This document shows positions 1-64,000 of a DNA stretch of 64,000 nt, one piece after another (within the stretch, counting starts at the first letter, position 1; every line of letters starts with the position of its first letter). A program made the translations under genes and the position numbers. Source of the DNA: a virus (lineage: Duplodnaviria > Heunggongvirae > Uroviricota > Caudoviricetes). The notes beneath the pieces were generated by a model. That model made no database searches, had not been told where the DNA came from, and saw nothing but the letters and a program-made list of their open reading frames with translations. Location of the stretch: IMG/VR virus record IMGVR_UViG_3300005260_000047. One strand, 5' to 3'.

Positions 1-1252
1 CTGCTTTTGCTTGCAAAAGAGCGTTGACGCGCTCGAAATCGTATGCCTTTGCCACGCCGGATGAGTTGTCGATACCGGCTGCGTTGTCTTCCTTGGTGCG
101 CTCGCCAGCCAGGCCGACCGTGTGGTAAATCTCGTTGATGATCTTGGAAATCACCGCCAGGATCACATGCGCCTGCTTCGGATCCGGCGACAGATAAAAC
201 GGTTGCGCGCCGCCCTCGCCGTCATACAGGAAGGTGCGATTGGTTCCCATTTCGACCAGCTTGGTGTAATTGTCCTCGCCAGGCAGCACGTTCTGTGCCG
301 GCATGGCCAGTTGGGAAAAGGTTTGATCCTGGATAATAGCGTCCAGGTTGGACAGGTAGTTCGCGCAGGCGCGATCCAGGTAAGCGATATCGTCAATCAG
401 CGAAGGCGATGTGAACTCCTCATCCGAAATGATGTTGTCATGCAAAATGACCGGCACTTCGCCCAGGTTATGTTCGCCGTGATCCACGATCACAACCACC
501 GACTTTCCGCCTTTGGTCTTTTGCTCTTCCAGCAGCGACCATTCCGTCTTTGTCCACAGTCGATAGCGCGGACGCACCTCTCCGGAAGAGCTTAACGGAT
601 CTTCGTCGTCGCGCTTGCTCTCTAAGACCAGGATCCAGTTCAGTTCGCCATTGTCATCCTTGGAGTAGTCGAGCAACTGCTTGGGGCCGACGATATAGGC
701 ATAAGTCTTGACGCCAAGCTTTCTTTCGTCCGCCCTGGAAATCGCGCTGCCGGAAGCGGCCGTGTTATCGACCACAATGCCGATACGACCGAGCGTAGAC
801 GCTTTTTTCGATGCCTGACGCATGAAGTCACGGATCTCAAGACCGTAGCGGGTGGAACTCTCCCAGAAGCGTTTAACGCTGTCAGGGGCGTCAACTTCAT
901 TGCGCGTGATGTTTTGCTTGAACAGATATTTGTTGACCAGATCAACCACTTCGCGGGTATGGTTAAAGCGATAGCAGCGCTTGATGCGATCGGCATATTC
1001 GCCTTCGCCTTCCTTGATGTAACGGAAAATGTTGCCGTCGTTGAACCAGTCGCGACCGCCCTCGTAGGTATCCTCCAGAAAATCCCAATGCCCCAGGTTT
1101 TCCTGGTATTCGGGGTGGCGACGCTCAATCAAATACCGCAGCTTCTTTTGCTCGGCATTCATGACTGGCGCGGTTGCCGCGCTAACCGAATTCGGATCGA
1201 CAATACCGACATTGCCAGTCTGCGGAAGGGGGCGGGTCTGTGTCATTTTCAT
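1..1252 (-). CDS. Structural protein, probably portal (partial; the 3' end runs off the window start)
   Basis: Stop-free minus-strand frame from ATG at 1252 to position 1, spot-translated by hand at three places (MKMTQTRPLPQTGNVGIVDP..., ...DDNGELNWILVLESKRDDE..., ...LAVISKIINEIYHTVGLAGE). It sits immediately downstream of terS-terL in the same orientation. The plus-strand ORFs in the track here (122..595, 914..1267, 1161..2429) look non-coding. Confidence 0.45.
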   Translation of the reverse strand, partial: MKMTQTRPLPQTGNVGIVDPNSVSAATAPVMNAEQKKLRYLIERRHPEYQENLGHWDFLEDTYEGGRDWFNDGNIFRYIKEGEGEYADRIKRCYRFNHTREVVDLVNKYLFKQNITRNEVDAPDSVKRFWESSTRYGLEIRDFMRQASKKASTLGRIGIVVDNTAASGSAISRADERKLGVKTYAYIVGPKQLLDYSKDDNGELNWILVLESKRDDEDPLSSSGEVRPRYRLWTKTEWSLLEEQKTKGGKSVVVIVDHGEHNLGEVPVILHDNIISDEEFTSPSLIDDIAYLDRACANYLSNLDAIIQDQTFSQLAMPAQNVLPGEDNYTKLVEMGTNRTFLYDGEGGAQPFYLSPDPKQAHVILAVISKIINEIYHTVGLAGERTKEDNAAGIDNSSGVAKAYDFERVNALLQAKA

Positions 1253-1292
1253 AGCTTTGGATACTAACTCAGTGGTGACTTATATGTCAAGC

Positions 1293-2537
1293 CTATCGAG
1301 ACAGGCCGCCAATCTCTACTTTGCGCACCGGATATTCCAGCTCGATGCAATAGCCGCCGGCGTCGGCGGAGTGTTCCACGCCGGCCGCCTTGTCTACATC
1401 GCGCGTGCCAGGCTTGTAAATGGTTTGTTCCAGCGCGTTGATGAAATGCTTGCAGCGCGCATCGACCTTCAACCGTACCGTGCCGTCGGCCGCCTTCAGC
1501 ATCCTGTTTACGGCATTGACGCGGTCAGCCACGAACGGATGCTTGCGGCGGTATTTGATGCGCTTGAAGCCTTTTTCTCGCAGGATGTCCAGGTCGGTCT
1601 CGCCGCGGGCGTGCTGGCGCTGGCCGCCGGCGGGGTCAGGGTAGACCACGATCTGCACCTGCTGACGCCAGTAGCGCTTCTCCAGCTCTTCGCAGACCTC
1701 TTCCGTGTTGGATCCGAACAGTACGATCTCATCCACCGCCCACAACTCACCGTTTTTCTGCGGCTGAAAAATCACCGCAGACATCGGGTCGATGTTGAAG
1801 TCCATACCAACCCAGATCGGCAGCTTCGGATTGAAGGCGTATTGGTCAACATGCTCGTTGCGGTCGAACGGATAGTAGACGCGGCCGGACATGGTTTCGA
1901 AGGATGCTTCAAACTCCTGCTTGAAGGATTTCTCGTCCATGTCGGCGCGCGCCGCCTCGATCTCGGACACAGGGATGAACGGCGACGTGATGGTCGGGAA
2001 TTGCCAGGACTCCCACAGTCCGCGCGTGACGTTCTTCGGATCCTGCCCCTTCTGGTAAATCGTGTAGAGGTAGTTGTAAGCCTTGGGCGTGCCGATGAAG
2101 ATTGCGTGGCCGCGGCGGTCAGCCAGCGTCGGGCGCAGGACTTTTGTCCAGGTGTCCTCGTCAATATCCTGGAATTCGTCCAGCACCAGAAAGTCCACGC
2201 CCACGCCGCGCAGCGAATCGCCCTTGTCGGCGCCCTTCAGTTCGATGCGGGTGCCGTTGACCAGCGTGATCGCCATATTGGTCTCGTTGACCTTGCGAAT
2301 CCAGCGCTTCGGGATAGCCTCCAGCAGATCGTTCCACATGATCTGCTTGGCCATCTTGTAGGTCGGCGCCACGTACCAGATTTTCGACTTCCGTTTTTTG
2401 GCGCGGGTAATGATCAGCACGCGGGATAATGCCGTCTTACCCCACCGGCGGCCGGCGACGACGACGCGAAAGCGCGCCGACGACTTGTAGACCGTCATCT
2501 GCTTGGGATGCAGCCGCAACGTGCTTCGCATCGCCAT
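1293..2537 (-). CDS. terL: Terminase large subunit (ATPase + nuclease)
   Basis: Walker A 'VVAGRRWGKTAL' and Walker B 'FLVLDEFQDI'. The C-terminal RNaseH-like nuclease region carries acidic residues. ATG at 2537, 1 nt after the terS stop. The track ORF 1293..2633 carries a non-coding-looking 32-aa N-terminal extension. Confidence 0.9.
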   Translation of the reverse strand: MAMRSTLRLHPKQMTVYKSSARFRVVVAGRRWGKTALSRVLIITRAKKRKSKIWYVAPTYKMAKQIMWNDLLEAIPKRWIRKVNETNMAITLVNGTRIELKGADKGDSLRGVGVDFLVLDEFQDIDEDTWTKVLRPTLADRRGHAIFIGTPKAYNYLYTIYQKGQDPKNVTRGLWESWQFPTITSPFIPVSEIEAARADMDEKSFKQEFEASFETMSGRVYYPFDRNEHVDQYAFNPKLPIWVGMDFNIDPMSAVIFQPQKNGELWAVDEIVLFGSNTEEVCEELEKRYWRQQVQIVVYPDPAGGQRQHARGETDLDILREKGFKRIKYRRKHPFVADRVNAVNRMLKAADGTVRLKVDARCKHFINALEQTIYKPGTRDVDKAAGVEHSADAGGYCIELEYPVRKVEIGGLSR

Positions 2538-2538
2538 G

Positions 2539-3168
2539 TCAGTCTTCCCTCTCCTCGACCACGCCGTTGTCGCCGTCAGGCCCGTCAGCCGGATCCTGCA
2601 CCGTCGGCAAGTCATCCAGGCCGGCATCGTCACGCTCGCGCAATTCCTGAATCTGCTCAGCGGTCAGCTCGGAAATGACCAATTCCGGCAGTTCGTCCGG
2701 ATCCACTGCGTCCGGCTTGTCCAGACCCAGAACGGCCCATTTCTCGGCGCGCGCCTTGGAAAGAACGCTCATCGCAGCATCCAGCGTCTTGATGTTGTTC
2801 AAGGCGGTGGCGATCGGAACGTTGTCCTGTTTGGTCTTGAGGATTTCATTCCAGGTGAGCTTGCCGATGGCGGATGCCATCTTGTAATGCTCTTCCTTGG
2901 TTTCCCTGATGCGCGCAGCCTGCACGGTTGCTTCATCGACTGCGGCTGCGGCCAGCTTTTCCTCGACCTTCTTCTTGGTGGCGGCTGCCTTGGCGCCCTT
3001 GATGACGCCATGCTTTTTGAAATGCCGCTCGAAGGTCGAGATCGACTTGCCGAACTTCTTGACCAAGTCCTCGTAAATGAAGTCGCCGGATTCCCACATG
3101 GCTTCTGCCTCGCGCCACTGCTTTGGCGTGAGGTTGCGTGTTTTCGGCTTTGTCGCGGTCTTCATCAC
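2539..3168 (-). CDS. terS: Terminase small subunit (HTH DNA-binding)
   Basis: Immediately upstream of terL. N-terminal HTH-like 'YEDLVKKFGKSISTFERHFKKHG' and an acidic C-terminus. The track start at 3168 is GTG; the in-frame ATG at 3165 has an AAGGA Shine-Dalgarno ~9 nt upstream. Confidence 0.6.
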   Translation of the reverse strand: MMKTATKPKTRNLTPKQWREAEAMWESGDFIYEDLVKKFGKSISTFERHFKKHGVIKGAKAAATKKKVEEKLAAAAVDEATVQAARIRETKEEHYKMASAIGKLTWNEILKTKQDNVPIATALNNIKTLDAAMSVLSKARAEKWAVLGLDKPDAVDPDELPELVISELTAEQIQELRERDDAGLDDLPTVQDPADGPDGDNGVVEERED

Positions 3169-3184
3169 GTCTTATCCTTTAGGC

Positions 3185-3212
3185 AAAAAAAATGGGCGCT
3201 AGGGAAGGCGCC
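3185..3212 (-). terminator. Rho-independent terminator (GGCGCC-loop-GGCGCC hairpin plus U8) between the 3271..3630 gene and terS
   Basis: Plus strand 'aaaaaaaatgGGCGCtagggaaGGCGCC'. On the minus strand the hairpin is followed by T8. Confidence 0.55.
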
Positions 3213-3234
3213 CAAGGAGAACGTATGAAACGAA

Positions 3235-3263
3235 TCTTGGGCTGGACTATATTGCATTTAAGG
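3235..3263 (-). promoter_or_regulatory. Sigma70-like promoter (TTGACA-N17-TATAGT) overlapping a palindromic operator and lying just upstream of the terminator above
   Basis: Minus strand reads AAGTCATCGGTGACTTGACAggagtccttaaatgcaaTATAGT. The -35 overlaps the right arm of the AAGTCA-N4-TGACTT site at 3273..3288. Confidence 0.4.
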
Positions 3264-3270
3264 ACTCCTG

Positions 3271-3630
3271 TCAAGTCACCGATGACTTATCTTCGGTAAT
3301 GACGAAATGCAGCGCTACGGCGGCGGCCGCGGCTTGCGTCTTTTGCGGCGTCGTTACCGCCACCATGCCGGCATGGTCGAAAATGCAAACCCACTTTCGC
3401 CCCGTAGTCGGCTTGATGTAGGCTTGCACGCCGCGCAACTCCAGGCATTCGAGCGCATGATCGGCCCACGCGCAGAAATCCGGAACCGAGGACAGCTCAA
3501 GGGCGGCAGCAATCGCCTGGTTGAGTTTGGGGCCGGCAGCAATCTCGCTCCCGACCTCCAGCACTTCCAGTTCCGCGCCCTTCTGGCTCCCGACGCTTGG
3601 GTGTTCCAACTGTTTTTCTAAAATATTCAT
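3271..3630 (-). CDS. Hypothetical protein
   Basis: 119-aa ORF that is first after the late-promoter-like region. No recognisable motifs. Confidence 0.5.
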   Translation of the reverse strand: MNILEKQLEHPSVGSQKGAELEVLEVGSEIAAGPKLNQAIAAALELSSVPDFCAWADHALECLELRGVQAYIKPTTGRKWVCIFDHAGMVAVTTPQKTQAAAAAVALHFVITEDKSSVT

Positions 3631-3742
3631 TACTTCTTTATTCAGTCATTACTTACTTATATAGTATTTATAGAAGCGGGTTGTGACTCCCAAGTAAATT
3701 CCCCTTCCTTATGAAAGGGGTTGGGACTCCCAAGTGTTTTTG
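3631..3742 (-). promoter_or_regulatory. Late-promoter-like region: 2x 18-bp direct repeat GGGTTG(T/G)GACTCCCAAGT flanking a CCCCTT/AAGGGG hairpin, followed by a 19-bp block TATATAGTATTTATAGAAG
   Basis: Direct repeats at 3677..3694 and 3719..3736. The block at 3658..3676 is repeated exactly at 14171..14189. On the minus strand it reads CTTC-TATAAAT-ACTATATAA, which is -10-like. Confidence 0.5.
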
Positions 3743-4090
3743 CTATTCCAACACTTCCTCAAGGATGGTTTCGTCTGCGGATTCGATGATCGAGGCGCCG
3801 GCTTTGGAACCCATTCCAACCATCTGACGCCCCAACTCGGTCGCCCCAATTACCACCCGCATGCGGTTGCGGCGCTTTTCCATCCCCAATTTTTCGATAA
3901 ATCCGTGCTTGATCAGCGCGCGGATCGAAAACTGAATGCTTTGCTTGGTGGTTTCGTACCTGACCCGCTCCAGGATCTCATCCAGGTCGGCCGGCTGCAT
4001 GGCGCCAGGCTTGTCCGGATGAGGGCCGTTGCCCTTGGCGATTACGGTCAGCAGTTCGATCTGCTTGACGGTCAAGCTCATCTTGCTCAT
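3743..4090 (-). CDS. Winged-helix-like DNA-binding protein (putative transcriptional regulator)
   Basis: A helix-turn-wing-like segment 'LDEILERVRYETTKQSIQFSIRALIKHGFIEKLG'. The ATG at 4090 overlaps the upstream gene's stop in an ATGA arrangement. The track ORF extends to 4111. Confidence 0.4.
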   Translation of the reverse strand: MSKMSLTVKQIELLTVIAKGNGPHPDKPGAMQPADLDEILERVRYETTKQSIQFSIRALIKHGFIEKLGMEKRRNRMRVVIGATELGRQMVGMGSKAGASIIESADETILEEVLE

Positions 4091-5073
4091 GTTTCTTCCT
4101 TTTCTCCCCAATCCTCATCGGATTCGGGGTCAACAATGTCAGTGGTAATCTGGATCCGGCTTAATTGTTCCGCAGCGCGCGCAACATCCAATAGTGCGTC
4201 AACCGGCTGGTTGTCGAAAGCGATCAGCGGCAGCCGCGGCGGCAGCGCATGCTTGCCGAAGTCGGGATTGGCGAACACGCCATACAGCGGGCTGGCCAGG
4301 ACGAGCTGCTGCAATGATTTGATCAGGTAGCCGACTTCCATGCCTTCGACCCGACTGGTGCCGTTGGCGCGGTTGTCGCCGCTTTTCTCCATCGCCGAGC
4401 AGGTGTAATAGAACTTGCGCATTTCAGCGATACACTTGTCTCGCACCGGCGCCGGCATCGCATCGAGTTCCTGCTTTATGCCGACATAGTCCATCGGCAT
4501 GGATTCAAACCAGCGCGCAAAAAAGCGCAAACCCTTCTCGTAATTGGAAGAGCGGCTTGGCTTGGTAAAGCGCATGCCGGCCTTGGCTGCAAACGGGTTG
4601 AACTTGCTCATTGAGGACTGAAACTCAACAATGCGGCAGCCTGTCATGCGCATCATCAGACTTTGCATGCGGTAGGCAATGCCGGCGCCGCGGAACATGG
4701 TGTCCAGAACGAGCCGGCTGTTGGTGCAGATATGCGCGTTCAACCAGAGCGCGCGGTGGCGGTTAATCAGCTTGGTATCGCGTCCATTCGTGTTCGGGCG
4801 CATATGGGGCATCACCTTGTTGCGACCGCCCAAAAGCATCTTCGGCACTGTCATGACGCCCACGCCGATGACCTGCCCGTCCAGCATGGCGCGGTAGACC
4901 CTGGGGCCGATCCCCAGGTTTTCCGCCTTGTAGTGCAGCTCATGCAGCAAATCCCAATCTGCCTTGGTGCCGCGCTCGATGTAGATACGCGGCAAAAGCG
5001 ACAGCGAGTGCCTTTTTGGCGGTTCGCGCCGCTCGATTAGCACATCCTGGTTGTCCGCAACGATGGTGTGCAT
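4087..5073 (-). CDS. Hypothetical protein (329 aa) paired with a downstream ABC-type ATPase
   Basis: Start MHTIVADNQ at 5073. The track ORF runs to 5172, but the extra N-terminal residues are Arg/Pro-rich and look non-coding. No confident family assignment. Confidence 0.5.
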   Translation of the reverse strand: MHTIVADNQDVLIERREPPKRHSLSLLPRIYIERGTKADWDLLHELHYKAENLGIGPRVYRAMLDGQVIGVGVMTVPKMLLGGRNKVMPHMRPNTNGRDTKLINRHRALWLNAHICTNSRLVLDTMFRGAGIAYRMQSLMMRMTGCRIVEFQSSMSKFNPFAAKAGMRFTKPSRSSNYEKGLRFFARWFESMPMDYVGIKQELDAMPAPVRDKCIAEMRKFYYTCSAMEKSGDNRANGTSRVEGMEVGYLIKSLQQLVLASPLYGVFANPDFGKHALPPRLPLIAFDNQPVDALLDVARAAEQLSRIQITTDIVDPESDEDWGEKEET

Positions 5074-5352
5074 GATGTTACTTGCCCTTGGCCGGCGTGA
5101 CTGGCGGCTTGACGGTGGCGGGGTCGCGCGGCAGCTTCTTCGATACGTCAGTTTGGCCATTGCGGCGCGCAACCTCTTCTGCGATGCGGGTGGCCGGATT
5201 GGGCTTTTTAGGAAATTGCATGATTACTCCAGGTGAAATATCAAGAATCGGTTACGCCGCGACCATGTCGCCGCCGCTAAAGTCATCGTCGTCAAACAGC
5301 TTGGTCAGAAAATCGACAATGAAAAAGAAAATAATCGATGCCATATCGTTCC

Positions 5353-6021
5353 TCACGATGCGGTGGCGGCGTCCGCCTTGTATCCTTCCGGCGCGCGCAC
5401 GATCTTGATCTTCTCGCGGTAGCGCTTTTCGATGTAAAGGGTCGGCGCCAGGTCGTCAACCATGTCGTGATGGGTGGTTGCCACCAGCAGTGTGGCGCCG
5501 ACGCTTCTGGCCACTTTCTGAAGGTTGAAGGCGATCACCTTGGCGGTCGTGCGATCCAGCACCGCCAGGAATTCGTCAGCGGCCCAGACTTTCGCGCCGG
5601 ATTCGATGATTTTGGCCAGGCGGAAGCGGTAGCGCTGGCCGTCGGACAGTTCGGCCGGCTTGCGAATGTAGAGATAGGCGTCATTGATGCCGGCGATCGC
5701 CAGAAAATTCAGCGCCTCTTGCGTGGTCTTTCCGATCTGGTCGATTAGCGGCGCATCCAAGAGCGGCACTTTGTCGATATCGACCACTGACAAGCCTTGC
5801 TGCGTCATCTGTGCGGCCAGCTCGCGCAAGACGGTCGATTTGCCGGCGCCGGACTGGCCGGTCACATACACCACGTCGCCCTGCTCGATCTCGATCGGCT
5901 GATTGTCGAACACCACGAATTCCTTGTCGTCCAGCCCCAGGCCAAAGGCTTCGGCGATCTCCAGCACGCGCGGCGTGCGCTGCACTTCGGTGTGGAAACG
6001 CTTGTCAACGGTATAGATCAT
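5353..6021 (-). CDS. ABC-type ATPase, single nucleotide-binding domain with no transmembrane domain
   Basis: Walker A 'GQSGAGKST', ABC signature 'LSDGQRYR', Walker B/D-loop 'VWAADEFLAVLD' and H-loop 'VATTHH'. Confidence 0.8.
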   Translation of the reverse strand: MIYTVDKRFHTEVQRTPRVLEIAEAFGLGLDDKEFVVFDNQPIEIEQGDVVYVTGQSGAGKSTVLRELAAQMTQQGLSVVDIDKVPLLDAPLIDQIGKTTQEALNFLAIAGINDAYLYIRKPAELSDGQRYRFRLAKIIESGAKVWAADEFLAVLDRTTAKVIAFNLQKVARSVGATLLVATTHHDMVDDLAPTLYIEKRYREKIKIVRAPEGYKADAATAS

Positions 6022-6252
6022 TTTTCATCCCACATTTTCAGCACATCGACCGGCGTTAGTGTTGTAATTTCTGTCTGCGGCAGCTTGTAGCTGGCATGCG
6101 CATAAGCGCGCACCAGCGCCCACTTGACGACGCGGCGCGGCAACAGGTGGTAAGCAATCCAGGACGTGATCAAGTCTTTCATTTTCATCGTGTCTTTCTC
6201 AGTTCGCGCCAGGCGTGATGCAGCCACGTTTCCAGCTTCGGGTTGTCGAGCA

Positions 6253-6537
6253 TCACCTGCATCCGCCGTTTGCCGACTGGCAGGCGATGGTTTCTTCTTC
6301 TTCGGCGCCGTCGGCAATCCCGTAGGAGTGATTCACCGCGTGGCCGATTTCATGAATCAGCGTGTTGACGAAGCGGTCGAGCGTCGATTCGCCATCGAGC
6401 AAGATCCGGCAGTCGTCAAAGAACGTCATGCCGTAGTTCTCGCCCAAGTCCGGCGCGCCGCTTTGCACCAGATGGATTGCAAAGGTGAAAGAACCTACCT
6501 TGACGCGCGCCGGCAGCTTGGCAATTAAGTCATTCAT
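6253..6537 (-). CDS. Small HExxH zinc-metallopeptidase-like protein
   Basis: 'LIHEIGHAVNHSYG' HExxH motif in a 94-aa ORF. It resembles ImmA/SprT-like minimal peptidases. Confidence 0.45.
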   Translation of the reverse strand: MNDLIAKLPARVKVGSFTFAIHLVQSGAPDLGENYGMTFFDDCRILLDGESTLDRFVNTLIHEIGHAVNHSYGIADGAEEEETIACQSANGGCR

Positions 6538-7178
6538 GACTTACCAGCCATGACGCGACAAAACTGCACAAAGGCGTCGGCGCCAGTCATGCCCGTATCC
6601 GCCTCGATCAAGGCCATCGCCGTGGCGACGACGCGCTCGTCTGCCCCCTTGATGGCTTTAAAACCAAGCGCCTTGGCGATCTGCACCGGCTTGTCGGCCG
6701 CCGCAGCGATGGTCGTCTTGGTTTCTTCCGCCTGCTGATTGATTTCAGCGTCCAGGTCGTCAACGAAGGCTGACGTATCGATCTCGCCAAGGTCGGCAAC
6801 GACGAACTTCAGTTCCTTTTCATCGAAGAAGCCTTCGAGCGAAAAATCCAGCGACGCCAGCTCTTTTTGCAGGATGTCGGTGTCGATATTGGAGATCGCC
6901 ACGCGGTTGTCCGCCAGGCGCAGCGCGCGCGCCTGCTCTACCGTCAAGTCGTCGCGCACCAATACCGGCACCTTGTCCATGCCAAGCGAGAGTGCCGCCA
7001 GGCGCCGGCCGTGTCCGGCGATGATCACGCCTTTGCTGTCAACGACGATCGGCTGCGTCCATCCGAATTCCTTGATCGATTTGGCGATCTTCTTGATTTG
7101 CGCGTCGTCATGGGTCTTGGCGTTCAATTCATAGGGAATGACGCGCTCGATTTCCCAGACTTGGATATTCGGTTTCAT
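6534..7178 (-). CDS. ParB-like nuclease / ParB-N (sulfiredoxin-fold) domain protein
   Basis: ParB-N arginine-rich motif 'IIAGHGRRLAAL'. The real start is MKPNIQVWEIERV at 7178; the track ORF to 7451 is over-extended. Confidence 0.8.
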   Translation of the reverse strand: MKPNIQVWEIERVIPYELNAKTHDDAQIKKIAKSIKEFGWTQPIVVDSKGVIIAGHGRRLAALSLGMDKVPVLVRDDLTVEQARALRLADNRVAISNIDTDILQKELASLDFSLEGFFDEKELKFVVADLGEIDTSAFVDDLDAEINQQAEETKTTIAAAADKPVQIAKALGFKAIKGADERVVATAMALIEADTGMTGADAFVQFCRVMAGKS

Positions 7179-7354
7179 GAAAATACTTTCAGCAAAAGGC
7201 AAATGACCCATGCGAATGCGGCCATGCCGCCGCAGGCTAACCAAACAATCGACGCGAGCGCGGCGATATACAGGTCGCGCGCCGTCAGCATCCACACCAG
7301 ACACAGGATAGACAGAACGGTCAAAAGCGTTGGGAAAATCCACCAGGCGATCAT
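7177..7354 (-). CDS. Small hydrophobic membrane protein (58 aa), translationally coupled to the ParB-like gene
   Basis: Hand translation gives MIAWWIFPTLLTVLSILCLVWMLTARDLYIAALASIVWLACGGMAAFAWVICLLLKVFS. The stop TGA overlaps the ATG of 6534..7178. It is below the 60-aa cutoff of the ORF track. Confidence 0.35.
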
Positions 7355-7581
7355 TGGACGCGCACCTCTTCATTGGTTTGGATCCATACCCGCGCACCGC
7401 ACGATAGCGGCTTATTCGGCTGGTAGACCACTTCGGCCACGACACGGCCATCCACGACGATCTGGGCGGTTGTGGCGCGACGGTTCCGCTTGTAATCCTT
7501 GACTGTCAGCGGCGGGTTCTGCACGCCGGTCTTGGTGTTGTCCTTGATGACATGCTGGTTGACGTGAATGATGGTTTTCAC
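7351..7581 (-). CDS. Hypothetical protein
   Basis: 76-aa ORF in the operon, with 4-nt overlaps to both neighbours. Confidence 0.45.
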   Translation of the reverse strand: MKTIIHVNQHVIKDNTKTGVQNPPLTVKDYKRNRRATTAQIVVDGRVVAEVVYQPNKPLSCGARVWIQTNEEVRVQ

Positions 7582-7760
7582 GCTGCCTCCTTGACTGGCT
7601 GAAAAAATCGGATGTTCTTCAAGTCATGAACGCCGAGTTCTTCGGACTCGTCGGTCGGCTCGAAATTGTCGCCATCCTCGCAGTCGTCACACTCGCCGGT
7701 CTGATTGCCGCAGTTGATGCAGTCTTCGCAGAATGGATAGCCCTTGTCGCAGCGCGTCAT
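7578..7760 (-). CDS. Small Cys-rich (zinc-ribbon-like) protein
   Basis: 'CEDCINCGNQTGECDDCEDGD' forms multiple CxxC pairs. The C-terminus is acidic. Confidence 0.45.
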   Translation of the reverse strand: MTRCDKGYPFCEDCINCGNQTGECDDCEDGDNFEPTDESEELGVHDLKNIRFFQPVKEAA

Positions 7761-7761
7761 G

Positions 7762-8412
7762 TCAGACCTCCACTTGATTCAAAAGCCACACCAGCGCGTC
7801 GCCGGCATTCGTCAGTTGGTCGGAATCGGTAAAGCCCTGACGCTTCATGACTTTTTCGATCTTGGTCTGCACATCCTTGCAATCCTCGGCCGGCACCTTA
7901 AAGCGCATTACTTGATGGGTCTGCACTGCCGGCGCTTTTGCTGCGCTTGGGGCAGCCGCGCCGTCGTCATCGGGAAGATCAAGCTCATCAAGGGCTATAG
8001 TTGCACTTGAGAAGATTGACGCGAAATCCGTGTCTGAATAAGGGAGGAAAGTTGAGAGGTCTTCGGGCGTGCCAAGCTCTTCGAGCAGTGCGGCCAGCCC
8101 CAGGGTGTCGTCTGCGCCGTAGCGCGCGTTGTCGATCAGTCCGATCTCTTTGGCCTTCTGGTCATCGATATAACCGAGGTTGAAGATGGGAACTTCATGC
8201 AGTCCAATCCGGATTGCCGCATCGCGTCGGTGCGCGCCGCCGAGAATTTGCAGCGTGCCGTCATGCAAGCTGCGCACGATGATCGGCTTGATGAAGCCAT
8301 GCCGGCGCAGCGAGGCGTCGATCTTGGCCTCGTTGTCCGGCGAGACAATGTTGGTGTTCCAGGGGTTCGGCTGCAACTGGCGCGGATCGGCGGTGCTTTG
8401 CATGAGTGGCAT
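7762..8412 (-). CDS. ParB-N domain protein (second copy)
   Basis: 'LQILGGAHRRDAAIRIG' is the ParB GxxRxxA box. An acidic linker follows. No HTH is evident. Confidence 0.75.
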   Translation of the reverse strand: MPLMQSTADPRQLQPNPWNTNIVSPDNEAKIDASLRRHGFIKPIIVRSLHDGTLQILGGAHRRDAAIRIGLHEVPIFNLGYIDDQKAKEIGLIDNARYGADDTLGLAALLEELGTPEDLSTFLPYSDTDFASIFSSATIALDELDLPDDDGAAAPSAAKAPAVQTHQVMRFKVPAEDCKDVQTKIEKVMKRQGFTDSDQLTNAGDALVWLLNQVEV

Positions 8413-8424
8413 CTTATAGAATGA

Positions 8425-8453
8425 TTGAAACTAAGTCAGTAATGACTTATACT
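8425..8453 (+). promoter_or_regulatory. Sigma70-like promoter TTGAAA-N17-TATACT, with a perfect AAGTCAgtaaTGACTT palindrome filling the spacer; divergent control region
   Basis: 8425 TTGAAA, 8433..8448 palindrome, 8448 TATACT. The ATG of the helicase gene is at 8473. The minus-strand ParB-like gene starts at 8412 on the other side. Confidence 0.5.
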
Positions 8454-8472
8454 TTATCCATATTTCCTGATT

Positions 8473-10221
8473 TTGGCAAGCCCCATGACAACTGTTTCTA
8501 TCGCCCATAACGCCATCAACGCCAAGCTGCACGATCCGAGCCGCGAAGTGAAGCTCGAAGTGCAGTCAATCCTGTCGTACCGCATTGACGGCGCTGAGCA
8601 TTCGATTCAGTTCAAGCGCGGCTATTGGGATGGGCGCAGCTCATTTCTGGATTTCAAGTCGGGCGTGTTCCCCGCCGGCTTCATCCATTTCGTGTCGGCG
8701 CACCTGCGGCGCAAGGGTTACACGGTCAATATCGTGAAAAGACCGTTGCCGGCGCCCCTGGGGCCGGAAAAGCCGGTCGTGGACGGCTTCGGTGACGATC
8801 CGCGCTACGACTATCATGATCATGTCATCGACAAGCTGTTAAAGCATGGCCAGATCATCGCGCAGGTAGCCACCGGCGGCGGCAAGAGCCGGATCGCGAA
8901 GAAGGCATTCGCCCGCATCAACCGGCCCGCGATGTTTTTGACCACGCGCGGCATCCTGATGTACCAGATGCATGCCGCATTCGAGCGCGACCTTGGCATC
9001 AAGGTATCGATTCTGGGCGATGGGAAATTCGGGCATACGGTGGTTGACGAACACGGCAACGAGCGCATGGCCATCAAGAAAATGAGCGTGGCGATGGTGC
9101 AAACCCTGGTGGCCCGCCTGGAGGAAAAGACAGTCGATGGCGAGATCGAGAAGATGGTCGAGGCGCGCGTCAAGAAAGAGTTAAAGGAGCTGTCCGCCTA
9201 CCGCAAGAGTCTGGAAAAGAAAGGGCTGCCGGCACCGCAGATCACTATCCTGTGCAACAAGTTTGAACGAAAGCAGGAGGCGTCGCGCCCGTCCGAGAAG
9301 GAAGTCGTCGCAGTCGCGACCGCCAAGGTGGCCGAACACATGGCCTTGCGCGCCAAGACGATCGATCTTTTGAAGAAATTCGAGCTGGTAATCCTGGAAG
9401 AAGCGCATGAGGCATCCGGCAACTCCTATTACGAGATTCTGCGCCACTGTGCCAATGCGCATTACCGGCTGGCCTTGACCGCCACGCCCTTCATGAAGGA
9501 TTCGGAAGAGTCGAACATGCGGTTGATGGCTTGCTCCGGCCCGATCGCGATCAAGGTGTCGGAGGCGCTGCTGATCGACCGCGGCATCCTGGCGCAACCC
9601 TACTTCAAGTTCATCAAGGCGCGCCAGAAACCGGCCAAGCTGTTCAAGCACACCGGCTGGCAAAGCGCTTACCGGATCGGGATTGTCGAAAACCCTTATC
9701 GCAACGCCGATATTGTGGCCGAATGCGCGCGGTTTGCCGGCTACGGGCTGACTTCGATGGTGCTGATTCAGCAAACCGCGCATGGCGATCGCCTGGTGAA
9801 CATGATGACGGCAGCCGGCCTGCGAGTCGAATTCATCAAGGGTGAGGATGATCAGGACGGCAGAAAAGCCGCATTGGCGCGACTGGCTGCCGGCGAGCTG
9901 GACGTATTGATCGGCACCACCATCCTCGATGTCGGCGTGGACGTGCCGGCGGTCGGTCATGTTTGCTTGGCCGGCGGCGGCAAGGCGGAGGTGGCGCTGC
10001 GCCAGCGGATTGGCCGCGGGTTGCGCGCCAAGAAATTCGGCCCGAACGTCTGCTTCGTCACCGATTTCGAGGACGAGTTCAACACGCATCTGCGTGAGCA
10101 TGCCAAGACCCGTCAGGCGATCATCGAGGGAACGCCAGGCTTTGACCGATACATTCTGCGCAATGGCGCCGACTTTGATCTGAAGGGCTTGGGCTTTTCG
10201 CGTCTGGCGGCAGCGGCTTGA
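8473..10221 (+). CDS. SF2 DEAD/DEAH-box helicase
   Basis: Motif I 'ATGGGKSR', motif II 'ILEEAHEA', motif III 'TATP', motif VI 'QRIGRGLR'. There is an N-terminal ~120-aa extension. The 361-aa antisense ORF 9181..10266 is rejected. Confidence 0.85.
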   Translation: MASPMTTVSIAHNAINAKLHDPSREVKLEVQSILSYRIDGAEHSIQFKRGYWDGRSSFLDFKSGVFPAGFIHFVSAHLRRKGYTVNIVKRPLPAPLGPEKPVVDGFGDDPRYDYHDHVIDKLLKHGQIIAQVATGGGKSRIAKKAFARINRPAMFLTTRGILMYQMHAAFERDLGIKVSILGDGKFGHTVVDEHGNERMAIKKMSVAMVQTLVARLEEKTVDGEIEKMVEARVKKELKELSAYRKSLEKKGLPAPQITILCNKFERKQEASRPSEKEVVAVATAKVAEHMALRAKTIDLLKKFELVILEEAHEASGNSYYEILRHCANAHYRLALTATPFMKDSEESNMRLMACSGPIAIKVSEALLIDRGILAQPYFKFIKARQKPAKLFKHTGWQSAYRIGIVENPYRNADIVAECARFAGYGLTSMVLIQQTAHGDRLVNMMTAAGLRVEFIKGEDDQDGRKAALARLAAGELDVLIGTTILDVGVDVPAVGHVCLAGGGKAEVALRQRIGRGLRAKKFGPNVCFVTDFEDEFNTHLREHAKTRQAIIEGTPGFDRYILRNGADFDLKGLGFSRLAAAA

Positions 10222-10290
10222 TGGAAACAGCTTGCGAAGGCCACTTATTTCCGGTATGGTGATCATTCACTACTTACTTATGGTGCGGAT

Positions 10291-10524
10291 ATGACCCAAG
10301 CGATGTTCATTTTGCTGTCCTACATCGGCGCAATCGTCGGATTGACCGCCTTTCTTCATAATCCGGTGGTGTTGCTGGCCTTGGCCTTCGTTCCTTCCTT
10401 AATGCAAGACCTGCCTTTCGGTCTGATCGCCGCGCAAATGCAAGCTGACGCGGTATCCGGCATGGATCCGGACGACGAGGCGCAACCAATGGGCTTTACG
10501 CAAAACGTGCAATCCAAAAAGTAA
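10291..10524 (+). CDS. Small membrane protein
   Basis: Two hydrophobic helices (ILLSYIGAIVGLTAFL, VVLLALAFVPSL). Followed by a terminator. Confidence 0.5.
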   Translation: MTQAMFILLSYIGAIVGLTAFLHNPVVLLALAFVPSLMQDLPFGLIAAQMQADAVSGMDPDDEAQPMGFTQNVQSKK

Positions 10525-10545
10525 TCTTTCCTTGAATGTCCTTTT

Positions 10546-10570
10546 AAGCGCCTTCGGGCGCTTTTTTTTG
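10546..10570 (+). terminator. Rho-independent terminator (AAGCGCC-ttcg-GGCGCTT plus T8)
   Basis: Perfect 7-bp stem followed by tttttttt, directly after the 10291..10524 gene. Confidence 0.7.
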
Positions 10571-10628
10571 CACGTATAAGCGACACGCAAGCTATAATCA
10601 TCGCATTCGATGCACGTAAGGGAAAATC

Positions 10629-10937
10629 ATGCCAAGAATGAAAGATGCGCCGGTCAATCCGGATGAAGTGAGCCGCTATACGCAACGCCTGACCAACCGG
10701 CACCAATTCAAGTTGGCACAGCTCGCCAAAGAACACATGATCAGCCAGCAGGAAGTGTTGGAGGTCATGATCGACCAGCTCGACCTGGACGCAATGGGGC
10801 CGCTCTTCAAGAAAATCCGCGAAGACAAGGTGACTGCGCGCACCCAGAAGAAGGAATTGGTCAAGCAGCTCGCCAAGCTCGATGTGAAAGAGCTGGAAAA
10901 GTTAGTCGAGCGCGATAAACAGGAGGCATCAGCGTGA
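10629..10937 (+). CDS. Hypothetical protein (charged, helical)
   Basis: 102-aa ORF, K/E-rich. Confidence 0.45.
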   Translation: MPRMKDAPVNPDEVSRYTQRLTNRHQFKLAQLAKEHMISQQEVLEVMIDQLDLDAMGPLFKKIREDKVTARTQKKELVKQLAKLDVKELEKLVERDKQEASA

Positions 10938-11173
10938 ACGGCATACAGGCGGCGACTATTTTTGGGGTAAAGATACTGGATCCGCGCGATGACACATACA
11001 AGGCGTCATCCAATCCCGCCCTGATTCTCTTGGATGCCTGCCGGCGCGAAACTGGCGTATTGCCGAATAACCTGGATTTCTATCGAGGCTTGGCAAACTG
11101 GTGTGATGAAAAAGGCTTCAGTTATAACGGCTCGCCGTCAAGCATAGTCGATATTCTGGCAAATATTCGATGA
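10934..11173 (+). CDS. Hypothetical protein
   Basis: 79-aa ORF with a 4-nt overlap to each neighbour. Confidence 0.45.
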   Translation: MNGIQAATIFGVKILDPRDDTYKASSNPALILLDACRRETGVLPNNLDFYRGLANWCDEKGFSYNGSPSSIVDILANIR

Positions 11174-11520
11174 AAGTCCTGGTCTGCGGCGGTAGGCGCT
11201 ACACTGACCAGACCTTCGCCTTTGCCGTTCTCGACCGCGTGCATGTAAAGCGCCCCATCACCCTGATCATTGAAGGCGGCGCAACCGGCGCTGATAGATT
11301 CGCGCGGGAGTGGGCCATTGCGCGCGGGGTGCGATACCAGACCTTCGAAGCGAATTGGCAACGCTACGGGAATCGTGCCGGCCCTGTGCGCAATCATACG
11401 ATGCTACGCGAGGGCAAGCCCGACTTCGTGGTTGCGTTCGCGGGCGGATCCGGCACTGCACACATGGTCAGAATCGCCAAAGAAGCCAGTACGCGCGTGC
11501 TGGAAACCTGGAAATACTAA
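11170..11520 (+). CDS. DUF2493 / SLOG-family Rossmann-fold protein
   Basis: 'MKVLVCGGRRYTD...IIEGGATGADRFAREWA...GPVRNHTML...FAGGSGTAHMV' matches the DUF2493 (DprA/LOG-related) pattern. Confidence 0.6.
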   Translation: MKVLVCGGRRYTDQTFAFAVLDRVHVKRPITLIIEGGATGADRFAREWAIARGVRYQTFEANWQRYGNRAGPVRNHTMLREGKPDFVVAFAGGSGTAHMVRIAKEASTRVLETWKY

Positions 11521-11627
11521 AAGAGCCTGTCTCGAATTTTTTTGGATGTATAAGAGTGTTAGCTTTTTTTTGCCTGCCGTGCGGATGCGCGCTCTTGCTT
11601 CAGACACGAAAATTTTTGCTATAAGGC

Positions 11628-11960
11628 TTATACGGCAATAGCTTGTGGCTTTTTGGCAGAAACAAACAGTGCGCTTCCCAACACGCTAATCGCCAATCCT
11701 ACCCAGATCGCCATCATTGCCTTGTCCTGCATTGCTTTAGCTGAAGCCATCGCCCTAGCGTATCCTGACGGCGACCCTACAATGATAAAAGCCTGATCGG
11801 CAGACAGCCTGGCATCTGGATCAACCTTGTTTAACAGCTCGGTATATTCGCCTTCCTTGCGCGTATAGGTTTTCTTGCTGTCATAGTTGATCAATGCTCC
11901 CACCAACACGGCAAGCAAGCCGATGACGGTAATTATTTTGGCAAATTTACGAATATCCAT
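11628..11960 (-). CDS. Membrane protein (N- and C-terminal transmembrane helices)
   Basis: Start MDIRKFAKIITVIGLLAVLV. Convergent with the plus-strand block. Confidence 0.5.
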   Translation of the reverse strand: MDIRKFAKIITVIGLLAVLVGALINYDSKKTYTRKEGEYTELLNKVDPDARLSADQAFIIVGSPSGYARAMASAKAMQDKAMMAIWVGLAISVLGSALFVSAKKPQAIAV

Positions 11961-12257
11961 TGGGCCTCCCGATTGCGATAAGTGCAATTATAGTGGGGGC
12001 TGGCCAAGTTTCCCTGGCGCTGTATCCAAGCTGCAACTGTTTATCGTGGAACACCGCGGATCCGGAATATGTTTATGGCATCGACCTGTCCGGCGGATCT
12101 GTCGATTTTCAATGGATTTTCGAACATATCGCTGGCTGTATAAGGATAGGGGCTGCCGGCTGCCAGGATTCTATAAGGATAGGGTTGGGAGGGTGGAAGA
12201 CGAGGAAGGCTGGGCCTACCAGGTCGAGCGATCGTCCTAAGACTTCGCCCTTTTTAT

Positions 12258-12397
12258 TGCTGCTTAATATTTCATCAACTCTGCTTGATGCTTGTGCGCG
12301 GTTAGTAGTGCGTTATCAAGTGCGCGCACTGCGCACACCATGCATGACACTGTAGAAACAACGAACACTAAAACGATTGCGAGATTTTTAAACATGA
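12258..12397 (-). CDS. Small hydrophobic peptide (45 aa), putative
   Basis: Hand translation gives MFKNLAIVLVFVVSTVSCMVCAVRALDNALLTAHKHQAELMKY. GGGAAA lies 8 nt upstream. Confidence 0.2.
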
Positions 12398-12424
12398 TCT
12401 TTTTCCCTGTTTGATGTTTGAGAA

Positions 12425-12446
12425 CTAGACCGCTTGCGCGGTCTAG
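12425..12446. repeat. Perfect inverted repeat CTAGACCGC-ttgc-GCGGTCTAG
   Basis: 9-bp arms immediately downstream of the 12462..13055 gene and next to a motif site at 12451..12465. Confidence 0.6.
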
Positions 12447-12461
12447 TAATTCACTAATGAC

Positions 12462-13055
12462 TTATGCGTTTGCGGTAAATAACGCGCTAAATGCTTTCGC
12501 TCTGTCATTGTCACAAAACCGCGTTATATCATTACGCTTGCCCTTTTGAACTTCGCAGATACCGAGATGCAAAAACATCATGCGCGTTGATGATGCTTGC
12601 GTTGATGCTGTACCCGCAGTGCATGACAAGCGCCCTATCAACGCTTTCGCTTGCTCTAATTCATCGTATTGCACCGCAGTAGACAAGCACATAAGGGTTT
12701 CTTTGTTGTTCAAATCATCAACTTTCAAAAGATTCTTTACAATCGCCCTTGTATATGGGTCAACTTCGCTTTTCAGGTTTTGACCGAGTGCAACCAATGA
12801 AGAAACAATTTTAACTAACACTTTGACCGCGATAAAATTCGCTTTGTCTTGCTTATGGTCTGCAATACGCGCTTTTTTCAATAGGTCTTTTGCGAGTTCT
12901 GCAAACTCAGGTTTGCTCATGACTAGATCAATAGCTGCTGAACCTGCTTGCGCGTTATTCAATGCGGTTTGTGTATCTTTGCTGAACTGTTCAGCATTAC
13001 GGGCGGTCAACACTTCAACGAATTTCACTGAAAAGGTTTTAGCTTGCTTAGACAT
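12462..13055 (-). CDS. Hypothetical all-alpha protein in an AT-rich island
   Basis: 197 aa. Local GC is visibly lower than the surrounding sequence. Confidence 0.55.
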   Translation of the reverse strand: MSKQAKTFSVKFVEVLTARNAEQFSKDTQTALNNAQAGSAAIDLVMSKPEFAELAKDLLKKARIADHKQDKANFIAVKVLVKIVSSLVALGQNLKSEVDPYTRAIVKNLLKVDDLNNKETLMCLSTAVQYDELEQAKALIGRLSCTAGTASTQASSTRMMFLHLGICEVQKGKRNDITRFCDNDRAKAFSALFTANA

Positions 13056-13104
13056 GATTTTTTCCCTTGTTTAGTTTGCTGCATCAACGTGATGCAGTAA
13101 CTAC

Positions 13105-13133
13105 ATAATAATTCACTACGGACTTATTTACAA
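13105..13133 (-). promoter_or_regulatory. Sigma70-like promoter TTGTAA-N17-TATTAT with an operator-like half-site in the spacer
   Basis: Minus strand reads TTGTAAataagtccgtagtgaatTATTAT, upstream of the 12462..13055 gene. Confidence 0.5.
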
Positions 13134-13445
13134 GCTTTTTTGCACGTATTTTTGAATTTATTTTTACATGCTTATTTTTGTTGTATTTGTGCAAATCGCT
13201 TGACATACGTGCAAAAACAAGATACACGCATGCGCGCACGCAGTCTTAGGATAGGCGTCGGCTTGGCGCGGGGTTGGAAGAGGCGCCCGACCGGCGCATC
13301 CTGGGCATATCAGGAAAACCTGCCATACAGCCGTTCCTAGGCCCGCAGCCGTATTCAGGCACAGCGCCGTACCCGGCCGGCGAGCCAGATCCTAGGCATG
13401 GGCGTGACGTGGAAAAGCGCCGATGCCAGCGCTTTCCTGTCAGGC

Positions 13446-13712
13446 TCAATGTCTGGCGCTGATCCTGGGTGTGCGTACCGGACGCACATAGCGGCCCTTG
13501 GCGCGGTGCAGGCTGTCTTCCGCATCCCACTGCATCAGTTCCAGCGCCGACACCGGCTCGTCATGGCTGGTGTCGTGACCAGGACAGTCGTCGGAAAAGC
13601 ATCCGTTGGGCGACACCGGCTCTTCATATACCCGTCCGCAATGCGGGCATTCAAAGGCGGCGCAAGTGCTGACGGGGCGCGCATGCGAGGCGATGGCGTG
13701 GATGGATTTCAT
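13446..13712 (-). CDS. Zinc-ribbon protein
   Basis: Start MKSIHAIAS with an AGGAG Shine-Dalgarno. 'CAAFECPHCG...CFSDDCPGH'. A motif site at 13725..13739 lies directly upstream. Confidence 0.5.
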   Translation of the reverse strand: MKSIHAIASHARPVSTCAAFECPHCGRVYEEPVSPNGCFSDDCPGHDTSHDEPVSALELMQWDAEDSLHRAKGRYVRPVRTPRISARH

Positions 13713-13758
13713 ACAAAACTCCTTATAAGTCATTAATGATTGATTCAACCAGGCGCAA

Positions 13759-13992
13759 TTACTGCGCGATCTGGCGCGGTGCGCGTCCGAAGAGAATGAA
13801 ATACGCCTGTTCAAAGGGAATGCCGCGGTTGCGCAGGTAACGCACACCAGCCCATGTTCCAAACTGCTTGATCTTTGAACGGTAAAACGCGAGGTCTTTG
13901 GCACTCATTTCGATTCCCTGTCTGGTTCGTTGCTGCGTCACGCGATGCAGTAGACGCATAGTCTCGAACCGCACCAGGATTGTCTGCGGCAA
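13759..13992 (-). CDS. Hypothetical protein
   Basis: 77-aa ORF; start uncertain. Confidence 0.35.
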   Translation of the reverse strand: MPQTILVRFETMRLLHRVTQQRTRQGIEMSAKDLAFYRSKIKQFGTWAGVRYLRNRGIPFEQAYFILFGRAPRQIAQ

Positions 13993-14099
13993 GCTGCATC
14001 CGTCCTGACAGGGAAAGGCGGCCGGCGGCCTAGGCGTGGCCTGAACGTTTCCTGGCCTGGGTGTCGTGTGGCCGGCAACTTGTTTATTTGTCAGGCGTG

Positions 14100-14192
14100 T
14101 CGTGTCCGGAGCCGCAGCCTGGCCTACCCAAGCGTTTCCTAAATACTTTATTACTTCACTACTTACTTATTTATATTTATATAGTATTTATA
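14100..14192 (-). promoter_or_regulatory. Second copy of the late-promoter-like block (CTTGGG repeats plus TATATAGTATTTATAGAAG)
   Basis: Minus strand reads cTTGGGGCtgcCTTGGcgttgCTTGGGGCC...CTTC-TATAAATACTATATAA. 14171..14189 is identical to 3658..3676. Confidence 0.45.
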
Positions 14193-14375
14193 GAAGACCC
14201 TGTCCGGCCCCAAGCAACGCCAAGGCAGCCCCAAAGCTAGGATTGATCCATGCCGGCGCCTAGGCTTCTTATAGCAGGCAGACAGGCATTTCTCCTATCC
14301 TGCTCCTATCTGGCTCCGTCACCGTATCTCTTACGGGCCGGTCAGCCATACATACTGCCAGCCCGCCGTATCCTG

Positions 14376-14555
14376 TCAGGCGTCGGTCAGGTTCTTCAAA
14401 TTGTTGGCGATCAAGGTGCCGAACTGCTCGACAAACCGCGGATCGTCAAAGGCTTTCTGCTCCTTTGCGTAAAGCAGTGCCGCACGGACGGTCATCGCAT
14501 CAATAATAGGCTCGCCGGCCCTCGTCAATACCTGTCCAATGTAATCAATAGTCAT
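14376..14555 (-). CDS. Small protein (59 aa), putative
   Basis: Hand translation gives MTIDYIGQVLTRAGEPIIDAMTVRAALLYAKEQKAFDDPRFVEQFGTLIANNLKNLTDA. AGGAG lies 6 nt upstream. It is below the cutoff of the ORF track. Confidence 0.35.
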   Translation of the reverse strand: MTIDYIGQVLTRAGEPIIDAMTVRAALLYAKEQKAFDDPRFVEQFGTLIANNLKNLTDA

Positions 14556-14828
14556 GCTCTCTCCTTGTGTGATGCTTACAGTTTCTCAAGCGGTTGCAGG
14601 CTTGTCTGTGGCAATCTATAAGATGCATTTCTCCTAGGCGCAACCTCAACCTTATACAGAGCGGGCCTGAACTATAATGGTCTTATACCAAGGCGAGTGC
14701 TTGGTTCCGGAGTGCTGCGACATGGCTGACAGGCGGCTCCACAGAGGGAAAATCAGGGTAAATTGCTGTAAGGCTTTCGAATAAGAGGCTTGAAGACGAT
14801 GAATGGAATACGTACCTCTCCAACTCTT

Positions 14829-14864
14829 TCACATACGATTTCACATACGATACATACGATTTCC
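14829..14864. repeat. Tandem CATACGAT(T) repeats (x3) inside a ~650-bp non-coding region (14556..15212)
   Basis: tcacatacgatt / tcacatacgata / catacgatttcc, followed by CCTAC/CA-rich low-complexity sequence. There is no credible ORF; the 14790..15020 plus-strand ORF is a translation of the repeats. Confidence 0.6.
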
Positions 14865-15198
14865 CCTACGACACCCATGCCTACCCATACTCATTCACAC
14901 GCTCCTACAGCACATGCGTCTACATATCCTTTCACGCTCATGCTCTTGTTGCCTGTGTTATTCCTCATTCCTGTTTGGCCGGTGAATTTTCATGGCCTGA
15001 CCAAAGCCTTGGCTTGGTGAATTGGTCTGGCTAATATATGTTCCGATTTCAAGCCTGACCTGCTGCTACTACTGCTCTTACTACTTATCCTGCCAACCAC
15101 GCTCCTATTGCCAATAACGCTTTAAACACTGCCCAAATAAATGCGATTGCTTCCAATATAAGCATCAAATCTCCTACTGTTTTACTTAACGCTGATCA

Positions 15199-15245
15199 AA
15201 GCCAGGTTCCTCCTACGGGCCTGGCTTTATTGTTTTTGCTTTCTC
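15199..15245 (+). terminator. Hairpin GCCAGG-N13-CCTGGC followed by TTTATTGTTTTTGC, a plus-strand terminator-like element
   Basis: It overlaps the 3' end of the minus-strand gene 15213..15557. Its orientation suggests it terminates a plus-strand transcript coming out of the non-coding region. Confidence 0.35.
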
Positions 15246-15557
15246 GATGATCTTATTGGCGAGATTGTGCAAGATGCGTTTTTCCTGGTCGGTTGCATTG
15301 TCCAAAATATCGGGTGCTGGATTACGCTCTTGGATATCTTGCCAAACGATGTTTTCGTCAATTAACAGTTGAACACCGTGTCCACCCTGCGCCCATCCAT
15401 ACCGGCGCGCGGTTTCATCGATTCTTTGCACTAGGGCGCTAAACTGTCTTGGGTGAACGGTTGGCAGGTCGCTTATTGCTTCGACTGCCTTTAACAGCCT
15501 GTCGTGAATTGCCTGCTCTTCTGGTGTAGCCGGTCGGAGCTTGCGTTCCTGGTTCAT
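15213..15557 (-). CDS. Hypothetical protein
   Basis: 114 aa. Confidence 0.5.
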   Translation of the reverse strand: MNQERKLRPATPEEQAIHDRLLKAVEAISDLPTVHPRQFSALVQRIDETARRYGWAQGGHGVQLLIDENIVWQDIQERNPAPDILDNATDQEKRILHNLANKIIEKAKTIKPGP

Positions 15558-15754
15558 GCGATCTCCTTTCTGCGTTTGATTTCGCGCGGCAGTCCTTTGG
15601 ATCCGGACAGTTCAGCCTGGATATCGGGATGGCGGCCGCCTGGAATGAATTCTTCTTGAAATTCGGTAATCGGGTCGATCGACAGGCTGAAGTAGTCGAT
15701 CCAGGAGTCGCCATGCTGGTTAATGGCAATGCGGATTGAGGTTTTATGGCTCAT
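15554..15754 (-). CDS. Hypothetical protein
   Basis: 66 aa. A TTGTAA-N17 promoter-like sequence with a motif site lies upstream at 15790..15818. Confidence 0.45.
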   Translation of the reverse strand: MSHKTSIRIAINQHGDSWIDYFSLSIDPITEFQEEFIPGGRHPDIQAELSGSKGLPREIKRRKEIA

Positions 15755-16109
15755 GGTGTTGTGTTGCGTGGTTCGTTGTTCGAAGTTCTATCATTCACGA
15801 ATGACTTAGGCGTTACAAGTTGGAAGATCATCTAGCCGACCGTTTTAAACGCGATTTAAGCTCTTTTGAAGTCGGGCGCTGTCTTGGTATGTCTTGCTTG
15901 AAATAATCGCAGGCCAGCCCGTTTGATGCGGTTGCCGAGCGTGTTTTAAGTTGACGGTTTTATCGTGTCGCATTTGGGCAGGAGCGTTTAGCACTTGTTG
16001 CGCGTTGGTTTTCAGCGCAGGCATAAATTATTGTTTGAAATCAAATACTTAGCCTAGGCTTGCCAAAGAATTGCCAAAACAGCCATTTTGGCTGCTTGGT
16101 AAGGGTGGA

Positions 16110-16520
16110 TTAAAGGCGAAATTCCGTCGAACAAATCTCGCCTTTACCATCCTTCAGGGTGGTTTCCAGCCACTTGATTACTTCGGCTTGAGGCTTGGAA
16201 TCATTAAGGAATTGAAGCACATGAGCCTGATCGACGGTCATGCCGGTCATTGCGACAATGTTGTTCCTGCCGAAGTGTTCCGCTACGGTTTTCAAGTCCT
16301 GACCATTCAAGGATTCGCCGTCGGAGTTCTGAGCCAACCCGATTTCGCGAAGCTGCTTCGGCGTGAAGAACTGTCCAATAATGCAGTGCCGACCATTCTT
16401 CGGCTGAAAGTAGCTGTTCTTTTCCAATTTATTGCTCCTGGCATATGCCAATGCACTCTCCAATGCCTGTCGCAGTGTTTTAGGCGCATACTTCAATGCC
16501 GGATGCGTTGCCGTAGTCAT
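16110..16520 (-). CDS. Hypothetical protein
   Basis: 136 aa. Followed by a weak hairpin with U-run at 16074..16095. Confidence 0.5.
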   Translation of the reverse strand: MTTATHPALKYAPKTLRQALESALAYARSNKLEKNSYFQPKNGRHCIIGQFFTPKQLREIGLAQNSDGESLNGQDLKTVAEHFGRNNIVAMTGMTVDQAHVLQFLNDSKPQAEVIKWLETTLKDGKGEICSTEFRL

Positions 16521-16530
16521 AATTTCTCCT

Positions 16531-16773
16531 TTAAGGTTCGTCGGCGTAAATTTGCTCCACCCTTACCCACTCATGCAGCATTTCCAGCCTGTCATGATGG
16601 CTGGCGGTGGGCCACCAGTCGAGTCCGCGGTAGCCGGAAAATACAATGCCAGCCACGCCACCCTCATCGATGCCAACCTGATCCATGATGCTGCGCACAG
16701 CATCGTCCAGATCGTCGATCTTGGCGGCCGCTTCGAGCATGTCGTCGGCGATCTTATAGGCGGGGTGGGTCAT
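16531..16773 (-). CDS. Hypothetical protein
   Basis: 80 aa, acidic. Confidence 0.45.
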   Translation of the reverse strand: MTHPAYKIADDMLEAAAKIDDLDDAVRSIMDQVGIDEGGVAGIVFSGYRGLDWWPTASHHDRLEMLHEWVRVEQIYADEP

Positions 16774-16982
16774 AACAGACGCTCCAGTCCGGTTTTAAGA
16801 AGGCGTCGTCGTGCGCGCTTTGCCTGCCAGCGCCAGCGATAGACTGGAGTCACGTTCTGCTGCTGATTCACATCAAAGACGACATAAGGCCCGCGCCGCG
16901 CGTCACCTTCCCAACAACCATCCTCGCCGGTGCCGTCGATTACCAGTTGGCGTTCGCCTTTCTCAGTCACAGTGTTTGCCAT
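16770..16982 (-). CDS. Hypothetical protein
   Basis: Start MANTVTEKGE chosen to avoid a 76-nt overlap. Confidence 0.35.
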   Translation of the reverse strand: MANTVTEKGERQLVIDGTGEDGCWEGDARRGPYVVFDVNQQQNVTPVYRWRWQAKRARRRLLKTGLERLL

Positions 16983-17305
16983 ATCGCAGCTCCTTTCTTC
17001 CGATATTTCATGGTTGTGCAGCCAACGTCGCTCATAGCCCAATCCAGCGGCTCGAAGGCAGAGTCGCCGTCCTGGTCATCGAGATTCAGGCACACGCCTT
17101 CGTAGTAAAGCTCGCCATCGTCGTCATACAGGCGGAATTCGAAATTGCAAGCGTCGATCCACGCCTGCTTGATCGCGGGCCTGGCTTCTGCCGGCGCCGC
17201 ATCCCACGCTTCGCGGCGCTTCCTGCTGCCGGCATTCAGGTAGCCGACGCGGTTGGTGTCGTCAGGCTCGGTGTTGATCAGGTCTTTCGTGATGATCCAA
17301 AGCAT
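16967..17305 (-). CDS. Hypothetical protein
   Basis: 112 aa. Confidence 0.45.
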   Translation of the reverse strand: MLWIITKDLINTEPDDTNRVGYLNAGSRKRREAWDAAPAEARPAIKQAWIDACNFEFRLYDDDGELYYEGVCLNLDDQDGDSAFEPLDWAMSDVGCTTMKYRKKGAAIWQTL

Positions 17306-17392
17306 GTTTCCCTCTTATAGATGCATCGCATATCGCGATATGCACATAATCTCAAGCTGAAGTTGGCGTTGTGTTGGCTAGATGCACCTTGC

Positions 17393-17689
17393 CTAGAAAC
17401 TGCCGAAGTCAGGGTGTGCCGGTTGATCCAGGCGCAGCGCCGACTCCTTGACCGGAAACCACGGCGAATCGGAATTCACTAGGTAACGCGCGCCCGCGGC
17501 ATACATGGCATTTGGAGAGGGGCGATAGAAGCCGGTAATCCGGAATTTGAATTCGATACCGGCGTCATTCGTATAGATGACGCTGTCGCCTATCCCGAAC
17601 TTGAGCGGTTGACCGTTTTCAGGCGCAAAGGGCTTTTCCGCATCGTGCTGTTCAACCATGCGCTTCGCCCATTCCCAATGGCTACTCAT
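17393..17689 (-). CDS. Hypothetical protein
   Basis: Start MSSHWEW. Confidence 0.45.
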   Translation of the reverse strand: MSSHWEWAKRMVEQHDAEKPFAPENGQPLKFGIGDSVIYTNDAGIEFKFRITGFYRPSPNAMYAAGARYLVNSDSPWFPVKESALRLDQPAHPDFGSF

Positions 17690-17987
17690 TAGAAGCCCCC
17701 CATCCTGGCGGTCGCTTAACGCCAGGCAGATGATCGAAATCGGCTTGTTCCGCCGGCCGATCGCCGTTCTCAATCTCCTTCATCGTCATTTCGGACGGTT
17801 CGAAGTTGTCAGGCGCGTCGGTTACATGGTAGTTCTGGCTGCAATGCAGGCATTCCTCATGCCGAACGCCATCTTCTTGCGTGGAAATCAGCTTTGTCCT
17901 GGCGCCACAATAAATACAGGTGGTTTGCTCCTCGCCTACCTCGATATTCTCGATAGGTGAACGCCAGCGACTTTCTTTGGCGATCAC
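17682..17987 (-). CDS. Zinc-ribbon protein
   Basis: 'CIYCGARTK...CLHC' forms two CxxC pairs. Confidence 0.5.
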   Translation of the reverse strand: MIAKESRWRSPIENIEVGEEQTTCIYCGARTKLISTQEDGVRHEECLHCSQNYHVTDAPDNFEPSEMTMKEIENGDRPAEQADFDHLPGVKRPPGWGASNE

Positions 17988-18313
17988 ACCGTCCTCCCAC
18001 GCTGGCGCAGGATCTCTGCCGACTTTTCCAATGCTTCGTCGTCGCAGTCGCGCTTATCCTCGTCGTCAGCGATCTCCACCCAATTGGCCAGGCAGTCGCG
18101 CAGCTCGGCAATCGTGTCGAGCAGGCTGTCGTCGGTAGTGTTGATCTTCTCGCACAGGCGGTCGATATCGCCAAGCTCCTGTCCAACATCAACCTTGCCA
18201 TCGGCAAGGATTTCTTCGATCGCATCAGGAAGTGCGCACAAGTGCGCCATATCCCGCTGTAACAGGCGCAGGCCCGCCAGGACGAGCGCAGTTTCCTTGT
18301 CATTTAGTTGCAT
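17984..18313 (-). CDS. Acidic hypothetical protein
   Basis: 109 aa, D/E-rich. Confidence 0.45.
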   Translation of the reverse strand: MQLNDKETALVLAGLRLLQRDMAHLCALPDAIEEILADGKVDVGQELGDIDRLCEKINTTDDSLLDTIAELRDCLANWVEIADDEDKRDCDDEALEKSAEILRQRGRTV

Positions 18314-18593
18314 TGATTTCTCCTAGTGAGACATACAGTGATTCATCGCCTGACGCCACCGTGATTTGCAAGCCTGCCATCAGCGGTTCACAGTCTTTAA
18401 ACTCGCGCCAAGCCTCCTTGCTCCCATTCAGGCACACCAGCTCGCCGCGTGAGTTCATCTTGCCCGCCTCTTGCCACTTGTCCGGATCCGCGCGATAGCT
18501 TTTACCTGCGTCGCCTTCAAACCCTTCTCGGCTGACAATGCGGCACTGCCCTGCCTGATCCGACCATGCCGGCACGATGTAAAACGTGATCAT
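18300..18593 (-). CDS. Hypothetical protein
   Basis: 97 aa. Confidence 0.45.
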   Translation of the reverse strand: MITFYIVPAWSDQAGQCRIVSREGFEGDAGKSYRADPDKWQEAGKMNSRGELVCLNGSKEAWREFKDCEPLMAGLQITVASGDESLYVSLGEINATK

Positions 18594-18820
18594 TTCAGCT
18601 CTCCAATGGCTTTATGAAGTTCTGACCGGCCGTAGTCGGCGGCGTTAAAGGTGCATTGCGCAATGTCGTCCAACTGTTTGATGATCTCCAACAGCGTCGC
18701 TCGGTTATCGCCGCGCAGACGCTTTGCCATCTCATGCAGCCGTTCGATCGGGCCAGCCAGGAAATCCTCCGCGGGAAACTGGCCCATCGCCTCATTAATG
18801 TAGACTTTGGCGCCATCCAT
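18590..18820 (-). CDS. Hypothetical protein (possible frameshift with the overlapping 18595..18915 frame)
   Basis: Frame A begins MSLTPKEHFRLHGTLPAEQIEELIDV, which is protein-like. It then turns junk-like where frame B (MDGAKVYINEAMGQ...) begins. Confidence 0.4.
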   Translation of the reverse strand: MDGAKVYINEAMGQFPAEDFLAGPIERLHEMAKRLRGDNRATLLEIIKQLDDIAQCTFNAADYGRSELHKAIGELK

Positions 18821-18911
18821 ATCCGGCAGGTTGCCTGCACATCGATCAGCTCCTCGATCTGCTCAGCAGGCAACGTGCCATGCAGGCGAAAATGTTCTTT
18901 GGGCGTGAGGC

Positions 18912-19220
18912 TCACCGAGTCGCCTCCTTCTTCAAGATGATTTCCGCCGCTTTGATCATTGCGTTGTCCAATCCATGCGGGATGACGTGACGGGTGCGAA
19001 TCGGGCCTTCATACAGCACCCAGGCGCTACCTTCGCAGCAAAGATTGCCTGCCCGACCCTGCTCTGTCGTCAGTGTCCAATTGGATTGGGCGGCTGCTTC
19101 AGCGATGAGAACCGCGTTTGTATCCTCATCCGTGAACAGGTATTTGCCTGGAAGCTTGGTCATCCCGTAATCCTTGCCGCCGATCTCCAGGACGGGGATG
19201 CCTTCTGCTGTCGCTTGCAT
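18912..19220 (-). CDS. Hypothetical protein
   Basis: 102 aa. Confidence 0.45.
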   Translation of the reverse strand: MQATAEGIPVLEIGGKDYGMTKLPGKYLFTDEDTNAVLIAEAAAQSNWTLTTEQGRAGNLCCEGSAWVLYEGPIRTRHVIPHGLDNAMIKAAEIILKKEATR

Positions 19221-19283
19221 TGGTCGCTCCTTTCAGTGCGCGTTGTCGATAACTGCATGGTCTCAAGCCGTTGCAGGCTTTTA

Positions 19284-19301
19284 AAGTCATTTGTGACTTA
19301 T
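19284..19301. promoter_or_regulatory. Operator palindrome AAGTCAtttgTGACTTAT
   Basis: Perfect 6-bp arms. Intergenic between 19220 and 19304. Confidence 0.5.
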
Positions 19302-19303
19302 TC

Positions 19304-19996
19304 CTAATGAAAGTCCACGCGATCGTAGGCAGATACATGCCGAAAGTTGAATTCTTGATCCTTCTCATGCACGCGCACATAGAGCAGATCGCCTTCGTCG
19401 CCATGCTTGTATTTGTTCGCTTCCTCACCCATGCACTCGGTCAGCCAAGCAATGCCGCTCGGTGACGCATCCTTGAACCGCTGCCGGCAGGCAGCGTAGC
19501 CAAGTCGCAGCCATTGCTCCGCGCGCACGATGTATGGCGATTCCTCGCTGACCAAGCCATTCTCGTCATGGTCGTGTTTGCGCTCCTGGTTGATAAGGCG
19601 AATGGCTTCAGCCATGATGTCGTTAGTGCAGAAGGATTCATCTTTCGTCAACATGCGTCTTGGCTTCGCAGGCATGCCGTCGCTATCGGCGTCATTCGGA
19701 TCGAAATACAGGTTGCGCAAGATGTTTTCCAACTCCTGCGCCCATGATTCTTCTGGCGTGACCAGGAAGCGCTGTTGATACCAGTAGCCGCCATCGACGC
19801 GAATCCACCAGCGCGCGCCAAGCGCCAGCAACTCGTCCGCTGCCGCTCCATGCCGCTTCCCACGCGGGAAGTGTTCCAGGCAGTCATGCGCGAACGTGTC
19901 GCCTCTGGTAATGTTGAAGTTCGGATAGTCTTTGGCGATCCAGCCAAAGTCGCCAAACTCTTGATCCTCGCGCCATTCAAAAATCATCAAGCTCAT
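19304..19996 (-). CDS. Hypothetical protein
   Basis: 230 aa. Confidence 0.5.
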   Translation of the reverse strand: MSLMIFEWREDQEFGDFGWIAKDYPNFNITRGDTFAHDCLEHFPRGKRHGAAADELLALGARWWIRVDGGYWYQQRFLVTPEESWAQELENILRNLYFDPNDADSDGMPAKPRRMLTKDESFCTNDIMAEAIRLINQERKHDHDENGLVSEESPYIVRAEQWLRLGYAACRQRFKDASPSGIAWLTECMGEEANKYKHGDEGDLLYVRVHEKDQEFNFRHVSAYDRVDFH

Positions 19997-20246
19997 AGAT
20001 CCACCATCGGTAAAACGTAGCCCTTGAAGCAGCCGAGCGCCATGTTGAACTGCTCTTGCCCCAATCCGAACAGCTCACTTTCGAAACTGTGCAATTTCGT
20101 TGTGGCGTCACCGATCTGCTTTTCGACGCGATAGCCTGCATGATGGTCGCCATCGAAAAGACTCAACAGGCGCACACGCATGCCTGTCTCTTCATATTCG
20201 CGCAAGACGTATTGGCTGTTCGCGCCGTCGATGTATCCGAGTGCCA
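19993..20246 (-). CDS. Hypothetical protein
   Basis: Start MALGYIDG with a GAGGG Shine-Dalgarno. Confidence 0.45.
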
Positions 20247-20582
20247 TTTGTTTTCCCTCGTTGTGTTGTTGCGATATGCGTATCTTCGCAACCGCACTCA
20301 GGCTTGTCTGTGGCGAGTTACCAAGTCGCCTGACCAAGCAACGCGGCTCTGGCGGCAGCCATTGCCTGCTGCTGCTTCTTTTCAGCCATCTTTTTGTGCC
20401 AGCCTGACTGCTTGCGCTTGATTTGTTTCAGGCGTTCTTCTGCTTCACATTCATGCCACTACTCCTTGTTCGGGTGCTTATCCTTGCGCCGGTAATCCTT
20501 CTTCCGGTCGCGTTGAGTTTGGGTCGGCATCACGCCTGCCCGCCGCTTGGGTCGCGGCACCGGCACGGTGATGGTTTCGCGT

Positions 20583-21017
20583 TCAGGCTTCTTCATTGAG
20601 AATGACTCCATCGAGATAAGCGGCCCAACCCCAATCCATGCTCTGCTCGATCTCCTCTAGCAGAGCGATGCAGATACCTTTGCGTCCACCCATATCCTGC
20701 AACATCACAAATCGTTCATCGGGCCGGCGCCGGTCGCCCACCAGGACGCCGCACGAACCCATGCCGCAGGACAGCTTGATGATGTGGTTGCCAAAGTTGT
20801 GTTCGGTGATGCGTTTGCGGTAATACTTGAGAAACTTCTTGGCGAAGCGCTCCCGCACCGCCTCAATCGCCTCTTCCAGTTGGTCTTCCAACTTTTGGAA
20901 TTTCGGATCTGCTTCCAGGTGATTGAAAGCGCGCGAAGGCGGGCCACCCATGTTGCCGCGATGCCATTGGGTGACTTCCCCTCGCTTGTCGCTGCGCGCA
21001 ATAAGTGGCTTGGTCAT
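20583..21017 (-). CDS. Hypothetical protein
   Basis: Start MTKPLIARSD. Confidence 0.45.
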   Translation of the reverse strand: MTKPLIARSDKRGEVTQWHRGNMGGPPSRAFNHLEADPKFQKLEDQLEEAIEAVRERFAKKFLKYYRKRITEHNFGNHIIKLSCGMGSCGVLVGDRRRPDERFVMLQDMGGRKGICIALLEEIEQSMDWGWAAYLDGVILNEEA

Positions 21018-21517
21018 TGCGATACATGCAGCCTGGCTGCTTCTTCGGCGCTTTCGACCGGACGGCACAGCGGCTCTTCGCCGCGCATGACGGTATAGGC
21101 GTGGTTTTCATGGTTGAGCATACTGGCGCAGTCCTCGCAGTAGAAGGCGTGAGAGCCGCGGTTATACCAGTTGGCACCTTCTGCCAGGCATTGCGTCCTG
21201 TTGCACAGCAGGTTGAACCGCCCTTTCAAGCCAAGCGATCTCGCCTCATCAGCAAGCTCATGCATGGCTTCATGGCGCGCGCTCAAACCCATTGAGCTGC
21301 CCTGGACGCGCCTGCGCTTAGCAACGAAAGCCGCCAATCGGTCGAGAGTCGGCGTGCTGCCGCGCTTGTCAGGTTCAGCCTGCTTTGCAGAGGCGTGGTT
21401 TGACGCCGCAATCCGTGCGATGTTGGAAACGGTAGCATTAACGCCTTTACCATTTCTCATACCAGCCCATTCGTGCCGAACCTTCACCAGCCTGCCATTC
21501 AAAACTGTATAAGCCAT
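21014..21517 (-). CDS. Hypothetical protein with a Cys-rich C-terminus
   Basis: 'CNRTQC...YCEDC...LC'. Confidence 0.45.
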   Translation of the reverse strand: MAYTVLNGRLVKVRHEWAGMRNGKGVNATVSNIARIAASNHASAKQAEPDKRGSTPTLDRLAAFVAKRRRVQGSSMGLSARHEAMHELADEARSLGLKGRFNLLCNRTQCLAEGANWYNRGSHAFYCEDCASMLNHENHAYTVMRGEEPLCRPVESAEEAARLHVSQ

Positions 21518-21717
21518 TATTTCTCCAGCCAAATATAGGTGCCGGTCGCCACATTGCGCTCGACTGGCTCGTCATACGGTTGATAGTCACTGCCGTCCAG
21601 CTTGCATTTACCAATCGCCAAAAACTTGCTGGTTGGCGTCGCCGGTAGCGGCTCCTTGTTCACTACGTCGCACCAAGCGCGCCCGTTGCGAATCGCTTTC
21701 GGATCGCAGTTACCCAT
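21517..21717 (-). CDS. Hypothetical protein
   Basis: 66 aa. Confidence 0.35.
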   Translation of the reverse strand: MGNCDPKAIRNGRAWCDVVNKEPLPATPTSKFLAIGKCKLDGSDYQPYDEPVERNVATGTYIWLEK

Positions 21718-21934
21718 CGATCATCTCCGTGTAGGAAACCTCGCCAACAAAATTGCCGTTGACATCCCTGACGCCCTGCACGCCTATCAGTCCATGTATC
21801 GCAATGTGGTCGGCTAGTTGGCGCAAGATCCGCGCCAGCTCAGGTTCCGCGTTCGGGTCAAAGGCTGCGTCGCCGCAGGACACGCTCAGTCGAAAGTGGC
21901 TGATTCTCATGACCTTCTCACCTCCTTTTTCCAC
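21710..21934 (-). CDS. Hypothetical protein
   Basis: 74 aa. Confidence 0.4.
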   Translation of the reverse strand: MEKGGEKVMRISHFRLSVSCGDAAFDPNAEPELARILRQLADHIAIHGLIGVQGVRDVNGNFVGEVSYTEMIDG

Positions 21935-22197
21935 TGCTTAAACAGTGCGCGATCCCGCCTAAACTCCTCGAATAGAATTTCGGTGTTGATATACTTCCTG
22001 AACTTGTTGTAGTCAGCGCCTCCCAATATCGTGTAACCGCCCTGCTTTGGATCTTCCGAAGTAACTATCTGCCACTTGCCGCCTGGCGTGAATTCGCACT
22101 CAAAAATCAGGCGCCCCCGATAGCGAATTGGCTTTGCGTTGATGCGCATGCTCGGGTAGGCGTCGGTCAGCTTTTTATATATTTCTTGTTCACCCAT
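21907..22197 (-). CDS. Hypothetical protein
   Basis: 96 aa. Confidence 0.45.
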   Translation of the reverse strand: MGEQEIYKKLTDAYPSMRINAKPIRYRGRLIFECEFTPGGKWQIVTSEDPKQGGYTILGGADYNKFRKYINTEILFEEFRRDRALFKQWKKEVRRS

Positions 22198-22206
22198 GTC
22201 TTCCTC

Positions 22207-22590
22207 CTAGTATTCGCGTGGCAAAAGGATCGTGTTGCCGGTGAAGTAGAACTTCCACTCGCCTGGCGGGCAGTCGGTGTATTCGATTTCGCGCCGGTAG
22301 ACCACGTCCTGGAAGCCGGTGTTTTCGCTGTAGTCGCGCGCCACCGTCAGCACCGCTTTCGAATCCTCGACCTTCAGCATCGCGATGCAAAAGCTATGCT
22401 CCTTCACGCCATTCAGGATCTCCGGCTGCGTAGCCAGGATGTCCAGTAGCCAGTAGGCGCCGCCACCGGCATTCCGCGCGAAAAAGCGCACGCCTTCGGT
22501 GTAGTTCACCCGCGCATTCAAAGCATGGCGGTAAATGGTTTCGCTGCCGGTGAAATGCACCAGCTCGCTTTGCAATTCCTGGGTATTCAT
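22207..22590 (-). CDS. Hypothetical protein
   Basis: Start MNTQELQ with a GGGAGG Shine-Dalgarno. The track start at 22644 is over-extended. Confidence 0.5.
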   Translation of the reverse strand: MNTQELQSELVHFTGSETIYRHALNARVNYTEGVRFFARNAGGGAYWLLDILATQPEILNGVKEHSFCIAMLKVEDSKAVLTVARDYSENTGFQDVVYRREIEYTDCPPGEWKFYFTGNTILLPREY

Positions 22591-22632
22591 GGTTGCCTCC
22601 CTTGTTTTGCTGTCGCACTCGCGACAAACAGA

Positions 22633-22677
22633 ATGATAAGTCACAAATGAAGGATATGCAAGTCACTTGTGACTTAT
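22633..22677 (-). promoter_or_regulatory. Sigma70-like promoter TTGCAT-N17-TATCAT bracketed by two operator palindromes
   Basis: Sites at 22637..22653 (AAGTCAcaaaTGAagg) and 22660..22677 (AAGTCActtgTGACTT). One overlaps the -35 and the other overlaps the spacer/-10. Confidence 0.45.
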
Positions 22678-22892
22678 TCCAACAAATTACAGATGATCGC
22701 CTGGCATCAAGCCTGTCAATGCGAAAAGCGGGCTATGCCTGCCTTGTCATGTCGGCGCATGGTTCGGTATTGACCGACCGTCGAAAAGCTAGGCCAGCGC
22801 GTTCTCAAAAGGAGGCATACGAGCGCCTAACGGATGAAACGCGGTATATTTGCTATTCGCGAAAGGCGGGCATATTCCTAGGCTTAACCACT

Positions 22893-22921
22893 CTCAAAAC
22901 AAAGGCGCCTTCCTGGCGCCC
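22893..22921 (-). terminator. Rho-independent terminator (GGCGCC-ttcct-GGCGCC plus U-run)
   Basis: On the minus strand the hairpin is followed by TTTGTTTTG. It is directly downstream of gene 22926..23255. Confidence 0.55.
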
Positions 22922-22925
22922 TTCA

Positions 22926-23255
22926 TTACCAGGATCCACCGGCAGCAGTGGTCGCTGGCTTGACGACTGGTTTCGGCACGACCGGCGTCAAGAACTGCGG
23001 GTGGACGCGCCACTTCTGCGGTCTGCCAAAAGCATTCAACTGCGGGCGTCCATATTCATTCACGCGCTCACCCATGACGTTCTTTGGCCCGCGTCCGGTA
23101 ATCCGGATGATGACTTCCTCGCCACCGCGCGCTTCGAACTTCGCCAGCTTACCCACGCTGTATAGCCGACGACGGCGGTTTTCCATTTCATTATCCAGCG
23201 CCTCTTTCAACTGCGCCAATGCGTGATCGGAAAGGGCCGAGAGCTTGTCCATCAT
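22926..23255 (-). CDS. Hypothetical protein
   Basis: 109 aa. Confidence 0.45.
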   Translation of the reverse strand: MMDKLSALSDHALAQLKEALDNEMENRRRRLYSVGKLAKFEARGGEEVIIRITGRGPKNVMGERVNEYGRPQLNAFGRPQKWRVHPQFLTPVVPKPVVKPATTAAGGSW

Positions 23256-23323
23256 GATGCATCCCCTGCGTGTTTGTCTGAAAAGAGGGTGACGCTCGCC
23301 ACCCTCCCCGAATTGCCCGCCGA

Positions 23324-24247
23324 TTACGACAGGGCCAACATCTGCTTGATCATCGGCAGCAGGGCGCTGTCGGGATTGGCGACCATCTTGCCCTTTTCCT
23401 TGACCGTGATGCCAAGCAGCGGGAACAGCATGAACATCTGATTCGCCTGGCTGCGCGCGGTGCCGATCGAATACGGTTTCGCCAGCAGGTTCAATTGGAG
23501 ATTACCCTTGTCGCCCGAAGTCAGTTCGCCAGTCTGATGCAGCACCGCAAAGGCGCGCCGCATGACTTCGTTCAAGCTGTCAGCGCCGCCACCCTTGTGC
23601 ATCCAAGTGAACAGCATGATCGCCTTTTCGCGCACCTTGTCGGCAATCGCCTCGCGGTCGTTCATTTTGTCGATGAATTCTTCGGCTTTCTTTTCCAGCT
23701 CGACCGTGCCAAGCGTTGCCGCATCGTTCATCGAAAACACCAGGAACTCGCTCCACTTCGCGCCGAGCTTTACTTTCAGCAAGTCGCCTGGCTTGTGCGT
23801 GACTGATGTGGCGCGCGGCTCTTTCGGCGTTTTTGGTTCTTGCGGCTCGGTCGATTTCGCTTTCTTGCCGCCCCTTTTCTTTTTGCCGGTAACGGCTTCA
23901 GGGCTGGTTTCGGGCGCAGAACCATCGCTTTCTTCCGGCTGCTGCTCGTTATACAGAGCTTGCTTTTGCGCCTGGCGTTCAGCATCGCCGACGATTTCCT
24001 CCAGTAGCGATTCATCAGTGACAACCGAATCGGTATCGGCAGCGCCCAACGCAGCACCTTCGGCCGGATCGATCACGCCATCATCGAAAACTTCATCACC
24101 GGACGCTGCGACCGTGGTATCACCTTCAACCGCTTCCAATTGCTCCAGCAGATCGCCGAGTATTGAGTCATCCGGCGTCGTGACGTTGTTCAGCGGCAGT
24201 TCAGCTTCGAGGTTGACGTTCTTGGCGTTGCGAGCTTTCTTAGTCAT
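23324..24247 (-). CDS. Hypothetical protein (acidic N-terminal half, basic linker, conserved-looking C-terminal domain)
   Basis: 307 aa. Confidence 0.5.
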   Translation of the reverse strand: MTKKARNAKNVNLEAELPLNNVTTPDDSILGDLLEQLEAVEGDTTVAASGDEVFDDGVIDPAEGAALGAADTDSVVTDESLLEEIVGDAERQAQKQALYNEQQPEESDGSAPETSPEAVTGKKKRGGKKAKSTEPQEPKTPKEPRATSVTHKPGDLLKVKLGAKWSEFLVFSMNDAATLGTVELEKKAEEFIDKMNDREAIADKVREKAIMLFTWMHKGGGADSLNEVMRRAFAVLHQTGELTSGDKGNLQLNLLAKPYSIGTARSQANQMFMLFPLLGITVKEKGKMVANPDSALLPMIKQMLALS

Positions 24248-24582
24248 GGCATTCTCCTGTAAAGGTTGTTTGGTTTGTCGTTTCGTTTCGCGACAATTGC
24301 AGTTTCACAGTCAGGTATAGGAGGTTCAAGCGATGCTCTTGGCTACTTTTTGCTGCTCCTACCGTTGCTGCTTTTGCTGCGTTGTCTCAATCGACAATGC
24401 ATAGTCTCAACCCCCACTAGGAGAACAAAGCGTCTGCGCAGGCAACGCCGTGTAGGCGACAGGACAGATGCGCCAGGTAGGAACTGATTAACAATGCGCG
24501 ATGCGCGCACATGCGCGAATACCACATGACACCAGGCGCCTTTGCGGCAAGACGCGCAATATCCGAGGATAGAAAAGCGGGA

Positions 24583-24608
24583 ATAAAAAAGCGGCCCATT
24601 CGGGCCGC
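24583..24608 (-). terminator. Rho-independent terminator (GCGGCCC-attc-GGGCCGC plus U7)
   Basis: Perfect 7-bp GC stem. The A7 on the plus strand is a U-run on the minus strand. It follows the HicA-like gene. Confidence 0.7.
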
Positions 24609-24626
24609 AAAGACTAAGACGGAAAA

Positions 24627-24845
24627 TCAGACCGGCGCGCCCGCTTGTCTTGCCTGGCTGATCCAGTTCAGCGTGGCGCGGCGATCGCTTGGGGTCTTGG
24701 GTATGACGAGCGTCGCCTTACCGTCCGGACTGCGTAGTTTCGGGTGGCGATTGCCAATGATTAGTTCCCATCCTTGCTTGATCAAGTTCTTGACGATAGC
24801 ATTGATCTTGTCGCAGGTGGAATATCTTCGCATGGTTTTACTCAT
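24627..24845 (-). CDS. HicA/YcfA-like small protein (orphan)
   Basis: 'LIKQGWELIIGNRHPKLRSPDGKATLVIP' resembles the HicA dsRBD-like fold. No adjacent HicB-like ORF was found. Confidence 0.45.
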   Translation of the reverse strand: MSKTMRRYSTCDKINAIVKNLIKQGWELIIGNRHPKLRSPDGKATLVIPKTPSDRRATLNWISQARQAGAPV

Positions 24846-24881
24846 TGATGACTTACTCCTATAGTTACAGTGATGGCGTTG

Positions 24882-25070
24882 TTAGCGCCAGGGGCTGAAA
24901 AGAACAGCGGTGGCGAAAAAGGCAAGCGAGCCAAGCTGTGCGGGAAGCATCCACCAGCGCCGACCTTCCGGAAAGTAGGCAACCATCAATCGCATGCCGA
25001 CAAATTGAAACACCAATTCAATCGCCAATAAAAGCCAGGCGGCCCAAAAGATTACATACATTTCATTCAT
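24882..25070 (-). CDS. Small membrane protein
   Basis: Two hydrophobic helices. Confidence 0.4.
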   Translation of the reverse strand: MNEMYVIFWAAWLLLAIELVFQFVGMRLMVAYFPEGRRWWMLPAQLGSLAFFATAVLFSPWR

Positions 25071-25263
25071 GGATTTTCCTTTCCGCCGCCTTGCGCAGCC
25101 GGTCGATCAGGGCAAGGATGACGGCTGGCGAGCATGCCCGATGCCAATCTGCATTTGCCTTCCAGTTGTTGTCGTCGCGGGGATCCGTGTATATGTGCTG
25201 CCCTTCGCCTTGAGTGGCCGCTTCTGCTGCCGCCTGCAAAGCATCCAAATCAATGTGTGTCAT
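25063..25263 (-). CDS. Hypothetical protein
   Basis: 66 aa. Confidence 0.4.
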   Translation of the reverse strand: MTHIDLDALQAAAEAATQGEGQHIYTDPRDDNNWKANADWHRACSPAVILALIDRLRKAAERKIHE

Positions 25264-25472
25264 GGTTTATCCTTCCCGACCTGCAAGATTGCTTCGTTGA
25301 TTAACGACTCAATGCTGATTCCAGTGGCTGACCAACTACGCCCGACTAGGCCGCATAGCATTTTCTCTACATCGATAAATCGCGCCATCAGCTCGGCATT
25401 CTGCTGTTCCAGCGCGGCGATGCGCTTGGCTGCTCCTAGTAGCGCTTCTTGCGCACGTTCTTTAGGTGTCAT
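25260..25472 (-). CDS. Hypothetical coiled-coil protein
   Basis: 70 aa. Confidence 0.4.
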   Translation of the reverse strand: MTPKERAQEALLGAAKRIAALEQQNAELMARFIDVEKMLCGLVGRSWSATGISIESLINEAILQVGKDKP

Positions 25473-25585
25473 TACTGTTCTCCCTTATCTGGTGCTGGCC
25501 CGTTTAGAAAAACCAACAAACCAAACGTCTTTGTATCCGACGCCGAACAGTCGCCAACCCCATCCGGGCGTTCCAAAATAAAATT

Positions 25586-26266
25586 TCATGACTCATCCTT
25601 TCCGCTGTCTTGTGCGCTTGGCTGGCTGGCGGCATAGAGGGGCTCAATCCACGCATCACGCCACCCATGAAAATCTATCTGCTCGGCCATCCAACTTTCT
25701 GCTGATTTCAAGTCAAAGAAACCTGCGGGCAGCGCATAATCTGGCTGTATTGGCTGGCCTTTTGCGACACGATGCACAATCCAATGCTTCGCTACAGGCT
25801 CAGGGGAGGGCTGCGCTTTTACCTTTTCAAATAAATCTTTATAGGTGTTATATAGGTTAAGCGCAGTCCTCATTTCTTTTGCTGAGAAGGTCAGCGACTT
25901 TTCATCTTCGGTATTTCTCAATGTACTTAGAATTTCTTTAACACTCCGATCAGCTTGCTGCGCTCCCTGTGCCGGATCGGCTGGCGCGTCAAGTTGAGCG
26001 CACCTCCATCCGGTCAAAACAGCGTAATCCCATAAAGCCCCGATGCTCGGGTAGGGCATATCCTCCGGGAACTTCGGTAAGTTTGGAATGGAGATGCTGC
26101 GCATCGTCGCGGCTGGCGCATCCAGTTGAGTGCATAGGGCTGCTATTGCATCCTTAGCCTTTGCGACATGGCATTCCGGCGCATCGTTGTCTGGTGTGTC
26201 GCCGTCGCAAAAGGGTTTCAGGGCTTCTATCGCTTGCTCCATCGCCTTGCGCTGTGCGTCAGTCAT
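25586..26266 (-). CDS. Hypothetical protein
   Basis: 226 aa with a 4-nt overlap to the RF-like gene. Confidence 0.5.
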
Positions 26267-27015
26267 GCGAACCTCGGTTTAGTTGGTTGATCGTCTTTAA
26301 GCGGAGGAATCTTGGCCTGCAGCTTTTCGATATGCCTTGCCTGCTGCAACGCAAGTTCTTCCACGCTGTCTACGGCGTAAAAGTCCATGAGCTGCTTTAA
26401 CTCTGGCGCTACCGGCTCGGCTGGCTTGGATGCTTGGGCAAGCAGAGCGCGTACATCGCGGACGAATTCGAGCAAACGAACACCGTCGGGGAAGTGCCAC
26501 CCCGTGGCTGTCCATACCGTGTGGCTATGCGCTAACTCATATATTTCCCCGTCGCTGATCTGCGGGGAGGGCGCTACCAGCTCGGCTGTCTGTACCAGCT
26601 CGCTGGCATGGCTGGCGGCTACGTACTTGGCGTACAGTTTTGCCACATCCCGCAAAGCTACGGTATCGTAATCGGGGTGAATATCGTCCCCCTCTTTCCA
26701 GTATCCAAACGATGCCGTACTGATTGCAGCTAGCCGCATTACTTCCCGCTCATCCATCACTTCTGGCGCTGCGCTGGTGGCTTCCGGCAGGTCCACCTGT
26801 GCCGGTTCGACTGGCAAATTCGCCAGAATGCACCGCAGCTTCTCCAGCGCCACAGCCTTATTCTTGTGCTGACTGCGATCACCTGAGTATTCAACCGCAA
26901 TGCCTGACGGCAGATGCGTCAGGCGAACACCAGCATCATGCTTGGCAATAAAGCCACCTCCACCACCAGGAATGAAGGTGTCAATGCGCAAATCTTTCGG
27001 ATCGATTTCTACCAT
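26263..27015 (-). CDS. Class-I release-factor-like (GGQ-domain) protein with GGQ replaced by GGG, plus a 180-aa C-terminal extension of unknown function
   Basis: The N-terminus '[63 protein letters not shown]' aligns residue by residue with RF1/RF2 domain 3 ('...[49 protein letters not shown]...'). The sequence was re-translated by hand from the DNA. Confidence 0.7.
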
Positions 27016-27458
27016 GCTCCTACTCCTCCTAATACATCGTCGTCAGCCGCGGTAGTCGGCTTGTTCGGGTCGGGTGGCGGTGGCGGCGTCAAGATATTTC
27101 CCTCTTCAACGAACTCGCCTGCCTCGTCTATCTGGCTTTCTGTCCATTTCTCAAGGAATTCCTGATACCGTTTGATGCCCGCCTCTTCAGTCGGGAATGC
27201 CTGGTCGTTGTCCACCGGATCGTTGACCAGCGTGCCATCCTGCTTGTAATTCTTGACCAGCAGGATGAATACCGGCCAATATTCGGCATACGTCGATGCG
27301 GCCGCGCCATCGATCCGGCCATTCCATTGCAGCGTGACGCGCACCACGCCATTGTCATATTCCTTGACCGTCTTATAGGCAGGGTCAGCTTGCAGCTTCT
27401 TCCACTGCGCTTCGCTAATTGCCTTGCCTTCACGGTCGCGATATTGAGTTCGTGCCAT
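27009..27458 (-). CDS. Hypothetical protein
   Basis: 149 aa; Pro-rich segment PPPPPDP. Confidence 0.45.
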
Positions 27459-27467
27459 ATTCCCGCC

Positions 27468-27614
27468 TCACTGCACGCTAACTGCCGCCGGCGCCGTTTC
27501 CCGCCTGGCTTTAGCGCCGTTCTTAAGCATGTCTGACACCGTGACCGCCATAATGGCGATGATGGAGATAACGATCGCCAGTTCGATCAGGGTGAATCCT
27601 TTTGCATTTCTCAT
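27468..27614 (-). CDS. Prepilin-type N-terminal cleavage/methylation-domain peptide (48 aa)
   Basis: 'MRNAK-G|FTLIELAIVISIIAIMAV' is a class-III leader with G-1/F+1/E+5, checked by hand. GAGGAAAG Shine-Dalgarno. The ORF-track frame 27468..27830 has a non-coding-looking 5' extension. Confidence 0.5.
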   Translation of the reverse strand: MRNAKGFTLIELAIVISIIAIMAVTVSDMLKNGAKARRETAPAAVSVQ

Positions 27615-27970
27615 AGCTCTTTCCTCTTGTATAGCGGCTCGATCTTGTGCGGCGTGCCTTGCTTGAACTGCGCGTTGTTGTCCGGTTCCCACCATGAGCG
27701 AAGGCCAGGCGGCGTCACAAGCCAACCGGCCTGCTCCACGCCCATCGTGAATTCGATTTCGTTGTCTTTGAACGGCTGAATCGGCGATCCCATAAAGCAG
27801 TGCGGGCCAAAAATGTGCATCAAATCCCACAGTGGCACCTCCAGCACATCGCCTTCCGCTTTAGGCGTCCAGCTCCGCTCCGATAGCGCCAGTCGGTGAT
27901 GCGCGTTGTGAGCGGCGGCGCCTAGTTTTGTTAGCCTGACCCTGACCTGCGCATTGATATTGAATTTCAT
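27611..27970 (-). CDS. Hypothetical protein
   Basis: 119 aa with an ATGA overlap to the pilin-like ORF. Confidence 0.45.
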   Translation of the reverse strand: MKFNINAQVRVRLTKLGAAAHNAHHRLALSERSWTPKAEGDVLEVPLWDLMHIFGPHCFMGSPIQPFKDNEIEFTMGVEQAGWLVTPPGLRSWWEPDNNAQFKQGTPHKIEPLYKRKEL

Positions 27971-27978
27971 AGCCTGGC

Positions 27979-28170
27979 TTACGAGTTCAGGGCCATTTTC
28001 ATGGCGCGCTGTTTCTTACGGTTCGGCTCTTTCCAGCCGAAGCGCTTGAATGTCTGCCGCACATCGGTCGAGGCGCTGTTCAAATAGGAAAAGCGCGCAT
28101 CGGTGATCGGCAATGTCGGCAATGCGTTACCATCGGATACGGTTGCTTCGATTTGTTTAGCTTGGTTCAT
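27979..28170 (-). CDS. Hypothetical protein
   Basis: 63 aa. Confidence 0.35.
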   Translation of the reverse strand: MNQAKQIEATVSDGNALPTLPITDARFSYLNSASTDVRQTFKRFGWKEPNRKKQRAMKMALNS

Positions 28171-28268
28171 GGTTTCTCCTTTACGTTGAATCGTTCGTTG
28201 TTTCGAACAGGTCTATAGTCTCAGTCGCACGCAGGCATTGCGCTGGAAATGCGATTTCTGCCGGCAGC

Positions 28269-28679
28269 CTAGACTTCGCTTCTCATAGCCACACCGGCTT
28301 CTGCTTTCGCATTCAGGCGATTGGCAAAATAATTCGGGTCGGCGTCATACTTGGCTTCGCAGAGCGCCATCTCCCTTGCCTCCAGGTCGTCCGCTGACAC
28401 GCCAAGCAGTTCACACAGCACCAGCAGCGTTACGCCAACACCACCCACTTCCGACGCTACAGTGCCAACCGGCCGTGAATAGACGCGATCCACCAGCTTC
28501 ACAGCCAATTCCTTTGGCACATCGCATACCTGCGCCAGCTCGATCGCCTCTTCCAGAAAGCGGGCGCCGCGCTCGACGCGGTTTTCCGCCACACCCTTGC
28601 CGAATGCCTTTGCGCACCAGTTGTAGGCGCGCGTTTGCCGCACATAGCGCGGCATGATGGATATTGTTCCAAAGCTCAT
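28269..28679 (-). CDS. Possible MazG-like all-alpha NTP pyrophosphohydrolase
   Basis: Start MSFGTIS with an AGGAG Shine-Dalgarno. 'RFLEEAIELAQ...LCELLG' is weakly MazG-like. Confidence 0.35.
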   Translation of the reverse strand: MSFGTISIMPRYVRQTRAYNWCAKAFGKGVAENRVERGARFLEEAIELAQVCDVPKELAVKLVDRVYSRPVGTVASEVGGVGVTLLVLCELLGVSADDLEAREMALCEAKYDADPNYFANRLNAKAEAGVAMRSEV

Positions 28680-28687
28680 GAAAACTC

Positions 28688-28903
28688 CTAAGTCAGTTGT
28701 GAGTAAAGCACATTGCCGATAAGAATCAGCAGTCCGATCAGCATGATCATGACGCCGGCCGTGATGGCACCTGCACCGTCGCCATACTCCGGCTCCAGCC
28801 TGGCTTGCAGCGTGTCGCCAAGATAAAACAGGGCGCCGCAGACTGGCGGCAGGCAAATCATCATGGCGCCGACGGTGGTGATAGCGATTTGCATTGGTGT
28901 CAT
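28688..28903 (-). CDS. Small two-transmembrane-helix membrane protein
   Basis: 71 aa with two hydrophobic helices. Confidence 0.4.
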   Translation of the reverse strand: MTPMQIAITTVGAMMICLPPVCGALFYLGDTLQARLEPEYGDGAGAITAGVMIMLIGLLILIGNVLYSQLT

Positions 28904-29457
28904 GCGGCCACCTTCAAATCGAGATCTGGAACAACATAGAAGCCTCTGTCAAGCCCTCTGAAAAAACACTTGATCATTACCTCCACATCATAAAAGGCAC
29001 TGTGCGCCAAAGCAGGGTCATACTCGACGCCTAGCGCAAAGCACAGTTCTTGCAGCTTCGGGAATTTCCCATCAGGACACGCCCATCTGGCGTTTTCCAT
29101 CGTGCAGAACGAAGTTCTGTCCGGCACCTTCATGCCTACACGCAGCAGCTCGGCAGCGATGAACGGGCCATCGAAATCCATGTTATGCGCCACCAGCAGT
29201 CCAGCAGCGTTCAATTTCGCCTCGATAGTTGGCGCAACCTCTTCCCACTTCGGACATCCAACCAGCTCGTTATAGGAAATGCCATGCACTTCCTGCGCCG
29301 ACGCCTGGATCGAGCGTTCCGGATCGATGCGCTGCACGTATTTGTCCACCAGCTTGCGACTCTTGCTGTCGTAAGTCAGGATGGCGATCTCGATGATGCG
29401 GTGGCCATCTGCCTGCTCCAGTCCGGTGGTTTCAGTATCAAGTCCGGCGATTAACAT
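28900..29457 (-). CDS. DnaQ-like 3'-5' exonuclease (DEDDh)
   Basis: Exo I 'AGLDTETTGL', Exo II 'VAHNMDFD', Exo III 'HSAFYDVEVM'. Confidence 0.8.
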   Translation of the reverse strand: MLIAGLDTETTGLEQADGHRIIEIAILTYDSKSRKLVDKYVQRIDPERSIQASAQEVHGISYNELVGCPKWEEVAPTIEAKLNAAGLLVAHNMDFDGPFIAAELLRVGMKVPDRTSFCTMENARWACPDGKFPKLQELCFALGVEYDPALAHSAFYDVEVMIKCFFRGLDRGFYVVPDLDLKVAA

Positions 29458-29544
29458 CAGCCTTCTCCTTCTTTTGTTGTGGCTGCCGCGGGTTAAACGG
29501 AATCAGCGCCATTTCCCACATCAGCAGCCAGATTGCATAAAGGC

Positions 29545-30177
29545 TCATACGATCAACTCCAATACGCGGTCGCGCAGCGCCTCGAATTCTGCCCGTGACG
29601 GTTGGCGCGAGTTCGGGTATTTCAGCTTGCCGTCGGCTTCTGGCGAAAGGAAAACCTTGGTCAACCTTTTCACATCCTCGAACTGAGTCAGTCCAAGCAC
29701 GATCGGGCCTGAGTTAAGCGGCGTTTGCAGTGTGTGGATTTCATGCGAATCCACAAAATATTCCGCTCCCGTATCGAAAGCTTCCACACTCATGTCAAGA
29801 AGGCATTTATGAGGGCGCGCCTTGAATAAGGCTCGCAAATCGCTGTCGTAATGAAAGGCATCCCATCGATCGCCATTAGCTTCCGTGAAGCGGATATGCT
29901 GGATGCCGCCATGCAGAACGGTCGTGTTAAAGGCATACCGATGCGAATGAGGATGCACAAGAAAGCCAGCATTCGGATTGGTCGGACGCTCGATGAAATA
30001 AATTTTGTAAGTCAGCGTAGCCGACCGATGCAGGCACAAGTAGTGCATACCATCAACGTGATGATTGATCACCGAATGCCTGGCCAGCTCGCTCGGATCG
30101 GAACGCTTGAGGAGTTCTGTGTAAATGTTCACAGTTGCCCTTCCTCTTTCAGATATTCGCGCACGCGGCGCAGCCAT
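29545..30177 (-). CDS. Hypothetical protein with an HxH...H metal-site-like segment
   Basis: 'FLVHPHSHRY...HGGIQH'. Confidence 0.4.
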   Translation of the reverse strand: MAAPRARISERGRATVNIYTELLKRSDPSELARHSVINHHVDGMHYLCLHRSATLTYKIYFIERPTNPNAGFLVHPHSHRYAFNTTVLHGGIQHIRFTEANGDRWDAFHYDSDLRALFKARPHKCLLDMSVEAFDTGAEYFVDSHEIHTLQTPLNSGPIVLGLTQFEDVKRLTKVFLSPEADGKLKYPNSRQPSRAEFEALRDRVLELIV

Positions 30178-30548
30178 ACCTGCTTGTCGGTCAGGGCGCG
30201 CCAGCCACCCGCGCGCTCATGATATTGGCGGGCGTTGAACAGTTTCAGCGCATCAGCGTGAGGAAGATTGAAAACCTTCGCCATCTGGCCTGAATAGGCG
30301 CGCGCATTGTCGGCTGCGCTGCCCGAATCCAGATGCAAGCGAAAGCCGCCCAATCCACCCTGCACGACACTCAGTCCAAGCTTGTTGAACTTCGGATGCA
30401 TACCCAACCAGCCGGCCGCGCAGGCAATGGTGCCGCAATCGAGCGATTCGCCCTTTTCACTTACAACATGATTCAAATTCACCACCTTGTCCGGAATGCC
30501 GTCGATGATGGCGTAGGCGTCTTTCAATAGTTCGTATTTCGGTGTCAT
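30129..30548 (-). CDS. Hypothetical protein
   Basis: Start MTPKYELLKD. Confidence 0.45.
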   Translation of the reverse strand: MTPKYELLKDAYAIIDGIPDKVVNLNHVVSEKGESLDCGTIACAAGWLGMHPKFNKLGLSVVQGGLGGFRLHLDSGSAADNARAYSGQMAKVFNLPHADALKLFNARQYHERAGGWRALTDKQVWLRRVREYLKEEGQL

Positions 30549-30581
30549 TGCTTTCCCCTTGTGAATGGATACGAAATCCTT

Positions 30582-30623
30582 ACTCTGCATATCGGTCATT
30601 ACTGACTGACCGATATGCATGAT
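30582..30623. repeat. Perfect 12-bp inverted repeat GCATATCGGTCA-ttactgac-TGACCGATATGC
   Basis: Intergenic, upstream of gene 30129..30548. It embeds a TCA..TGA operator-like core. Confidence 0.65.
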
Positions 30624-30634
30624 AAGAACTCAGC

Positions 30635-30940
30635 TCAGGCTTGCGCGACTGAAACCGCGCTTTCCTTTGCGGTTGCCTTCTTGCGCGGGCGGCGCACGAC
30701 CAGGACATCGTTCAGCAGGCGGCGCAGGCCGTCGGCATTACGGACGATGAAGTCGGCCAAGTCATCTTCCGGATAGATCACGTTGTTGCCGCGGTCATCC
30801 TTGTAGAACTGCGAATAGTCAAGGGCGGCAACGAATTTGTCTGCTGCCGGCTTCAAGCGCAGCGTCAAATTGTGCGCCTCCATATCGGCTTTCTTGGCGT
30901 GAATGCTGCCGTCTTGCGCTTTATACATTGTGACTTTCAT
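30635..30940 (-). CDS. Hypothetical protein
   Basis: 101 aa. Confidence 0.45.
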   Translation of the reverse strand: MKVTMYKAQDGSIHAKKADMEAHNLTLRLKPAADKFVAALDYSQFYKDDRGNNVIYPEDDLADFIVRNADGLRRLLNDVLVVRRPRKKATAKESAVSVAQA

Positions 30941-30981
30941 GGTTTTCTCCTGTGATAGTAAGTTAATGCGTATTGCCAGGA

Positions 30982-31509
30982 TTAGCGGCGCACTACGTTC
31001 TGAGCCAAACGACGCATTGGCCCACCAGGACGCTTGCCAGTCTCCGGAGATGGTTCAGGAAGCGTGATCTTCTTCGCAATGCCGTCATCAATCTTTTTGA
31101 GTCTAATCGCCTCGACGTAGTGCTGATCAGGCACGCCTTTATCCATGCCCGTCTTGTCCGTGATGGTAGGCTGAACGAGAAGCGCCTCGCAGCCATTCAT
31201 GTAAGTGGCCTTTTGCGTGACGAAACCCTCAAAGCCGGACAGAATGTCCTTCACCTTGTTGCCAAGCGCGATGTCGGTAGGGTTCGGAACGGGAGTTACT
31301 TTGTCAGAAACGCCAACCTCAACATATTCGAGCATGTGATGATCGATAAGAATGGCGTTTGGCATTTCTGATGAATTCTTACCGCAAAGCGGCTGAACTG
31401 CCCATTGGATATTGCCATTTAACTGCTCAACCTTATGAATCAATGTTCCCTTAAAGCCTGTTGCGAGGTCTTTAGCGATGCAGCCAAGTGTTACTTCTTT
31501 CTTTGCCAT
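30982..31509 (-). CDS. Hypothetical protein with an internal tandem domain duplication
   Basis: 'KDLATGFKGTLIHKVEQLNGNIQWAVQP' and 'KDILSGFEGFVTQKATYMNGCEALLVQP'. Confidence 0.5.
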   Translation of the reverse strand: MAKKEVTLGCIAKDLATGFKGTLIHKVEQLNGNIQWAVQPLCGKNSSEMPNAILIDHHMLEYVEVGVSDKVTPVPNPTDIALGNKVKDILSGFEGFVTQKATYMNGCEALLVQPTITDKTGMDKGVPDQHYVEAIRLKKIDDGIAKKITLPEPSPETGKRPGGPMRRLAQNVVRR

Positions 31510-31597
31510 TTTGTTCTCCATATAAGTTGGCCATTCAGCCCATTAAAAAAACATTCACTCAAGATGCCGACACCAGCCGGCATCTTTGGTGAAGGCT

Positions 31598-32389
31598 TTA
31601 CTTGCCGACGTTGATCATCTTGGACGACGAGCTGCCGTCGAGAATCACCGTGCCGCCCTTCTTAGCAAATTCCAACAAAGCTTGGTTGTATTCATGCTGA
31701 AGGAATGCCGGTGTCAGCGTGTTGGCCGTTTTCGCAACCGCTTCGGCGTTCTTTTCGGCGATCGCCACCTGAAGGTTGGCCGCTTCGAGTTCCTTGCCTT
31801 TTGCCACCACATTGCGGATCGAGGCTTCGACAGTCGGATCGGTCGTCACCTGTCGCACCACGACACGGGTAATGGTGAAGGCATTCGGATCAGATGCGTC
31901 GAGGCTCTTTTGAATAGCCATTCTGACTTCGTTTTCCAGCTCGTTTCGCCGCGTGTGAATCACAAGGCTGTCATGGTGCGATACCGCATCGGCAACTTCG
32001 GACTTGGCGATCGACTCGACCAGCCGGTAGGCGGGCGTAAGAAAGCTATCACCTTCGAATCTCACCGATTGACCGGCCCGCTTGACGGCAAGGTCGCGCA
32101 CCGCCTGGGGTGAATTGACCTTGTAATAGACGGTGACATCCAACTCCTTCAAGGAAAGGTTGTCGTGTGCCTTTGGCGTCATGTTTTCCAGATTGACCGC
32201 CACTTCCTTCAACGTGTATTGGTCAACATGGCTCATGAGCGCCGTGTAAAGACCTTCCTGCTCGACTTTGGAATTGACCGTGCCGTTGAAATCGGTGCGC
32301 AGCCCGACATTGCCGGTTTCGATCCGGCCGTAACAGCCAGTCAGCGTGAGGGTGGCGACCAGCGCCATCAGATAAAACAGTTTTTTCAT
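31598..32389 (-). CDS. SPFH/band-7 (prohibitin/HflKC-like) lipoprotein
   Basis: Signal peptide plus a 'LTLTGC' lipobox. SPFH-like core followed by a coiled-coil. Confidence 0.65.
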   Translation of the reverse strand: MKKLFYLMALVATLTLTGCYGRIETGNVGLRTDFNGTVNSKVEQEGLYTALMSHVDQYTLKEVAVNLENMTPKAHDNLSLKELDVTVYYKVNSPQAVRDLAVKRAGQSVRFEGDSFLTPAYRLVESIAKSEVADAVSHHDSLVIHTRRNELENEVRMAIQKSLDASDPNAFTITRVVVRQVTTDPTVEASIRNVVAKGKELEAANLQVAIAEKNAEAVAKTANTLTPAFLQHEYNQALLEFAKKGGTVILDGSSSSKMINVGK

Positions 32390-32417
32390 TGGAACTCCCT
32401 TTCAGTGGATAAAGCAG

Positions 32418-32615
32418 TTAAAAAAGATGATCGAGATTGCTGATGATGGAAAACAGCGCAATGGCAAACAGTGCGCCGCCCAATGCGACGAAGGCGCCTT
32501 TAATGACGCGCTCGACGCGATCGGCAGTCACGTAATTGGTGTAAAACAGCAGATACAGCCCGCCTACTCCCGTCAGAAACAGCAGCAGGCAAATCAAGCC
32601 AATGCGAAATAACAT
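32418..32615 (-). CDS. Small two-transmembrane-helix membrane protein (upstream partner of the SPFH gene)
   Basis: 65 aa, almost entirely hydrophobic. Two operator-like sites with TATAAT/TATATA lie upstream at 32626..32668. Confidence 0.45.
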   Translation of the reverse strand: MLFRIGLICLLLFLTGVGGLYLLFYTNYVTADRVERVIKGAFVALGGALFAIALFSIISNLDHLF

Positions 32616-32694
32616 TTATTTCCCCTTTTTTTATATAGTCACTGATGACTTATATATTATATCTCAGTAATGACTTATTTTAGCGGATAAGCGA

Positions 32695-32898
32695 TTAATC
32701 GCTCGGCTGGTTTTCAAAACGCTGCCAGCCAACAACAATCACTTCGACCAAGTTCCATTTATCCGCAATCATTTCTTGCAGTCCGCGCACATCGTCAATG
32801 CAGGCAATGGGTCGTTCGCATTTGATTTCGGCGTTGCCCGTCACTACCATCGTTCTACCCACGTCCTTCGCCTCATAGGCGACAAAATAGGGAATCAT
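32695..32898 (-). CDS. Hypothetical protein
   Basis: 67 aa. Confidence 0.35.
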   Translation of the reverse strand: MIPYFVAYEAKDVGRTMVVTGNAEIKCERPIACIDDVRGLQEMIADKWNLVEVIVVGWQRFENQPSD

Positions 32899-33200
32899 CA
32901 GTCCTCCTTCGCGTCAATGTTGGCCAAGCCAGCCGCCTTCAGCTTGCGGCACAGCCTGCGCTCGTCGGCATCCTTCTTGTAGCTGTCCTCCCGCTTTTGC
33001 CAGTAAAGGTTGTAAGTGGCGTCCGCGCCGCCGGCACATAGCGGCATGCCGTGGTCAACCACCCAACCAGGACAAGCGCCAGTGATCTTGGCGGTTTCAG
33101 GGCAAGGATGCGTTTTGCGGAATTCGCGGATCACTTTCGGATCGCGCGCCTGGGCCGCGGTAGCAACCAACAGCGCCAGGATGATGACGAACTTTTTCAC
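32898..33200 (-). CDS. Secreted small HNH-motif (His-Me finger) protein
   Basis: Signal peptide 'MKKFVIILALLVATAAQA', followed by 'CPGWVVDHGMPLCAGGADATYNLYWQ', which is HNH-like. Confidence 0.45.
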   Translation of the reverse strand: MKKFVIILALLVATAAQARDPKVIREFRKTHPCPETAKITGACPGWVVDHGMPLCAGGADATYNLYWQKREDSYKKDADERRLCRKLKAAGLANIDAKED

Positions 33201-33412
33201 TTCATTGCCTTTCGATTGTAATGGCGGCGCACAAAGTAGCCGCGCACGATTGACCAGATGGTGAAAACAGCCACAAACAGAAAGCTTTGCCCGACCGAGG
33301 CTTTTACGCCAAACAGCACAGGGATTAGCACGTAGTTAATGATCATGGAGCCAACGAAACCTATGACGGTTCCGACGATTACTTCTTCCAGGCTATGACG
33401 GCGAGATTGCAT
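33197..33412 (-). CDS. Small membrane protein
   Basis: 71 aa with two transmembrane segments. Confidence 0.4.
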   Translation of the reverse strand: MQSRRHSLEEVIVGTVIGFVGSMIINYVLIPVLFGVKASVGQSFLFVAVFTIWSIVRGYFVRRHYNRKAMK

Positions 33413-33675
33413 TACAGCGCGATCCTGGTGGCCTTAACGGTTTCGATTTCAACCTTATAGTCCTCGCGGCCGATCAGCGCCTTCAGACGCGGCTGGAACG
33501 ATTCTTCCAGCGCTTGCTGACGGTCGAAGGCGACTGCTGGCGACACGGCGATCTCGCCTTCTTCCTTGACGGTTGCCTCGATGCCGACTTGATTCAGGCA
33601 TTTCTGGATGAATTGGGCGATGGTGGTCTTGCCAGCTTGGGCTTCGCCTTCTACTGTGATGCGGAGTGTGTTCAT
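33412..33675 (-). CDS. Hypothetical protein with a P-loop-like GxxxxGKT
   Basis: 'EGEAQAGKTTIAQ'. It is very short at 87 aa. Confidence 0.35.
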   Translation of the reverse strand: MNTLRITVEGEAQAGKTTIAQFIQKCLNQVGIEATVKEEGEIAVSPAVAFDRQQALEESFQPRLKALIGREDYKVEIETVKATRIAL

Positions 33676-33707
33676 GGTTTCTTTCAGTCAGTTGTGATTA
33701 ATCGATA

Positions 33708-34040
33708 TTACGCATTGACGCCAGGCTTATTACTGGCAATCAGAGTGCAGCCATAGTTCTGTCCGCGCTTGACGAACTGGAAGGTGCCGCTGATCTTGCC
33801 GCCAACCATATGCGGGATCATTTCTTCCAGCTCTTTCAGAAAAACCGTTACCTGCTTGCCGTCAGCGCGCGTGAAGTGGAAGTAAGCGGCAGACTGGCCG
33901 CGGGAATAGCTGTCGTATGTCAGCGTGTCCTCAAACAGCTCGTTCGGTCGCCAGTTAATGCCACCCCATCCATCCGGATAGTGTTTTTGATTGCCTTGTT
34001 CATCGAAAGGAATCTCGTAATTGCCGACTGTCTTTGCCAT
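33708..34040 (-). CDS. Hypothetical protein
   Basis: 110 aa. Confidence 0.45.
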   Translation of the reverse strand: MAKTVGNYEIPFDEQGNQKHYPDGWGGINWRPNELFEDTLTYDSYSRGQSAAYFHFTRADGKQVTVFLKELEEMIPHMVGGKISGTFQFVKRGQNYGCTLIASNKPGVNA

Positions 34041-34052
34041 GTCAGTTGCCTT

Positions 34053-34481
34053 TCAAATCTTTTTCATTTGTCGAAGGCGTTGATCGACATCCCTGTCGAT
34101 ACGCCGCTGTTCTTCAGATACCGGCTCATGCCAGCCTCGCTCATTTCTCGTCTGCTTTGGTCGCGCCCGATACCAGTCAACAGCGAGTTGCGCCTGCTCT
34201 CGTTTCAGGATCAAATCTGGAAGGATTGCCTCAAGAAGCGCTGCCGCCGACTCGCCCTGGATAAGCCAGTTGAATTTCTCTCTCGCGCCGCGTGATGGAT
34301 ATTTACTCACCTTGCCGCCGAACCGCCCCTGCATACTGTTCAAAAGGCTTTCCGACTCAAGGCTTTTGTTTTGGACGACTTGAACGACTAGCGTGTGGGA
34401 GGACTTCCGCCCATTCTCATAGACGGAAATACAGCCTTCACCATCCACAAAACCTGCGATATAAGCGAGTGGCGGACACAC
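34053..34481 (-). CDS. LAGLIDADG-family homing endonuclease (single-motif, free-standing)
   Basis: 'LAYIAGFVDGEGC' is the LAGLIDADG motif. It lies 2 nt downstream of rtcB. Confidence 0.7.
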   Translation of the reverse strand: MCPPLAYIAGFVDGEGCISVYENGRKSSHTLVVQVVQNKSLESESLLNSMQGRFGGKVSKYPSRGAREKFNWLIQGESAAALLEAILPDLILKREQAQLAVDWYRARPKQTRNERGWHEPVSEEQRRIDRDVDQRLRQMKKI

Positions 34482-34482
34482 G

Positions 34483-35697
34483 TTAGTTTCCTTTTACGCA
34501 CAAAACCTGCTTCAAAACATGCAGGACTTCCACAAGGTCTTGTTGATTAGCCATTACTTCGTCAATGTTTTTATAAGCCGAAGGAATCTCGTCCAGCACC
34601 GCGTCGTCCTTGCGGCACTCCACGCCTTTGGTTTGCTCGACCAGATCGCGGATCGTGAATTTCTTTCTGGCTGCCGAACGGCTCATGGCGCGGCCGGCAC
34701 CGTGGCTGCATGAGCAATAAGCTTCATGATTGCCTTTGCCGCGCACGATGTAGCTGCGCTGACCCATCGAGCCAGGAATGATGCCGAGATCGCCTTCGCG
34801 GGCGCGAATAGCGCCTTTTCGCGTGACCCACAGATTGCGGCCGAAGTGGTTTTCCTTCTCCACATAGTTGTGGTGACAGTTGATCGCCTCCTGTGTGATG
34901 GTGAATTCCTTCGGGATGTGCCGGCGCAGCGCTGCGATCACCACATCCATCATCACGCGGCGGTTTTCCAGCGCGTAGTCTTGCGCCCACTTGACCGCCT
35001 CGACGTAGTCGTTGAAGTCGTCAGTGTCTTCCGGCAGATAGGCCAGGTCGCCATCTGGCAGGTGGATGAAATACTGCTCCATGCGGCGCTTAGCCTTTTC
35101 GATGAAATAGCTGCCGATCATATTACCGATGCCGCGGGAGCCAGAATGCAGCATGATCCACACATCCTGGTTCTCATCCAGGCAGAGTTCGATGAAGTGA
35201 TTGCCAGAGCCGAGCGAGCCGAGTTGCGTTCTCGCCTTGTCGTTACGACCGATAAGAGCCGGATGCTTCTGCTCAATACGATGAAGCGCGCACCACATAT
35301 CCACTTGTGCCGGCGAATTTAACGGACGCGCAGGGTCGTTTGCTCCACCCGCACCAAGCGGCACATCACGCTCGATCTGACCGCGGATCGCCGCCAGGGA
35401 GTCCGGCAGGTCGGTTGCCTTCAGCGACAATCGCACCGCATTCATGCCGCAACCGATGTCAACACCAACGGCAGCAGGAATGATCGCTTTATCGGTCGCA
35501 ATCACGCTGCCAATAGTGCTGCCCTTGCCCGCATGCACATCGGGCATCAAGGCAACGCCGTTACCCGCAATGAAGGGCAGGCGCGCGAGATTCTTCGCTT
35601 GTTGCAGCGCTTCATCCTCGATCTGCAACGCGCCGTCTTCATTCTCGCCAACCCACGCCTTGATAGGGCGCGAACCTTCTTCCTTGATTACTTTCAT
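34483..35697 (-). CDS. rtcB: RtcB RNA 3'-phosphate ligase
   Basis: 'MPDVHAGKGSTIGSV', 'GVDIGCGM', 'HSGSRGIGN' and the C-terminal 'CSHGAGRAMSR' (catalytic His). Confidence 0.9.
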   Translation of the reverse strand: MKVIKEEGSRPIKAWVGENEDGALQIEDEALQQAKNLARLPFIAGNGVALMPDVHAGKGSTIGSVIATDKAIIPAAVGVDIGCGMNAVRLSLKATDLPDSLAAIRGQIERDVPLGAGGANDPARPLNSPAQVDMWCALHRIEQKHPALIGRNDKARTQLGSLGSGNHFIELCLDENQDVWIMLHSGSRGIGNMIGSYFIEKAKRRMEQYFIHLPDGDLAYLPEDTDDFNDYVEAVKWAQDYALENRRVMMDVVIAALRRHIPKEFTITQEAINCHHNYVEKENHFGRNLWVTRKGAIRAREGDLGIIPGSMGQRSYIVRGKGNHEAYCSCSHGAGRAMSRSAARKKFTIRDLVEQTKGVECRKDDAVLDEIPSAYKNIDEVMANQQDLVEVLHVLKQVLCVKGN

Positions 35698-35706
35698 GTT
35701 TTCTCC

Positions 35707-36171
35707 TTATTTGCCTGCCGCTTTAATTAATTCCGCCTTCAGAGCTGCGCGCGCCGCCGTACCGAAATCAGGCTGCTTAATGAGGACTTTGGCAACGTGC
35801 ATCATCCCTTTCAAGAAAGGATTGCGCTTTTGCTTTGACTTGCGACCGACCGGCTTGGATGGTGCCGCCGTCACGGTTTTGGCATAGACTGCCGCGCGCA
35901 TGATCAATTGCTGCTTGCCAGATGCGCCGCGCCTGGTGTCGCCCAAACGAACGATAAGTCCGGCGTCTTCCAGCTCTGAAAAGCGCCCCGTCACCCTTCC
36001 GGTATTGCTTTCGTCCGACGACAGCCCCTTGCGGAAAGTGGCAATTACGTCATCCTGGATGCAGCCGTCTTCGCCATAACTCTCTATGATTTCAAGCACC
36101 CGCTCACGCAAGGATGCGATTGGCGATGTATGAAACGCCGCTACCGATGTGCTTTTAACCCTCACTGTCAC
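35707..36171 (-). CDS. Winged-helix-like protein
   Basis: 'LRERVLEIIESYGEDGCIQDDVIATF...GLIVRLGDTRRG'. Confidence 0.4.
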   Translation of the reverse strand: MTVRVKSTSVAAFHTSPIASLRERVLEIIESYGEDGCIQDDVIATFRKGLSSDESNTGRVTGRFSELEDAGLIVRLGDTRRGASGKQQLIMRAAVYAKTVTAAPSKPVGRKSKQKRNPFLKGMMHVAKVLIKQPDFGTAARAALKAELIKAAGK

Positions 36172-36176
36172 CCTCC

Positions 36177-36380
36177 TTACCAGCTTGACCAGCCGATTTC
36201 GTCGCCCTGATCCTGTTCAATCTGTAAAACTGCTTCCTCAATGCGGTTCTCGGCCAGGCGCTCGACCTGTCGCGTGAAAACCGCCGTCAGGAAACGCTTT
36301 CGGGCCGCATACACAGCGATCTGCCCTGCCAGCGTGGATAACGCCTGCTCGCGTTCAGAGTTCTGCATAGCCCTCGCCAA
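36177..36380 (-). CDS. Hypothetical protein
   Basis: 67 aa. Confidence 0.35.
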   Translation of the reverse strand: MARAMQNSEREQALSTLAGQIAVYAARKRFLTAVFTRQVERLAENRIEEAVLQIEQDQGDEIGWSSW

Positions 36381-36780
36381 TCAGCTTGCCTGCCGCGCGC
36401 TCCATCGCCTTGCGCGCCATCTCCGGTGAGGCGGCTGTGATGGTCGGGCCGCCGATTTCTGACCCATCCAAGCGCTTTTCCACCTTCATGATCGATTCGT
36501 CAGCCGTCCATTCGAGCGTCACAATCAGGTTTTCTTTGACGAAATGGCGCTTGATGACCGCAAGCTTTGCCGGCACTTCGTCAGACGCCGTCGTGATCAA
36601 GTCCACCACATCGGCATCAACCAAACCGGAAGTCGCCATGAATAAGGCGTCAAGGCCGCAACGAAACTGCGGCTCGGTTAGCTTGCCCTTGTCATAGGAA
36701 GTAATCAGCCAGTCGATTGTCTCGAATGCCTTGCGGTCGAGTTCTTCGCGAATGGTTGGAAGTCGCGGCAGTGCGCTCAT
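36355..36780 (-). CDS. Hypothetical protein
   Basis: Start MSALPRLPT. Confidence 0.45.
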   Translation of the reverse strand: MSALPRLPTIREELDRKAFETIDWLITSYDKGKLTEPQFRCGLDALFMATSGLVDADVVDLITTASDEVPAKLAVIKRHFVKENLIVTLEWTADESIMKVEKRLDGSEIGGPTITAASPEMARKAMERAAGKLIGEGYAEL

Positions 36781-36974
36781 TTCGGCCAAAATGCCCAAAC
36801 CGTGTAGCCGATCAGAATAAATGGCCCGATGCGCACGACCATTGCCACGACCATCGCTGGCGGCAGCTTGCTCCAGCCGCCAACGAACATGGCCAGCGGC
36901 GTCAATACGCACCAGAGGACAAAGGCGATTACCGCGCCCCACGCACCCAATGCAATCCATTGATGTTCTGTCAC
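36777..36974 (-). CDS. Small membrane protein
   Basis: Likely GTG start with an AGGAGG Shine-Dalgarno 5 nt upstream. Confidence 0.4.
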   Translation of the reverse strand: MTEHQWIALGAWGAVIAFVLWCVLTPLAMFVGGWSKLPPAMVVAMVVRIGPFILIGYTVWAFWPK

Positions 36975-37002
36975 TTTCCCCTCCTTGCGCAACATTGCGC
37001 TA

Positions 37003-37075
37003 AGTCATTACTGACATCATAACGCGGTCGGTCAGGACTTACAAGTCAGTTGTGACTTATCGTCCTGACCGACAA
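37003..37075 (-). promoter_or_regulatory. Compound control region: TTGTAA-N17-TATGAT promoter, two operator palindromes, and a flanking 12-bp perfect inverted repeat GTCGGTCAGGAC/GTCCTGACCGAC
   Basis: Operator sites at 37003..37017 (downstream of the -10) and 37043..37058 (overlapping the -35). The large inverted repeat spans 37027..37075. Confidence 0.5.
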
Positions 37076-37197
37076 TACATCACGCCTTTTTCAGCTCTAC
37101 CCGCTTGGCGATATCCGGCATCAATAAGGTACTCGCCGCCTTCCCGGCGGGTGCCGGTCACCTTCCAGCCTGGAAGGTCAAGGATGTCGGTCATGAA

Positions 37198-37566
37198 TCA
37201 AGAGCCAAGGTCGTCAGGGTGCAGTCCGAACAGGCGGGCTATTGGCTCGCGCATGCCTTGCTTCAGCTCTTCCAGCGTTTCACTGAGATAGGCGTTTCGG
37301 GCTTCGCTCTCGCTCAGCCCATCCGCCTGCATTCGGGCCGCCGCCTCATACGTCTCATCACGTACATAGCTGAGGTCGCCAAATCCGGACAGACTATAGC
37401 CAATTAGCTGAGCAAACTGCTCGTAGTCTTCTTGAGGAAAGTCTTTTTGCGCCAGATGGTTCAAGTCGAAGGGGCCAGAGTCAAGAAGATACCTGACGAT
37501 GGCATTTTGCTTGAACCTCAACGTACCGTTTGCATCTGCTTCAACAGGCTGTATTGGGTGCTTCAT
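37198..37566 (-). CDS. Hypothetical protein
   Basis: 122 aa. Confidence 0.45.
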   Translation of the reverse strand: MKHPIQPVEADANGTLRFKQNAIVRYLLDSGPFDLNHLAQKDFPQEDYEQFAQLIGYSLSGFGDLSYVRDETYEAAARMQADGLSESEARNAYLSETLEELKQGMREPIARLFGLHPDDLGS

Positions 37567-37605
37567 GACCAGCTCCTTTCCACACGATTATCCAGAGCTA
37601 CAGCA

Positions 37606-37794
37606 TTACACAGATTCACGTTTTACACGCGTTATTCCGCATACCCAATGAAACATCGTTTCAAAATCGACGCCACATAATTGAGCCTCAATTGCTATAT
37701 TTGTCACACACTCATCAACGCCATCTTGAATAGATTGCGGCTTAAAGCCCTCACTAGCAATTGCATTCATCTGCGAACCCTCGCAATGTTTCAA
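37606..37794 (-). CDS. Hypothetical protein
   Basis: 62 aa. An operator site lies upstream at 37829..37846. Confidence 0.35.
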   Translation of the reverse strand: MKHCEGSQMNAIASEGFKPQSIQDGVDECVTNIAIEAQLCGVDFETMFHWVCGITRVKRESV

Positions 37795-37862
37795 TACCGC
37801 TATATTACCGACGACAGTCAGGACTTACAAGTCAGTGATGACTTAGCCTGATCGTTTGCCGC

Positions 37863-38501
37863 TCAATGCAACATACCGCCTTGCGCCAACAGGCTTTCCT
37901 TTTGCTGCCGCAATTGATACCCCGACTGCCGCACCGCCGACTCCAATGCCGTGATCCGGTCGTCCATATCAGTCAGCGCGCGCAGGATGTAAAAATGCGA
38001 ACACTTGATACGCTCATCGACCGTCAGGCCCAACATCAGGCTATTCAAATGCTCGATATAAGCCTGATTGATCGCCGCCTTACCCTCCTCTTCTATCAGA
38101 GGAATGCCTGGCTGCACCAGCACCAGCGTCGAAAACCGCCGATTAGTGACTTCAAAGCAGCGTTCCGCATACTTCGCAAAACGCGCCTGATCAGCACCTC
38201 CCACCGTATGCCCGATCGCTTCCGCCATCGTGTAGCCAAGCATATCAATCGGCGTGCGGTCAACGATCGCAAAGCTGACTGGCGCCACCATCGAATACAT
38301 GGCGTCCAGCCGCTCAAGAATCACTTCCTGGATATCAAGCCTCGTCTTGAAGTCGAACGACGCGGCCGGATCCAGGCCCAACTCTTTGAAGATTGCCGAC
38401 ACGGAGGTCTCCATGAAGGCGATCCCATGCTTTTTGGCATAAGCTTTAGCCAGGCTGGTTTTGCCGGTGCGGTGCGCGCCGCACAAACCGATTAAGCTCA
38501 T
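37863..38501 (-). CDS. P-loop kinase/ATPase (AAA_28/dNMP-kinase-like)
   Basis: Walker A 'GAHRTGKTS'. Size and layout are typical of a nucleotide kinase. Confidence 0.55.
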   Translation of the reverse strand: MSLIGLCGAHRTGKTSLAKAYAKKHGIAFMETSVSAIFKELGLDPAASFDFKTRLDIQEVILERLDAMYSMVAPVSFAIVDRTPIDMLGYTMAEAIGHTVGGADQARFAKYAERCFEVTNRRFSTLVLVQPGIPLIEEEGKAAINQAYIEHLNSLMLGLTVDERIKCSHFYILRALTDMDDRITALESAVRQSGYQLRQQKESLLAQGGMLH

Positions 38502-39214
38502 TAGGCGGCCTTTTGCGAACCTTCGAGGATCGCGCGCTCGTTGGCAAGATCGCGATTCAAGGCGGCGACAGCATCGAAGTCACCCTGGCTGTAGCGGCCC
38601 TTCAGCTTTTCATTGCCTTGCAGCTTGGCGATGTTGGTAATGCGGCTGCCGGCTTCGGAAAAATCAACCGGATTCAAGCCGCCTGCTTGCGCCAGCTTCA
38701 TCATTTCATCGATCTCGATGGCGTTATACCATTGGGTATCGCCATTCTCTTCGCGGTAGTTGATCAGATCCAGCCCCTTGCCTTCATACTGCGCCAGCAG
38801 GGCTTCGAGCTTTTCGCCGTTTTCAGTGAAGCCGCCGATTGCCGCATGCAGCAGGCGAATATTCAGGTTGGTGAGCTTCATGCCGGCGATTTCGGCATCC
38901 ATACCGATCGCGTCCAAAGCTTCTTGCGAAAGCGGCTGGTTGGCTTCGGACTGTTCCAGCTCAGCGCCCTCCTCCACATTCTGCGTAACCGCGCCGACAT
39001 AGTTCGTCGTTTGAATCAGGAGTTGCAAATGTTTGTCGAGATTGGCGATGTCAAGCGGCTTGCCGTAAAACAGCCGGCGCTTGACCTGATCCATCACGCG
39101 GCCGGCGGCGATCGCCAGGACGAAAGAGGCGTGGAGAACGGTTTGATTGATTTTCAGCTCGGCCGGCACGCTTTCGGTCTTGGTGGCCAGTGCGATGTAT
39201 TGTTTGGATTCCAT
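38501..39214 (-). CDS. Hypothetical protein
   Basis: 237 aa. Preceded by a 10-bp-arm palindrome GCCTTAGTCA-gtgg-TGACTAAGGC at 39244..39267. Confidence 0.45.
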   Translation of the reverse strand: MESKQYIALATKTESVPAELKINQTVLHASFVLAIAAGRVMDQVKRRLFYGKPLDIANLDKHLQLLIQTTNYVGAVTQNVEEGAELEQSEANQPLSQEALDAIGMDAEIAGMKLTNLNIRLLHAAIGGFTENGEKLEALLAQYEGKGLDLINYREENGDTQWYNAIEIDEMMKLAQAGGLNPVDFSEAGSRITNIAKLQGNEKLKGRYSQGDFDAVAALNRDLANERAILEGSQKAA

Positions 39215-39278
39215 AGATGTTCTCCTGTAAGTGAGGTTGGAAACGCCTTAGTCAGTGGTGACTAAGGCGTGTATCGGG

Positions 39279-39599
39279 TTAATTGAAGCGGACGGAGCGC
39301 AGACCTTCCACGCCTTCATTCGCTTCGGGTTCGTCGTCACCGATGAAGGTAGCGATCTTGGCGCGCTTATTGCGGGCGCGGCTTGCTTCGCGGCGGGCAG
39401 CCTCCAGAGCCGCCGATGCTTCTGCAAGGGCTTGCTCCTGGCGCGCTGCTTCTGCTTCTTCCTGCGCTTCGACAGCATTCAGCTCATCGATGGCGCGGTT
39501 GAAGTGAACGAGTGCGCCATCGACAGTGCGCTTGGATGGCCCGAACGGGATGAAGCCGGTATGGAAGCGGGCAAACAAAAAGGAAAGCAGGTTTTTCAT
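39279..39599 (-). CDS. Hypothetical coiled-coil protein
   Basis: A/E/R-rich. Confidence 0.4.
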   Translation of the reverse strand: MKNLLSFLFARFHTGFIPFGPSKRTVDGALVHFNRAIDELNAVEAQEEAEAARQEQALAEASAALEAARREASRARNKRAKIATFIGDDEPEANEGVEGLRSVRFN

Positions 39600-39619
39600 G
39601 ATGGATCTCCTAAAGATGG

Positions 39620-40177
39620 TTAAGAGGTTTGTCGATACTGTGGTTTTTGTGAAACCCGCCAGGATTTGCCATAAACCCTGTCGAGCGCCTTTGGGATTGT
39701 GTTGCGGCTTACCCCAAGCCTTTCTGCTATTGAAATCAACTTTTCGCCAGAGAAAACCGCGCTATACGCCTGCTTAACCTGATCTTCCGAAAGCTTCGCT
39801 GATCCATTAGCAAAGCCTTTCGAGTCGATTAAGCCAGTCGCAATGCCGTGCTGGATGTTCTCTAATTCAGTTACCCATTCAAGATTGCTTACGGCGTTAT
39901 TGTGCTTATTTCCGTCTTTATGATTTACCCCCGGCTTATTGTTTGGATTTGGGATGAACGCTTCTGCAACGAGCCTGTGAACACGATGCGTTCTAACCTC
40001 CCCGCCCTTCGCAAGACGAATGGTCAAGTATCCAGTGCAGTGTTCCGACAGCTTTCGTTCCATACCTGGCACGAATTGTCTCCCCAGCCGCGTGTGAGGC
40101 ACCCATCTTTCTAATGAAAAGATGCGTCCATCTTCCGTAACTGCGTAAAGCCCTTCGTAGCCAGGTATTGCTTTCAT
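39620..40177 (-). CDS. HNH homing endonuclease (NUMOD4-like N-terminus, HNH_3, C-terminal HTH)
   Basis: 'GYEGLYAVTEDGRIFS', 'VNHKDGNKHNNAVSNLEWVT' and 'ISIAERLGVSRNTIPKAL'. Confidence 0.8.
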   Translation of the reverse strand: MKAIPGYEGLYAVTEDGRIFSLERWVPHTRLGRQFVPGMERKLSEHCTGYLTIRLAKGGEVRTHRVHRLVAEAFIPNPNNKPGVNHKDGNKHNNAVSNLEWVTELENIQHGIATGLIDSKGFANGSAKLSEDQVKQAYSAVFSGEKLISIAERLGVSRNTIPKALDRVYGKSWRVSQKPQYRQTS

Positions 40178-41013
40178 TTCGTGAATTCCGTTTCAACCAG
40201 CTCACGGTATTGACGCCAACCGAAGAAATTCTTTGACTGTTGTGTTGCCAAAGAAAGCGGGTAGCCGCTATGCTCAATGGGTGACGCATGCAGCGGACGG
40301 CTACCAACCAGGCGGTCATACAGCGCCAGGTCTTCCTCGATATTTGGCGTGCGGCCGTCGTGCGTCAGATAGGACACGCGCGCAGAACGGGCGGCCGAAA
40401 TCTTGGCGAGGAAGCCAGGGTCATGCCGATACATCACTCGTTCATCTGCCGTTACATAGGGCAAATGCCAGGCGTCGGCAATCTGGCGATCACGCGGACG
40501 CAATACCGGCTGCGAAGCCTGCATTGCCGCTTTCATCTGAATCGCCAGTTCGTGAATCTCTGGCTGTGCGTCCGGATGGTCGCGCAGTTCAAAGAAGTTA
40601 TCGAACTCGGTGGCGGTCATGATCACCGAGATATGCAGGAACGGCTCCAGGATGCGGTTGACCACTTGCTTGTGTGCGCCATCACCACTCATAACAGCGG
40701 CATAGTTGGCGGCTTCATTAGCAGCTTGTCGCCACAGGCGTTGCACATTTGTCAGTTCATCGCCGGTCAGTTGCTCGTTCGCCTGCATGCCTGGCTGGTT
40801 CTTACCCCAATGGATAGGCATGGCGGGTTCGGTGCGCACCTGCTCGATCATCTTGGCGACCGGAATGGCGCGCGAAGACGAGGCGTTACGGCTGAAAACG
40901 CGGTGCGTCATGAACTCGGCATGGATAAAGCGCGGGTAACGCAACTGCAATGTGGTCAGGCGCTTGCCATGATAGGCAACGCTGTCCTCAATCACTTTAG
41001 CTTCAATGGTCAT
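40174..41013 (-). CDS. thyX: Flavin-dependent thymidylate synthase ThyX
   Basis: ThyX signature 'RHRVFSRNASSSRAI' (RHRX7S). Start MTIEAKV with an AGGAG Shine-Dalgarno. Confidence 0.9.
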   Translation of the reverse strand: MTIEAKVIEDSVAYHGKRLTTLQLRYPRFIHAEFMTHRVFSRNASSSRAIPVAKMIEQVRTEPAMPIHWGKNQPGMQANEQLTGDELTNVQRLWRQAANEAANYAAVMSGDGAHKQVVNRILEPFLHISVIMTATEFDNFFELRDHPDAQPEIHELAIQMKAAMQASQPVLRPRDRQIADAWHLPYVTADERVMYRHDPGFLAKISAARSARVSYLTHDGRTPNIEEDLALYDRLVGSRPLHASPIEHSGYPLSLATQQSKNFFGWRQYRELVETEFTK

Positions 41014-41019
41014 TGTTTC

Positions 41020-41240
41020 TCCTGTTAAAAACGAATGTTGGGAGCGGTCGGATCGCACGCCCGACGTTGGCTCCAAGACCTTTCGGACAGCGGCCCATTC
41101 GGGTGGAAGTCCTACTCGGATCGATTGCACTCCCAACAGAAAGGCGCCCTACTCCGTGTTCCCGCACGTGTCGTCCTTAAAAGGTTTAAGGACACAAGAC
41201 GCCTTTCTGTTGGGCGGGTTTCCCCGCCTGGTGATCAGCC
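41020..41240 (-). ncRNA. Structured non-coding leader upstream of thyX, with nested long-range helices; class unknown
   Basis: Complementary segments GTTGGGAG(41038)/CTCCCAAC(41139), GGTCGGATCG/CGGATCGATT, CAGAAAGGCG(41148)/CGCCTTTCTG(41198) and GTCCTTAAA/TTTAAGGAC. No ORF. Not a canonical tRNA. Confidence 0.3.
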
Positions 41241-41358
41241 GTGTTTCCTGAAAAACTTGGTGACTTTGTGAGTCAGGTATCCACCACCTGCCATGCCTGC
41301 GATGAAACTGCATGCAGCAACGATGAGGACCGCCTGACCGTTAAAGATCGTCGTCATG

Positions 41359-41946
41359 TCAGCGGCGTCCGGATGAGTAGCTGCTGCGGCTGCTCGAATA
41401 GCTGGAGCTGCTGCCATAGGACGAGCTGCGGCTGCTGCTGCTGGAATAGCTCGACGACGAGGATTTGCTCGGCGAATAGCTGCTATAAGACGAAGACACT
41501 GACTTGGTCGGAGCTGGTGTCGGCTTCACGGACGAATACACGCTGCCGTAGCTGCTCGATGTCGTCTTGGTCGGTGCCGGCGTTGGCGCATAAGACGGTG
41601 TCGCGGGAGCTTTGGCAGCCGGCGCGGCTGAAGCAACCGGAGCTGGTGTCGGCACAGGACGGTCGCGATAGCGGACGACTTCGCGCTCCACTACGCGGGT
41701 CTCGTTGCGTGAGCCACCCGAAAACAGGTTGCCGATATAAGCACCCATCGCCATGTGACCGAGCGTATCCATGAACGAACCGCCCGATTGCGGCCGCTGC
41801 TGAACAATCACAGTTTGCGGCGCTGCTTGACCAGGCTGTGCTGCCGGTGCGACTACTTGTGGCACCTGTTGCGCGACATCAGAGCTGCTGCCACCACAAC
41901 CGGCAAGTGCCACAGCCAGGAAGATGGCAAGGTAAGTCTTTTTCAT
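41359..41946 (-). CDS. Lipoprotein with a Pro/Ala-rich linker and a Ser/Tyr-rich low-complexity C-terminus
   Basis: Signal peptide plus 'LAGCGG' lipobox. The C-terminal ~60 aa is encoded by GCTGCT-repetitive DNA and also overlaps an alternative frame (41235..41417), so its frame is uncertain. Confidence 0.45.
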   Translation of the reverse strand: MKKTYLAIFLAVALAGCGGSSSDVAQQVPQVVAPAAQPGQAAPQTVIVQQRPQSGGSFMDTLGHMAMGAYIGNLFSGGSRNETRVVEREVVRYRDRPVPTPAPVASAAPAAKAPATPSYAPTPAPTKTTSSSYGSVYSSVKPTPAPTKSVSSSYSSYSPSKSSSSSYSSSSSRSSSYGSSSSYSSSRSSYSSGRR

Positions 41947-41994
41947 TTTGTTGCTCCCTTGAAAATGTTGATTTAATGATGGTATGAAACCGAG

Positions 41995-42303
41995 TCAGGA
42001 CTGAACAGCGATCACACCGGCTAGAATCAGGCAATTCAGCGCAGCTCGCGCCCGTTTGCCGTCGTCATGACCGCTCGATACCGGCCCGCCTACCCGACCA
42101 TTCCCTGCGTAGAACATGAGCGCCTGGACGACCATCTGCATCGGATCGATTACTTGCGCTGGCTGTGCAGTCTGCGCAGGCATCGGAACAACGGTGTGGT
42201 CAGCAAAACCAACAGGCTCAGGGTCGCGGAGCTTTTCCACAGCGGTTGCTTCGACGCCGACCGGCGGACGCTTCTTGGTCGGGAATTGGAATACATTGCT
42301 CAT
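41995..42303 (-). CDS. Hypothetical protein
   Basis: 102 aa with a GAAGGAGAAAGG Shine-Dalgarno. The 5' UTR has a GCGGGTGA/TCACCCGC hairpin and a TATAAT downstream of an operator site at 42363..42378. Confidence 0.45.
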   Translation of the reverse strand: MSNVFQFPTKKRPPVGVEATAVEKLRDPEPVGFADHTVVPMPAQTAQPAQVIDPMQMVVQALMFYAGNGRVGGPVSSGHDDGKRARAALNCLILAGVIAVQS

Positions 42304-42391
42304 TGCCTTTCTCCTTCGATGAGCGGGTGAATCGTCACCCGCTGCTTACACTTCTATTATAGCTCAGTGCTGACTTACTTTTGAGGACGGA

Positions 42392-43393
42392 TTAAAAATC
42401 CAGATCGAGCGCGCCGCCCGACTGGTAGTCCATCACCTTCCCTTCGAAGAAGTTCGTGTTCATGCCATTAACCTTGGAGAACTCCTCGATCCACGGCGTC
42501 GGGTTCTTCACGCCTGGATAAAGCGGACTCCAGCCCATGCTTTCAGCGCGCACGTTCGCCAAATGCTTGATGCGTTGCTCGACAATGGCATTGGTTCGGC
42601 CCAAAACGCCGCCTTCGATGGTGTGCTGACCCCAGGCGATTTCCAGATCGACCGATGCATGAATCAGGTTTCGCGCCTTCTCGTAAAAGGCGGTCGTGAA
42701 AATCTCTGGATTTTCCTGCTGGAGCGTGTAATACATGCCGAGAAAGCCTTCCAGATGCGTTTCCTCGTCGCGCTGGATGTATTTGATCTGGTCGGCGCTC
42801 TTGGACATTTTGCCGTTCTTCGCCAGCGTGTAGAAGTTGTCAAAGCCGGAATAGAAGTAGATGCCTTCCAAGGCGATGTTACCCACGACAGCCAACCCGA
42901 AGCGCTCGGCGGTATAGCCGTCTTTAAGCGCGTCGGATTGCGCCATGATGAATTTGTTCTTGGCCGCCAGGATGTCGTCGGTCTCAAACAAGCCATAGAT
43001 TTGCAGCGGATCGAGCGCCATCGACTCGATCATGAGCGAGTAGGCAATCACATGGTTGGCTTCTTCATACGCCTGGCGCGAGAGCATCATCGACGCTTCC
43101 GGACTGGTAATGTGCGTGCCGATATTGGTGATCAGGTTGTTGAACTGGATACCGTCAAGGTTGGACAGAAATGCCAGCGAACGCACATACATCTGGCGCT
43201 CGGCGTCATCAAGGCGCTCCTTGAAGCACAGCACATCATCACCCATTGCGATGGATTGCGGATACCAGTCGTTTTTAGTCATCTTGCGAAACGTATCCAT
43301 CGCCCACTTATGTTTGAGTGGCGAAATACACATTAACTTGTCATGCGGCCCGTTGATCAGACGGCGTTTATTAATCAATTCGCGAATATTCAT
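42392..43393 (-). CDS. nrdB: Ribonucleotide reductase class Ia beta subunit
   Basis: Ferritin-like diiron motifs 'EEANHVIAYS' and 'DEETHLEGF', tyrosyl-radical region and a C-terminal alpha-binding tail. Start MNIRELI with a GAGGAA Shine-Dalgarno. Confidence 0.9.
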   Translation of the reverse strand: MNIRELINKRRLINGPHDKLMCISPLKHKWAMDTFRKMTKNDWYPQSIAMGDDVLCFKERLDDAERQMYVRSLAFLSNLDGIQFNNLITNIGTHITSPEASMMLSRQAYEEANHVIAYSLMIESMALDPLQIYGLFETDDILAAKNKFIMAQSDALKDGYTAERFGLAVVGNIALEGIYFYSGFDNFYTLAKNGKMSKSADQIKYIQRDEETHLEGFLGMYYTLQQENPEIFTTAFYEKARNLIHASVDLEIAWGQHTIEGGVLGRTNAIVEQRIKHLANVRAESMGWSPLYPGVKNPTPWIEEFSKVNGMNTNFFEGKVMDYQSGGALDLDF

Positions 43394-43399
43394 TATTTT

Positions 43400-43427
43400 C
43401 CTCAGAAAAGCGGGGCCGAAGCCCCGC
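43400..43427 (-). terminator. nrdA-nrdB intergenic hairpin (GCGGGGC-cgaa-GCCCCGC plus UUUUCU): attenuator/terminator-like
   Basis: Perfect 7-bp stem. It overlaps the nrdB ribosome-binding site. Confidence 0.4.
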
Positions 43428-43442
43428 ATAGTTGCTGCGCTG

Positions 43443-45707
43443 TTACTGGCAAGATTCGCAGTTCGGGTTGTCCAGACTGCACATAACCGGCTCGGCTTCC
43501 ATCTTCGACACTTCGACCGGCGCCGGCTGCTCTGCCTTCTTGGCTGATTGCGTTTTCAGGTAGTAAGTCGTCTTGCAGCCAATGCGCCACGCCCTCGTAT
43601 AGATGGCGTCCAGATCCTTGCCCTTGACGGTGGACTTGACGAAGATATTGGTGGACTGCGCCTGGTCGAACCACTTGCCGCGCACGCCGGCCGCCGTCAC
43701 CAGATGGAGCTGGTCAATGTCATGCGCGACCTTGCACAGTTCCGGACGACCGTATTTGAAGCTCGGATCGACCACCTTGAACGGGCCGGACAGGTTTTTC
43801 TTTTTCTCCACCAGCTCGAAGCTTGGCTCGATGGTGGGCGTGGTGCCGACGATGTTGGAAATCGTCGCGGTCGGTGCGATCGCCATCGTGTTGGAGTTGC
43901 GCATACCCTGGCGCATGACCTTGCGCCGCAACGCTTCCCAATCCAGCTCATAGGAGCGCATCGTCAGCGCCTTTGCTTCTGCTTTCGCGGTATCGATTGG
44001 CAAAATACCCTTACTCCACAGCGAACCCGCAAAGGAAGCGTAAGCGCCGCGCTCGGCCGCCAGATCGCTGCTCGCCTCGATGGTGTAGAAGCTGAAATGC
44101 TCCATCAACTGATCAGCCCATTCCAGATGCGCTTGGCTTTCCCAATCGATGCCGCATGCCACCATCGCCTCGGTGTAACCCATCAAGCCTGAGCCGATCG
44201 GACGGTGGCGCGTGTTGGCGTTGCGGGCGCGGTCGGATCCATAGAAGTTGATGTCGATCACGTTATCCAGCATGCGCACGGCGGTGCGCGCGGTGCGGCG
44301 CAGTTTGTCGAAATCCAGCTTACCTTGATGGATATGCTTGGCCAGATTGATCGAGCCGATGTTGCACACGGCGGTCTCGTCATCGGACGTGTTCAGCGTG
44401 ATTTCGGTGCAAAGATTGCTGTTGTGGATAACGCCGACATGCTGCTGCGGATTGCGGCGGTTGCACTCGTCCTTGAACGTGATCCAGGGGTGGCCCGTTT
44501 CGAACAATGACGACAGCATTTTCTTCCACACTTCCTTTGCTGGAATCTGGTGCGTGTAGGCGCCGGCCGCTTCCAGCTCTTCGTAGCGCTGCTTGAAGGC
44601 GTCGCCCCACAGTTCATGCAGTTCCGGATATTTCTTCGGTGAAAAGAAGCTCCACATGCCGTTGGCTTCCTTGCGCTCGAAAAACAAGTCATTGACCCAC
44701 AGCGCCGGATAAATGTCGTGCGCGCGCAGGCGCTCGTCGCCGGATTCCTTCTTCAAGTCGCAGTAGGCATACAGGTCGGGGTGATGCGGCTCGATATACG
44801 GCGCAAAACTACCCTGGCGCTTGCCACCCTGATTGACGGCGACTGCCACGTCGTTGTAAATCTTCAGATAGGGAACGGGGCCGGAGGACGTGCCGTCGGT
44901 TCCCTTGATCCAGCTACCGAGTTCGCGCACCCGATGCCAGTCAGTGCCGACGCCGCCGGCGTATTTGGACAGGATCGCGCATTCGGTGATGGTTCCCATG
45001 ATCGACGCATACGGATGGGCGTCGGAATCAGCCACCAGCGTGTCGGCAACCGTGTTCAAGAAGCAGCTTGCCAACTGACTGTGGCGGGTGCCGGCATTGA
45101 ACAGTGTCGGCGTTGAATTCGAGAAGGCATGCGTGGACAGTACATCGTAAAATTCAATGACGCTGGCGGTTTTGTCGGCTTCATTCAAGGCCAAACCCAT
45201 CGCCACGCGCATGTAGAAATGCTGCGGCAGCTCGATCACGCGGCCCTTCTCGCCTTCACGGATGAAATAGCGGTCAGCCAGCGTTTGAATGCCGAGATAG
45301 GTAAATTGCAAGTCGCGCGCCGGCACTACATGCATATCCAGCGCTTCCAGGTCGAAATCGGTCGCCAGCCGCGGGTCGAGCTTGCCTTCAGCCACGCCTT
45401 TTTCGATATAGGCGCGCAGGGTCGGATATTCGATCGAATTCCAGGCTTCCTTATACAGCTTTTGCAGCACATGACGCGCGGCGACATAGGTATAGTCTTG
45501 GCGCTCCAGTGAAATCAGGCTGGCGGCCGCCTGGGTCAGCGAATCGTGGATCTTGGTCGTGGGCATGCCATCGTAAAACATCAGATCGGCTTCCATTTCG
45601 AGTTCGGATTGGGAAACATCGAGACCGTCGCAGGCCCATTCCGTAGCCTTGTGGATCTTGTTGATGTCTCGCGGCTCTTTACTGCCGTCGCGCTTCGTTA
45701 CAAACAT
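43443..45707 (-). CDS. nrdA: Ribonucleotide reductase class Ia alpha subunit
   Basis: N-terminal ATP-cone 'VTKRDGSKEPRDINKIHKA'. Catalytic-site 'NLCTEI' and 'PIGSGLMG'-type segments and a C-terminal CxxC tail. A TATAAT promoter with an operator site lies upstream at 45740..45767. Confidence 0.9.
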   Translation of the reverse strand: MFVTKRDGSKEPRDINKIHKATEWACDGLDVSQSELEMEADLMFYDGMPTTKIHDSLTQAAASLISLERQDYTYVAARHVLQKLYKEAWNSIEYPTLRAYIEKGVAEGKLDPRLATDFDLEALDMHVVPARDLQFTYLGIQTLADRYFIREGEKGRVIELPQHFYMRVAMGLALNEADKTASVIEFYDVLSTHAFSNSTPTLFNAGTRHSQLASCFLNTVADTLVADSDAHPYASIMGTITECAILSKYAGGVGTDWHRVRELGSWIKGTDGTSSGPVPYLKIYNDVAVAVNQGGKRQGSFAPYIEPHHPDLYAYCDLKKESGDERLRAHDIYPALWVNDLFFERKEANGMWSFFSPKKYPELHELWGDAFKQRYEELEAAGAYTHQIPAKEVWKKMLSSLFETGHPWITFKDECNRRNPQQHVGVIHNSNLCTEITLNTSDDETAVCNIGSINLAKHIHQGKLDFDKLRRTARTAVRMLDNVIDINFYGSDRARNANTRHRPIGSGLMGYTEAMVACGIDWESQAHLEWADQLMEHFSFYTIEASSDLAAERGAYASFAGSLWSKGILPIDTAKAEAKALTMRSYELDWEALRRKVMRQGMRNSNTMAIAPTATISNIVGTTPTIEPSFELVEKKKNLSGPFKVVDPSFKYGRPELCKVAHDIDQLHLVTAAGVRGKWFDQAQSTNIFVKSTVKGKDLDAIYTRAWRIGCKTTYYLKTQSAKKAEQPAPVEVSKMEAEPVMCSLDNPNCESCQ

Positions 45708-45782
45708 GCTTACTTCCTTTAAAAAGATTGGGGTTGGAGATTATACTTAACTCAGTTGTGACTTAATATAAGGGTCGCAAAA

Positions 45783-46253
45783 CTACCAGGCATCGGCCGC
45801 AGTTTGCGGTCGGTCGGGATTGCTCAGCACTTCTTCTTGCACTTTGGCATGCGCGTATTCACGCGGAGGAAATGGCATATAAGCTTGATCGATCTCATGA
45901 CTGACCCGCTTCGGACAAGGCAAAGGCTCCCCCGCCCTGCCCGAACCAGCCCTGCAAATCGCCGTCATGGTGATTCGCTGATCCATGTCAGTCTGCTCAC
46001 GCATGGAATCCACGCGCATATCCACCTGGTCGCAACCATAGCAAGCGGGCAAATCTTGGGCAATCTTTGCCTTGATTTGCCCCTCCATCCTGCGGAGCAT
46101 TTCCTTCTGCATCGCTTCTACCTCCTCTCTTTCGAGAAAGAGATTCAGCTTTTGGGTCGCCTGAATGCGCTGATTGTCCAGGCGCGGACTGGTGTCGATG
46201 CGGCGCTCGATGATTGGCTCACCGAACGCCTCGCGCGGTTCTACTACTGCCAT
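45783..46253 (-). CDS. Hypothetical protein with a Cys cluster
   Basis: 'CYGCDQ...C...C'. An operator plus TATAAT lies upstream at 46286..46307. Confidence 0.45.
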   Translation of the reverse strand: MAVVEPREAFGEPIIERRIDTSPRLDNQRIQATQKLNLFLEREEVEAMQKEMLRRMEGQIKAKIAQDLPACYGCDQVDMRVDSMREQTDMDQRITMTAICRAGSGRAGEPLPCPKRVSHEIDQAYMPFPPREYAHAKVQEEVLSNPDRPQTAADAW

Positions 46254-46289
46254 TGCCGTGTTCCCTAGTTGATCGCTACCCGCTTATTA

Positions 46290-46307
46290 TAGTCAGTAAT
46301 GACTTAT
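46290..46307. promoter_or_regulatory. Operator palindrome tAGTCAgtaaTGACTTat abutting a perfect TATAAT on the minus strand
   Basis: Representative member of the AAGTCA-N4-TGACTT family; see findings for the full list. Confidence 0.5.
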
Positions 46308-46311
46308 CTTA

Positions 46312-46914
46312 TCAGGCGGCAATCAGCATTTTTGAAAAAAGCGGCGATGACCGCCATATCGCCAGCGTTTGCCGGAACTCGTCGGATGCCAGCCCCGCCT
46401 CGATGGCAGCAATCGCGTCGGCCAAATGTTCGCACTTGCTGGCAATCGGCGTTTTCGCCCCCTTGACCACTTTCATGGGCCAGGGTGCGTTCGGGTGTTT
46501 TGCCACCATCGCCTCGATCATTTCTTCCTTTGTTGCAGTCTTGATGCCGCAGCCGGCCAGCTTGACCTCGGTTGGCGTTACCTGAATCAGCGGCAGCGCC
46601 TCAGCCACGCCTGCCAGGATTCCCACACACACGCCATACGACGCCATTGCGCGCGACGACTGGCTGCCTACCGGCACTTCGGCAAATACCATAAATGCAT
46701 TCTTAGCCGCTTCCATCGCCCCCTTATACAAGAGCCTGGCGCGTTCCAGATCCTCGCTGTTCTTGCGCACCTGCTTGCGGACTTTCTTGTCTTTTTCGGG
46801 TTCGGTTTGCACCAGTTGTAAGTCATCCACTTCGAACTTCAGTGTTTCGATGTCGAGTGTCGCGAAGGCGATCCCGAAATTGCTCAGGGATGGATCCATG
46901 CCCGCAATTTTCAT
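46312..46914 (-). CDS. RuvC-like Holliday-junction resolvase
   Basis: 'MKIAGMDPSLSNFGIAFATLD' is the RuvC/YqgF-like N-terminal Asp motif. Further acidic residues follow later in the sequence. Confidence 0.6.
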   Translation of the reverse strand: MKIAGMDPSLSNFGIAFATLDIETLKFEVDDLQLVQTEPEKDKKVRKQVRKNSEDLERARLLYKGAMEAAKNAFMVFAEVPVGSQSSRAMASYGVCVGILAGVAEALPLIQVTPTEVKLAGCGIKTATKEEMIEAMVAKHPNAPWPMKVVKGAKTPIASKCEHLADAIAAIEAGLASDEFRQTLAIWRSSPLFSKMLIAA

Positions 46915-46916
46915 TT

Positions 46917-47483
46917 TCATGCTGTTTTCTCCAGTTTGTAGAACGACTCTTTCAATATTGACCGCGCGCGCCGGATCAGATCGGGGTTCGCCTTTGTCAG
47001 CATATCAAGCATCTGACGCTTTTCTTCCAGATACACTTTGGCAAACTTCGGGTCATACTCCACGATGGTTGATGTATTGGAGATCAAGTCAGCCACCTTG
47101 ATCGTCTGCACTTCCGCGCACTGCGCTTTCAAATGCAGGCAATTGATCTCGAACCGCCTTTGCCGATTGCCGTCTGCCGGCTTTGCGAAATTGGTCAATC
47201 CCGATACGTAATGCGCCACTATCGGGCCAAAGCAATTGCGAATGTCCAGCTCCGATACTTTGGTATCCTCGATCACGTCATGCAGATAGGAAGCCTCCAG
47301 CATTTCGGTGATATGCGGCACGGTGGCGACAATCTCCGCAACTTCGTCCGGATGAACGATATACGGCTCCAGCGTGTATTTGCGAAGCTGCCCTACGGCG
47401 GAATGCGCAGCAAGTGCGAACCAGCGCGCCGCGCGCAACCGACCGGCGTCCTGGCGCGCCTGTTCATATAGCGGCACTACCAT
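46917..47483 (-). CDS. HD-domain phosphohydrolase (SpoT/RelA-HD-like)
   Basis: 'HPDEVAEIV...ASYLHDVIEDT' gives the H...HD...D pattern. Confidence 0.6.
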   Translation of the reverse strand: MVVPLYEQARQDAGRLRAARWFALAAHSAVGQLRKYTLEPYIVHPDEVAEIVATVPHITEMLEASYLHDVIEDTKVSELDIRNCFGPIVAHYVSGLTNFAKPADGNRQRRFEINCLHLKAQCAEVQTIKVADLISNTSTIVEYDPKFAKVYLEEKRQMLDMLTKANPDLIRRARSILKESFYKLEKTA

Positions 47484-48538
47484 GATCCAAACCCGATGTC
47501 CTTATAGACATCAGCCTTTTCCGCCAGGCGCTCGGCGTCACGCTGTTGTGTCACCTCTTTTTTAATATCATTCATTCGTGACTTATAGCCGTCGGCACAA
47601 GAAGCCTCTGCCGCCTCAGCAAAGCCTGCCATCTTCACTAGCGCGTCATCGACCGGCATTTCGGCATGCTGGTATGCCGCTGCTTCCCTTGGCTTGAAAC
47701 AGGCAATCAGCTTTCCCTTCTTGCCAAGGTAGATACTTTGCGGCACGAATTCTTCACCGCCGATGTGACCAGCCTTTTGATAGCCCTTCGATGTCATCAG
47801 AACGGTCAGCGATTCCGGCGCCAGCAGCGTCACCACCGGCTTGGCGCTTTCAAATCCTTTCTGCATTTCAGCCGCCAGCTTTTCCAGCGCGGCTTTGCTT
47901 ACTTCACTCATTTCAGTTGTTGCCATTTCATCCTCTACATGGTTAATCTGAGCTACCTCATCCGTAATGATCCAATCCGCCGTCCGACCTTTTATCTTCG
48001 TAAAATCACCAAACAAATCATTCTTGCGCAGCGGCGTGGACATGAGCATCGACTTGCCAAACGGCCGAATGGATGAAGAGATGCCCAAATCCGGATTGAA
48101 CTGATATTGCTGCTCGAATGATTCTCTGAACGAATCTGCCAACTGTGCTTTAGACTTCTCCACCTGTGCTTTGGACTTCTCCACCATTGCCCAAATTTCC
48201 TTGAGATCATCAGCGGACAGCGACTTGGATGGAGCCGCATTGGTGGTTGTCGCCGTTCCGCTACCGCCAAGGGTTGCAGCAAGCGAGGCTTTCATCAAAG
48301 CCTCACTCAGCTCGTTTCTCGCCTTCATCAAAGCCTCACTCAGCTCGTTTCTCGCCGGTGCCGGAGCGGCCGGCAGGCTGATCTTGAAGTCGTGCAGCGT
48401 AGGCAGCTCCGGAGTAATCGACGCCAATAGCGCATCCGGCGAAGTCAGCGGCTTGTCGCTTCCCTTGCCGACAAACTTCTCCGTATCATTGAGCGCCTTG
48501 ACTTCATCGGGCGACAAACCCTTGAACATTTGTGCCAT
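47477..48538 (-). CDS. Hypothetical protein containing two in-frame tandem DNA repeats
   Basis: A 33-bp x2 repeat at 48291..48356 encodes RNELSEALMKA twice. A 21-bp x2 repeat at 48143..48184 encodes VEKSKAQ twice. Start taken as MAQMFKGL. Confidence 0.45.
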   Translation of the reverse strand: MAQMFKGLSPDEVKALNDTEKFVGKGSDKPLTSPDALLASITPELPTLHDFKISLPAAPAPARNELSEALMKARNELSEALMKASLAATLGGSGTATTTNAAPSKSLSADDLKEIWAMVEKSKAQVEKSKAQLADSFRESFEQQYQFNPDLGISSSIRPFGKSMLMSTPLRKNDLFGDFTKIKGRTADWIITDEVAQINHVEDEMATTEMSEVSKAALEKLAAEMQKGFESAKPVVTLLAPESLTVLMTSKGYQKAGHIGGEEFVPQSIYLGKKGKLIACFKPREAAAYQHAEMPVDDALVKMAGFAEAAEASCADGYKSRMNDIKKEVTQQRDAERLAEKADVYKDIGFGSW

Positions 48539-48617
48539 GCTCTTTTTCGGCGGATTGAACTCCGGATCGCTTGAGCGCGCGCCTGGTCGGGCCAGAAAGT
48601 CAGCCCATTGATTTCCG

Positions 48618-50567
48618 CTAGAAGCCACGATGCGTTGCTCCCGACACGGTTGAAATGCCACTTTCCTTCTTAACGTGGATCACATTGTCGATCCAGTCGC
48701 CAAGTGCGTTGTGCGACACCACCATCACGGTGCCGCGCTCTTTTGCCTTACGATCCAATACCGTCATCAACCTCTCCAGACCTGGCTCGTCAAGCGCATG
48801 GTCGATCTCGTCCGCCATGAACAAGTTGATCGGCTTGGTGGCGCGCGACGCGACCATGTCTTGCAGCGCCATTGCCGCAGCCAGGCGCACCTTGCGTTTT
48901 TCACCGCCGGACAGCGCCTTGAAGGTTTTGCCGCCCTTGTCATTGATGACATCGATGTTGAACTTTTCCTTCAACTCGCCCTTGCTGGTTTTCGCCAGTG
49001 TTGACCATGTCGCGTGAATATTCCCGTCCGCCAATGCACCCAGATATTCACCAGTACGCGCATTGAGAAATGGCGTGACGGTATCGAGAATATGCGCACG
49101 CACGCCGGCTGGCCCGAACACTTTCACGGCGTCAGAAAAAAGCGCATGTTTTTCGGACAAATCATCCACGTCTTTTTGCCGACTCAAAATGGCCAACTCC
49201 ATCTCTTCCAACTGACGCTTTCTCTCAGCAACCGCCTTGACGTAGGGATTTGGCTCAGCCAACTTGACTTTAGCGGCCGCCTTGATCGATTCAACCATAC
49301 GCTCACCATTGGCGACCTCGGCGCGACAACGGGTCAACGTTGCCAGCTCATCGTTGATCGCTGACAATTCCACCGACGCCGCCGACACATCGGTCATACT
49401 TGCCTTAAAGGTGGTGGCCGCCGTCTGCGCGGCATTGAACTCCTCCATCGCTTTTCTGTATTCCTCAACGTTGACGCGCAGGTTAGCAAGAGCCGCTGCG
49501 ATGTTGGTCGAGCGCGCCTTTTTAGCGCCCTCCAGGTCGTGTTCGCAATACGCCTTGCCGCATTCGCCGCACGGCTTACCTACCTGCGCATCAATGTCGG
49601 AAAGATCCTGTTTTTGCTTGTCGATCCGCCTTTTCTCGGTTTCGATATTGGCGCGCAGACTGGCGCAGCGACGGTCGGCGGCGCGAACGACACCCTCCAA
49701 CCTGGCATGCTCCGCTTCCTGCATGGTGCGCGCCGACAATTCTGTCTCCAGCTCACCCTTGCGCGTCGTCAGCGCTTTCTCATCAATGGCGGCCATTACC
49801 GCGCAGGTACGTTTGATCTGTTCAGTCAATGGCATGGTTTTCGCCAACTCTGTCTTGGCGCGATCCTTGCGACCCGCTTCAAACACAGTATGCTCGTTTT
49901 CAATCAGCTCCAGTCCGGACTTGGCGCCCTTCACGCTAGACTGCGCCGAATCGAGCGCCACCTGCGCGGCTTTCAACTCTCCCTCCACCTTCAGGCACGC
50001 CTGACGCGCTTCGGCATAAGCGGCCGCCAGCTCTTCGACGCCGGCCGCTTCCTCGACAATCAGCTTTAACTGCTTGTCGGTCATGCCTGGCAGATCGGGC
50101 ATTGCTTCCTGACCCGCATAGATCGCGCCAACGAACACGTCCAGGCTGCAACCCATGATTCTCTCCACCACCGCCTGCGTTTCTTTATCGGTGCCTTTGG
50201 ACAGGTCGATTGACGGGCCGGTCGGGTCATCGATCTGAAAAGCAAACAGTTGATTCTTGAACCTGGCATGCTTGCGGTAGCGTTCGATCTTATAGAGCGT
50301 GCCGCCATCTTCCAGCATGACGATCACGCTGCAATCTTTTTTGGCGGTCGTGTTGACAATATCGTCGCCGGACACGCCGCGCGCCGTTTCGCCAAACAAA
50401 CACCAGCACAAGGCATCGAGAATCGAAGACTTGCCAGCGCCGTTGGACTTGGCTGACGTATCGTCGCGGTTTTCACCCTGCACCAACAGCAAACCGCGGC
50501 TGTCCAATTCCAGCTCGGCATGCCCGATGGTCAGGCAATTGCGAATCGATAGTGATTTAATGTCCAT
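48618..50567 (-). CDS. sbcC: SbcC/Rad50-family ATPase
   Basis: N-terminal Walker A 'NGAGKSSILDAL', long coiled-coil, C-terminal signature 'LSGGEKRKVRLA' and Walker B 'LFMADEIDHALD'. Confidence 0.85.
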   Translation of the reverse strand: MDIKSLSIRNCLTIGHAELELDSRGLLLVQGENRDDTSAKSNGAGKSSILDALCWCLFGETARGVSGDDIVNTTAKKDCSVIVMLEDGGTLYKIERYRKHARFKNQLFAFQIDDPTGPSIDLSKGTDKETQAVVERIMGCSLDVFVGAIYAGQEAMPDLPGMTDKQLKLIVEEAAGVEELAAAYAEARQACLKVEGELKAAQVALDSAQSSVKGAKSGLELIENEHTVFEAGRKDRAKTELAKTMPLTEQIKRTCAVMAAIDEKALTTRKGELETELSARTMQEAEHARLEGVVRAADRRCASLRANIETEKRRIDKQKQDLSDIDAQVGKPCGECGKAYCEHDLEGAKKARSTNIAAALANLRVNVEEYRKAMEEFNAAQTAATTFKASMTDVSAASVELSAINDELATLTRCRAEVANGERMVESIKAAAKVKLAEPNPYVKAVAERKRQLEEMELAILSRQKDVDDLSEKHALFSDAVKVFGPAGVRAHILDTVTPFLNARTGEYLGALADGNIHATWSTLAKTSKGELKEKFNIDVINDKGGKTFKALSGGEKRKVRLAAAMALQDMVASRATKPINLFMADEIDHALDEPGLERLMTVLDRKAKERGTVMVVSHNALGDWIDNVIHVKKESGISTVSGATHRGF

Positions 50568-51007
50568 CAGAATGTTCCTCCTTGTGGGTAGTGGCCCGCC
50601 TCGTTGATCGTGACATCCACCTTCAGGTTTTCATTAATGTAATCGTGCGCCCTCTTGGCGGCTTCGCGCTCGATCGCTGACTTAATTTCCTTGCGAATGT
50701 CTGAGGCTGGCGGGAACAGCTCCCTAATTCGGTTTTCGATCGCCTGGTTAATCAAGCTATCGAGCTTGCGCTCCTTTAGCGTGTTGTTGACTGTCTCCTG
50801 CGTCATTGCTCGCGCCGCGATTTTGATTTCATTAAAATTCAAACCGTTAGCAAGCAGTGAGGCGCGCACTGCATTCTTGATTTCCTCGCGCGCTTTGGCG
50901 ACTGCCTTCTTGCGTGAAGTGGACAATGCATCAATCTGCTGTGCGGAAAGCGGGAAACCAGCTTCCGCCAGCTCATCAACAATCGTCTTGACGAAAAAGT
51001 CGCTCAT
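50567..51007 (-). CDS. Hypothetical protein
   Basis: 146 aa, between sbcD and sbcC. Confidence 0.45.
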   Translation of the reverse strand: MSDFFVKTIVDELAEAGFPLSAQQIDALSTSRKKAVAKAREEIKNAVRASLLANGLNFNEIKIAARAMTQETVNNTLKERKLDSLINQAIENRIRELFPPASDIRKEIKSAIEREAAKRAHDYINENLKVDVTINEAGHYPQGGTF

Positions 51008-51282
51008 GGCTTCACTCCCCGCACCTGTTCTTCCTGCGCCTCAAGCTCAATAAGGCATCGCATAGCGTGTTGCGCTTTTTTGGCAAACTCAAACGTTGCG
51101 GCATCTTTCGGGAAGATCATTTGACAAACCGCGCCGAAAGATGGGTGATAAATAGTGGTTCGGTAGTCCTTTTCGCATGAATACAGCCGCAACACCCTGC
51201 ATCCAGCATAAGATTTAACCTTGTGCGTTCTTGTCTTGCTCATGCTGTCACGCTCCTTACTCTGGTCAAGATATCGCCACAC
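51004..51282 (-). CDS. Hypothetical protein
   Basis: 92 aa; start uncertain because it overlaps the sbcD 3' end. Confidence 0.35.
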   Translation of the reverse strand: MWRYLDQSKERDSMSKTRTHKVKSYAGCRVLRLYSCEKDYRTTIYHPSFGAVCQMIFPKDAATFEFAKKAQHAMRCLIELEAQEEQVRGVKP

Positions 51283-52304
51283 AAGCGTTTCAGTTCTTCC
51301 TGGCGGTTGAACCCCTGCGCGGTGACAAAGTCGCCAATCGACGCTTCGAGCGTTGCGCCCGCCTTCATGGTCACGCCGCCTGTGCGGGCAACCGGCGCCG
51401 CCTTTACGTCTTGCAGCACGATCACGCCTTTAGCACCGCTATCGAGCATGAACTGGCGCATGGTCTCGACATCGGCCGCCTTGCTGGAATTGATGGTCAC
51501 ACGCACGTAATTGCCATCGACAATCAGCGGGATTTCATCCGGATCGGTCGAACCATCCACTTCCACGAATGCGGGCGCGTGACTGGCGAACCATTTGACT
51601 TCGTCGTCGGACACGATCAGAAAGCCGGATTTCGCATTAACATCGCCCCAGGTCTGCGGCGTCAAGCTGCCGATCGAATACACGCGATTGCCAAAGTTCT
51701 TGTGATGGTGATAGTGGCCAGCGAACACGCGGCGGTAGCCAAGCGAAGCCAGATAGGCGTCATTCAACCCATGATCGGGCAAGCCTGGAATGACACCATC
51801 GATCGGCGCGTGGATCAGCACGTCCAGCTCCTTACGCACCGTCATGTCCACCAGCTCCAATTGCATCTTGAGCGCGGCGATATCAGCAATCCAGGGGATC
51901 ACATACATGCCGGTGCAATCACTGCGGCTGTGAATTTCCGGTTTGTTGACCACCTTGCAACCAACCCCTTCCAACGCCGTGATCGCCGACGATACGCGGG
52001 CCGCCTCCTTGCCTTCGAGGTCGTGATTACCTGCGTCAATGACGACTTGAATGCCATCTTCGATAATGGCCCGATAGCAATCAGTGGTTGGATTTAACAC
52101 CGAAGGCGCGATCGATCCGCGCACATGAAACAGGTCGCCGCCGTGATACAGCGTGTCGCCGCCCGCCTTTTTGATTTCTTGGGCGCAGCGCCAGGTTTCA
52201 TCCAAAATGATTTGCAGGCGGCTATTGACGCCCGACGGCAATACGGTCGCAAATGCAGACCAGCCATGATTGTGGGTATCGGACATCACTCCGTAAGGTT
52301 TCAT
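51240..52304 (-). CDS. sbcD: SbcD/Mre11-family nuclease (calcineurin-like phosphoesterase)
   Basis: 'VMSDTHNH', 'GGDLFHVRG', 'GNHD' and 'GHYHH'. Start MKPYGV with an AAAGGAGAG Shine-Dalgarno. Confidence 0.85.
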   Translation of the reverse strand: MKPYGVMSDTHNHGWSAFATVLPSGVNSRLQIILDETWRCAQEIKKAGGDTLYHGGDLFHVRGSIAPSVLNPTTDCYRAIIEDGIQVVIDAGNHDLEGKEAARVSSAITALEGVGCKVVNKPEIHSRSDCTGMYVIPWIADIAALKMQLELVDMTVRKELDVLIHAPIDGVIPGLPDHGLNDAYLASLGYRRVFAGHYHHHKNFGNRVYSIGSLTPQTWGDVNAKSGFLIVSDDEVKWFASHAPAFVEVDGSTDPDEIPLIVDGNYVRVTINSSKAADVETMRQFMLDSGAKGVIVLQDVKAAPVARTGGVTMKAGATLEASIGDFVTAQGFNRQEELKRLCGDILTRVRSVTA

Positions 52305-52314
52305 TTGCTCTCCT

Positions 52315-52332
52315 TTAGTCACCGATGACTTA
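52315..52332. promoter_or_regulatory. Operator palindrome tAGTCAccgaTGACTTat immediately upstream of the sbcD ribosome-binding site
   Basis: Same 4-nt spacer (ccga) as the site at 3273..3288. Confidence 0.5.
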
Positions 52333-52773
52333 TTACGCAAGTTTATAGAAAATATGTTGCCCGATCAAGCGCACTCTCATCATTGCCAGTCGCCACTTCG
52401 GATGCACTTGCTTGGTGTGGTAAAAAGTCGCGCCGCGCGTGAAGTCGTAAGCCTTGCCCGTCAACACCACCTTTGCGATACGCTGCGCCAGCCACCATGC
52501 CTGTTTCTCTTTTGGCTGCCCTGCTTTCAACAGCCGCTTGTTGCGTACCATTTTCGTCGTCCATGAAAACTGATGCGGTTTGAGGACGACTCCACATACC
52601 TTGCTTTTATCATGCTTGGCGCGGTTCATCGTCACCATCGCCACTGCATACTGCCCCGCGATATTCTCGCCCCTTGCTTCGTGATAGATGTTTAACGCTA
52701 AACACATCGCCGCTGTTGCTAAAATCATGCTTACCCCTTGTCTGTTTTTCATTACCAGCATGGTACGAAACAC
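52333..52773 (-). CDS. SleB/CwlJ-like cell-wall hydrolase (Hydrolase_2)
   Basis: 'NIYHEARGE...AVAMVTMNR...HQFSW'. N-terminal signal-like segment. Confidence 0.6.
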   Translation of the reverse strand: MFRTMLVMKNRQGVSMILATAAMCLALNIYHEARGENIAGQYAVAMVTMNRAKHDKSKVCGVVLKPHQFSWTTKMVRNKRLLKAGQPKEKQAWWLAQRIAKVVLTGKAYDFTRGATFYHTKQVHPKWRLAMMRVRLIGQHIFYKLA

Positions 52774-52785
52774 ACTTAGGACTTA

Positions 52786-53163
52786 CTACCGCATCTTGAC
52801 GGCGCTTTCGATATATTTCGTGTTTTTGCCTGGGTCGATTCGGAACCGCGATAACGGCAGCCCGCGCTGGCGCGATGAACTGAAACGCGCAAACGAATGC
52901 GGACTTTCGAAAAAGTCGTTCACATGCGTCAACCAGACCAGCCGGTCTTTACCGTTGCGACGCACAACCCCCACCGCATAGATACCTTCCGCACGGCATC
53001 GCTCCAGTGTTGAAACGTCAATGTACCAGGCGTGGTGCTTACGACAGACATCCTCCGCTTTGCGATGCGCGAGATACAGACGATTGCCCTTGGCGGTCTC
53101 GTACCAGCAACCGAAAAGCTTGCCATTGACGGTATGGTAGGTTTTTTTCAAAACACGCCCCAC
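52786..53163 (-). CDS. Hypothetical protein
   Basis: 125 aa. Confidence 0.45.
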   Translation of the reverse strand: MGRVLKKTYHTVNGKLFGCWYETAKGNRLYLAHRKAEDVCRKHHAWYIDVSTLERCRAEGIYAVGVVRRNGKDRLVWLTHVNDFFESPHSFARFSSSRQRGLPLSRFRIDPGKNTKYIESAVKMR

Positions 53164-53486
53164 GCCTCATACGCGATCGTCGGCTCTGCCGGCGGCGGCG
53201 GCACATGCGACACTCCTTCGCCCGCTTGCGTCATCAAGCCGAGCGACTGCCAGGTCTTGTACTTGGCACGCAGCGACTTCGACTCCTGGATCGTCATGTC
53301 CAGCAGCGTGTTGACTTCCGCGTTGAAGAAATTCGTCTGGACATTCTTGGTGCGGCGCTCCTCGCGCAGCCACACCAAGTAGCCCGAATCTTCCTTATAA
53401 ACAGTCTCGATCGTCTTACCTTTGTGTCTGCCAAAGGTGATTACGTCTTCCAGGCCAATATGTTCAATAACGTCGGCAGCTTTCAT
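53148..53486 (-). CDS. Hypothetical protein (DUF3820-like 'GKHKGKT...YLVWL' motif)
   Basis: 112 aa. Confidence 0.4.
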   Translation of the reverse strand: MKAADVIEHIGLEDVITFGRHKGKTIETVYKEDSGYLVWLREERRTKNVQTNFFNAEVNTLLDMTIQESKSLRAKYKTWQSLGLMTQAGEGVSHVPPPPAEPTIAYEAWGVF

Positions 53487-53495
53487 TCCAACCTC

Positions 53496-54065
53496 CTATA
53501 CATTTGTCCAAGACCTTCCGGTCTTGATATCAGAAATAGTCGTCTGATCAACGCCAAACTCTTTTGCCAAACGCGATACATCACCCCACCTTGCGGCTTG
53601 CAATCGCCTTTTTATTTCAATCACTTGTGACTTATTCAACGTGGCGGCGGGATTTCGCTCACCTTGAAAGTCGGTTCCATGCTTTTTCTTGTCCGCATGG
53701 TTCGCAGTGACCGTCTTCCACTCAAGATTCGTTAGCGCGTTATTTGAAGGATCGCCATCGTTGTGTGCGCCATGAACATTGCGCGGATCCCCTGGACGCG
53801 ACCCAACAAATGTCTCCAAAACTAAGACGTGAACGGACTCATATTTAACTTCACCGCCCTTCCTCAAACCCACCCGCAAGTAGCCACTAGGTTCTCGCTT
53901 TAGCTTCATCAATGTTGGAGTAGAAGCAAGACTATGGCTATTTCCGGCTCGTCTCGACAGCCAACTTCTGACATTCCCGCTGTCAGAAACGTCGTAAAGT
54001 CCTTCATACCCACGAATCTGCGCCCACTGCTCCATCACTCGATCCTTCTCAAATAAATCACACAC
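53496..54065 (-). CDS. HNH homing endonuclease (NUMOD4-like, HNH, HTH)
   Basis: 'GYEGLYDVSDSGNVRS', 'HGAHNDGDPSNNALTNLEW' and a C-terminal 'FGVDQTTISDI'. Confidence 0.8.
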   Translation of the reverse strand: MCDLFEKDRVMEQWAQIRGYEGLYDVSDSGNVRSWLSRRAGNSHSLASTPTLMKLKREPSGYLRVGLRKGGEVKYESVHVLVLETFVGSRPGDPRNVHGAHNDGDPSNNALTNLEWKTVTANHADKKKHGTDFQGERNPAATLNKSQVIEIKRRLQAARWGDVSRLAKEFGVDQTTISDIKTGRSWTNV

Positions 54066-54388
54066 GACTTTTTTTCGTGCTTTGCGATATGCGGCCCGTA
54101 AATCTTCTGCATATATTTGAACAGTCGCTCCGGTGCGTCGGCAGGATCGTTCGCCAGCTCACGGTGATTTTTCGCGGCATGCAGCAAACATAATTCCCCC
54201 AACTTCCCCGCTTCGATGCGCACAACCTGCGCGCGTCCAAACACTACCTTGTTCTTGCCATCCATCAGAAAGACCTCCTGGCCCTCCTTCAGACGCTTGA
54301 TCAGTGTTCCGCCAAGTCGGAAGGTGTTGAACTCGCTTTCAACGCCCTCGACTGGCGGGATGAAATCTAAAACTGGTATTGCTTCCAT
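54035..54388 (-). CDS. Hypothetical protein
   Basis: 117 aa. Confidence 0.45.
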   Translation of the reverse strand: MEAIPVLDFIPPVEGVESEFNTFRLGGTLIKRLKEGQEVFLMDGKNKVVFGRAQVVRIEAGKLGELCLLHAAKNHRELANDPADAPERLFKYMQKIYGPHIAKHEKKSCVIYLRRIE

Positions 54389-54447
54389 TTGACCTCTCCA
54401 TAACGGGTGACTGACTTACCCATTATAGAAAGGTCTCCTGTTGTTAC

Positions 54448-55455
54448 TTAGGCTGTCAGCATGGCCACCAGCTTGGGGGTCAGCTTTTCAGCGCGAACGA
54501 TATCGGCAAATTCACGCTTGCTGCGGCGCTTACCTTCCCACTCCACGTAACCCTTGCTCGGCTCCGGCAGCTTCTTTTGCTCCAGCAGCACTTCGACCAG
54601 CGAGAATTCCTTGTCGAAGTAAGCCACGCCGGATTCATCAAAGGTCAGCCGCATAGCGGTTTCCTTAAACGGCTTGGTCAGCTTGGATTTCACGCACTGA
54701 ATGTTGATCTTTTGCCCGACGAATTCCTTGCTGCCGGCAACCTGCTGCATGATCTTTTCGCGACCAAGCGCCAGCCGTGCAGTGGCGTAGAATTCCATCG
54801 CCTTGCCGCCAGGCGTGGTGCGCGGGTCGCCGTAGACGACGCCAGGCTTCAGTCGCATTTGGTTCAGGTAGACGAAGATGGCATTGAAGCGCTCGGCATA
54901 CTGCGCCATCGATTTCAGCGTGGTGGAAGTCACGCGCGCCAACGCTGTCGTGTCGTTCATCGAATATTCATCGAAATCTTTTTCCTGCATCGACTTCGGC
55001 ACGGCGGCAGCAATCGAGTCCAGCACGATCAGAACCGGCGCGTCTTCCGCGATCACCTTGTTTTCGCGAATCCATTTGGCATATTTGGCCGCCATCGTAT
55101 TGCCCTGCTCCCATGTTTCCGGCTTTTGATAGAACCACAGCGGCTTGTCCGCCTTTAAGCCGTAACCATGCACGGCGACATCTTCATTGAAGGAGCGCTC
55201 CCAATCGATGAAGCCGGCGGCGCCGCCCATGCTTTGTGCGCGCGCCATCCAGTCGGTCGCCAGCGCGGTCTTGCCGGTGGATGATTCGCCAAATACTTCG
55301 ATCATGCGACCGTAAGGCAAGCCACCTTCGGCGCGGCCAGACATGATCATATTCAGCGGCGCAAAGCCGGTATCGACAAACTGTGTCGGTGTCGCATTGT
55401 CGGCGTTGCCGCCGAAGGCTTTCTCGAAGTCTGCAATTAGTGCAGCGGTTGTCAT
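54448..55455 (-). CDS. RecA/UvsX-family recombinase
   Basis: Walker A 'GESSTGKT' and Walker B 'LIVLDSIAA', a RecA-like core. Confidence 0.75.
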   Translation of the reverse strand: MTTAALIADFEKAFGGNADNATPTQFVDTGFAPLNMIMSGRAEGGLPYGRMIEVFGESSTGKTALATDWMARAQSMGGAAGFIDWERSFNEDVAVHGYGLKADKPLWFYQKPETWEQGNTMAAKYAKWIRENKVIAEDAPVLIVLDSIAAAVPKSMQEKDFDEYSMNDTTALARVTSTTLKSMAQYAERFNAIFVYLNQMRLKPGVVYGDPRTTPGGKAMEFYATARLALGREKIMQQVAGSKEFVGQKINIQCVKSKLTKPFKETAMRLTFDESGVAYFDKEFSLVEVLLEQKKLPEPSKGYVEWEGKRRSKREFADIVRAEKLTPKLVAMLTA

Positions 55456-55463
55456 AATGTTTC

Positions 55464-56366
55464 CTATTGTTTAAAAAGGGTGGTGAACTCGTCCAGGTTT
55501 TTCAGGATCGAGACAAAGGACAGCTCTTCGCAGATGCCGGCGAAGGCGTCGATATCGAACCGGCCGGCATCCATCGTGGTCAGCTCCTTCTTCGGCGGCT
55601 CGACGCGAAACAGTTGCATCAGTTGGAAATTGCGCTTGTAAAGAGCGCGCCCCTCCGGCGAAGCCAGCTTCTTGTGCTTGGTCAGTCGTGGCACAAAGGT
55701 GCCGGTATCGACTTGCTGCCAGAAGTTGCGCACTGAACCGAATTCCGCCAGGAATTCCGGTGCGCCCTTCTCGCCAATGCCGCCCACGCCCGTGATTTCG
55801 TCAGACGTGTCGCCTTGCAAAATCTTCGATTCGAGGAACTGGAAGGGAGATTTGCAGCCGGTCTTGTCGTAGAAATTCTTGTGATCCACGAACTTGGAGT
55901 CGTCGCGCAAATCGCGCCACCAGACGGTCGGGCCAACCAACTGGCGCCAGTCTTCGTCGTCTGTCACCAAGCCGACGCGGTTGTTCGGGTCGGCGGTCAG
56001 CTTGCGCACGAAGTAGCCGGCCAAGTCGTCCGCTTCCTTGTCAGCTACCGTCAACTGCCGCACACCGAGGTGGCGCAGCGCGGTGGTGATGAAGGGAACC
56101 TGCGCCTTGTAAGCGGCTTTTTGCGCCAGCTTGACAGGATCGCTCTTGCGCGATTCCTTGTAGCCAGGGTAAAGCTTGTAGCGCCAGTCAGCGTGTCCAT
56201 CCCACAGCACCAGCGGCGTGTAGGAGGTCGTGCGGGTGCGCAGCGTTTTCATAGTTTTTAAAAACCCGAAAATCGCCTGCGTTTCCATGCCGTTGGCGGT
56301 TAGCTTGGTCGCGTGATTTGCAGCGCGGCCAATTGAGTTAGCGTCAATCAAAAGTGTCTTGGACAT
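55464..56366 (-). CDS. 5'-3' exonuclease / flap endonuclease (FEN, RNase H-like)
   Basis: PIN-like N-terminal 'LLIDANSI' with acidic clusters. H3TH 'GVGGIGEKGA'. Confidence 0.75.
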   Translation of the reverse strand: MSKTLLIDANSIGRAANHATKLTANGMETQAIFGFLKTMKTLRTRTTSYTPLVLWDGHADWRYKLYPGYKESRKSDPVKLAQKAAYKAQVPFITTALRHLGVRQLTVADKEADDLAGYFVRKLTADPNNRVGLVTDDEDWRQLVGPTVWWRDLRDDSKFVDHKNFYDKTGCKSPFQFLESKILQGDTSDEITGVGGIGEKGAPEFLAEFGSVRNFWQQVDTGTFVPRLTKHKKLASPEGRALYKRNFQLMQLFRVEPPKKELTTMDAGRFDIDAFAGICEELSFVSILKNLDEFTTLFKQ

Positions 56367-56435
56367 AATGGTCTCCAGATAGAAGGGGCCGGCCCTTGTG
56401 AGACCGGCCCGTCATCAATCACAGCGATAAGCTGA

Positions 56436-57296
56436 TCAGATGTCGTTCAGGAGATCGTCCAGCTCGGAGTCGAGCGCAACTTCAGTGCTTGCCGGCGCAG
56501 CTTTAGTGCCGGATTCAGCGAAGTCAGGCACGTCTTCGAACGCCTGGGTTGGCGCTGCCAGACGAGAAGCCGAGGTTTTCGGCACGTCGCCGCCCGACGA
56601 GGCTGACGGCGCCGGCAAGAAGCCCGCTACCGAATTGACAGCGGCGATCGCCTTACGCTTTTGCTCTTCAGACTCTTGCGCAACGTATTCATCCAGGTTG
56701 TGCAATTGCGTGAGCGCGGCGGCCGGCACCTTGTAGACTTTCGGGCCGATCTGGGCGTCATACTTCGTGGTCAGGCCAGTGCCTTCGCGGGTCATGATGA
56801 TTTCCTGGCCCATTTCCGGATCCAGCGGCTTGCCTTCCCATTCCATGATGATTTCAGTCAGCTTGGCAAACACGCCGCGCTTGAGTTCGAGAATGACCGG
56901 CGTATTCGGCTGATCGGAGTCGAGCATCAGGGCGTTGACGAGGATGGTCGAGGAAGCTTTTGCTTTCGCCAGCACTTCCATTGCATCATCGTCAGCGCCG
57001 CGCGAGGCGGAAGCCAGAGCGGAGCAGACTTCGCATGGCTTGCCGTAAGTGGCGTTGTTGCACAGGTAGACCGCCTGAAGCTGGTCGGCGGTATCTTTGA
57101 TGAAGTGCTGACCGAAATCATGGAAAAATGTCGGGTCGCCTTCGGGGTTGATTGCGCCGGTTTTGGGATCGACTGCGCGCCAGCCAGGCAGAATGCGGAC
57201 GCGGTTTTTGCCAGGCTTGAGCTTGGCCGTCTTCTCCATTTTCTTCATCGATTTTTTCTTGTTTGCCAGGAGTTCCATCAGTTTTGATTGAGCCAT
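56436..57296 (-). CDS. ssDNA-binding protein, T4 gp32-like (Zn-binding)
   Basis: 'H...H...C-x9-C-x2-C' (LCNNATYGKPCEVC) matches the gp32 zinc-site spacing. The acidic C-terminal tail is 'DSELDDLLNDI'. Confidence 0.55.
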   Translation of the reverse strand: MAQSKLMELLANKKKSMKKMEKTAKLKPGKNRVRILPGWRAVDPKTGAINPEGDPTFFHDFGQHFIKDTADQLQAVYLCNNATYGKPCEVCSALASASRGADDDAMEVLAKAKASSTILVNALMLDSDQPNTPVILELKRGVFAKLTEIIMEWEGKPLDPEMGQEIIMTREGTGLTTKYDAQIGPKVYKVPAAALTQLHNLDEYVAQESEEQKRKAIAAVNSVAGFLPAPSASSGGDVPKTSASRLAAPTQAFEDVPDFAESGTKAAPASTEVALDSELDDLLNDI

Positions 57297-57448
57297 TTTC
57301 GTGTCTTTCTATAAGGATGTTTGAGTTAAAAGTTCGAAGTTCGAAGTTCAATGTCGATCAACCGTCGCCATTGCGGGCCAGGTCGTTATCGACACTATTA
57401 TTATAGTTCAGTTGTGACTTATTTAATCAGCCAAAACTGAGGCAATAA

Positions 57449-58471
57449 TTAAGCAGCCTGACGGCTGACCGCCGATACCGCGCGCGCCTTCACGTCATCA
57501 TGCGCAAGCGTGCGCACCTGGCCTTTGGTTTCTTCGCGGCGGTCAGCGCCCAACTGCACGATCATGTCCTTGCGGTGACGCAACGCCTCGACAGCCCCCT
57601 TGTTGAAGCCTGACAGCATTTCCGCTTCGATCACCATGTTTTTGGCTTGCAGGTATTCCGGATCCATTTTGACGGCGTTTTCAACCATCTTTTCCGTCAC
57701 CTTCTCGCCAGACAGAGACAGTGCCTTGCGATGCTGGTCATACAGCTTGGCTTCGACCACTTCGAAACGCAACTTAACCCGCGCATGCTGTGCTTCCGCG
57801 CGTGCCGCTTCAGCAGCATGGAATGCAAACAATCCCGCCTGCCCCATCATCGCGCTGTCCAGATTGTTGTCGGACACCGTGATGTCGCTCTTGAACGAAT
57901 CAATGTCCAGGTAAAACTGCAATTGCGGCGCTTTCTTGGCCGGCTTCGGGTTCGGATGCGCCGGCTCTTCCAGTGCGGCAGGCGTAGTCGCCATTTCAGC
58001 CACGCCTGCCACAACAGGCGACGCAACGTGCAAAACGGCCGCCTTGACCGGCTCGTCCAACTGCGCTGCGGCTGGCGCGGCTTGTTCGGCGTCGAGTTCC
58101 GCTTGCAGGGCTACCAGCTCGTCCACGTCAGCCTGGCCACCCTGGCGCGCCAGGTCAGCTTGCGCTAGTGCGACCGCGTCATTCGTGGACACTTTGCCTT
58201 TTGCATTCAATTCAGCGGCAGCCGTCGTAATGTCGGCGTCACTTACCACGGCGACGCCTTCTGCGCTCGCCTGGTCGCGTAACTGCTCGGCATCGATTTC
58301 GTCCAATCCATCCAGGTCGGACTCATTCAGCTCGGCGGTCGGTGCCGGCGTCGGTGTCGCTGCGGTCGCCACAGTTGGCGTCACAACCATATCTTTGGTT
58401 TCTGCGTCGAGTTCTGCCATCAGAGCATCCAGCTCTGCATCATCCATCGGGATTTCTTTTTGCGCTGCCAT
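57449..58471 (-). CDS. Hypothetical protein (acidic low-complexity N-terminus; C-terminal domain possibly UvsY-like recombination mediator)
   Basis: It sits next to the SSB and UvsX-like genes. The similarity to UvsY is only a weak pattern match. Confidence 0.4.
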   Translation of the reverse strand: MAAQKEIPMDDAELDALMAELDAETKDMVVTPTVATAATPTPAPTAELNESDLDGLDEIDAEQLRDQASAEGVAVVSDADITTAAAELNAKGKVSTNDAVALAQADLARQGGQADVDELVALQAELDAEQAAPAAAQLDEPVKAAVLHVASPVVAGVAEMATTPAALEEPAHPNPKPAKKAPQLQFYLDIDSFKSDITVSDNNLDSAMMGQAGLFAFHAAEAARAEAQHARVKLRFEVVEAKLYDQHRKALSLSGEKVTEKMVENAVKMDPEYLQAKNMVIEAEMLSGFNKGAVEALRHRKDMIVQLGADRREETKGQVRTLAHDDVKARAVSAVSRQAA

Positions 58472-58551
58472 GTTTATCTCCTATAAGAGTTTGCTTCGTG
58501 ATTCAATACTACCTACCGTTTGCAGGATTTTGTTATTCAGTTGTGACTTAT

Positions 58552-59811
58552 TTATGCAAGCATATCGGCCACCTTTTCAAATATCGCCTTCAAGACTTCC
58601 GCCTTGCTAGAATCGAAAATGATCTGTTGCGCATTGATGCCGCAGACGATTGAGGCATCCAGCGCCGGATCGTAAATCACCCTGCCCGCCAGCTCCGCGG
58701 TGCCACCCTTGACGCCAGGCACGAAGCGCTTGATGGCGGCACTCCCCAACGCTACGATGATCGGCGGCTTGATCAGCGCAATCTCATGGTCAAGAAACGC
58801 CTTGCAGCCGTTGATCTGCCCGTTGGAAAGGAACTTGTCGTTTTTCTTCGCCTTGACCAGCGTCGTGTAATAGCCATCGGCCGGCGACAGCCCGACATCC
58901 GTAATGGCGGCTTTGATGAAATCAGCCGCATCCCCTTCAAGCAGCTTGTCTGCTTTTTCTTCCTGCCAGGATGGGCAGTCTGATACCACCATGAACTTGA
59001 TGTTAGCCTTCATGCGCACGGCCGGATGAGGCTGACCAGCCAAATCGCAACCTTCACACTTGCGGTAATCCTGGATCAAATGAATGATCTTGGTGCGCAA
59101 GAACGGATCCTTCACATCGGTCGAGCGATCCGCCTTGACGCTATCGATAATCAGTCCTGGCATCAGGTCGAGCTGATCCTTGCGGCGATCCAGATGCCGT
59201 GCAGGTTTGCTTCCCGCCTCAATATCGGCAAGCGCACCAACCAGCCGCAGATTCTCGACCACCTTGGCGTTGACCTTCGAGCCTGGCTGTGAAGCTGCCA
59301 GCATGAATTCTTCAGCCGTATCGAAGCGGCCCTTGCATGGCGAATCTTCATCCAATCCATAGACTGCTTCGATCGTGCCGTCGCGCTTCTTTTTCTGCTT
59401 GACGACTTTCCAGCCCCGATTGCGCTCCCGCAATTCAACAATGCGCTTTGCCGTGTTTTCAGAAATGCCCTTGACGCTTGAGAAGGGCGCCAAAAGATGC
59501 TTGTCGTCGGGAATAGTGAAGCGATGTGTGGAGCGGTTGACATCGGGCGGCAAGACCTCGATGCCATACTCGCGCGCATCCTTGACCAGCCCTTCGAGCT
59601 TGTCGTCGCCTACGATCGACAGGCAAGCGGCAAAGTATTCAGCCGGATAGCGCACCCGCAGCCACATTGTCCAATAACTCACAATCGAATATTCAATGGC
59701 GTGTGATCTGTTGAATCCATATCCGGCGAACGCGGCGATCTTGTCGAACAGACTATCTGCCGCCGACTCACTCATGCCATTTTTAAGCGGCTTGACACTC
59801 TTGATTTTCAT
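58552..59811 (-). CDS. DNA polymerase III alpha (DnaE-type) C-terminal fragment, plus a possible UDG-like C-terminal domain
   Basis: '[43 protein letters not shown]' matches DnaE '[35 protein letters not shown]'. This continues where the 60539..62893 ORF loses homology. Confidence 0.7.
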   Translation of the reverse strand: [419 protein letters not shown]

Positions 59812-60496
59812 TATTCATCCTCACTAAATTGTGAATCTGCGTCCGCGACACATCAAACATTTCCGCCAACTTTTGAATGGTGGCACCCTCCGCCCGCTTT
59901 TTCTTTACCTCCAGCTTTTCGCTGTCAGTCAAAAAACGCACGACACGTTTCGCCTCGGTCAGCGGGCCGCCAGCATTGGGCCACTTCTTTCCTGCGCAGA
60001 TATGCCACACGTAGACATCAGGCAAGTTGTAGTCTTTGCCGATCGAAGCAAGCGACTCGTCATTCGCACGCCGGCACCTGATTGCCACAACATCCTTCTC
60101 CTTCAACTTGTGCCAGGAAATCAGCTCGCCTGCTGGTTGCGTTCCGTGCATCAGCTTGTCTTCGCAGTTCTCTGTTGGCGTGCCGTAGCGCAGGTTAGCC
60201 AGTCTATTGTTGGACGGGGTGTTATCACCGTGAAGAACGTAATACCCTTCAGGGCAAGGCCCGACGAACGCCTCCATCACAAGCCGGTGTCCGAAATCAC
60301 AATGCCTAACTCCCGCCACCGAGAACTCAAACCAGTGATAACCCCAAGGGTGGCGACGCGACTTGAGAATTCGCCCGCGCGCCAGCCGCTTATGGCCGTT
60401 CTTGCAGTTAACCATCGAATCAACCCTCCTAACGCGGCCTTGATCCGATACCTCGATCACATTTCCAAACCTGGCGAGTGGCTTCCAGACTTCCAT
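59783..60496 (-). CDS. HNH homing endonuclease inserted within the DnaE gene
   Basis: 'GYYVLHGDNTPSNNRLANLRYGTPTENCEDK' is the HNH motif. C-terminal HTH 'TIQKLAEMFDVSRTQIHNLV'. Confidence 0.8.
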   Translation of the reverse strand: MEVWKPLARFGNVIEVSDQGRVRRVDSMVNCKNGHKRLARGRILKSRRHPWGYHWFEFSVAGVRHCDFGHRLVMEAFVGPCPEGYYVLHGDNTPSNNRLANLRYGTPTENCEDKLMHGTQPAGELISWHKLKEKDVVAIRCRRANDESLASIGKDYNLPDVYVWHICAGKKWPNAGGPLTEAKRVVRFLTDSEKLEVKKKRAEGATIQKLAEMFDVSRTQIHNLVRMNNENQECQAA

Positions 60497-60670
60497 GTTG
60501 ATTACCTTCGATGAATGGGCAAGAAAGACACGTTACACTCACCACTGACTGATGTCAACACCGTCTTTGATGGCGGTTTCAACCGTCCTTTTAATGCCAT
60601 CGACGCACATGAACTTGGCGCTGCGATGCACGCGCTTGATCGTGCCATCCTCCAGCTCGACCTCGATCTC
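59785..60670 (-). mobile_element. ~0.9-kb intervening sequence splitting dnaE (group I intron with an HNH ORF, or a free-standing HEG insertion)
   Basis: DnaE homology stops ~43 codons before the stop of ORF 60539..62893 and resumes at residue ~10 of ORF 58552..59811. The HNH ORF fills the gap. Confidence 0.5.
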
Positions 60671-62893
60671 GCCCGCCGCCGCGCCTTCGACGAACTTCTT
60701 GCGCTGCTCCTCCATCTCCGCAGGCAGCTTCTTGCCCATGATCTTGCGCAACTTGTCGGCGTCCGCCATCGAATACCCCGCCAGGTCACGCGCCACCTGC
60801 ATCACCTGCTCCTGATAGACAATCACGCCCGACGTGGACTTGAGCGCCGCTTCCATGTTCGGATGGTCGTAGTAGGGAGCTTTTGCCCCCTGCTTGATTT
60901 GCACGAAGTCTTCCATCAGGCCCGAATCCATCGGGCCAGGACGGTAGAGCGCGGTCGCCGCGGTAATATCTTCGAACGTCAGCCGGCCGCCCTGCGCCAA
61001 GTCGCGCAGCAGCTTTTTCATGCCAGGTGATTCGAACTGAAACACGCCGGTCGTGTCGCCACGACCGAAACTATCCATGATGTCCGGCTCTTCCAACGGC
61101 AGGCTGATGTACGAAATATTCCTGCCATGCCGATCCTTGATGTATTGACGGGCGATCTCCAGCACATCGAGTGTGGACAGCCCCAAAATATCCATCTTGA
61201 CCAAGCCCCAATCTTCCACTACGCGCTTATCCCAATTGACTACAGGAATGCCTTCCTCGTCGCGGGTCTCCAGCACGGCGCGGTTGATCAGCGGCTCGCC
61301 ACCGACCACCACACCGGCCGCATGCTTGGCAAACGCCCGCATGACGCCTTCGAGCTTGAGCGCGTGATTCCAGATTTCAGCATGCTCGTCGCGGAATTTC
61401 TCCAGCTCCGGCACGACTTTCGCCGATTCAGTCAGCGTGTAGGACTGACCATGCTCTTTCGGCACCAGCTTGGTTGCCGACAGCGTCAAGTTATCCAGCT
61501 CGTAGACGCGGCCCGCATCGCGCAGCGCGGAGGCTGACGCCAGCGTCGAGAAGTTCGAAATGCCCGCCACACGATCGGCGCCGTGTCGATCACGCAGGTA
61601 GTCAATCACCTCATGGCGGCGCGTGGACATGAAGTCCAGGTCGGCGTCGGGCAAGTCAAGGCGCTCCGGATTGATGAAACGCTCAAACAGCAAATCAAAG
61701 CGCAGCGGATCGACATCAGTAATGCCAACCAAGTAAGCGACCAGCGAGCCACCGACCGAACCACGGCCAGGGCCGACGATGATGCCGTTCTTCTTGGCCC
61801 ACATGACCAGATCCTCGACCAGCAGAAAGTAGCCGGCAAAGCCCATCTTTTTCAAGACCGCCAGCTCGTATTTCAGACGCTCCTGGTATTTGGGAATATC
61901 GGCAGCGTCAGGCTTGTAACCCAATATCGGCTGCGTAAAGCGGCGCTTCCAACCCTCGATGCATTTCTTGCCGAGCGCTTCGAATTCATTGGTCGCCATC
62001 TGCGGCAGCGAGACCGGCAGTTTCTTGAATTCATAGGTGCAGGCGGCGGCCAGCGTGTCGATGTTTTCGAGACCCTGCTTCCACAATGCTGCTTCATTAA
62101 CGCCATTCCATTTAACCTGACGCTTGTGCGCTTCGACCATTTTCTTGCCAAGATTGAGCGCTGGCTTGAAGCCAAAGTCGCGCACATGCTGGACGGGCCG
62201 GTAGCGCACCGACATTTTCGTGTTGGTCGTGATGGCATTCAATACCGACAGCGTGCCGGCATCAGCATCGTCCTGATACATGAATGGGTACGTGACCAGT
62301 GTCGGCAGACTACAATCCTTCGCTACCTTCAACGCCTTTGCGTTTAACGTATCAAAGAGTGGCGTATTAATTGGCGTCAGTTCCACATACAAGCGCTCAA
62401 AATTGCAGCGCAGCGCCGCGATCCGGTCGGGGTATTGCGGATGATGAAACAGATTGAAGAAGTCGCCAGTCGTGACCGCGACGCCCTCCAGCTCCAGCAC
62501 GTCCTTCCAGCCGACGCGAGAATGATAGTAGAAGTATTCCTTGCTATTGGCTTTGGACAAGAGCTTCAACAGGGAATTGATGCCGCGCTCGTCGGTGGCG
62601 TAGACCTTGATCATCACCAGCGGGTTCGGCTCTTCCTTGATGCCGGAAGATTTGGAAGGCTTGCGGTAGGTCGGATCATCCACCACGCGCAGCCGGCAGC
62701 CGATGATCGGCTTGATGCCGGCTTTCTTGCAGCGGTTGGAAAAATCAACCATATTGTGAATGGACATATCATCCACCAGCGCGACCGACTGATAGCTGTG
62801 CTTTTTCGCCTGCTCGATGATGTGATCCACCTGAAGCAGAGAATTGCCGACCGAGAAGTCAGAGCGCACCGATAAGGCGTGATTGATGTTCAT
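60539..62893 (-). CDS. dnaE: DNA polymerase III alpha (DnaE-type) N-terminal part (PHP, palm, thumb, fingers)
   Basis: PHP N-terminus; 'GPGRGSVGGSLVAYLVGIT', 'DPLRFDLLFERFINPER...PDADLDF' (catalytic Asp pair), 'KMDILGLSTL', 'GDTTGVFQFES', 'ALYRPGPM' and 'VYQEQVMQVA'. Confidence 0.9.
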   Translation of the reverse strand: MNINHALSVRSDFSVGNSLLQVDHIIEQAKKHSYQSVALVDDMSIHNMVDFSNRCKKAGIKPIIGCRLRVVDDPTYRKPSKSSGIKEEPNPLVMIKVYATDERGINSLLKLLSKANSKEYFYYHSRVGWKDVLELEGVAVTTGDFFNLFHHPQYPDRIAALRCNFERLYVELTPINTPLFDTLNAKALKVAKDCSLPTLVTYPFMYQDDADAGTLSVLNAITTNTKMSVRYRPVQHVRDFGFKPALNLGKKMVEAHKRQVKWNGVNEAALWKQGLENIDTLAAACTYEFKKLPVSLPQMATNEFEALGKKCIEGWKRRFTQPILGYKPDAADIPKYQERLKYELAVLKKMGFAGYFLLVEDLVMWAKKNGIIVGPGRGSVGGSLVAYLVGITDVDPLRFDLLFERFINPERLDLPDADLDFMSTRRHEVIDYLRDRHGADRVAGISNFSTLASASALRDAGRVYELDNLTLSATKLVPKEHGQSYTLTESAKVVPELEKFRDEHAEIWNHALKLEGVMRAFAKHAAGVVVGGEPLINRAVLETRDEEGIPVVNWDKRVVEDWGLVKMDILGLSTLDVLEIARQYIKDRHGRNISYISLPLEEPDIMDSFGRGDTTGVFQFESPGMKKLLRDLAQGGRLTFEDITAATALYRPGPMDSGLMEDFVQIKQGAKAPYYDHPNMEAALKSTSGVIVYQEQVMQVARDLAGYSMADADKLRKIMGKKLPAEMEEQRKKFVEGAAAGEIEVELEDGTIKRVHRSAKFMCVDGIKRTVETAIKDGVDISQW

Positions 62894-63123
62894 TTCAACA
62901 GGACTCCAATAGCAATACCGACAAGAATGATGATGTTAGCTACAGCGACTCGTCTGAGAAATGTTGATGCGCTGGCGCGACGACGCTCCTGGATCCGGCC
63001 GTCAGCATCACGGATAAACTCGACAGTTTCATCCCGCGTCTCTGCACTGAGGCGGGAAAGAAATACCGCCTGCTGTTTATTAAAACCCACCTTTAGGGCT
63101 TCTGCGTATGTGCCACCTTTCAT
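62890..63123 (-). CDS. Hypothetical protein with a C-terminal transmembrane helix
   Basis: 77 aa. Confidence 0.4.
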   Translation of the reverse strand: MKGGTYAEALKVGFNKQQAVFLSRLSAETRDETVEFIRDADGRIQERRRASASTFLRRVAVANIIILVGIAIGVLLK

Positions 63124-63377
63124 GTATTGTCCTCTTCAGTTGGTTGATACAGTTCCCATACCGCCAGCACGACGTAATAGCCGATTTGTGTCTCCGACGT
63201 GGATGTCGAAAACCCCGCATTCGTCGGCGGCACCGTGCCGGAAATCGAGCGCGATACTTCCACAATCTTCGACTCCCGCAAACGCCAGGGCCGTGCATCC
63301 GGCGTGGGTAATGGCTTCGTAATGCTTGCGACATCGAGCGGCGTTACGCTTGTTTGGTATTCATACATTTTGACCAC
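63120..63377 (-). CDS. Hypothetical protein
   Basis: 85 aa. Confidence 0.4.
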   Translation of the reverse strand: MVKMYEYQTSVTPLDVASITKPLPTPDARPWRLRESKIVEVSRSISGTVPPTNAGFSTSTSETQIGYYVVLAVWELYQPTEEDNT

Positions 63378-63990
63378 CGAGCGCAGGATTGAGAACGAAC
63401 TTGTCGCCCTCCATCTTCACAATGCCGAACGAAAACATCAGCGCGGCCGCCATCGCAACATGCGACGCTGCTGTGCCATCCGTCCAGTCCAGCTCTTGCA
63501 TCATTTGCGACTTGAGCGATGCTTTCGTGAAGCCGCCACTCAAAACCATGCTGCACACCACGCGCATGAATGTTGGCCCATTCGTAGCGAAGGGATTGAT
63601 GCCCTTCGGGAGTTCCTTGCGCATCGCATCAATCTTATTTGTCTTGCACAAGACGATCGCCTGCGCTTTCGTCTTTGAGCTTTTCTCGCCAATTTTCATG
63701 ACCACCGCCTGATCCGCGTCCGAGATGGAGAACGTCACGCGCTGCATGGTTGTCTTGCGCTCGACCGGCTTGGTGATCGGCTTTGGTTGCGCCACCGGAA
63801 TTGGTGACGACTCGACCGGCTGCGGCGCGACAGGCTTGGCGCGGGCGTCGGCGGCGCGCTTTCTGGCCGCCTGGTGACGCGCCAGCAGATCCGCAACATT
63901 GATGACCGACTTGATGGATTCGAGCGTCTTGAGCGCCGCATCGCCGCACTCCTTGAATGCCGCGCATGCCTGGCATACCTGCGAGTCCAT
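63361..63990 (-). CDS. Hypothetical protein (N-terminal Cys pair CQAC...C)
   Basis: 209 aa. Its start lies near the window end and may extend further. Confidence 0.45.
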   Translation of the reverse strand: MDSQVCQACAAFKECGDAALKTLESIKSVINVADLLARHQAARKRAADARAKPVAPQPVESSPIPVAQPKPITKPVERKTTMQRVTFSISDADQAVVMKIGEKSSKTKAQAIVLCKTNKIDAMRKELPKGINPFATNGPTFMRVVCSMVLSGGFTKASLKSQMMQELDWTDGTAASHVAMAAALMFSFGIVKMEGDKFVLNPALGGQNV

Positions 63991-64000
63991 ACTGTAGACG

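Follow-up and report, generated by a model that had tools for sequence, protein, structure and literature searches.

A release-factor-like phage protein without the catalytic glutamine belongs to a conserved clade and may serve as a non-hydrolytic ribosome-docking module

The window, i.e. the whole 64-kb stretch of phage DNA analysed here (64,000 nucleotides), encodes a small protein that carries domain 3 of the release factors (RF) without its catalytic glutamine. This protein is part of a coherent phage clade that kept the ribosome-facing scaffold and swapped the glutamine for tryptophan or phenylalanine. Few residues in biology are as conserved as the glutamine of the GGQ motif. The original prediction had described the motif as "GGG"; the protein is not a singular oddity of this kind, and its relatives form a conserved clade with an aromatic residue after the glycines as the signature. 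Judging from the sequences, the function is most likely non-hydrolytic docking at the ribosomal peptidyl transferase centre (PTC). Our tentative reading, to which we give somewhat less than an even chance, is that an RF domain 3 lost its activity as a peptidyl-tRNA hydrolase, became a module for docking without catalysis, and was combined with interchangeable acidic helical modules.

The gene is a complete coding sequence at positions 26263..27015 on the minus strand (ATG start, 250 amino acids plus stop, from the ORF list and its translation). This ORF is real, and it matches exactly the extent and sequence given for it in the original prediction. A strong ribosome-binding site (AGGAGGAGTAGGAG, 27017..27030, minus strand, read directly from the sequence) lies immediately 5' of the ATG, and this ATG and the TAG with which the upstream gene ends overlap (ATGGTAG). 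Likewise, the stop of the RF-like gene and the ATG of the downstream gene overlap (ATGA), with translational coupling on both sides. The upstream gene (27009..27458, minus strand) encodes 149 amino acids with a weak match to phrog_5241, a family of unknown function, and the downstream gene (25586..26266, minus strand) encodes 226 amino acids without a family. These tightly overlapping genes belong to the same operon, which includes a 48-amino-acid prepilin-like peptide, as had been proposed. The phage origin of the gene was likewise confirmed: the window contains genes for a terminase, a split DnaE, RNR, SbcCD, and UvsX, and an identical RF-like protein was called on five metagenome contigs, the longest of which (260,452 bp) comes from soil. 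The clade to which the protein belongs is mostly phage-borne, and in the contexts examined this gene and its clade relatives are located in phage early-gene arrays. No second RF-like gene or tRNA was found within the 64-kb window, no nucleotide-level relatives of the region were present in the phage collection searched, and no synteny was found between the neighbours in the window and other loci carrying the domain. A recoding role, which had also been considered for the protein, is unsupported, with ORFs that are normal under table 11 and no sign of an altered code in the window.

Residues 2-69 form a genuine RF-1 domain, i.e. domain 3 of the release factors. They match the Pfam family RF-1 (PF00472) with 54.1 bits (gathering cut-off 35 bits, E=1.8e-14) over profile positions 5-74 of 116, as well as phrog_20323, "RF-1 domain" (E=4.6e-18). 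The prfA, prfB, and prfH models match the protein locally, and phmmer matched RF1 and RF2 chains in the PDB (E~3e-13). In the AF2 model, residues 1-66 (26818..27015, minus strand) adopt the domain 3 fold with three strands (residues 9-14, 29-34, and 39-43), a GGQ-type loop, and a long helix (residues 49-66), at a pLDDT of mostly 80-96, and of 70 in loop residues 21-30. Foldseek against the PDB gave a probability of 1.0 to domain 3 of RF1, RF2, mtRF1a, and PrfH, and the model superposes on 6c4h_v with a TM score of 0.82 and an rmsd of 2.8 over 62 residues; phage RF-1 proteins from BFVD are structural matches too. How the domains are arranged relative to one another is uncertain in this model (pTM 0.34). 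Residues 1-66 retain the RF domain 3 fold together with its hydrophobic core, and both the VRxTH-P-G strand and the RSQHxN[KR] loop are preserved. Profile and structure comparisons thus bear out the homology that had been proposed for the N-terminus from the letters alone. The same holds for the missing decoding domains: since the match is confined to profile positions 5-74 of 116 and a Pfam search found no PCRF domain (PF03462) in the protein, domains 1, 2, and 4 are absent.

At the site of the release-factor GGQ motif, alignments and spacing analysis place the tripeptide G20-G21-F22 (26950..26958, minus strand) within a loop reading PGGGGGF, in which no gap placement yields a glutamine. This loop is one residue shorter than that of cellular release factors. 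The aromatic residue precedes the VRxTH strand by seven residues, the same spacing as that of the glutamine in sister phage proteins with GGQ, compared to eight in 135 of 150 cellular release factors. The original prediction had read the change as Gln to Gly and the following His to Phe. The absence of the glutamine stands, but the exact assignment is only one of three placements, namely that obtained with HMMER. A profile-profile alignment to cellular release factors deletes the glutamine and pairs the phenylalanine with the histidine, whereas the phenylalanine is paired with the glutamine in an alignment to the closest phage proteins with GGQ, whose loops are equally long. Whether the phenylalanine replaces the glutamine or the next histidine therefore depends on the alignment, and on sequence grounds the motif is better written GG[F/W] than GGG. 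A sequencing error in the glycine run, which the original prediction had named as a possible refutation, or a frameshift there is ruled out by the mixed codons (cct ggt ggt gga ggt ggc ttt, without a homopolymer), the five identical copies, and the conserved clade, as the loss is common to the relatives. A second loop, R47-S-Q-H-K-N-K53 between strand and helix (26857..26877, minus strand), was delineated by alignment conservation and contrast analysis and constitutes the second half of the PTC-facing surface. R47, H50, and N52 are invariant or near-invariant both in the clade and in true release factors. The clade thus retains the second half of the PTC-facing surface and remodels the first, the GGQ loop. 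According to a comparative survey, RF1/2, ArfB, and PrfH all retain the glutamine (PMC6514570).

A word-indexed homologue search with the N-terminal 76 amino acids returned no match, and an exhaustive HMMER search used in its place gave 4,771 matches. In a neighbour-joining tree, 25 representative sequences lacking the glutamine form one clade that includes our protein, a lower bound on the size of the clade (at least 25 representative sequences). A profile search with the clade alignment mostly retrieved short GGQ-bearing fragments, plus two further clade members. Viral contigs were scanned for loci with a four-sequence alignment, a 19-sequence alignment being too diverse; on genome contigs, host prfA genes dominated the matches to the four-sequence alignment and made the scan uninformative. 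The residue after the glycines is tryptophan in 14, phenylalanine in nine, and leucine and methionine in one member each, and glutamine in none (n = 25), so that a survey of homologues for conservation of GGG, as suggested at the outset, instead revealed relatives mostly with Trp or Phe at this point. We delimited the clade by a Trp or Phe immediately behind a [GS][GS] pair, about seven residues ahead of the VRxTH strand, and by clustering with the other Gln-less sequences; our protein has all of these features. The spacing of this residue to the VRxTH strand is seven in nearly all members, and two differ by one. The neighbour of our protein within the clade, P0121, has the motif GGGGGW and is 67% identical; gp1 of Pseudomonas phage TehO (…PGASAW…) is also a member. 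The nearest GGQ-bearing relatives of the clade are phage mini-proteins with an identical shortened loop. All clade members tested exceed the Pfam threshold for RF-1 and have no other Pfam domain, and the contexts examined are phage-like gene arrays. Our literature searches turned up no description or characterisation of RF-1 domain proteins from phages or of Gln-less variants. Clade members have already been deposited from cultured phages, annotated merely as "release factor".

Conservation within the clade is split between scaffold and catalytic loop. The scaffold positions D8, R31, T33, H34, P36, G38, R47, S48, H50, N52, A56, and L60 are kept in both the clade and the release factors, whereas the RF-specific loop positions S-G-A-G-G-Q-H-V-N-T-S-A are not kept in the clade. 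The H-V-N-x-T-x-S segment behind the motif is lost or unconserved, and a conserved tryptophan or phenylalanine is present. Both glycines are retained in 14 of the 25 members, and one or both are lost in the other 11. Because the glycine pair is kept in only 14 members, hydrolysis is unlikely to be the selected function, and the 11 members lacking a glycine, together with the unconserved loop behind the motif, make a better argument for inactivity than the missing glutamine. Clade sequences are only 37-60% identical, yet they have invariant scaffold residues and a conserved aromatic residue. This pattern is difficult to reconcile with a captured fragment of host prfA that is decaying and has no function, or with an assembly or sequencing artefact. 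Identities of 55-59% to cellular RF1 over 60 residues are compatible with capture from a host, but the ORF is intact, with its strong ribosome-binding site and translational coupling, its glycine codons are mixed, and the identical protein occurs on five contigs. We therefore consider a remnant or artefact very improbable.

The C-terminal 180 amino acids have no family in Pfam or PHROG searches, and Foldseek searches of the PDB and BFVD gave no structural match outside the N-terminal domain. The original description of this region as lacking a recognisable family holds for these databases, but not for residues 88-133 (26617..26754, minus strand), which constitute a promiscuous helical-hairpin module (helices at residues 89-106 and 118-146 in the AF2 model) identified in protein searches. 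This module recurs in more than 100 otherwise unrelated proteins with 70-86% identity and is also present in the Ralstonia phages Firinga and Hennie; among the 120 matches listed for the full-length protein nearly all align to residues 88-133 only. It is separated from the RF-like domain by an acidic, proline-rich linker modelled with low confidence (residues 67-87, 26755..26817, minus strand; pLDDT <50 at residues 75-81, pI 4.05), and is followed by further acidic helical modules without a family (residues 134-250, 26266..26616, minus strand; pI 5.4-5.7), parts of which are common to P0023, P0057, P0062, and P0078 according to blastp. Overall, the C-terminal segments have pI values of 4.05-5.67, with 30 acidic vs. 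17 basic residues after residue 66. Acidic helical modules are typical of phage early-region mosaic proteins. Within the clade, the position of the RF-like domain varies and its partners are unrelated; thus, the domain behaves like a targeting or effector module.

Gln-less RF homologues that bind the ribosome or RNA without hydrolysis have precedents in Dom34/Pelota (PMC6514570), Balon (PMC10901736), and plant PrfB3 (PMC5897788), and by analogy we think that the RF-like protein works in a similar way. The conserved scaffold and loop point to a clade that probably binds the ribosome without peptide release. In the mechanism we propose, domain 3 would dock in the 50S A site beside the PTC and the CCA end of the P-site tRNA, where the aromatic side chain may stack on a nucleotide, and the docked domain would not release the peptide. 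The protein would then be an A-site occupant or plug. It might keep termination and rescue factors away from ribosomes that are damaged or programmed by the phage, or else block translation in the host. What a bare domain 3 is missing, be it affinity, oligomerisation, or the binding of a partner, may come from the C-terminal modules. With regard to affinity, RF1, RF2, and PrfH rely on domains 2/4 and ArfB relies on its tail, the lone GGQ domain of ArfB needing this basic C-terminal tail to bind the ribosome (PMC3950681); our protein has neither, and its C-terminus is acidic, which speaks against docking.

The conserved domain 3 surface and the PTC-specific loop rebuilt around a conserved aromatic residue would also suit an off-ribosome decoy. 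As a domain 3 mimic, the protein could bind a host protein that recognises domain 3 of the release factors, e.g. PrmC, which methylates GGQ, or a protein acting in defence or as a toxin, with the aromatic residue filling the glutamine pocket, and thereby lower host termination or disarm the factor. The acidic, non-RNA-binding remainder of the protein suits protein-protein interaction, the structural matches include PrmC bound to RF1 domain 3 (2b3t), and the early-region gene context is of an anti-host type. Still, this scenario is wholly conjectural: no partner, conserved neighbourhood, or co-occurring gene hinting at one was found among the loci compared, and the conserved RSQHxN[KR] loop has been assigned to the catalytic site on the ribosome and not to a protein interface. 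We regard a decoy as improbable.

Loss of the glutamine alone does not prove that hydrolysis is lost. Shaw and Green are said to have found in 2007 that the backbone amide and the two glycines outweigh the glutamine side chain, which contributes modestly in vitro. Our protein retains both glycines (G20-G21), and residual hydrolytic activity is possible, which speaks against the non-catalytic reading. The protein could then be an active codon-independent peptidyl-tRNA hydrolase, i.e. a phage rescue factor resembling ArfB or PrfH that, together with a phage RtcB, frees ribosomes jammed by host RNase defences. The pairing of PrfH with RtcB2 (PMC6514570) and the idea of ribosome rescue by phages (PMC7824862) are both established, and the window does encode an RtcB ligase (34483..35697, minus strand; Pfam E=4e-129), overlooked in the original prediction, on the same strand as the RF-like gene. 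In addition, the clade member P0181 is located 1.2 kb from an rtcR-rtcB pair, and GGQ-bearing phage RF-1 proteins are found within 10 kb of RtcB in two of 28 IMG/VR loci. However, the RtcB gene in the window is 7.5 kb away from the RF-like gene with about 14 genes between them, and only two of the 14 clade contexts examined contain RtcB. The connection of the clade to RtcB-based RNA repair thus amounts to weak leads. Moreover, the post-motif segment, which is the catalytic helix in release factors, is unconserved, 11 of the 25 members lack one or both glycines and none has the glutamine, and the protein has no basic tail and no decoding domain. An active hydrolase is therefore unlikely in our view.

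P0181 also raises the possibility that the domain targets RNA repair or RNA-end processing to the ribosome or the tRNA 3' end, so that a fused or associated 2H phosphoesterase or RtcB would reach RNA damage close to the A site. In P0181, the GGGGGW RF-like domain is preceded by a fused N-terminal domain containing two H-x-T-x motifs, and the gene is next to rtcR-rtcB; RtcB is also found in our window. This N-terminal part shares 41% identity (E=2e-24) with ORF42 of Pseudomonas phage Ab18, which is annotated as "RNA ligase" (phrog_755) and has weak matches to LigT_PEase and Acb1 (Pfam E=0.005). Yet the 2H assignment is weak, as it derives from this homologue and both Pfam and PDB sequence searches for a 2H phosphoesterase were negative on the N-terminus of P0181 itself. 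Acb1-like 2H enzymes cleave cyclic nucleotides, not RNA ends, the evidence comprises a single fusion and two neighbourhoods, and our protein has no enzyme domain. A dedicated targeting subunit consequently appears rather improbable, but a role beside RNA repair by RtcB would be a plausible subset of the docking model.

Taking the docking model further, the proteins with Trp or Phe in place of the glutamine might form a new class of ribosome-directed factors specific to phages. They would plug the PTC and A site, with the aromatic residue stacked on A76 or on a nucleotide of the PTC so that both hydrolysis and A-site access are blocked. Phages might use such plugs to bring translation in the host to a halt, to keep host rescue or abortive-infection factors off ribosomes and nascent chains during RtcB-type repair, or to deliver fused enzymes such as that of P0181 to the ribosome. 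We consider this extended scenario possible but doubtful. If binding to the PTC without hydrolysis is true, these proteins would be a bacterial-fold counterpart of Pelota and Balon, a new viral way to manipulate or protect the translation machinery, and a natural probe of the role of the glutamine position in the PTC. In any case, dozens of phage genes are annotated as "peptide chain release factor / peptidyl-tRNA hydrolase" despite a missing catalytic residue.

Compared to RF1 and RF2, the protein shares the fold of domain 3 with about 50% identity over 60 residues, including the VRITH-P-T/S-G strand and the RSQHxN[KR] loop. In contrast to these factors, it lacks the glutamine, the H-V-N-x-T-x-S segment, and domains 1, 2, and 4, and an aromatic residue follows the glycines in a loop shortened by one residue. 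The RF-like part comprises only 66 residues, the decoding superdomain 2/4 with its PxT/SPF motif being absent, and the score of 58 bits is far from the cut-offs of the prfA/prfB equivalogs (400, 423, and 370). ArfB (YaeJ), ICT1, and C12orf65 are similar in that a stand-alone domain 3 without decoding domains is followed by an extension. They have GGQ, an inserted helix, and a basic tail that sits in the empty mRNA channel and is needed for ribosome binding (PMC3950681). Our protein, by contrast, has GGF, no insertion between the THLPSG strand and RSQH in the alignment to RF1, and an acidic extension, and it reaches 11.2 bits against the ArfB model NF006718 (NCBIfam), the cut-off of which is 100.

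PrfH (RF-H), which together with RtcB2 combines rescue and repair of ribosomes with damaged 16S rRNA, resembles our protein as an RF homologue without domain 1 that occurs in mobile or conflict contexts, and RtcB is found near both our gene and P0181. Unlike our protein, which has neither the glutamine nor a sensor, PrfH possesses GGQ and a domain-2/4-like sensor, and its gene adjoins rtcB; the match to TIGR03072 (44.4 bits vs. a cut-off of 166.65) is local to the GGQ domain. The closest functional parallels may be Dom34/Pelota, Balon, and PrfB3, RF relatives without the catalytic glutamine that were reused as non-hydrolytic A-site or RNA binders. However, Pelota and Balon have the unrelated archaeo-eukaryotic (aeRF1) fold with three domains kept, PrfB3 is a full-length plant RF2 paralogue, and none of them is phage-borne, single-domain, or endowed with a conserved aromatic residue at the motif. 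Finally, phages encode other small "RF-1 domain" proteins (phrog_20323, phrog_3122), examples of which are found in Pseudomonas phages PA73 and TehO (gp1), Acinetobacter phage 133, and mycobacteriophages of cluster C (gp209). Their annotation, "release factor / peptidyl-tRNA hydrolase", has no functional study behind it (PMC3483164, PMC9583779). They differ from our protein in that GGQ is kept in 22 of 28 IMG/VR loci, and our protein is further set apart by its C-terminal modules.

The 250-aa release factor (RF)-like protein quoted in the original prediction is, according to the ORF list and its translation, the exact product of an ATG-initiated ORF at 26263..27015 (-). In the sequence read directly, AGGAGGAGTAGGAG stands 5' of this ATG. 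The RF-like gene shares bases with both neighbors, its ATG with the TAG of the upstream gene (ATGGTAG) and its TGA with the ATG that starts the downstream gene, indicating a tightly coupled minus-strand operon of which it forms one cistron. The prepilin-like peptide placed in this operon by the original prediction was also recovered (27468..27614 (-), 48 aa, MRNAKGFTLIELAIV…; Pfam N_methyl matches the called gene), and its ORF overlaps the 119-aa gene upstream, at the end of that gene. The operon ends with a 72-aa HicA-toxin-like ORF (24627..24845 (-); weak Pfam match; phrog_2089, E=5e-10). Of the terminator-like hairpins in the region, the strongest comes next (24591..24608, seven G-C pairs and a T-run). 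The terminator scan also returned a 10-pair hairpin (G-T allowed) with a T-rich tail at 26955..26980 (-), coinciding exactly with the codons for the Gly-rich loop. As hairpin counts equal the shuffled expectation, the GGN repeats themselves probably give rise to it.

The window is clearly phage DNA, with a terminase large subunit (1293..2633), RNR subunits, a thymidylate synthase, SbcC/SbcD, a UvsX-like recombinase, an SSB, and a DnaE-type polymerase split in two ORFs with a 237-aa ORF between them (58552..59811, 59783..60496, and 60539..62893, all (-)). The two DnaE ORFs match phrog_405 positions 44-770 and 766-1172, and the closest polymerases are those of Rhizobium phages (49% identity). 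Adjoining the RF-like gene are, besides the HicA-like ORF, an Ead/Ea22-like 66-mer, a DnaQ-like exonuclease, an SPFH protein, and many orphans, and its immediate neighbors are typical of an early region. The identical protein appears in the gene calls of five metagenome contigs, of which a 260,452-bp soil contig is the longest.

Pfam, PHROG, phmmer searches of PDB sequences, and an AlphaFold2 model compared by Foldseek all bore out that the N-terminus is a release-factor domain. Residues 2-69 match Pfam RF-1 (PF00472) with E=1.8e-14 and 54.1 bits (curated threshold, 35 bits), the match to phrog_20323 (“RF-1 domain peptide chain release factor”) has E=4.6e-18, and the PDB sequences found were RF1 and RF2 (~3e-13) and PrfH (4e-6). 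NCBIfam prfA, prfB, and prfH gave local matches only, far under their equivalog cut-offs. The model, built from a 38-sequence alignment, predicts strands at 9-14, 29-34, and 39-43 and a helix at 49-66, with a block pLDDT of 90-96 outside the loop and 70 for residues 21-30. Its top Foldseek matches, at probability 1.0, were ribosome-bound RF1/RF2, mitochondrial mtRF1a/mtRF1, and PrfH, and the best local match was 6c4h_v (TM 0.82, rmsd 2.8 Å over 62 residues). Since only positions 5-74 of the 116 in the RF-1 profile are covered and Pfam found no PCRF match, domains 1, 2, and 4 are absent, as originally stated.

There is no Gln in the loop that carries the catalytic GGQ in release factors, and a homopolymer sequencing error in the glycine run is ruled out by its mixed codons (ggt ggt gga ggt ggc). 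Compared with cellular RFs, the loop lacks one residue, so the residue “replacing” Gln depends on where the gap is placed. HMMER pairs G21 with Q and F22 with H, the version adopted in the original prediction; a profile-profile alignment with 60 cellular RFs pairs G20-G21 with GG and F22 with H and deletes Q; and one with the closest GGQ-bearing phage proteins pairs GGF with GGQ, gap-free at the motif. The spacing supports the last placement: Q lies eight residues from the VRITH strand in 135 of 150 cellular RF representatives and seven in the sister phage GGQ proteins, and nearly all Gln-less sequences have an aromatic residue seven ahead of the strand. Thus, the predicted loss of Gln stands, but “GGG” reflects only the HMMER gap placement and is better written “GG-F, no Gln”.

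Nor is this loss a singular oddity. Searched exhaustively by HMMER, 1.84 billion representatives yielded 4,771 matches to residues 1-76 at E≤0.001; Gln is missing in 17 of the best 150 representatives, so that GGQ is not retained by all homologues, and the top three (62-67% identity) have GGGGGW, GGCGGF, and GGSGGF (P0121, P0122, and P0123). Together with two profile-search sequences, four IMG/VR loci, gp1 of Pseudomonas phage TehO, and the query, these 17 make up 25 Gln-less sequences, and all 25 fall into one clade in a neighbor-joining tree of 171 domain sequences, where short-loop phage mini-proteins are the only GGQ-bearing near relatives. The residue following the glycine pair is W in 14, F in nine, and L and M in one each, but never Q; GG itself is intact in 14 of 25, the rest having SG, TG, PS, SA, GH, GN, or SN. 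Phage stand-alone RF-1 proteins of 70-130 aa that keep GGQ were found at 13 IMG/VR loci (L006, L013, L014, L016, L018, L020-L022, L025-L027, L029, and L030); the loop is one residue short relative to cellular RFs in L006, L013, L014, L016, L020, and L030, and L006, L016, L018, and L029 are the nearest GGQ relatives of the clade.

In a column comparison, clade and RFs have D8, R31, T33, H34, P36, G38, A56, L60, and the R47-S-x-H-x-N loop in common, whereas the loop inserting into the peptidyl-transferase center (PTC), S-G-A-G-G-Q-H-V-N-x-T-x-S-A, is ≥80% conserved in RFs and unconserved in the clade. The clade has thus kept the former loop and rebuilt the latter around an aromatic residue. We consider a dead remnant highly improbable.

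The remainder of the protein is variable. An acidic, low-confidence linker (residues 67-87) precedes predicted helical hairpins and one small β-hairpin (residues 88-250; both AlphaFold2), an acidic region (pI 4.7-5.7) without counterpart in Pfam, PHROG, PDB, or BFVD. The C-terminus was described as having no recognizable family, which holds for these databases, but residues 88-133 (26617..26754 (-)) are a recurrent module, itself without a Pfam or PHROG family. This ~45-aa module dominated the full-length homology search, which found no full-length homologue, and recurs with 70-86% identity in >100 otherwise unrelated metagenomic proteins of differing architecture. The Ralstonia phages Firinga and Hennie also have it, in a protein of 551 aa; it may serve shuffling or oligomerization. 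In other clade members, the RF-like domain is N-terminal, central, or C-terminal beside unrelated orphan regions, and no additional Pfam domains were found. Some have Cys-rich N-termini that look zinc-ribbon-like by eye, and in P0126 the N-terminus shows, by eye, a motif of the Ead/Ea22 type, a domain that Pfam does not find there. The architecture is a mosaic of shuffled phage early-protein modules, with the RF-like domain as the sole constant piece. The C-terminal region of TehO gp1 (L001:14-508) differs, being basic and aromatic (…GYWRVS…), and recurs at loci L008 and L032, giving the clade at least two distinct C-terminal architectures.

We examined 11 genomic contexts, the query's own contig and those of ten other clade members. 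Except for two contigs <2 kb and that of P0181, they consist of small phage-type genes in arrays, adjoining genes for an integrase, a Cro-like repressor, a DNA polymerase A, a thymidylate synthase, and lysis proteins; no conserved neighbor gene was found among the contexts compared. The window encodes an RtcB RNA ligase (34483..35697 (-); Pfam E=4.3e-129; phrog_1075, E=8e-153) on the strand of the RF-like gene, 7.5 kb or ~14 genes apart, directly followed by a LAGLIDADG homing-endonuclease-like ORF (34053..34481 (-)). The clade member P0181 (GGGGGW; L114:7451-8578) lies 1.2 kb from an rtcR-rtcB pair (L114:3174-4802 and L114:4997-6220), whose RtcB is 51% identical to that of the window. Both of these placements hint at RNA repair. 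Its N-terminal 140 residues, fused to the Gln-less domain, contain two H-x-T-x motifs and are 41% identical (E=2e-24) to ORF42 of Pseudomonas phage Ab18, which is annotated as “RNA ligase” (phrog_755, E=2e-21) and weakly matches LigT_PEase and Acb1, both 2H phosphoesterases; Pfam and PDB sequence searches gave no direct confirmation of this assignment for P0181. A targeting subunit in RNA-end repair is a rather improbable role. Two GGQ-bearing phage RF-1 genes also lie <10 kb from RtcB (L009, 678-1043 and 9867-10904; L024, 9764-10375 and 12307-13422) and might represent a phage counterpart to the pairing of PrfH with RtcB. That the Gln-less protein is a still-active rescue hydrolase working with RtcB seems unlikely. 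RtcB is missing from 12 of 14 clade contexts and the 2H assignment is not directly confirmed; the RNA-repair link is a lead, not a finding.

The intact domain-3 scaffold, the missing Gln, the shortened, aromatic loop, and the phage early-operon context are the groundwork for a tentative model, the likeliest of those considered although we give it somewhat less than an even chance, of domain 3-type docking at the ribosome without hydrolysis. The domain would dock at the place of domain 3 in the 50S A site, with the loop at the PTC beside the CCA end of the P-site tRNA, and would leave the ester unhydrolyzed, making the protein an A-site/PTC occupant. Its affinity and timing would decide whether it blocks host ribosomes in termination, rescue, or elongation or instead shields stalled ribosomes. 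The query has neither a decoding domain nor a basic tail, and the main weakness of the docking model is that domain 3 alone binds ribosomes poorly. ArfB depends on a basic tail for ribosome binding (PMC3950681), whereas the extension of the query is acidic. Unless its helical modules bind a partner or a ribosomal protein, the target must be something other than the ribosome. A protein decoy, e.g. for PrmC, is about as improbable as the repair subunit.

By score and fold, the query belongs to the RF-1 domain family, but it lacks the defining GGQ; score, architecture, and tail separate it from RF1/RF2, ArfB, and PrfH. All of these retain Gln according to a comparative release-factor survey, in which phages are unmentioned (PMC6514570). 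RF-1 domains are not among the topics of a jumbo-phage survey that discusses RtcB and PTH2 (PMC7824862), phage genome papers only list “peptide chain release factor / peptidyl-tRNA hydrolase” genes (PMC3483164, PMC9583779), and we found no characterization of phage RF-1 domain proteins or Gln-less variants in the literature. The RF-1 domain and its occurrence in phages are therefore already known and annotated, while a description of the conserved Gln-to-aromatic clade, or of its mosaic make-up, appears to be lacking. This clade is coherent and testable and touches one of the most conserved motifs of translation. Still, the query is less singular than the original prediction suggested, and Gln-less RF homologues re-used just as proposed here have precedents: Pelota/Dom34 (PMC6514570); Balon, which lacks GGQ and keeps the PTC in an inactive state (PMC10901736); and PrfB3 of plants, a paralogue of RF2 in which SPF and GGQ are gone and which is now an RNA-stabilizing protein (PMC5897788).

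Follow-up and report, generated by a model that had tools for sequence, protein, structure and literature searches.

What could a phage gain from a peptide that starts as a type IV prepilin and ends a short polar tail after its first hydrophobic helix? The question is raised by a 48-codon gene in the stretch of DNA analysed here, 64,000 nucleotides long and called the window below, which belongs to a 260-kb contig of a soil metagenome (ERZ923681, k127_11291). A preliminary description had drawn attention to a 48-aa prepilin-like ORF at 27468-27614. Its coordinates and translation hold, and the gene lies on the minus strand, where translation places the start codon ATG at 27614-27612 and the stop codon TGA at 27470-27468. 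The peptide consists of MRNAKG, FTLIELAIVISIIAIMAVTVS and DMLKNGAKARRETAPAAVSVQ in succession; removal of the 6-residue leader leaves a mature part of 42 aa, in agreement with the ~42 aa first proposed. The features of the locus, as read from the sequence, are as follows.

27468..27614, minus strand: prepilin-like peptide gene, 48 codons plus stop, product MRNAKGFTLIELAIVISIIAIMAVTVSDMLKNGAKARRETAPAAVSVQ
27597..27614, minus strand: class III signal leader MRNAKG, net charge +2, Gly at -1
27534..27596, minus strand: mature residues 1-21, FTLIELAIVISIIAIMAVTVS, alpha1-N-like hydrophobic helix with F1, T2 and E5
27471..27533, minus strand: polar tail DMLKNGAKARRETAPAAVSVQ, 21 aa, net charge +2, one Pro, no Cys
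27621..27626, minus strand: Shine-Dalgarno-like GAGGAA, the end of GAGG lying 8 nt from the ATG
27611..27970, minus strand: upstream gene, 119 aa (MKFNINA...), its TGA overlapping the peptide ATG; homologues flank the slot with or without the peptide
27009..27458, minus strand: downstream gene, used below as the anchor, 149 aa (ending ...GAW), starting 9 nt past the peptide stop; no hydrophobic segment

The peptide gene and its surroundings

The ATG of the peptide and the TGA of the upstream gene share the letters ATGA, a translationally coupled arrangement, and public metagenome annotation calls the 48-aa form as a gene. A longer in-frame ORF of 120 aa, starting at GTG, is spurious; it overlaps the conserved upstream gene in another frame, and the public calls are of the 48-aa form. 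We defined the full prepilin pattern as Met, a basic leader, G, an FTLIE-like core and at least 14 hydrophobic residues. The window contains it once, and 300 dinucleotide-preserving shuffles yielded none; the bare 7-residue core turns up 0.2 times per shuffle. Promoter and terminator scans gave background-level signals only.

The ORF had been described as part of a phage operon, and the content of the window bears this out. It encodes a large terminase, two ParB-like proteins, a UvsW-like helicase and a DnaE-type polymerase split by an HNH endonuclease, together with ribonucleotide reductase, ThyX, SbcCD, UvsX, gp32, a flap endonuclease and RtcB. Several HNH and LAGLIDADG homing endonucleases are also present. 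Almost all window genes are on the minus strand, and the peptide gene is one of a series of small genes that separates the replication genes from the terminase end, within a one-directional early/replication array. Nearby are an RNase T-like exonuclease, an RF-1 domain protein, a Band_7 lipoprotein and several tiny membrane proteins, the genes for the last of which are listed here.

28688-28903, 32418-32615, 33197-33412 and 36777-36995: other tiny membrane-protein genes in the region

Within the 64-kb window we found no second prepilin motif, no prepilin peptidase (a peptidase A24-like multi-pass protein) or other pilus gene, and no tRNA gene. Megablast and blastn against cultured phages returned no nucleotide-level relative of the region, and identity of the polymerase to its counterparts in Rhizobium phages does not exceed 49%.

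Such a setting would also suit a small inner-membrane peptide with a target outside type IV filaments, for instance membrane potential, lysis timing or another envelope protein. Its prepilin signal would then be a compact device for insertion and trimming. Several other tiny membrane-protein genes lie in the region and pilus genes do not, which favours this explanation; however, no recognisable lysis gene is adjacent, and the pattern of conservation described below bears on it as well.

Prepilin signal and predicted structure

The peptide begins with a short basic leader that ends in Gly(-1), continues with Phe(+1) and Glu(+5), and then runs on for 21 hydrophobic residues; its top 19-residue Kyte-Doolittle window scores 2.57. 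The preliminary description had named the same G, F and E, and the translation confirms each of them. PF07963 (N_methyl, Pfam) matches the peptide at 34.9 bits against a cutoff of 21.2 (E 1e-8), and TIGR02532 (NCBIfam) at 29.9 bits against a curated 16.3, with the two orthologues introduced below at 18.4 and 34.7. As far as sequence can tell, the peptide has every feature of a prepilin-type signal domain.

The rest of a pilin is missing. Compared with structural type IVa pilins and pseudopilins (PilA, GspG, FimU, GspH-K, ComGC), the peptide, with 42 mature residues, lacks alpha1-C and the globular alpha/beta head. It has no C-terminal disulfide (D-region) or calcium site to stabilise a head, Cys being absent from all three orthologues, and the usual G14/P22 helix breakers are absent from the peptide. 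Its neighbours are phage genes, an RNase T-like exonuclease and an RF-1 domain protein; linkage to pil, gsp or com assembly genes was looked for and is lacking. An Flp/Tad (type IVc) pilin would have Glu-Tyr after the cleavage site; here the residue next to E5 is L, or V or L in the orthologues, and the Pfam results contain no Flp match. NCBIfam equivalog models of pilins and pseudopilins matched only over the N-terminal 23-46 residues, at 16-25 bits against cutoffs of 44-400. Because the full-length models match the N-terminus only, and far below threshold, we do not assign the peptide to type IV pili, type II secretion or competence pili.

AF2, run on a three-sequence alignment, predicts a single helix over residues 9-40, with block pLDDT values of 93 and 88 over residues 11-30 only and a weak C-terminus. 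The best matches among solved structures were Geobacter PilA-N chains (PDB 7tgg, 9egp), MshA and PilA, all aligned over the first 26-32 residues alone; for Geobacter PilA-N, the alignment covers the first 26 residues only. A split pilin made of PilA-N and PilA-C is out. Neither the 149-aa nor the 119-aa neighbour has a hydrophobic or signal segment, and homologues of the downstream gene occur in 10 of 10 loci without the peptide, as do homologues of the upstream gene in several. Geobacter PilA-N has about 61 mature residues, keeps alpha1-C and pairs with an adjacently encoded PilA-C, whereas the peptide has no PilA-C-like partner, the adjacent protein being the 149-aa one.

The preliminary description also held the mature product to be far shorter than any structural pilin. 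That is wrong: the mature Tad pilin of Caulobacter forms filaments with 45 residues (PMC11067988). Tad/Flp pilins resemble the peptide in having a single helix, no globular domain and a similar size (45 versus 42 mature residues). They differ from it in their G/XXXXEY-type motif, their own peptidase and their tad locus.

Orthologues and short prepilins in other phages

With the downstream 149-aa gene as an anchor, we collected 12 distinct related loci from IMG/VR and public assemblies. Where the peptide is present, its slot is between the MKFNINA-type gene and the anchor. L002:3774-3911 encodes 45 aa (MKKATGFTIIEVMIVIAIAIILAALVFGDSKRQPEQTKPVVTNSR) in the identical slot, again with an ATGA overlap, beside an anchor that is 73% identical. 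L025:2860-2988 (the same as L026:1215-1343) encodes 42 aa (MKNKTGFTLIELVIVVAIVAIISSVVYGKIYPPVTDKIVHSK) in the same slot beside an anchor that is 66% identical, and has a precomputed PF07963 match. The peptide is absent from 10 of the 12 related loci (10 of 13 counting all), among them the closest relative, in which the anchor is 82% identical and the flanking genes are 11 nt apart. At the ten loci without it, each 4-8 kb long, there is no prepilin motif at all.

Across the three peptides, M1, G6, F7, T8, I10, E11, I14, V15, I18, I21 and V26 are invariant. All three have a 6-residue leader of charge +2 ending in Gly and a hydrophobic segment of 21-22 residues. Their tails, of 21, 17 and 14 aa, each carry a net charge of +2 and contain Pro, and their sequences are unalignable. 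Judged by these alignments, the peptide gene is a selected accessory gene with a patchy distribution, and its constrained part is the pilin N-terminal module.

A non-functional remnant would account for some of this, as the passively carried 5' end of a captured host pilin gene or as a chance ORF. The gene is patchy and dispensable, and many short 'pilins' in databases are contig-end fragments. However, the ORF is intact in three lineages at saturated synonymous divergence, the first 26 codons giving dS of 1.1-1.65 and dN/dS of 0.19-0.32. All three orthologues have a Shine-Dalgarno sequence (AAGGAG in L002 and AGGAG in L025, at comparable spacing), and the ATGA overlap is found both in the window and in L002. 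There is neither space for nor trace of a downstream pilin domain, the next gene starting 9 nt past the stop. The shuffles yielded 0 full motifs in 300, and convergent families occur in other phages. The selection and recurrence data largely exclude a remnant, which we consider extremely improbable.

Exhaustive protein and profile searches added no further family members, and the short 'pilin' matches that they produced appear to be ordinary pilins cut off at contig ends. An initial protein search matched nothing but the query. Tblastn with the peptide gave no match, the hydrophobic helix probably being masked as low complexity, and a metagenome scan with an alignment of the anchor protein gave none either, a proline-run pattern apparently dominating it.

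Short prepilins of a similar design do recur in other phages. PHROGs has short phage families that match the peptide, namely phrog_13280 (67 positions), phrog_10597 (59), phrog_11263 (72) and phrog_3433 ('pilin'). In a sample from IMG/VR, a codon-specific DNA pattern for GFTLIEL retrieved 68 loci with 58 complete prepilin-like ORFs, of which 9 (9/58) are no longer than 81 aa. On contigs above 200 kb all six prepilin-like ORFs fall within this length (28, 29, 31, 45, 80 and 81 aa), against 3 of 52 on smaller contigs, where the median is 156 aa (Fisher p = 2e-6); the sample has a codon-choice bias, two of the six come from related phages, and many of the smaller contigs may bear host pilin genes. 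Miniaturised prepilins are thus apparently linked to phages larger than 200 kb.

Two ultrashort members of the sample belong to the cultured T4-like Aeromonas phages Aeh1 and PX29. Aeh1p044 (NP_943922.1) has 28 aa (MKGFTLIELIVVVAILGILFSVVAPAIF) and is noted in GenBank as 'similar to N-terminal sequence of bacterial secretion protein pilin'; PX29 gp038 (YP_009011467.1) has 31 aa and is noted as 'similar to N-terminal part of fimbrial protein (pilin)'. The same micro-ORF lies, unannotated, between nrdB and nrdD in phiAS5, avDM12-TAAL, phiWae14 and Ah1, so that six T4-like Aeromonas phages have versions of 27-31 aa in the nrdB-nrdD interval. None of the literature searched links Aeh1 to a pilin. 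These micro-ORFs resemble the peptide in several respects: they belong to large virulent phages, lie among early and nucleotide-metabolism genes, lie close to their neighbours, with overlapping start and stop codons in Aeh1 and PX29, the two checked, and encode only a prepilin signal and an alpha1-N helix (MKG, then FTLIEL...). In contrast to it, their mature part comes to about 25 residues and lacks a polar tail, and their leader is just M-K-G. They also occupy the nrdB-nrdD slot in an unrelated phage lineage with a known and culturable host, and share only the generic motif.

A 31-aa version lies in a closely spaced gene array on a 312-kb contig, and a 45-aa version in another such array on a 263-kb contig. 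The neighbours on the 312-kb contig match phage families and those on the 263-kb contig do not, which makes the viral nature of the latter less certain. In L088, a membrane protein (phrog_2087) is encoded on one side of the 31-aa version and a phrog_1383 protein (annotated as a virion structural protein) on the other. A comparison of the window with eight IMG/VR loci that carry short or ultrashort versions (L080, L088, L071, L100, L016, L012, L067, L062), among them those on the 312-kb and 263-kb contigs, found no other protein match. Because the slots differ and nothing else is common with the window, the mini-prepilin design looks convergent and not like one family.

These data return us to the possibility of a membrane peptide whose target lies outside type IV filaments. 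That the 31-aa version of L088 adjoins a membrane protein and a phrog_1383 protein speaks for it. However, ordinary transmembrane helices need no G-1, F+1, T+2 or E+5, and yet these positions are invariant in three diverged orthologues and the motif recurs in unrelated phages. We regard this explanation as distinctly unlikely.

A second set of short phage pilins is known from Pseudomonas, where six virulent phages encode a PilA of which some 60 N-terminal residues remain (Sztanko et al., Cell Rep 2026, PMC12952977). Its authors propose, as suggestions only, either incorporation of the truncated PilA without receptor sites or inhibition of assembly (PMC12952977). As with the peptide, a phage pilin has been pared to its N-terminal helix in phages that are not temperate; unlike the peptide, the truncated PilA retains alpha1-C (~60 aa), a comparison made by published description only. 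A tblastn search with Pseudomonas PilA N-termini of 60 aa missed the reported truncated genes. It matched only Acinetobacter and Salmonella records apparently mislabelled as phage and cyanophage pilin-like genes of at least 100 aa. The Aeromonas-phage micro-ORFs and the truncated Pseudomonas-phage PilA are the nearest analogues of the peptide, and both had been noticed before. The peptide adds a case of intermediate size, from a phage lineage not represented before, to a type of phage mini-pilin already on record.

Possible action in the infected cell

The gene is real and motif-bearing, conserved and under selection, recurrent in other phages and placed in an early-gene context. Our favoured but tentative reading, to which we give a probability of roughly 0.45, is that it encodes a headless pilin, which would be processed by the host prepilin peptidase and compete in type IV pilus or type II secretion assembly, and which would fit superinfection exclusion. 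The insertion, processing, target and phenotype that we infer for the peptide would run as follows. A large, probably virulent phage would express it together with its early/replication genes, and it would insert into the host inner membrane, where a host prepilin peptidase of the PilD/GspO type would cleave after Gly6 and N-methylate Phe1. F1, E5 and the hydrophobic helix could let the product rival host pilins or pseudopilins, both in access to the assembly platform and in the contacts between subunits. The cell would then have fewer functional type IV pili (or pseudopili of type II secretion), or they would be shorter or without a receptor surface. The phage would benefit if pilus-dependent competitors were excluded and less progeny were lost on already infected cells.

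Requirements for E5 and G-1 in PilA have reportedly been described by Strom and Lory. PilD cuts at G-1/F+1 to release a short basic leader and methylates F1; the pseudopilins of type II secretion are among its substrates too (PMC3584216). The conserved Glu (E5) serves assembly, not processing, in Tad pilins, and in type IVa pili it is the charge partner of the neighbouring N-terminus (PMC11067988). Because E+5, F+1 and T+2 are invariant and the tail is unconstrained, we argue for a role within the membrane after cleavage. A conserved leader, G-1, F+1, E+5 and helix, combined with a freely drifting tail, is the pattern that would be predicted for a pilin or pseudopilin mimic. The design also appears to have been reached independently in several phage lineages, which we count in favour of a headless pilin, together with the place of the gene among early/replication and small membrane-protein genes.

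The conserved leader suits another mechanism as well. As an excess minimal substrate or slow-release ligand of PilD/GspO, the peptide would starve host prepilins and pseudopilins, and type IV pili, type II secretion and competence pili would be disabled together. Exactly the known recognition features are kept (6-residue basic leader, G-1, F+1, hydrophobic stretch), and one enzyme serves both pili and type II secretion (PMC3584216). However, such a sink would leave the conservation of E+5, T+2 and helix length unaccounted for, E5 being tied to assembly (PMC11067988). The existing pool of mature pilin would keep pili cycling for long, and a good substrate gets turned over, making it a poor inhibitor unless very abundant. 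We consider a peptidase sink very unlikely.

Entry of a headless pilin into the assembly pathway has weak points of its own. A peptide of 48 aa is too short for co-translational SRP targeting, and post-translational insertion would be required. The tail has the same charge as the leader (+2), and charge bias does not enforce an N-in topology. The gene is also dispensable, as most related loci do without the peptide, and the 64-kb window supplies no prepilin peptidase or other pilus gene to go with it. In type IVa filaments, alpha1-C and the globular domain provide many of the contacts; the peptide has neither, and its efficient incorporation into a filament is therefore uncertain. The missing G14/P22 helix breakers count against it as well.

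Filament entry would not be needed if the helix acted as a signal. It would imitate a full pilin pool and bind the transmembrane segment of a pilin-sensing kinase of the PilS-PilR or PleC type. Pilin expression would be turned off, or retraction and a second-messenger change would follow, with the helix either processed or unprocessed. There is precedent for this in Caulobacter, where the 17-aa transmembrane segment of PilA signals through PleC and, as an added peptide, lowered susceptibility to CbK, a pilus-specific phage, by 77% within 10 min (PMC7196804). According to a passage in PMC11960060 that cites Kilmury & Burrows 2016, accumulation of pilin in the inner membrane acts on PilS and lowers pilA expression. 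The Aeromonas-phage versions, with about 25 mature residues, are close to a bare transmembrane helix, and the sequence of the tail would be immaterial to such a signal. However, transcriptional shut-off is slow relative to a lytic cycle, in which a large pool of mature pilin persists, and PilSR-type sensing is not found in all hosts. The strict upkeep of the basic leader and G-1 would by itself be left unexplained. We consider a signal mimic unlikely.

Phage proteins that act on host pili offer points of comparison. P-FimU, made by prophages of F10-like Pseudomonas phages, is built into the type IV pilus of Pseudomonas and blocks phages that bind the tip (PMC12952977). Like the peptide, it is phage-encoded with a prepilin signal, and it enters the host pilus pathway and protects against pilus-binding phages. 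Unlike the peptide, P-FimU works as a minor pilin of full length, complete with a globular domain and additional loops, and it replaces FimU at the tip and leaves the pilus unimpaired; the peptide, having no globular domain, has no surface to present. Small phage proteins of the inner membrane or the cytoplasm also block type IV pili, PfsE via PilC (PMC8764522) and others via PilB or PilZ (PMC11656802). PfsE, Tip/Aqs1, Zip and the synthetic CIP share with our proposal for the peptide a small size, the disabling or retuning of type IV pili, and resistance to pilus-dependent phages. In contrast to the peptide, none of PfsE, Tip/Aqs1 and Zip has been described with a prepilin signal; they bind PilC, PilB or PilZ and come from temperate or filamentous Pseudomonas phages. 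CIP, a pilin peptide, is laboratory-made and corresponds to no phage gene.

Taken together, our results strengthen one part of the mechanism first proposed. The reading as a pilin or pseudopilin mimic gains from a selected gene with a conserved recognition module and from the precedents of P-FimU (PMC12952977) and the 17-aa peptide (PMC7196804). Its more specific form, a chain terminator, is not singled out, and would be just one of several mechanisms between which sequence cannot choose.

In a broader view, which we hold to be quite unlikely, headless prepilins would be a widespread convergent tool of giant virulent phages. They would be intramembrane mimics of the pilin pool and ligands of pilin-sensing kinases, of the prepilin peptidase or of both, and not filament subunits. 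By such means surface behaviour (pilus retraction, c-di-GMP/PilSR outputs, secretion, competence) would be reprogrammed within minutes of infection.

Type IV pili and type II secretion systems are major phage receptors and virulence machines, and phages have already proved to encode inhibitors that act specifically on pili. If a natural product of some 40 residues has retained from a pilin just what the peptidase, the platform and the sensor recognise, it would define a minimal interference module. Our survey suggests that mini-pilins are recurrent yet overlooked in large virulent phages, and the Aeromonas phages Aeh1 and PX29 offer culturable systems. If pili prove to be unaffected by the peptide, the prepilin signal would have been reused as a general device for tiny membrane peptides. 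If it does act as a mimic of the pilin pool, the 48-aa peptide would be a natural lead for a broad-spectrum anti-pilus and anti-secretion peptide.

The peptide gene and its neighbours

The 48-codon headless prepilin gene has entered or left its slot as a precise cassette. In L023, the locus of the closest relative, whose counterpart of the downstream 149-aa gene is 82% identical, the two genes that flank the peptide lie only 11 nt apart, and no trace of the peptide gene was seen when L023:2980-3001 was compared with window 27458-27614. Two other neighbours are listed below, together with a membrane protein of the 263-kb contig L080 that lies close to an unrelated 45-aa stub.

Window 26263-27015, minus: 250-aa protein with an RF-1/peptidyl-tRNA hydrolase domain (PF00472, 54 bits)
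Window 31598-32389, minus: Band_7/SPFH protein bearing a signal of lipoprotein-like type (MKKLFYLMALVATLTLTGC)
L080:7019-8431, minus: 470-aa membrane protein, flotillin-like by eye

The RF-1 domain protein carries a long C-terminal extension of no assigned function. At the position of its catalytic GGQ motif the sequence appears, by eye, to be GGGGGF, suggesting that the Gln may be missing. The Band_7/SPFH protein lies 4 kb from the peptide; the L080 membrane protein had no PHROG match, and the proximity of such proteins to both stubs may be coincidence.

Homing endonucleases and window organization

A DnaE-type polymerase (58552-62893, minus) is present in two pieces with a homing endonuclease gene in between. 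This endonuclease gene is one of four dispersed over the replication module, three HNH/NUMOD4 and one LAGLIDADG, the latter adjoining RtcB.

60539-62893, minus: polymerase N-part, 784 aa
58552-59811, minus: polymerase C-part, 419 aa, with HHH_6 and UDG-like domains
59783-60496, minus: HNH/NUMOD4 gene between the parts
34053-34481, 39620-40177 and 53496-54065, all minus: other homing endonuclease genes

Genes in the left 20 kb are in mixed orientation, while the array to the right is strictly minus-strand. GC content falls to 0.49-0.50 at 12000-16000, compared with ~0.55 elsewhere.

Short prepilins in other phages

In a codon-biased IMG/VR sample (L036-L103), complete prepilin-like ORFs were at most 81 aa in 6/6 cases on contigs >200 kb versus 3/52 on smaller ones (p = 2e-6). 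Giant phages may have miniaturised prepilins as one of their traits. Phage mini-pilins of a second class (61-102 aa) lack a beta-sheet domain; they have a normal N-terminus and a short C-terminal loop between two Cys, for example ...C-x2-G-[YF]...G-x-x-V-x-C or C-x-P...C-x-DGK-x-YT.

Short ORFs, examples: L088:7430-7525; L080:6312-6449, minus; L071:2941-3183, minus; L100:2480-2725
Second class: L006-L008:3001-3249; L012:3001-3279; L022:2751-3035; L062:8397-8582, minus; L100:2480-2725; L071 and L016:2995-3303

Between nrdB and nrdD, six cultured T4-like Aeromonas phages encode a prepilin-like micro-ORF (MKGFTLIEL...) of 27-31 aa. Of the six, Aeh1 and PX29 alone have it annotated, and their notes refer to the N-terminus of a pilin.

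Aeh1: L104:796-882 (NC_005260 39873-39959)
PX29: L109:497-592
Others: L105:738-821; L106:542-628; L107:582-665; L108:542-628

These phages offer a culturable system for testing headless prepilins.

Follow-up and report, generated by a model that had tools for sequence, protein, structure and literature searches.

The locus lies in a 64,000-nt (64-kb) stretch of DNA, here called the window, that sits within a 260-kb contig from a soil metagenome, ENA ERZ923681 k127_11291. Genes for DnaE, ribonucleotide reductase, ThyX, a RecA/UvsX-like protein, SbcCD-like proteins and terminase mark this DNA as that of a phage. Megablast with the rtcB/endonuclease locus against 50,697 phage records gave 0 matches, so the phage has no close cultured relative. 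On the minus strand, an rtcB gene is followed by an open reading frame (ORF) for a LAGLIDADG endonuclease and then by p110 (Table 1). Free-standing endonuclease genes of the HNH/NUMOD4 type occur in the same window, beside dnaE, the recA-like gene and thyX.

Table 1. Features of the rtcB/endonuclease locus, in window coordinates
Feature	Position	Strand	Basis or comment
Upstream gene p154	35707..36171	-	Lineage-specific insertion; context, outside the cassette
rtcB, 404 codons and TAA stop	34483..35697	-	Pfam PF01139 end to end
Native part of rtcB, codons 1-372	34582..35697	-	Identity to the endonuclease-less L201
Recoded, probably imported rtcB 3′ end, codons 373-404 and stop	34483..34581	-	Change point against L201; contiguous with the endonuclease gene
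Upstream direct-repeat copy AAGGAAACTAACGTG	34479..34493	-	Functional rtcB end and endonuclease start codon; repeat search
LAGLIDADG endonuclease ORF, 142 aa, GTG start, TGA stop	34053..34481	-	Pfam LAGLIDADG_1, phrog_5046
LAGLIDADG motif LAYIAGFVDGEGC	34431..34469	-	IAGFVDGEG, catalytic acidic residue E15; read from the sequence
Remnant of the native rtcB end, AAA GGC AAC TGA (K G N stop)	34042..34053	-	12 nt; part of the direct repeat
Downstream direct-repeat copy AAGGCAACTGACATG	34038..34052	-	Remnant and start codon of the next gene; repeat search, junction alignment
Downstream gene p110	33708..34040	-	phrog_22450 (function unknown), E 3e-30

The RtcB ligase and the LAGLIDADG endonuclease

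The RtcB protein (404 aa) matches Pfam PF01139 over model positions 1-426 of 426 (E 4e-129; 431.9 bits, cut-off 27) and also phrog_1075 (E 8e-153). A phmmer alignment to Pyrococcus horikoshii RtcB (1uc2/4dwq) shows that D80/C83, N166/H167, H184, H275/H276 and H332 are kept, within the motifs GVDIGCG, GSGNHF, MLHSGSRG, NCHHNY and CSHGAGR. Their counterparts in the P. horikoshii enzyme are D95, C98, N202/H203, H234, H329 and H404, which comprise its Asp, Cys and His metal ligands and the His of the covalent GMP adduct. All of the metal-binding and His-GMP motifs are present, and the protein is colinear with its homologues to the C-terminus, where it ends in the conserved residues CVKGN before the stop. 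It is predicted to be a catalytically intact 3′-phosphate/5′-OH RNA ligase.

The best curated NCBIfam model for this protein is that of the intein-containing RtcB family; the window gene has no intein. Assignment to the PrfH-paired RtcB2 (TIGR03073, release_rtcB) was rejected, as the score of 148.4 bits falls short of the 271.8-bit cut-off. The sole gene with an RF-1 domain is about 7.5 kb distant from rtcB and reads GGG in place of GGQ, and pairing with PrfH/RtcB2 was rejected. The bacterial rtcBA/RtcR repair operon was rejected as well (NF007153 scores 183 bits, below its cut-off of 407), and the genes called on the parent contig between about window positions 2,000 and 65,000 include no RtcA or RtcR domains. 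Phages commonly encode RtcB: homologues were found in 703 phage records. Phage ligases such as those of Bordetella phage PHB04 (79% identical), jumbo phages and mycobacteriophages belong to the same family and are, like the window protein, full-length with intact active-site motifs. Unlike the window gene, none of the annotated phage rtcB genes that we examined adjoins this endonuclease.

The endonuclease ORF scores above the gathering threshold of Pfam LAGLIDADG_1 (PF00961; 32.1 bits against 23.1) and matches phrog_5046 (E 1e-23). Residues G14, E15 and G16 of its motif are invariant among homologues. A phmmer search of PDB sequences returned I-CvuI (E 1.8e-4), with 2ab5 ('mRNA maturase') among the weak matches. 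The AlphaFold2 model (pLDDT 82.9) has an alpha-beta-beta-alpha-beta-beta-alpha core (H3-13, E17-22, E29-38, H41-54, E57-61, E69-75, H76-89). With this model as the Foldseek query, at least the top 40 matches were I-CvuI, I-CreI or I-MsoI (probability 1.0, TM about 0.5 over 108 residues). E15, Q37 and K93 align with I-CreI D20, Q47 and K98, which are catalytic or active-site positions.

I-CreI, I-CvuI and I-MsoI are homodimeric, intron-encoded enzymes of algal chloroplast rDNA, and the window endonuclease has the single motif, the core fold and the catalytic and active-site positions in common with them, and is close to them in size (142 aa against 152-170 aa). It differs in being only 21-29% identical, equipped with a distinct C-terminal helix (residues 123-141) and not intron-encoded. 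It is predicted to be a free-standing, I-CreI-type homing enzyme with a single motif, presumably homodimeric. The ORF reads as neither intron- nor intein-borne, because an Rfam search of 31-39 kb (group I and II introns included) gave 0 matches at E≤1, RtcB is colinear to its C-terminus and the ORF opens with a start codon of its own, past the rtcB stop.

The junction between the two genes is tight. The rtcB TAA stop (34483..34485) is followed by one nucleotide, C (34482), and then by the GTG start of the endonuclease (34479..34481). AAGGA inside the upstream repeat copy is likely the ribosome-binding site of the endonuclease. Translation would thus be coupled to that of rtcB, with a start 1 nt past the stop and the rtcB K-G codons (AAAGGA) serving for ribosome binding, and the ORF is probably translated in this way. 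A scan for promoters and terminators near the junction found none above chance.

The first-pass annotation had described a full-length RtcB with catalytic His/Cys motifs, next to a single-motif, free-standing LAGLIDADG gene. The end-to-end PF01139 match and the alignment to P. horikoshii bear out the first part; the PF00961 score and the motif bear out the second, and the free-standing state agrees with the lack of an intron or intein and with the absence of the gene from the closest relatives. An ORF that was part of a larger intron-containing gene would have told against that description, and neither the empty Rfam search nor the separate start codon points to one. The gene had been placed 2 nt downstream of rtcB; the adjacency is right, and the gap is 1 nt.

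Only three close homologues of the endonuclease were found in 5.8 billion proteins. Against the homologue at locus L120, dN/dS is 0.17 with dS about 1.7, which indicates purifying selection on the ORF. Another close homologue, P0002, carries D-to-V and A-to-E changes in the motif, and decay therefore occurs in this endonuclease lineage. The window enzyme could be inactive or retargeted. Were it a relic, which homed long ago and now persists as an inactive or domesticated passenger that neither cuts nor moves, the extreme rarity of close homologues, the age of the two rtcB-linked copies (65% amino-acid identity at that dS) and the P0002 substitutions would all fit. Decay after fixation is moreover typical of homing endonuclease genes, according to a passage in PMC13619312. 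We consider a relic improbable: the dN/dS value points to a protein maintained by selection, the motif is intact, as are the catalytic Glu and the equivalents of the I-CreI Gln and Lys, the ORF is free of frameshifts, and the compositional contrast of the neighbouring rtcB tail, described below, is still present.

The rtcB 3′ end and its remnant

The closest syntenic relative of the locus is L201 (p237 83%, p212 80%, p67 80% and RtcB 86% identical), which has rtcB and lacks the endonuclease gene. Over the native part of the window rtcB, nucleotide identity to L201 is 0.84-0.92 in conserved blocks. A change point falls at codon 373, where third-position identity drops from 0.75 (codons 167-372) to 0.34 (permutation p=0.0006). 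Amino-acid identity in the tail is 0.88 despite this divergence. GC3 is 0.70 over codons 1-370 and 0.41 over the last 34 codons (371-404); the endonuclease ORF has a GC3 of 0.55, against 0.60-0.74 in neighbouring genes. Ranked by the drop in GC3 from body to tail among 75 rtcB alleles, the window is 1st and L120 is 4th. A search for the donor genome of the recoded tail found none; its nearest rtcB alleles by nucleotide sequence are low-GC3 alleles such as L073, L033 and L045.

The native end is recognizable on the far side of the endonuclease gene. A repeat search recovered a 15-nt imperfect direct repeat (12/15 matches) whose copies are exactly 441 nt apart. The downstream copy includes the 12-nt remnant, which was too short for tblastn; that search found no second rtcB tail copy in the window. 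After the remnant comes C ATG, giving AAC TGA C ATG, which is also the native junction at the end of rtcB in L201 (AAA GGG AAC TGA C ATG) and L108 (GGT AAC TGA C ATG). The functional rtcB end of the window, by contrast, reads AAC TAA C GTG. Taken alone, the remnant is weak evidence. It gains weight because of its matches to the L201 and L108 junctions and because of a parallel in L120.

At L120, a second and independent locus, RtcB is 77% and the endonuclease 65% identical to the window proteins, and the gene neighbourhood differs from that of the window. The layout is the same: the endonuclease gene is followed by 66 nt left over from the rtcB tail (NQRDLVEVVHVLKQVLCVKGA and a stop). We surveyed 87 rtcB loci for a second tail copy and found one only in L120/L121, where the endonuclease gene lies directly 3′ of rtcB amid different flanking genes. 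The gene is absent from L201, L202, L115, L030, L040, PHB04 and about 80 other rtcB loci; in L115, rtcB runs straight into the p110 homologue, the stop of one overlapping the start of the other (TGATG). The same site is thus occupied in the window and empty in its relatives, and it is occupied again in the unrelated contexts of L120/L121, as expected of a homing element.

L108 has no rtcB and retains a 9-codon mini-ORF (MEVIKEEGN and a stop). The idea that an ancestor of L108 carried the endonuclease, based on the shared AACTGACATG, was rejected, since L201 shows AAC TGA C ATG to be the native junction of the rtcB stop with the next gene. L108 is an rtcB deletion and is uninformative on any past endonuclease gene. 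A deletion by microhomology between the rtcB 'MAN' codons and the 'MAK' start of p110 was also rejected, as the sequence gives it no support.

Whether relatives without the LAGLIDADG gene have the same rtcB 3′ end had been left as a question by the first-pass annotation. They do not: the last 32 codons are replaced in the window. The same annotation expected an endonuclease that homes beside a conserved gene; adjacency to rtcB stands, and a simple landing next to it does not, as the gene appears to have come with a replacement rtcB end. We consider it likely that the LAGLIDADG gene entered as a cassette made up of codons 373-404 of rtcB and the endonuclease ORF. The recoded tail, the remnant and the same layout in L120 are the reasons for taking the rtcB 3′ end and the endonuclease gene as one mobile unit.

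The tail and the endonuclease gene might instead record two unrelated events, with mosaic recombination swapping the rtcB 3′ end and the endonuclease inserting separately in the intergenic gap. The region is certainly mosaic. Across 82 rtcB loci there are 72 different downstream neighbours, and the neighbours of rtcB in PHB04 and FLC9 show no relation to those in the window. Upstream, p154 is an indel of its own: L201 and L108 lack it, and in them the p67 homologue lies immediately 5′ of rtcB or of the rtcB remnant. Two independent events are nevertheless very unlikely. The recoded tract stops exactly at the start of the endonuclease ORF and lower GC3 is common to both, and a duplicated rtcB end is found in both endonuclease-carrying loci and in no other of the 87. 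Both of these alleles also rank among the four largest GC3 drops of the 75.

Nor is function a convincing reason for the linkage. A LAGLIDADG protein co-opted as an RtcB partner, whether as an RNA-binding, maturase-like cofactor or as a regulator, would account for the tight linkage, the probable translational coupling and purifying selection across two divergent contexts, and some LAGLIDADG proteins are RNA maturases (2ab5 among the weak matches is one so named). Yet more than 80 related rtcB genes, those of the closest relatives included, do without the endonuclease, and gene-end remnants are a signature of recombinational insertion. More distant homologues of the protein, 25-47% identical, adjoin rtcB in none of 23 viral, 46 metagenome and 31 genome loci, and the rtcB link is therefore specific to the close endonuclease subfamily. 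We find co-option scarcely credible and retain the cassette as the preferred reading.

A homing cassette and its parallels

If the endonuclease came with a replacement rtcB end, its target should lie inside rtcB. In the model that we propose, the enzyme would cut endonuclease-less rtcB alleles within the highly conserved 3′ coding region, at a predicted target within codons ~373-384 (about 35 bp). The break would then be mended from an endonuclease-carrying genome. On the left, repair would resolve inside rtcB homology, in this case at codon 372/373; the right-hand joint would fall in the recipient's own rtcB end or past it, so that a remnant stays 3′ of the endonuclease gene. The incoming recoded tail would keep RtcB intact and presumably render the new allele resistant to cleavage. 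In a pseudo-palindrome scan of the rtcB tail for a 22-bp target, the best candidate had 6/9 symmetric pairs, the level of shuffled sequence.

This design has a precedent in fungal mitochondria, where mobile ORFs (mORFs) bring a foreign gene C-terminus to atp6 of Allomyces macrogynus and to atp6, atp9, cox2 and nad3 of Glomus (Beaudet et al. 2013, PMC3630166, citing Paquin et al. 1994). The order of parts is that of the window: a host-gene core, an inserted in-frame C-terminal, a LAGLIDADG (or GIY-YIG) ORF and a native C-terminal remnant. Most differences in the inserted copy are synonymous, and the remnant looks like the sequence of close relatives; both traits recur in the window, although its remnant is short. 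The phage locus differs in its bacteriophage host, in rtcB as a new target gene and in an endonuclease ORF that is not fused in frame, with its own start 1 nt after the stop. Remnants are also shorter in the phage loci than in fungal mORFs (12 nt in the window, 66 nt in L120).

The free-standing endonucleases of T-even and other phages (Seg, Mob, F-CphI) offer a second comparison, through 'intronless homing' and co-conversion of flanking markers. Like the window gene, they lie between genes beside a conserved gene, show presence/absence polymorphism among related phages and have a converted flanking tract. They are of the GIY-YIG, HNH or EndoVII type, whereas the window enzyme is a LAGLIDADG protein, with a duplicated gene end marking its insertion. 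The general pattern of phage free-standing endonucleases has been described (PMC10448857), and the phage survey in that paper counted only 20 LAGLIDADG genes, at least 8 of them intein-borne.

In these terms the locus is clear and well resolved, but it is no surprise: mobile DNA of this kind is already known. It would show, at single-codon resolution, a selfish endonuclease rewriting the end of a conserved accessory gene. It also suggests that the 'C-terminal swap' design of mitochondria is at work in phages too, although LAGLIDADG enzymes are uncommon there and mostly intein-borne. More tentatively, the locus may be a self-contained 'gene-end-swap' homing cassette, in which a cleavage-resistant rtcB 3′ end travels with the endonuclease and the leftover native end can be used as the right-hand homology arm. 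Such an element could home into any rtcB, whatever gene follows. In that case the mORF mechanism of fungal mitochondria would have its first counterpart in a phage, with a new LAGLIDADG specificity in the predicted target codons. For tool development, the locus supplies a candidate small I-CreI-type enzyme, its likely target already narrowed to the stretch given above.

RtcB during infection

The most likely role of RtcB is to reseal phage or host RNAs cut by metal-independent ribonucleases during infection, with tRNA the most probable substrate. Repair of nuclease-cut tRNA or rRNA as a counter-defence is plausible, and the idea has already been published for phage RtcB (PMC7824862). A possible functional analogue is the T4 pair of Pnkp and Rnl1, which repairs tRNA cut by the PrrC anticodon nuclease. 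Unlike that pair, RtcB joins a 3′-P or 2′,3′-cyclic-P to a 5′-OH directly with GTP and without a separate end-healing step. The 64-kb window has no genes for tRNA, Pnkp, Rnl, RtcA or archease, and nothing there ties RtcB to defence. The locus neither strengthens nor weakens the counter-defence hypothesis.

RtcB might instead serve the phage's own RNA processing: it could ligate split or intron-containing tRNA or other transcripts, or mend RNA that phage RNases damage as a side effect. In archaea and metazoa, RtcB acts as the tRNA-splicing ligase, as a passage in PMC3400036 states, and the window gene is set among replication and nucleotide-metabolism genes rather than recognizable anti-defence genes. 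This reading is doubtful: the window holds no tRNA genes or introns, and the published comparative view (PMC7824862) prefers repair of nuclease-cut tRNA. Loss of rtcB from L108 is what would be expected of a host-dependent accessory gene, and it shows that at least one close relative can do without rtcB.

A ligase gene followed by a free-standing endonuclease gene

The window is phage DNA. It encodes a DnaE-type polymerase, a ribonucleotide reductase, ThyX, a RecA/UvsX-like protein, SbcCD-like proteins and a terminase, and its sequence is contained in a 260-kb soil-metagenome contig. Every gene between 31 and 39 kb lies on the minus strand.

The first-pass annotation described a full-length RtcB with its catalytic motifs and an adjacent single-motif LAGLIDADG ORF. 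Pfam and PHROG matches and the intact motifs confirm both (see table). The gene order also holds, with the endonuclease ORF directly after rtcB, but the proposed 2-nt spacing does not, as a single nucleotide separates the rtcB TAA stop from the GTG start. AAGGA inside the Lys-Gly codons of rtcB sits 7 nt upstream of this GTG, and the two ORFs are probably coupled in translation. The endonuclease gene had further been called free-standing, and this stands: no Rfam family matches 31–39 kb of the window at E<=1, RtcB lines up colinearly with its homologues as far as the family's conserved C-terminal ...LKQVLCVKGN-stop, and the ORF has its own start codon past the rtcB stop. The same three results rule out an intron- or intein-borne endonuclease.

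Features of the window, with coordinates and strand
Feature	Coordinates	Strand	Description
RF-1-domain protein	26263..27015	-	250 aa; N-terminal RF-1 (GGQ) domain, Pfam E 2e-14
LAGLIDADG ORF	34053..34481	-	142 aa; Pfam LAGLIDADG_1 above gathering threshold; phrog_5046, E 1e-23
rtcB	34483..35697	-	404 aa; Pfam RtcB over whole model, E 4e-129; phrog_1075
p154	35707..36171	-	weak winged-helix-like match, phrog_1123; lineage-specific insertion between p67 and rtcB
NUMOD4/HNH_3 endonuclease gene	39620..40177	-	beside thyX; absent from close relative L201
NUMOD4/HNH_3 endonuclease gene	53496..54065	-	beside RecA/UvsX-like gene
DnaE-type polymerase in two ORFs	58552..62893	-	784 aa (PHP, pol3-alpha, finger); 419 aa (HHH_6, UDG)
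HNH_3/NUMOD4 endonuclease gene	59783..60496		separates the two DnaE ORFs

RtcB aligns with Thermus and Pyrococcus RtcB structures, and every active-site motif is intact: GVDIGCG (D80, C83), GSGNHF (N166, H167), MLHSGSRG (H184), NCHHNY (H275, H276) and CSHGAGR (H332). The aligned residues correspond to the metal ligands and GMP-accepting histidine of Pyrococcus horikoshii RtcB, and the enzyme looks active. Assignment to the PrfH-paired RtcB2 type or to the E. coli equivalog was rejected, each score falling under the family cut-off. Homologues are encoded in 703 of 50,697 phage records, the nearest in Bordetella phage PHB04 (79% identity), and this RtcB is ordinary for a large phage.

The endonuclease carries the motif LAYIAGFVDGEGC, with Glu15 as the predicted catalytic acidic position. 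Its core (residues 5–108) aligns with I-CvuI, I-MsoI and I-CreI. The AlphaFold2 model (pLDDT 83) has the element order alpha-beta-beta-alpha-beta-beta-alpha, and its best Foldseek matches are I-CvuI, I-CreI and I-MsoI, at probability 1.0. In the alignment to I-CreI, VVQVVQNK falls at the Gln47 region and LILKRE at that of Lys98. Among 5.8 billion proteins, only three share 65% identity or more with the endonuclease. One of these, P0002, known as protein only, is 90% identical and reads LAYIEGFVVGEGC in the motif (A-to-E and D-to-V); its N-terminus is extended by 4 residues. It may be a decaying copy.

A recoded rtcB tail and a remnant of the native end

The best comparator, the related contig L201, was retrieved by a protein search with RtcB. 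It lacks the endonuclease gene and keeps synteny (p237 83%, p212 80%, p67 80% and RtcB 86% identical). Nucleotide identity between the two rtcB genes is 0.84–0.92 in conserved blocks, with only three differences in codons 357–372. From codon 373 onward most third positions are changed. Maximum likelihood places the change point at this codon. Identity at third positions is 0.75 ahead of it and 0.34 from there on (permutation p=0.0006), yet that of the amino acids holds at 0.88.

Composition gives independent support for a recoded tail. In the window rtcB, GC3 is 0.70 ahead of the last 34 codons and only 0.41 within them (p=0.035 in a change-point permutation test). By this drop the window ranks first, and the also endonuclease-carrying locus L120 fourth, among 75 distinct rtcB alleles. 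GC3 is 0.55 in the endonuclease ORF versus 0.60–0.74 in neighbouring genes. The nearest nucleotide relatives of the tail are low-GC alleles; those of the body are not.

The native end can be read behind the endonuclease ORF. A repeat search of the window returned a 15-nt imperfect direct repeat, 12 of 15 positions matching, at a spacing of exactly 441 nt; a match this good at a fixed register has a chance of ~1e-5. The functional rtcB end and endonuclease start read AAGGAAACTAAC GTG, and the sequence 3' of the endonuclease ORF runs into the next gene, p110, as AAGGCAACTGAC ATG. This downstream copy is in frame: AAA GGC AAC TGA encodes K-G-N-stop, the native rtcB end. At TGA-C-ATG it shares exactly the native junction of L201 (AAA GGG AAC TGA C ATG) and of L108, a close relative (GGT AAC TGA C ATG), whereas the functional copy has TAA-C-GTG. 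From this comparison, the inserted segment is 34054..34581 (528 nt), made up of a replacement rtcB end (codons 373–404), one nucleotide and the endonuclease ORF, and twelve nucleotides of the native end remain behind it.

The proposed check, whether endonuclease-less relatives have the same rtcB 3' end, gave a negative answer for L201, where the end differs from codon 373. On the structural side the first-pass interpretation holds and can be made more precise: the endonuclease gene did more than land beside rtcB, whose last 32 codons it replaced.

The AAC TGA C ATG junction is conserved in three related phages (window 34038..34047, L201 7203..7215, L108 3439..3448). It spans the rtcB stop, a single base and the next start codon, and what follows it is p110 in the window, a 170-aa DUF1653-like gene in L201 and a 78-aa ORF in L108. 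Module exchange thus seems to have its break precisely at the start codon.

Loci with and without the endonuclease gene

The endonuclease gene is polymorphic for presence and absence, and it occupies the same place beside rtcB in two unrelated contexts. In L120, P0003 (65% identical to the endonuclease) directly follows rtcB (77% identical), and the flanking genes differ from the window's on both sides. Here a second rtcB-tail copy lies 3' of the endonuclease gene. It is divergent, non-functional and 66 nt long, encodes NQRDLVEVVHVLKQVLCVKGA-stop, and its stop codon overlaps the next gene's start. Such a duplicate occurs only in L120 and L121 among 87 rtcB loci collected. Native-end remnants are present at both endonuclease-carrying loci, the recoded tract is contiguous with the endonuclease gene, and that gene is under purifying selection (dN/dS 0.17 against the L120 copy, dS ~1.7).

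In L115, which lacks the endonuclease gene, rtcB (74% identical) meets the p110 homologue directly in a TGATG overlap. L108 is syntenic but has lost rtcB; the mini-ORF MEVIKEEGN-stop (3417..3446) is codons 1–8 fused to the last two codons. The deletion joint is at AAGG microhomology and the ribosome-binding site is kept. Two unrelated ORFs (78 and 106 aa) lie between the mini-ORF and p110. A p67 homologue is directly 5' of rtcB in L201 and of the rtcB remnant in L108.

We propose that the enzyme cuts rtcB alleles that lack the endonuclease gene, in their 3' coding region. This region is extremely conserved; over 86 loci the protein sequence of the tail hardly varies. Repair would template on the endonuclease-carrying genome and copy the cassette of replacement tail and endonuclease ORF. 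The left crossover would fall inside rtcB homology, and the right end would rejoin either within the tail of the recipient or past it. The recoded tail presumably shields the new allele from cutting. Conversion in the window has its left boundary at codon 373, and the L120 remnant begins on its left at the equivalent of codon 384, so the break likely lies within codons ~373–384. A scan for a pseudo-palindromic target site gave nothing above chance.

The closest architecture is that of fungal mitochondrial mobile ORFs, in which a LAGLIDADG or GIY-YIG gene brings a foreign C-terminal of atp6, atp9, cox2 or nad3. The foreign part has diverged mostly synonymously, and the native C-terminal persists downstream (PMC3630166). 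The closest phage analogues are free-standing Seg and Mob type endonucleases, with co-conversion of flanking markers. The finding is real and adds a new host gene, rtcB, and a phage setting to the gene-end-swap design; it is not a new kind of system. Its main interest is a clean prediction of a new LAGLIDADG target.

RtcB role and other mobile elements

A published view, argued on comparative grounds, has phage RtcB reseal tRNA after cleavage by metal-independent RNases (PMC7824862); our literature search found no experimental paper on a phage RtcB. We lean slightly towards a role in counter-defence or repair. That L108 has lost rtcB is in keeping with an accessory gene of host-dependent value. 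Neither tRNA genes nor further RNA-repair genes were found in the 64-kb window. That RtcB processes the phage's own RNA seems rather unlikely. We favour counter-defence or repair over it.

The curated (NCBIfam) model that RtcB matches best describes an intein-containing RtcB family, and the match is to its extein parts. This match breaks after GVDIG, just ahead of the catalytic Cys83, which indicates an intein at the active-site Cys in relatives. The rtcB match in Caulobacter phage RBC57 is split into three pieces under two CDS. From these two cases, different mobile elements seem to have entered rtcB on repeated occasions.

Endonuclease genes beside essential genes are a general phage pattern, and in a phage survey LAGLIDADG genes were few, many of them intein-borne (PMC10448857). 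Free-standing endonuclease genes are plentiful in this genome, with three HNH/NUMOD4 genes, beside dnaE, the recA-like gene and thyX. The 419-aa DnaE part has a match in the stand-alone phrog_4335, and the split may therefore date far back in this phage group. Endonuclease content varies widely among related phages. In the related contig L202 (1..1771), an intein containing a LAGLIDADG_3 domain sits in ribonucleotide reductase, and a NUMOD4/HNH gene comes after the reductase gene.

Family-model scores, the GGQ motif and phage-record matches showed no link between the RF-1-domain protein and RtcB. Its GGQ motif reads PGGGGGF, with no Gln. Its matches to phage records as an RF-1 (GGQ) domain are confined to the first ~70–90 residues, and the 180-aa C-terminal part has no family match; a separate short stretch, residues 88–131, matches a hypothetical protein found in three Ralstonia phage records. 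The protein may be release-factor-like but catalytically dead.
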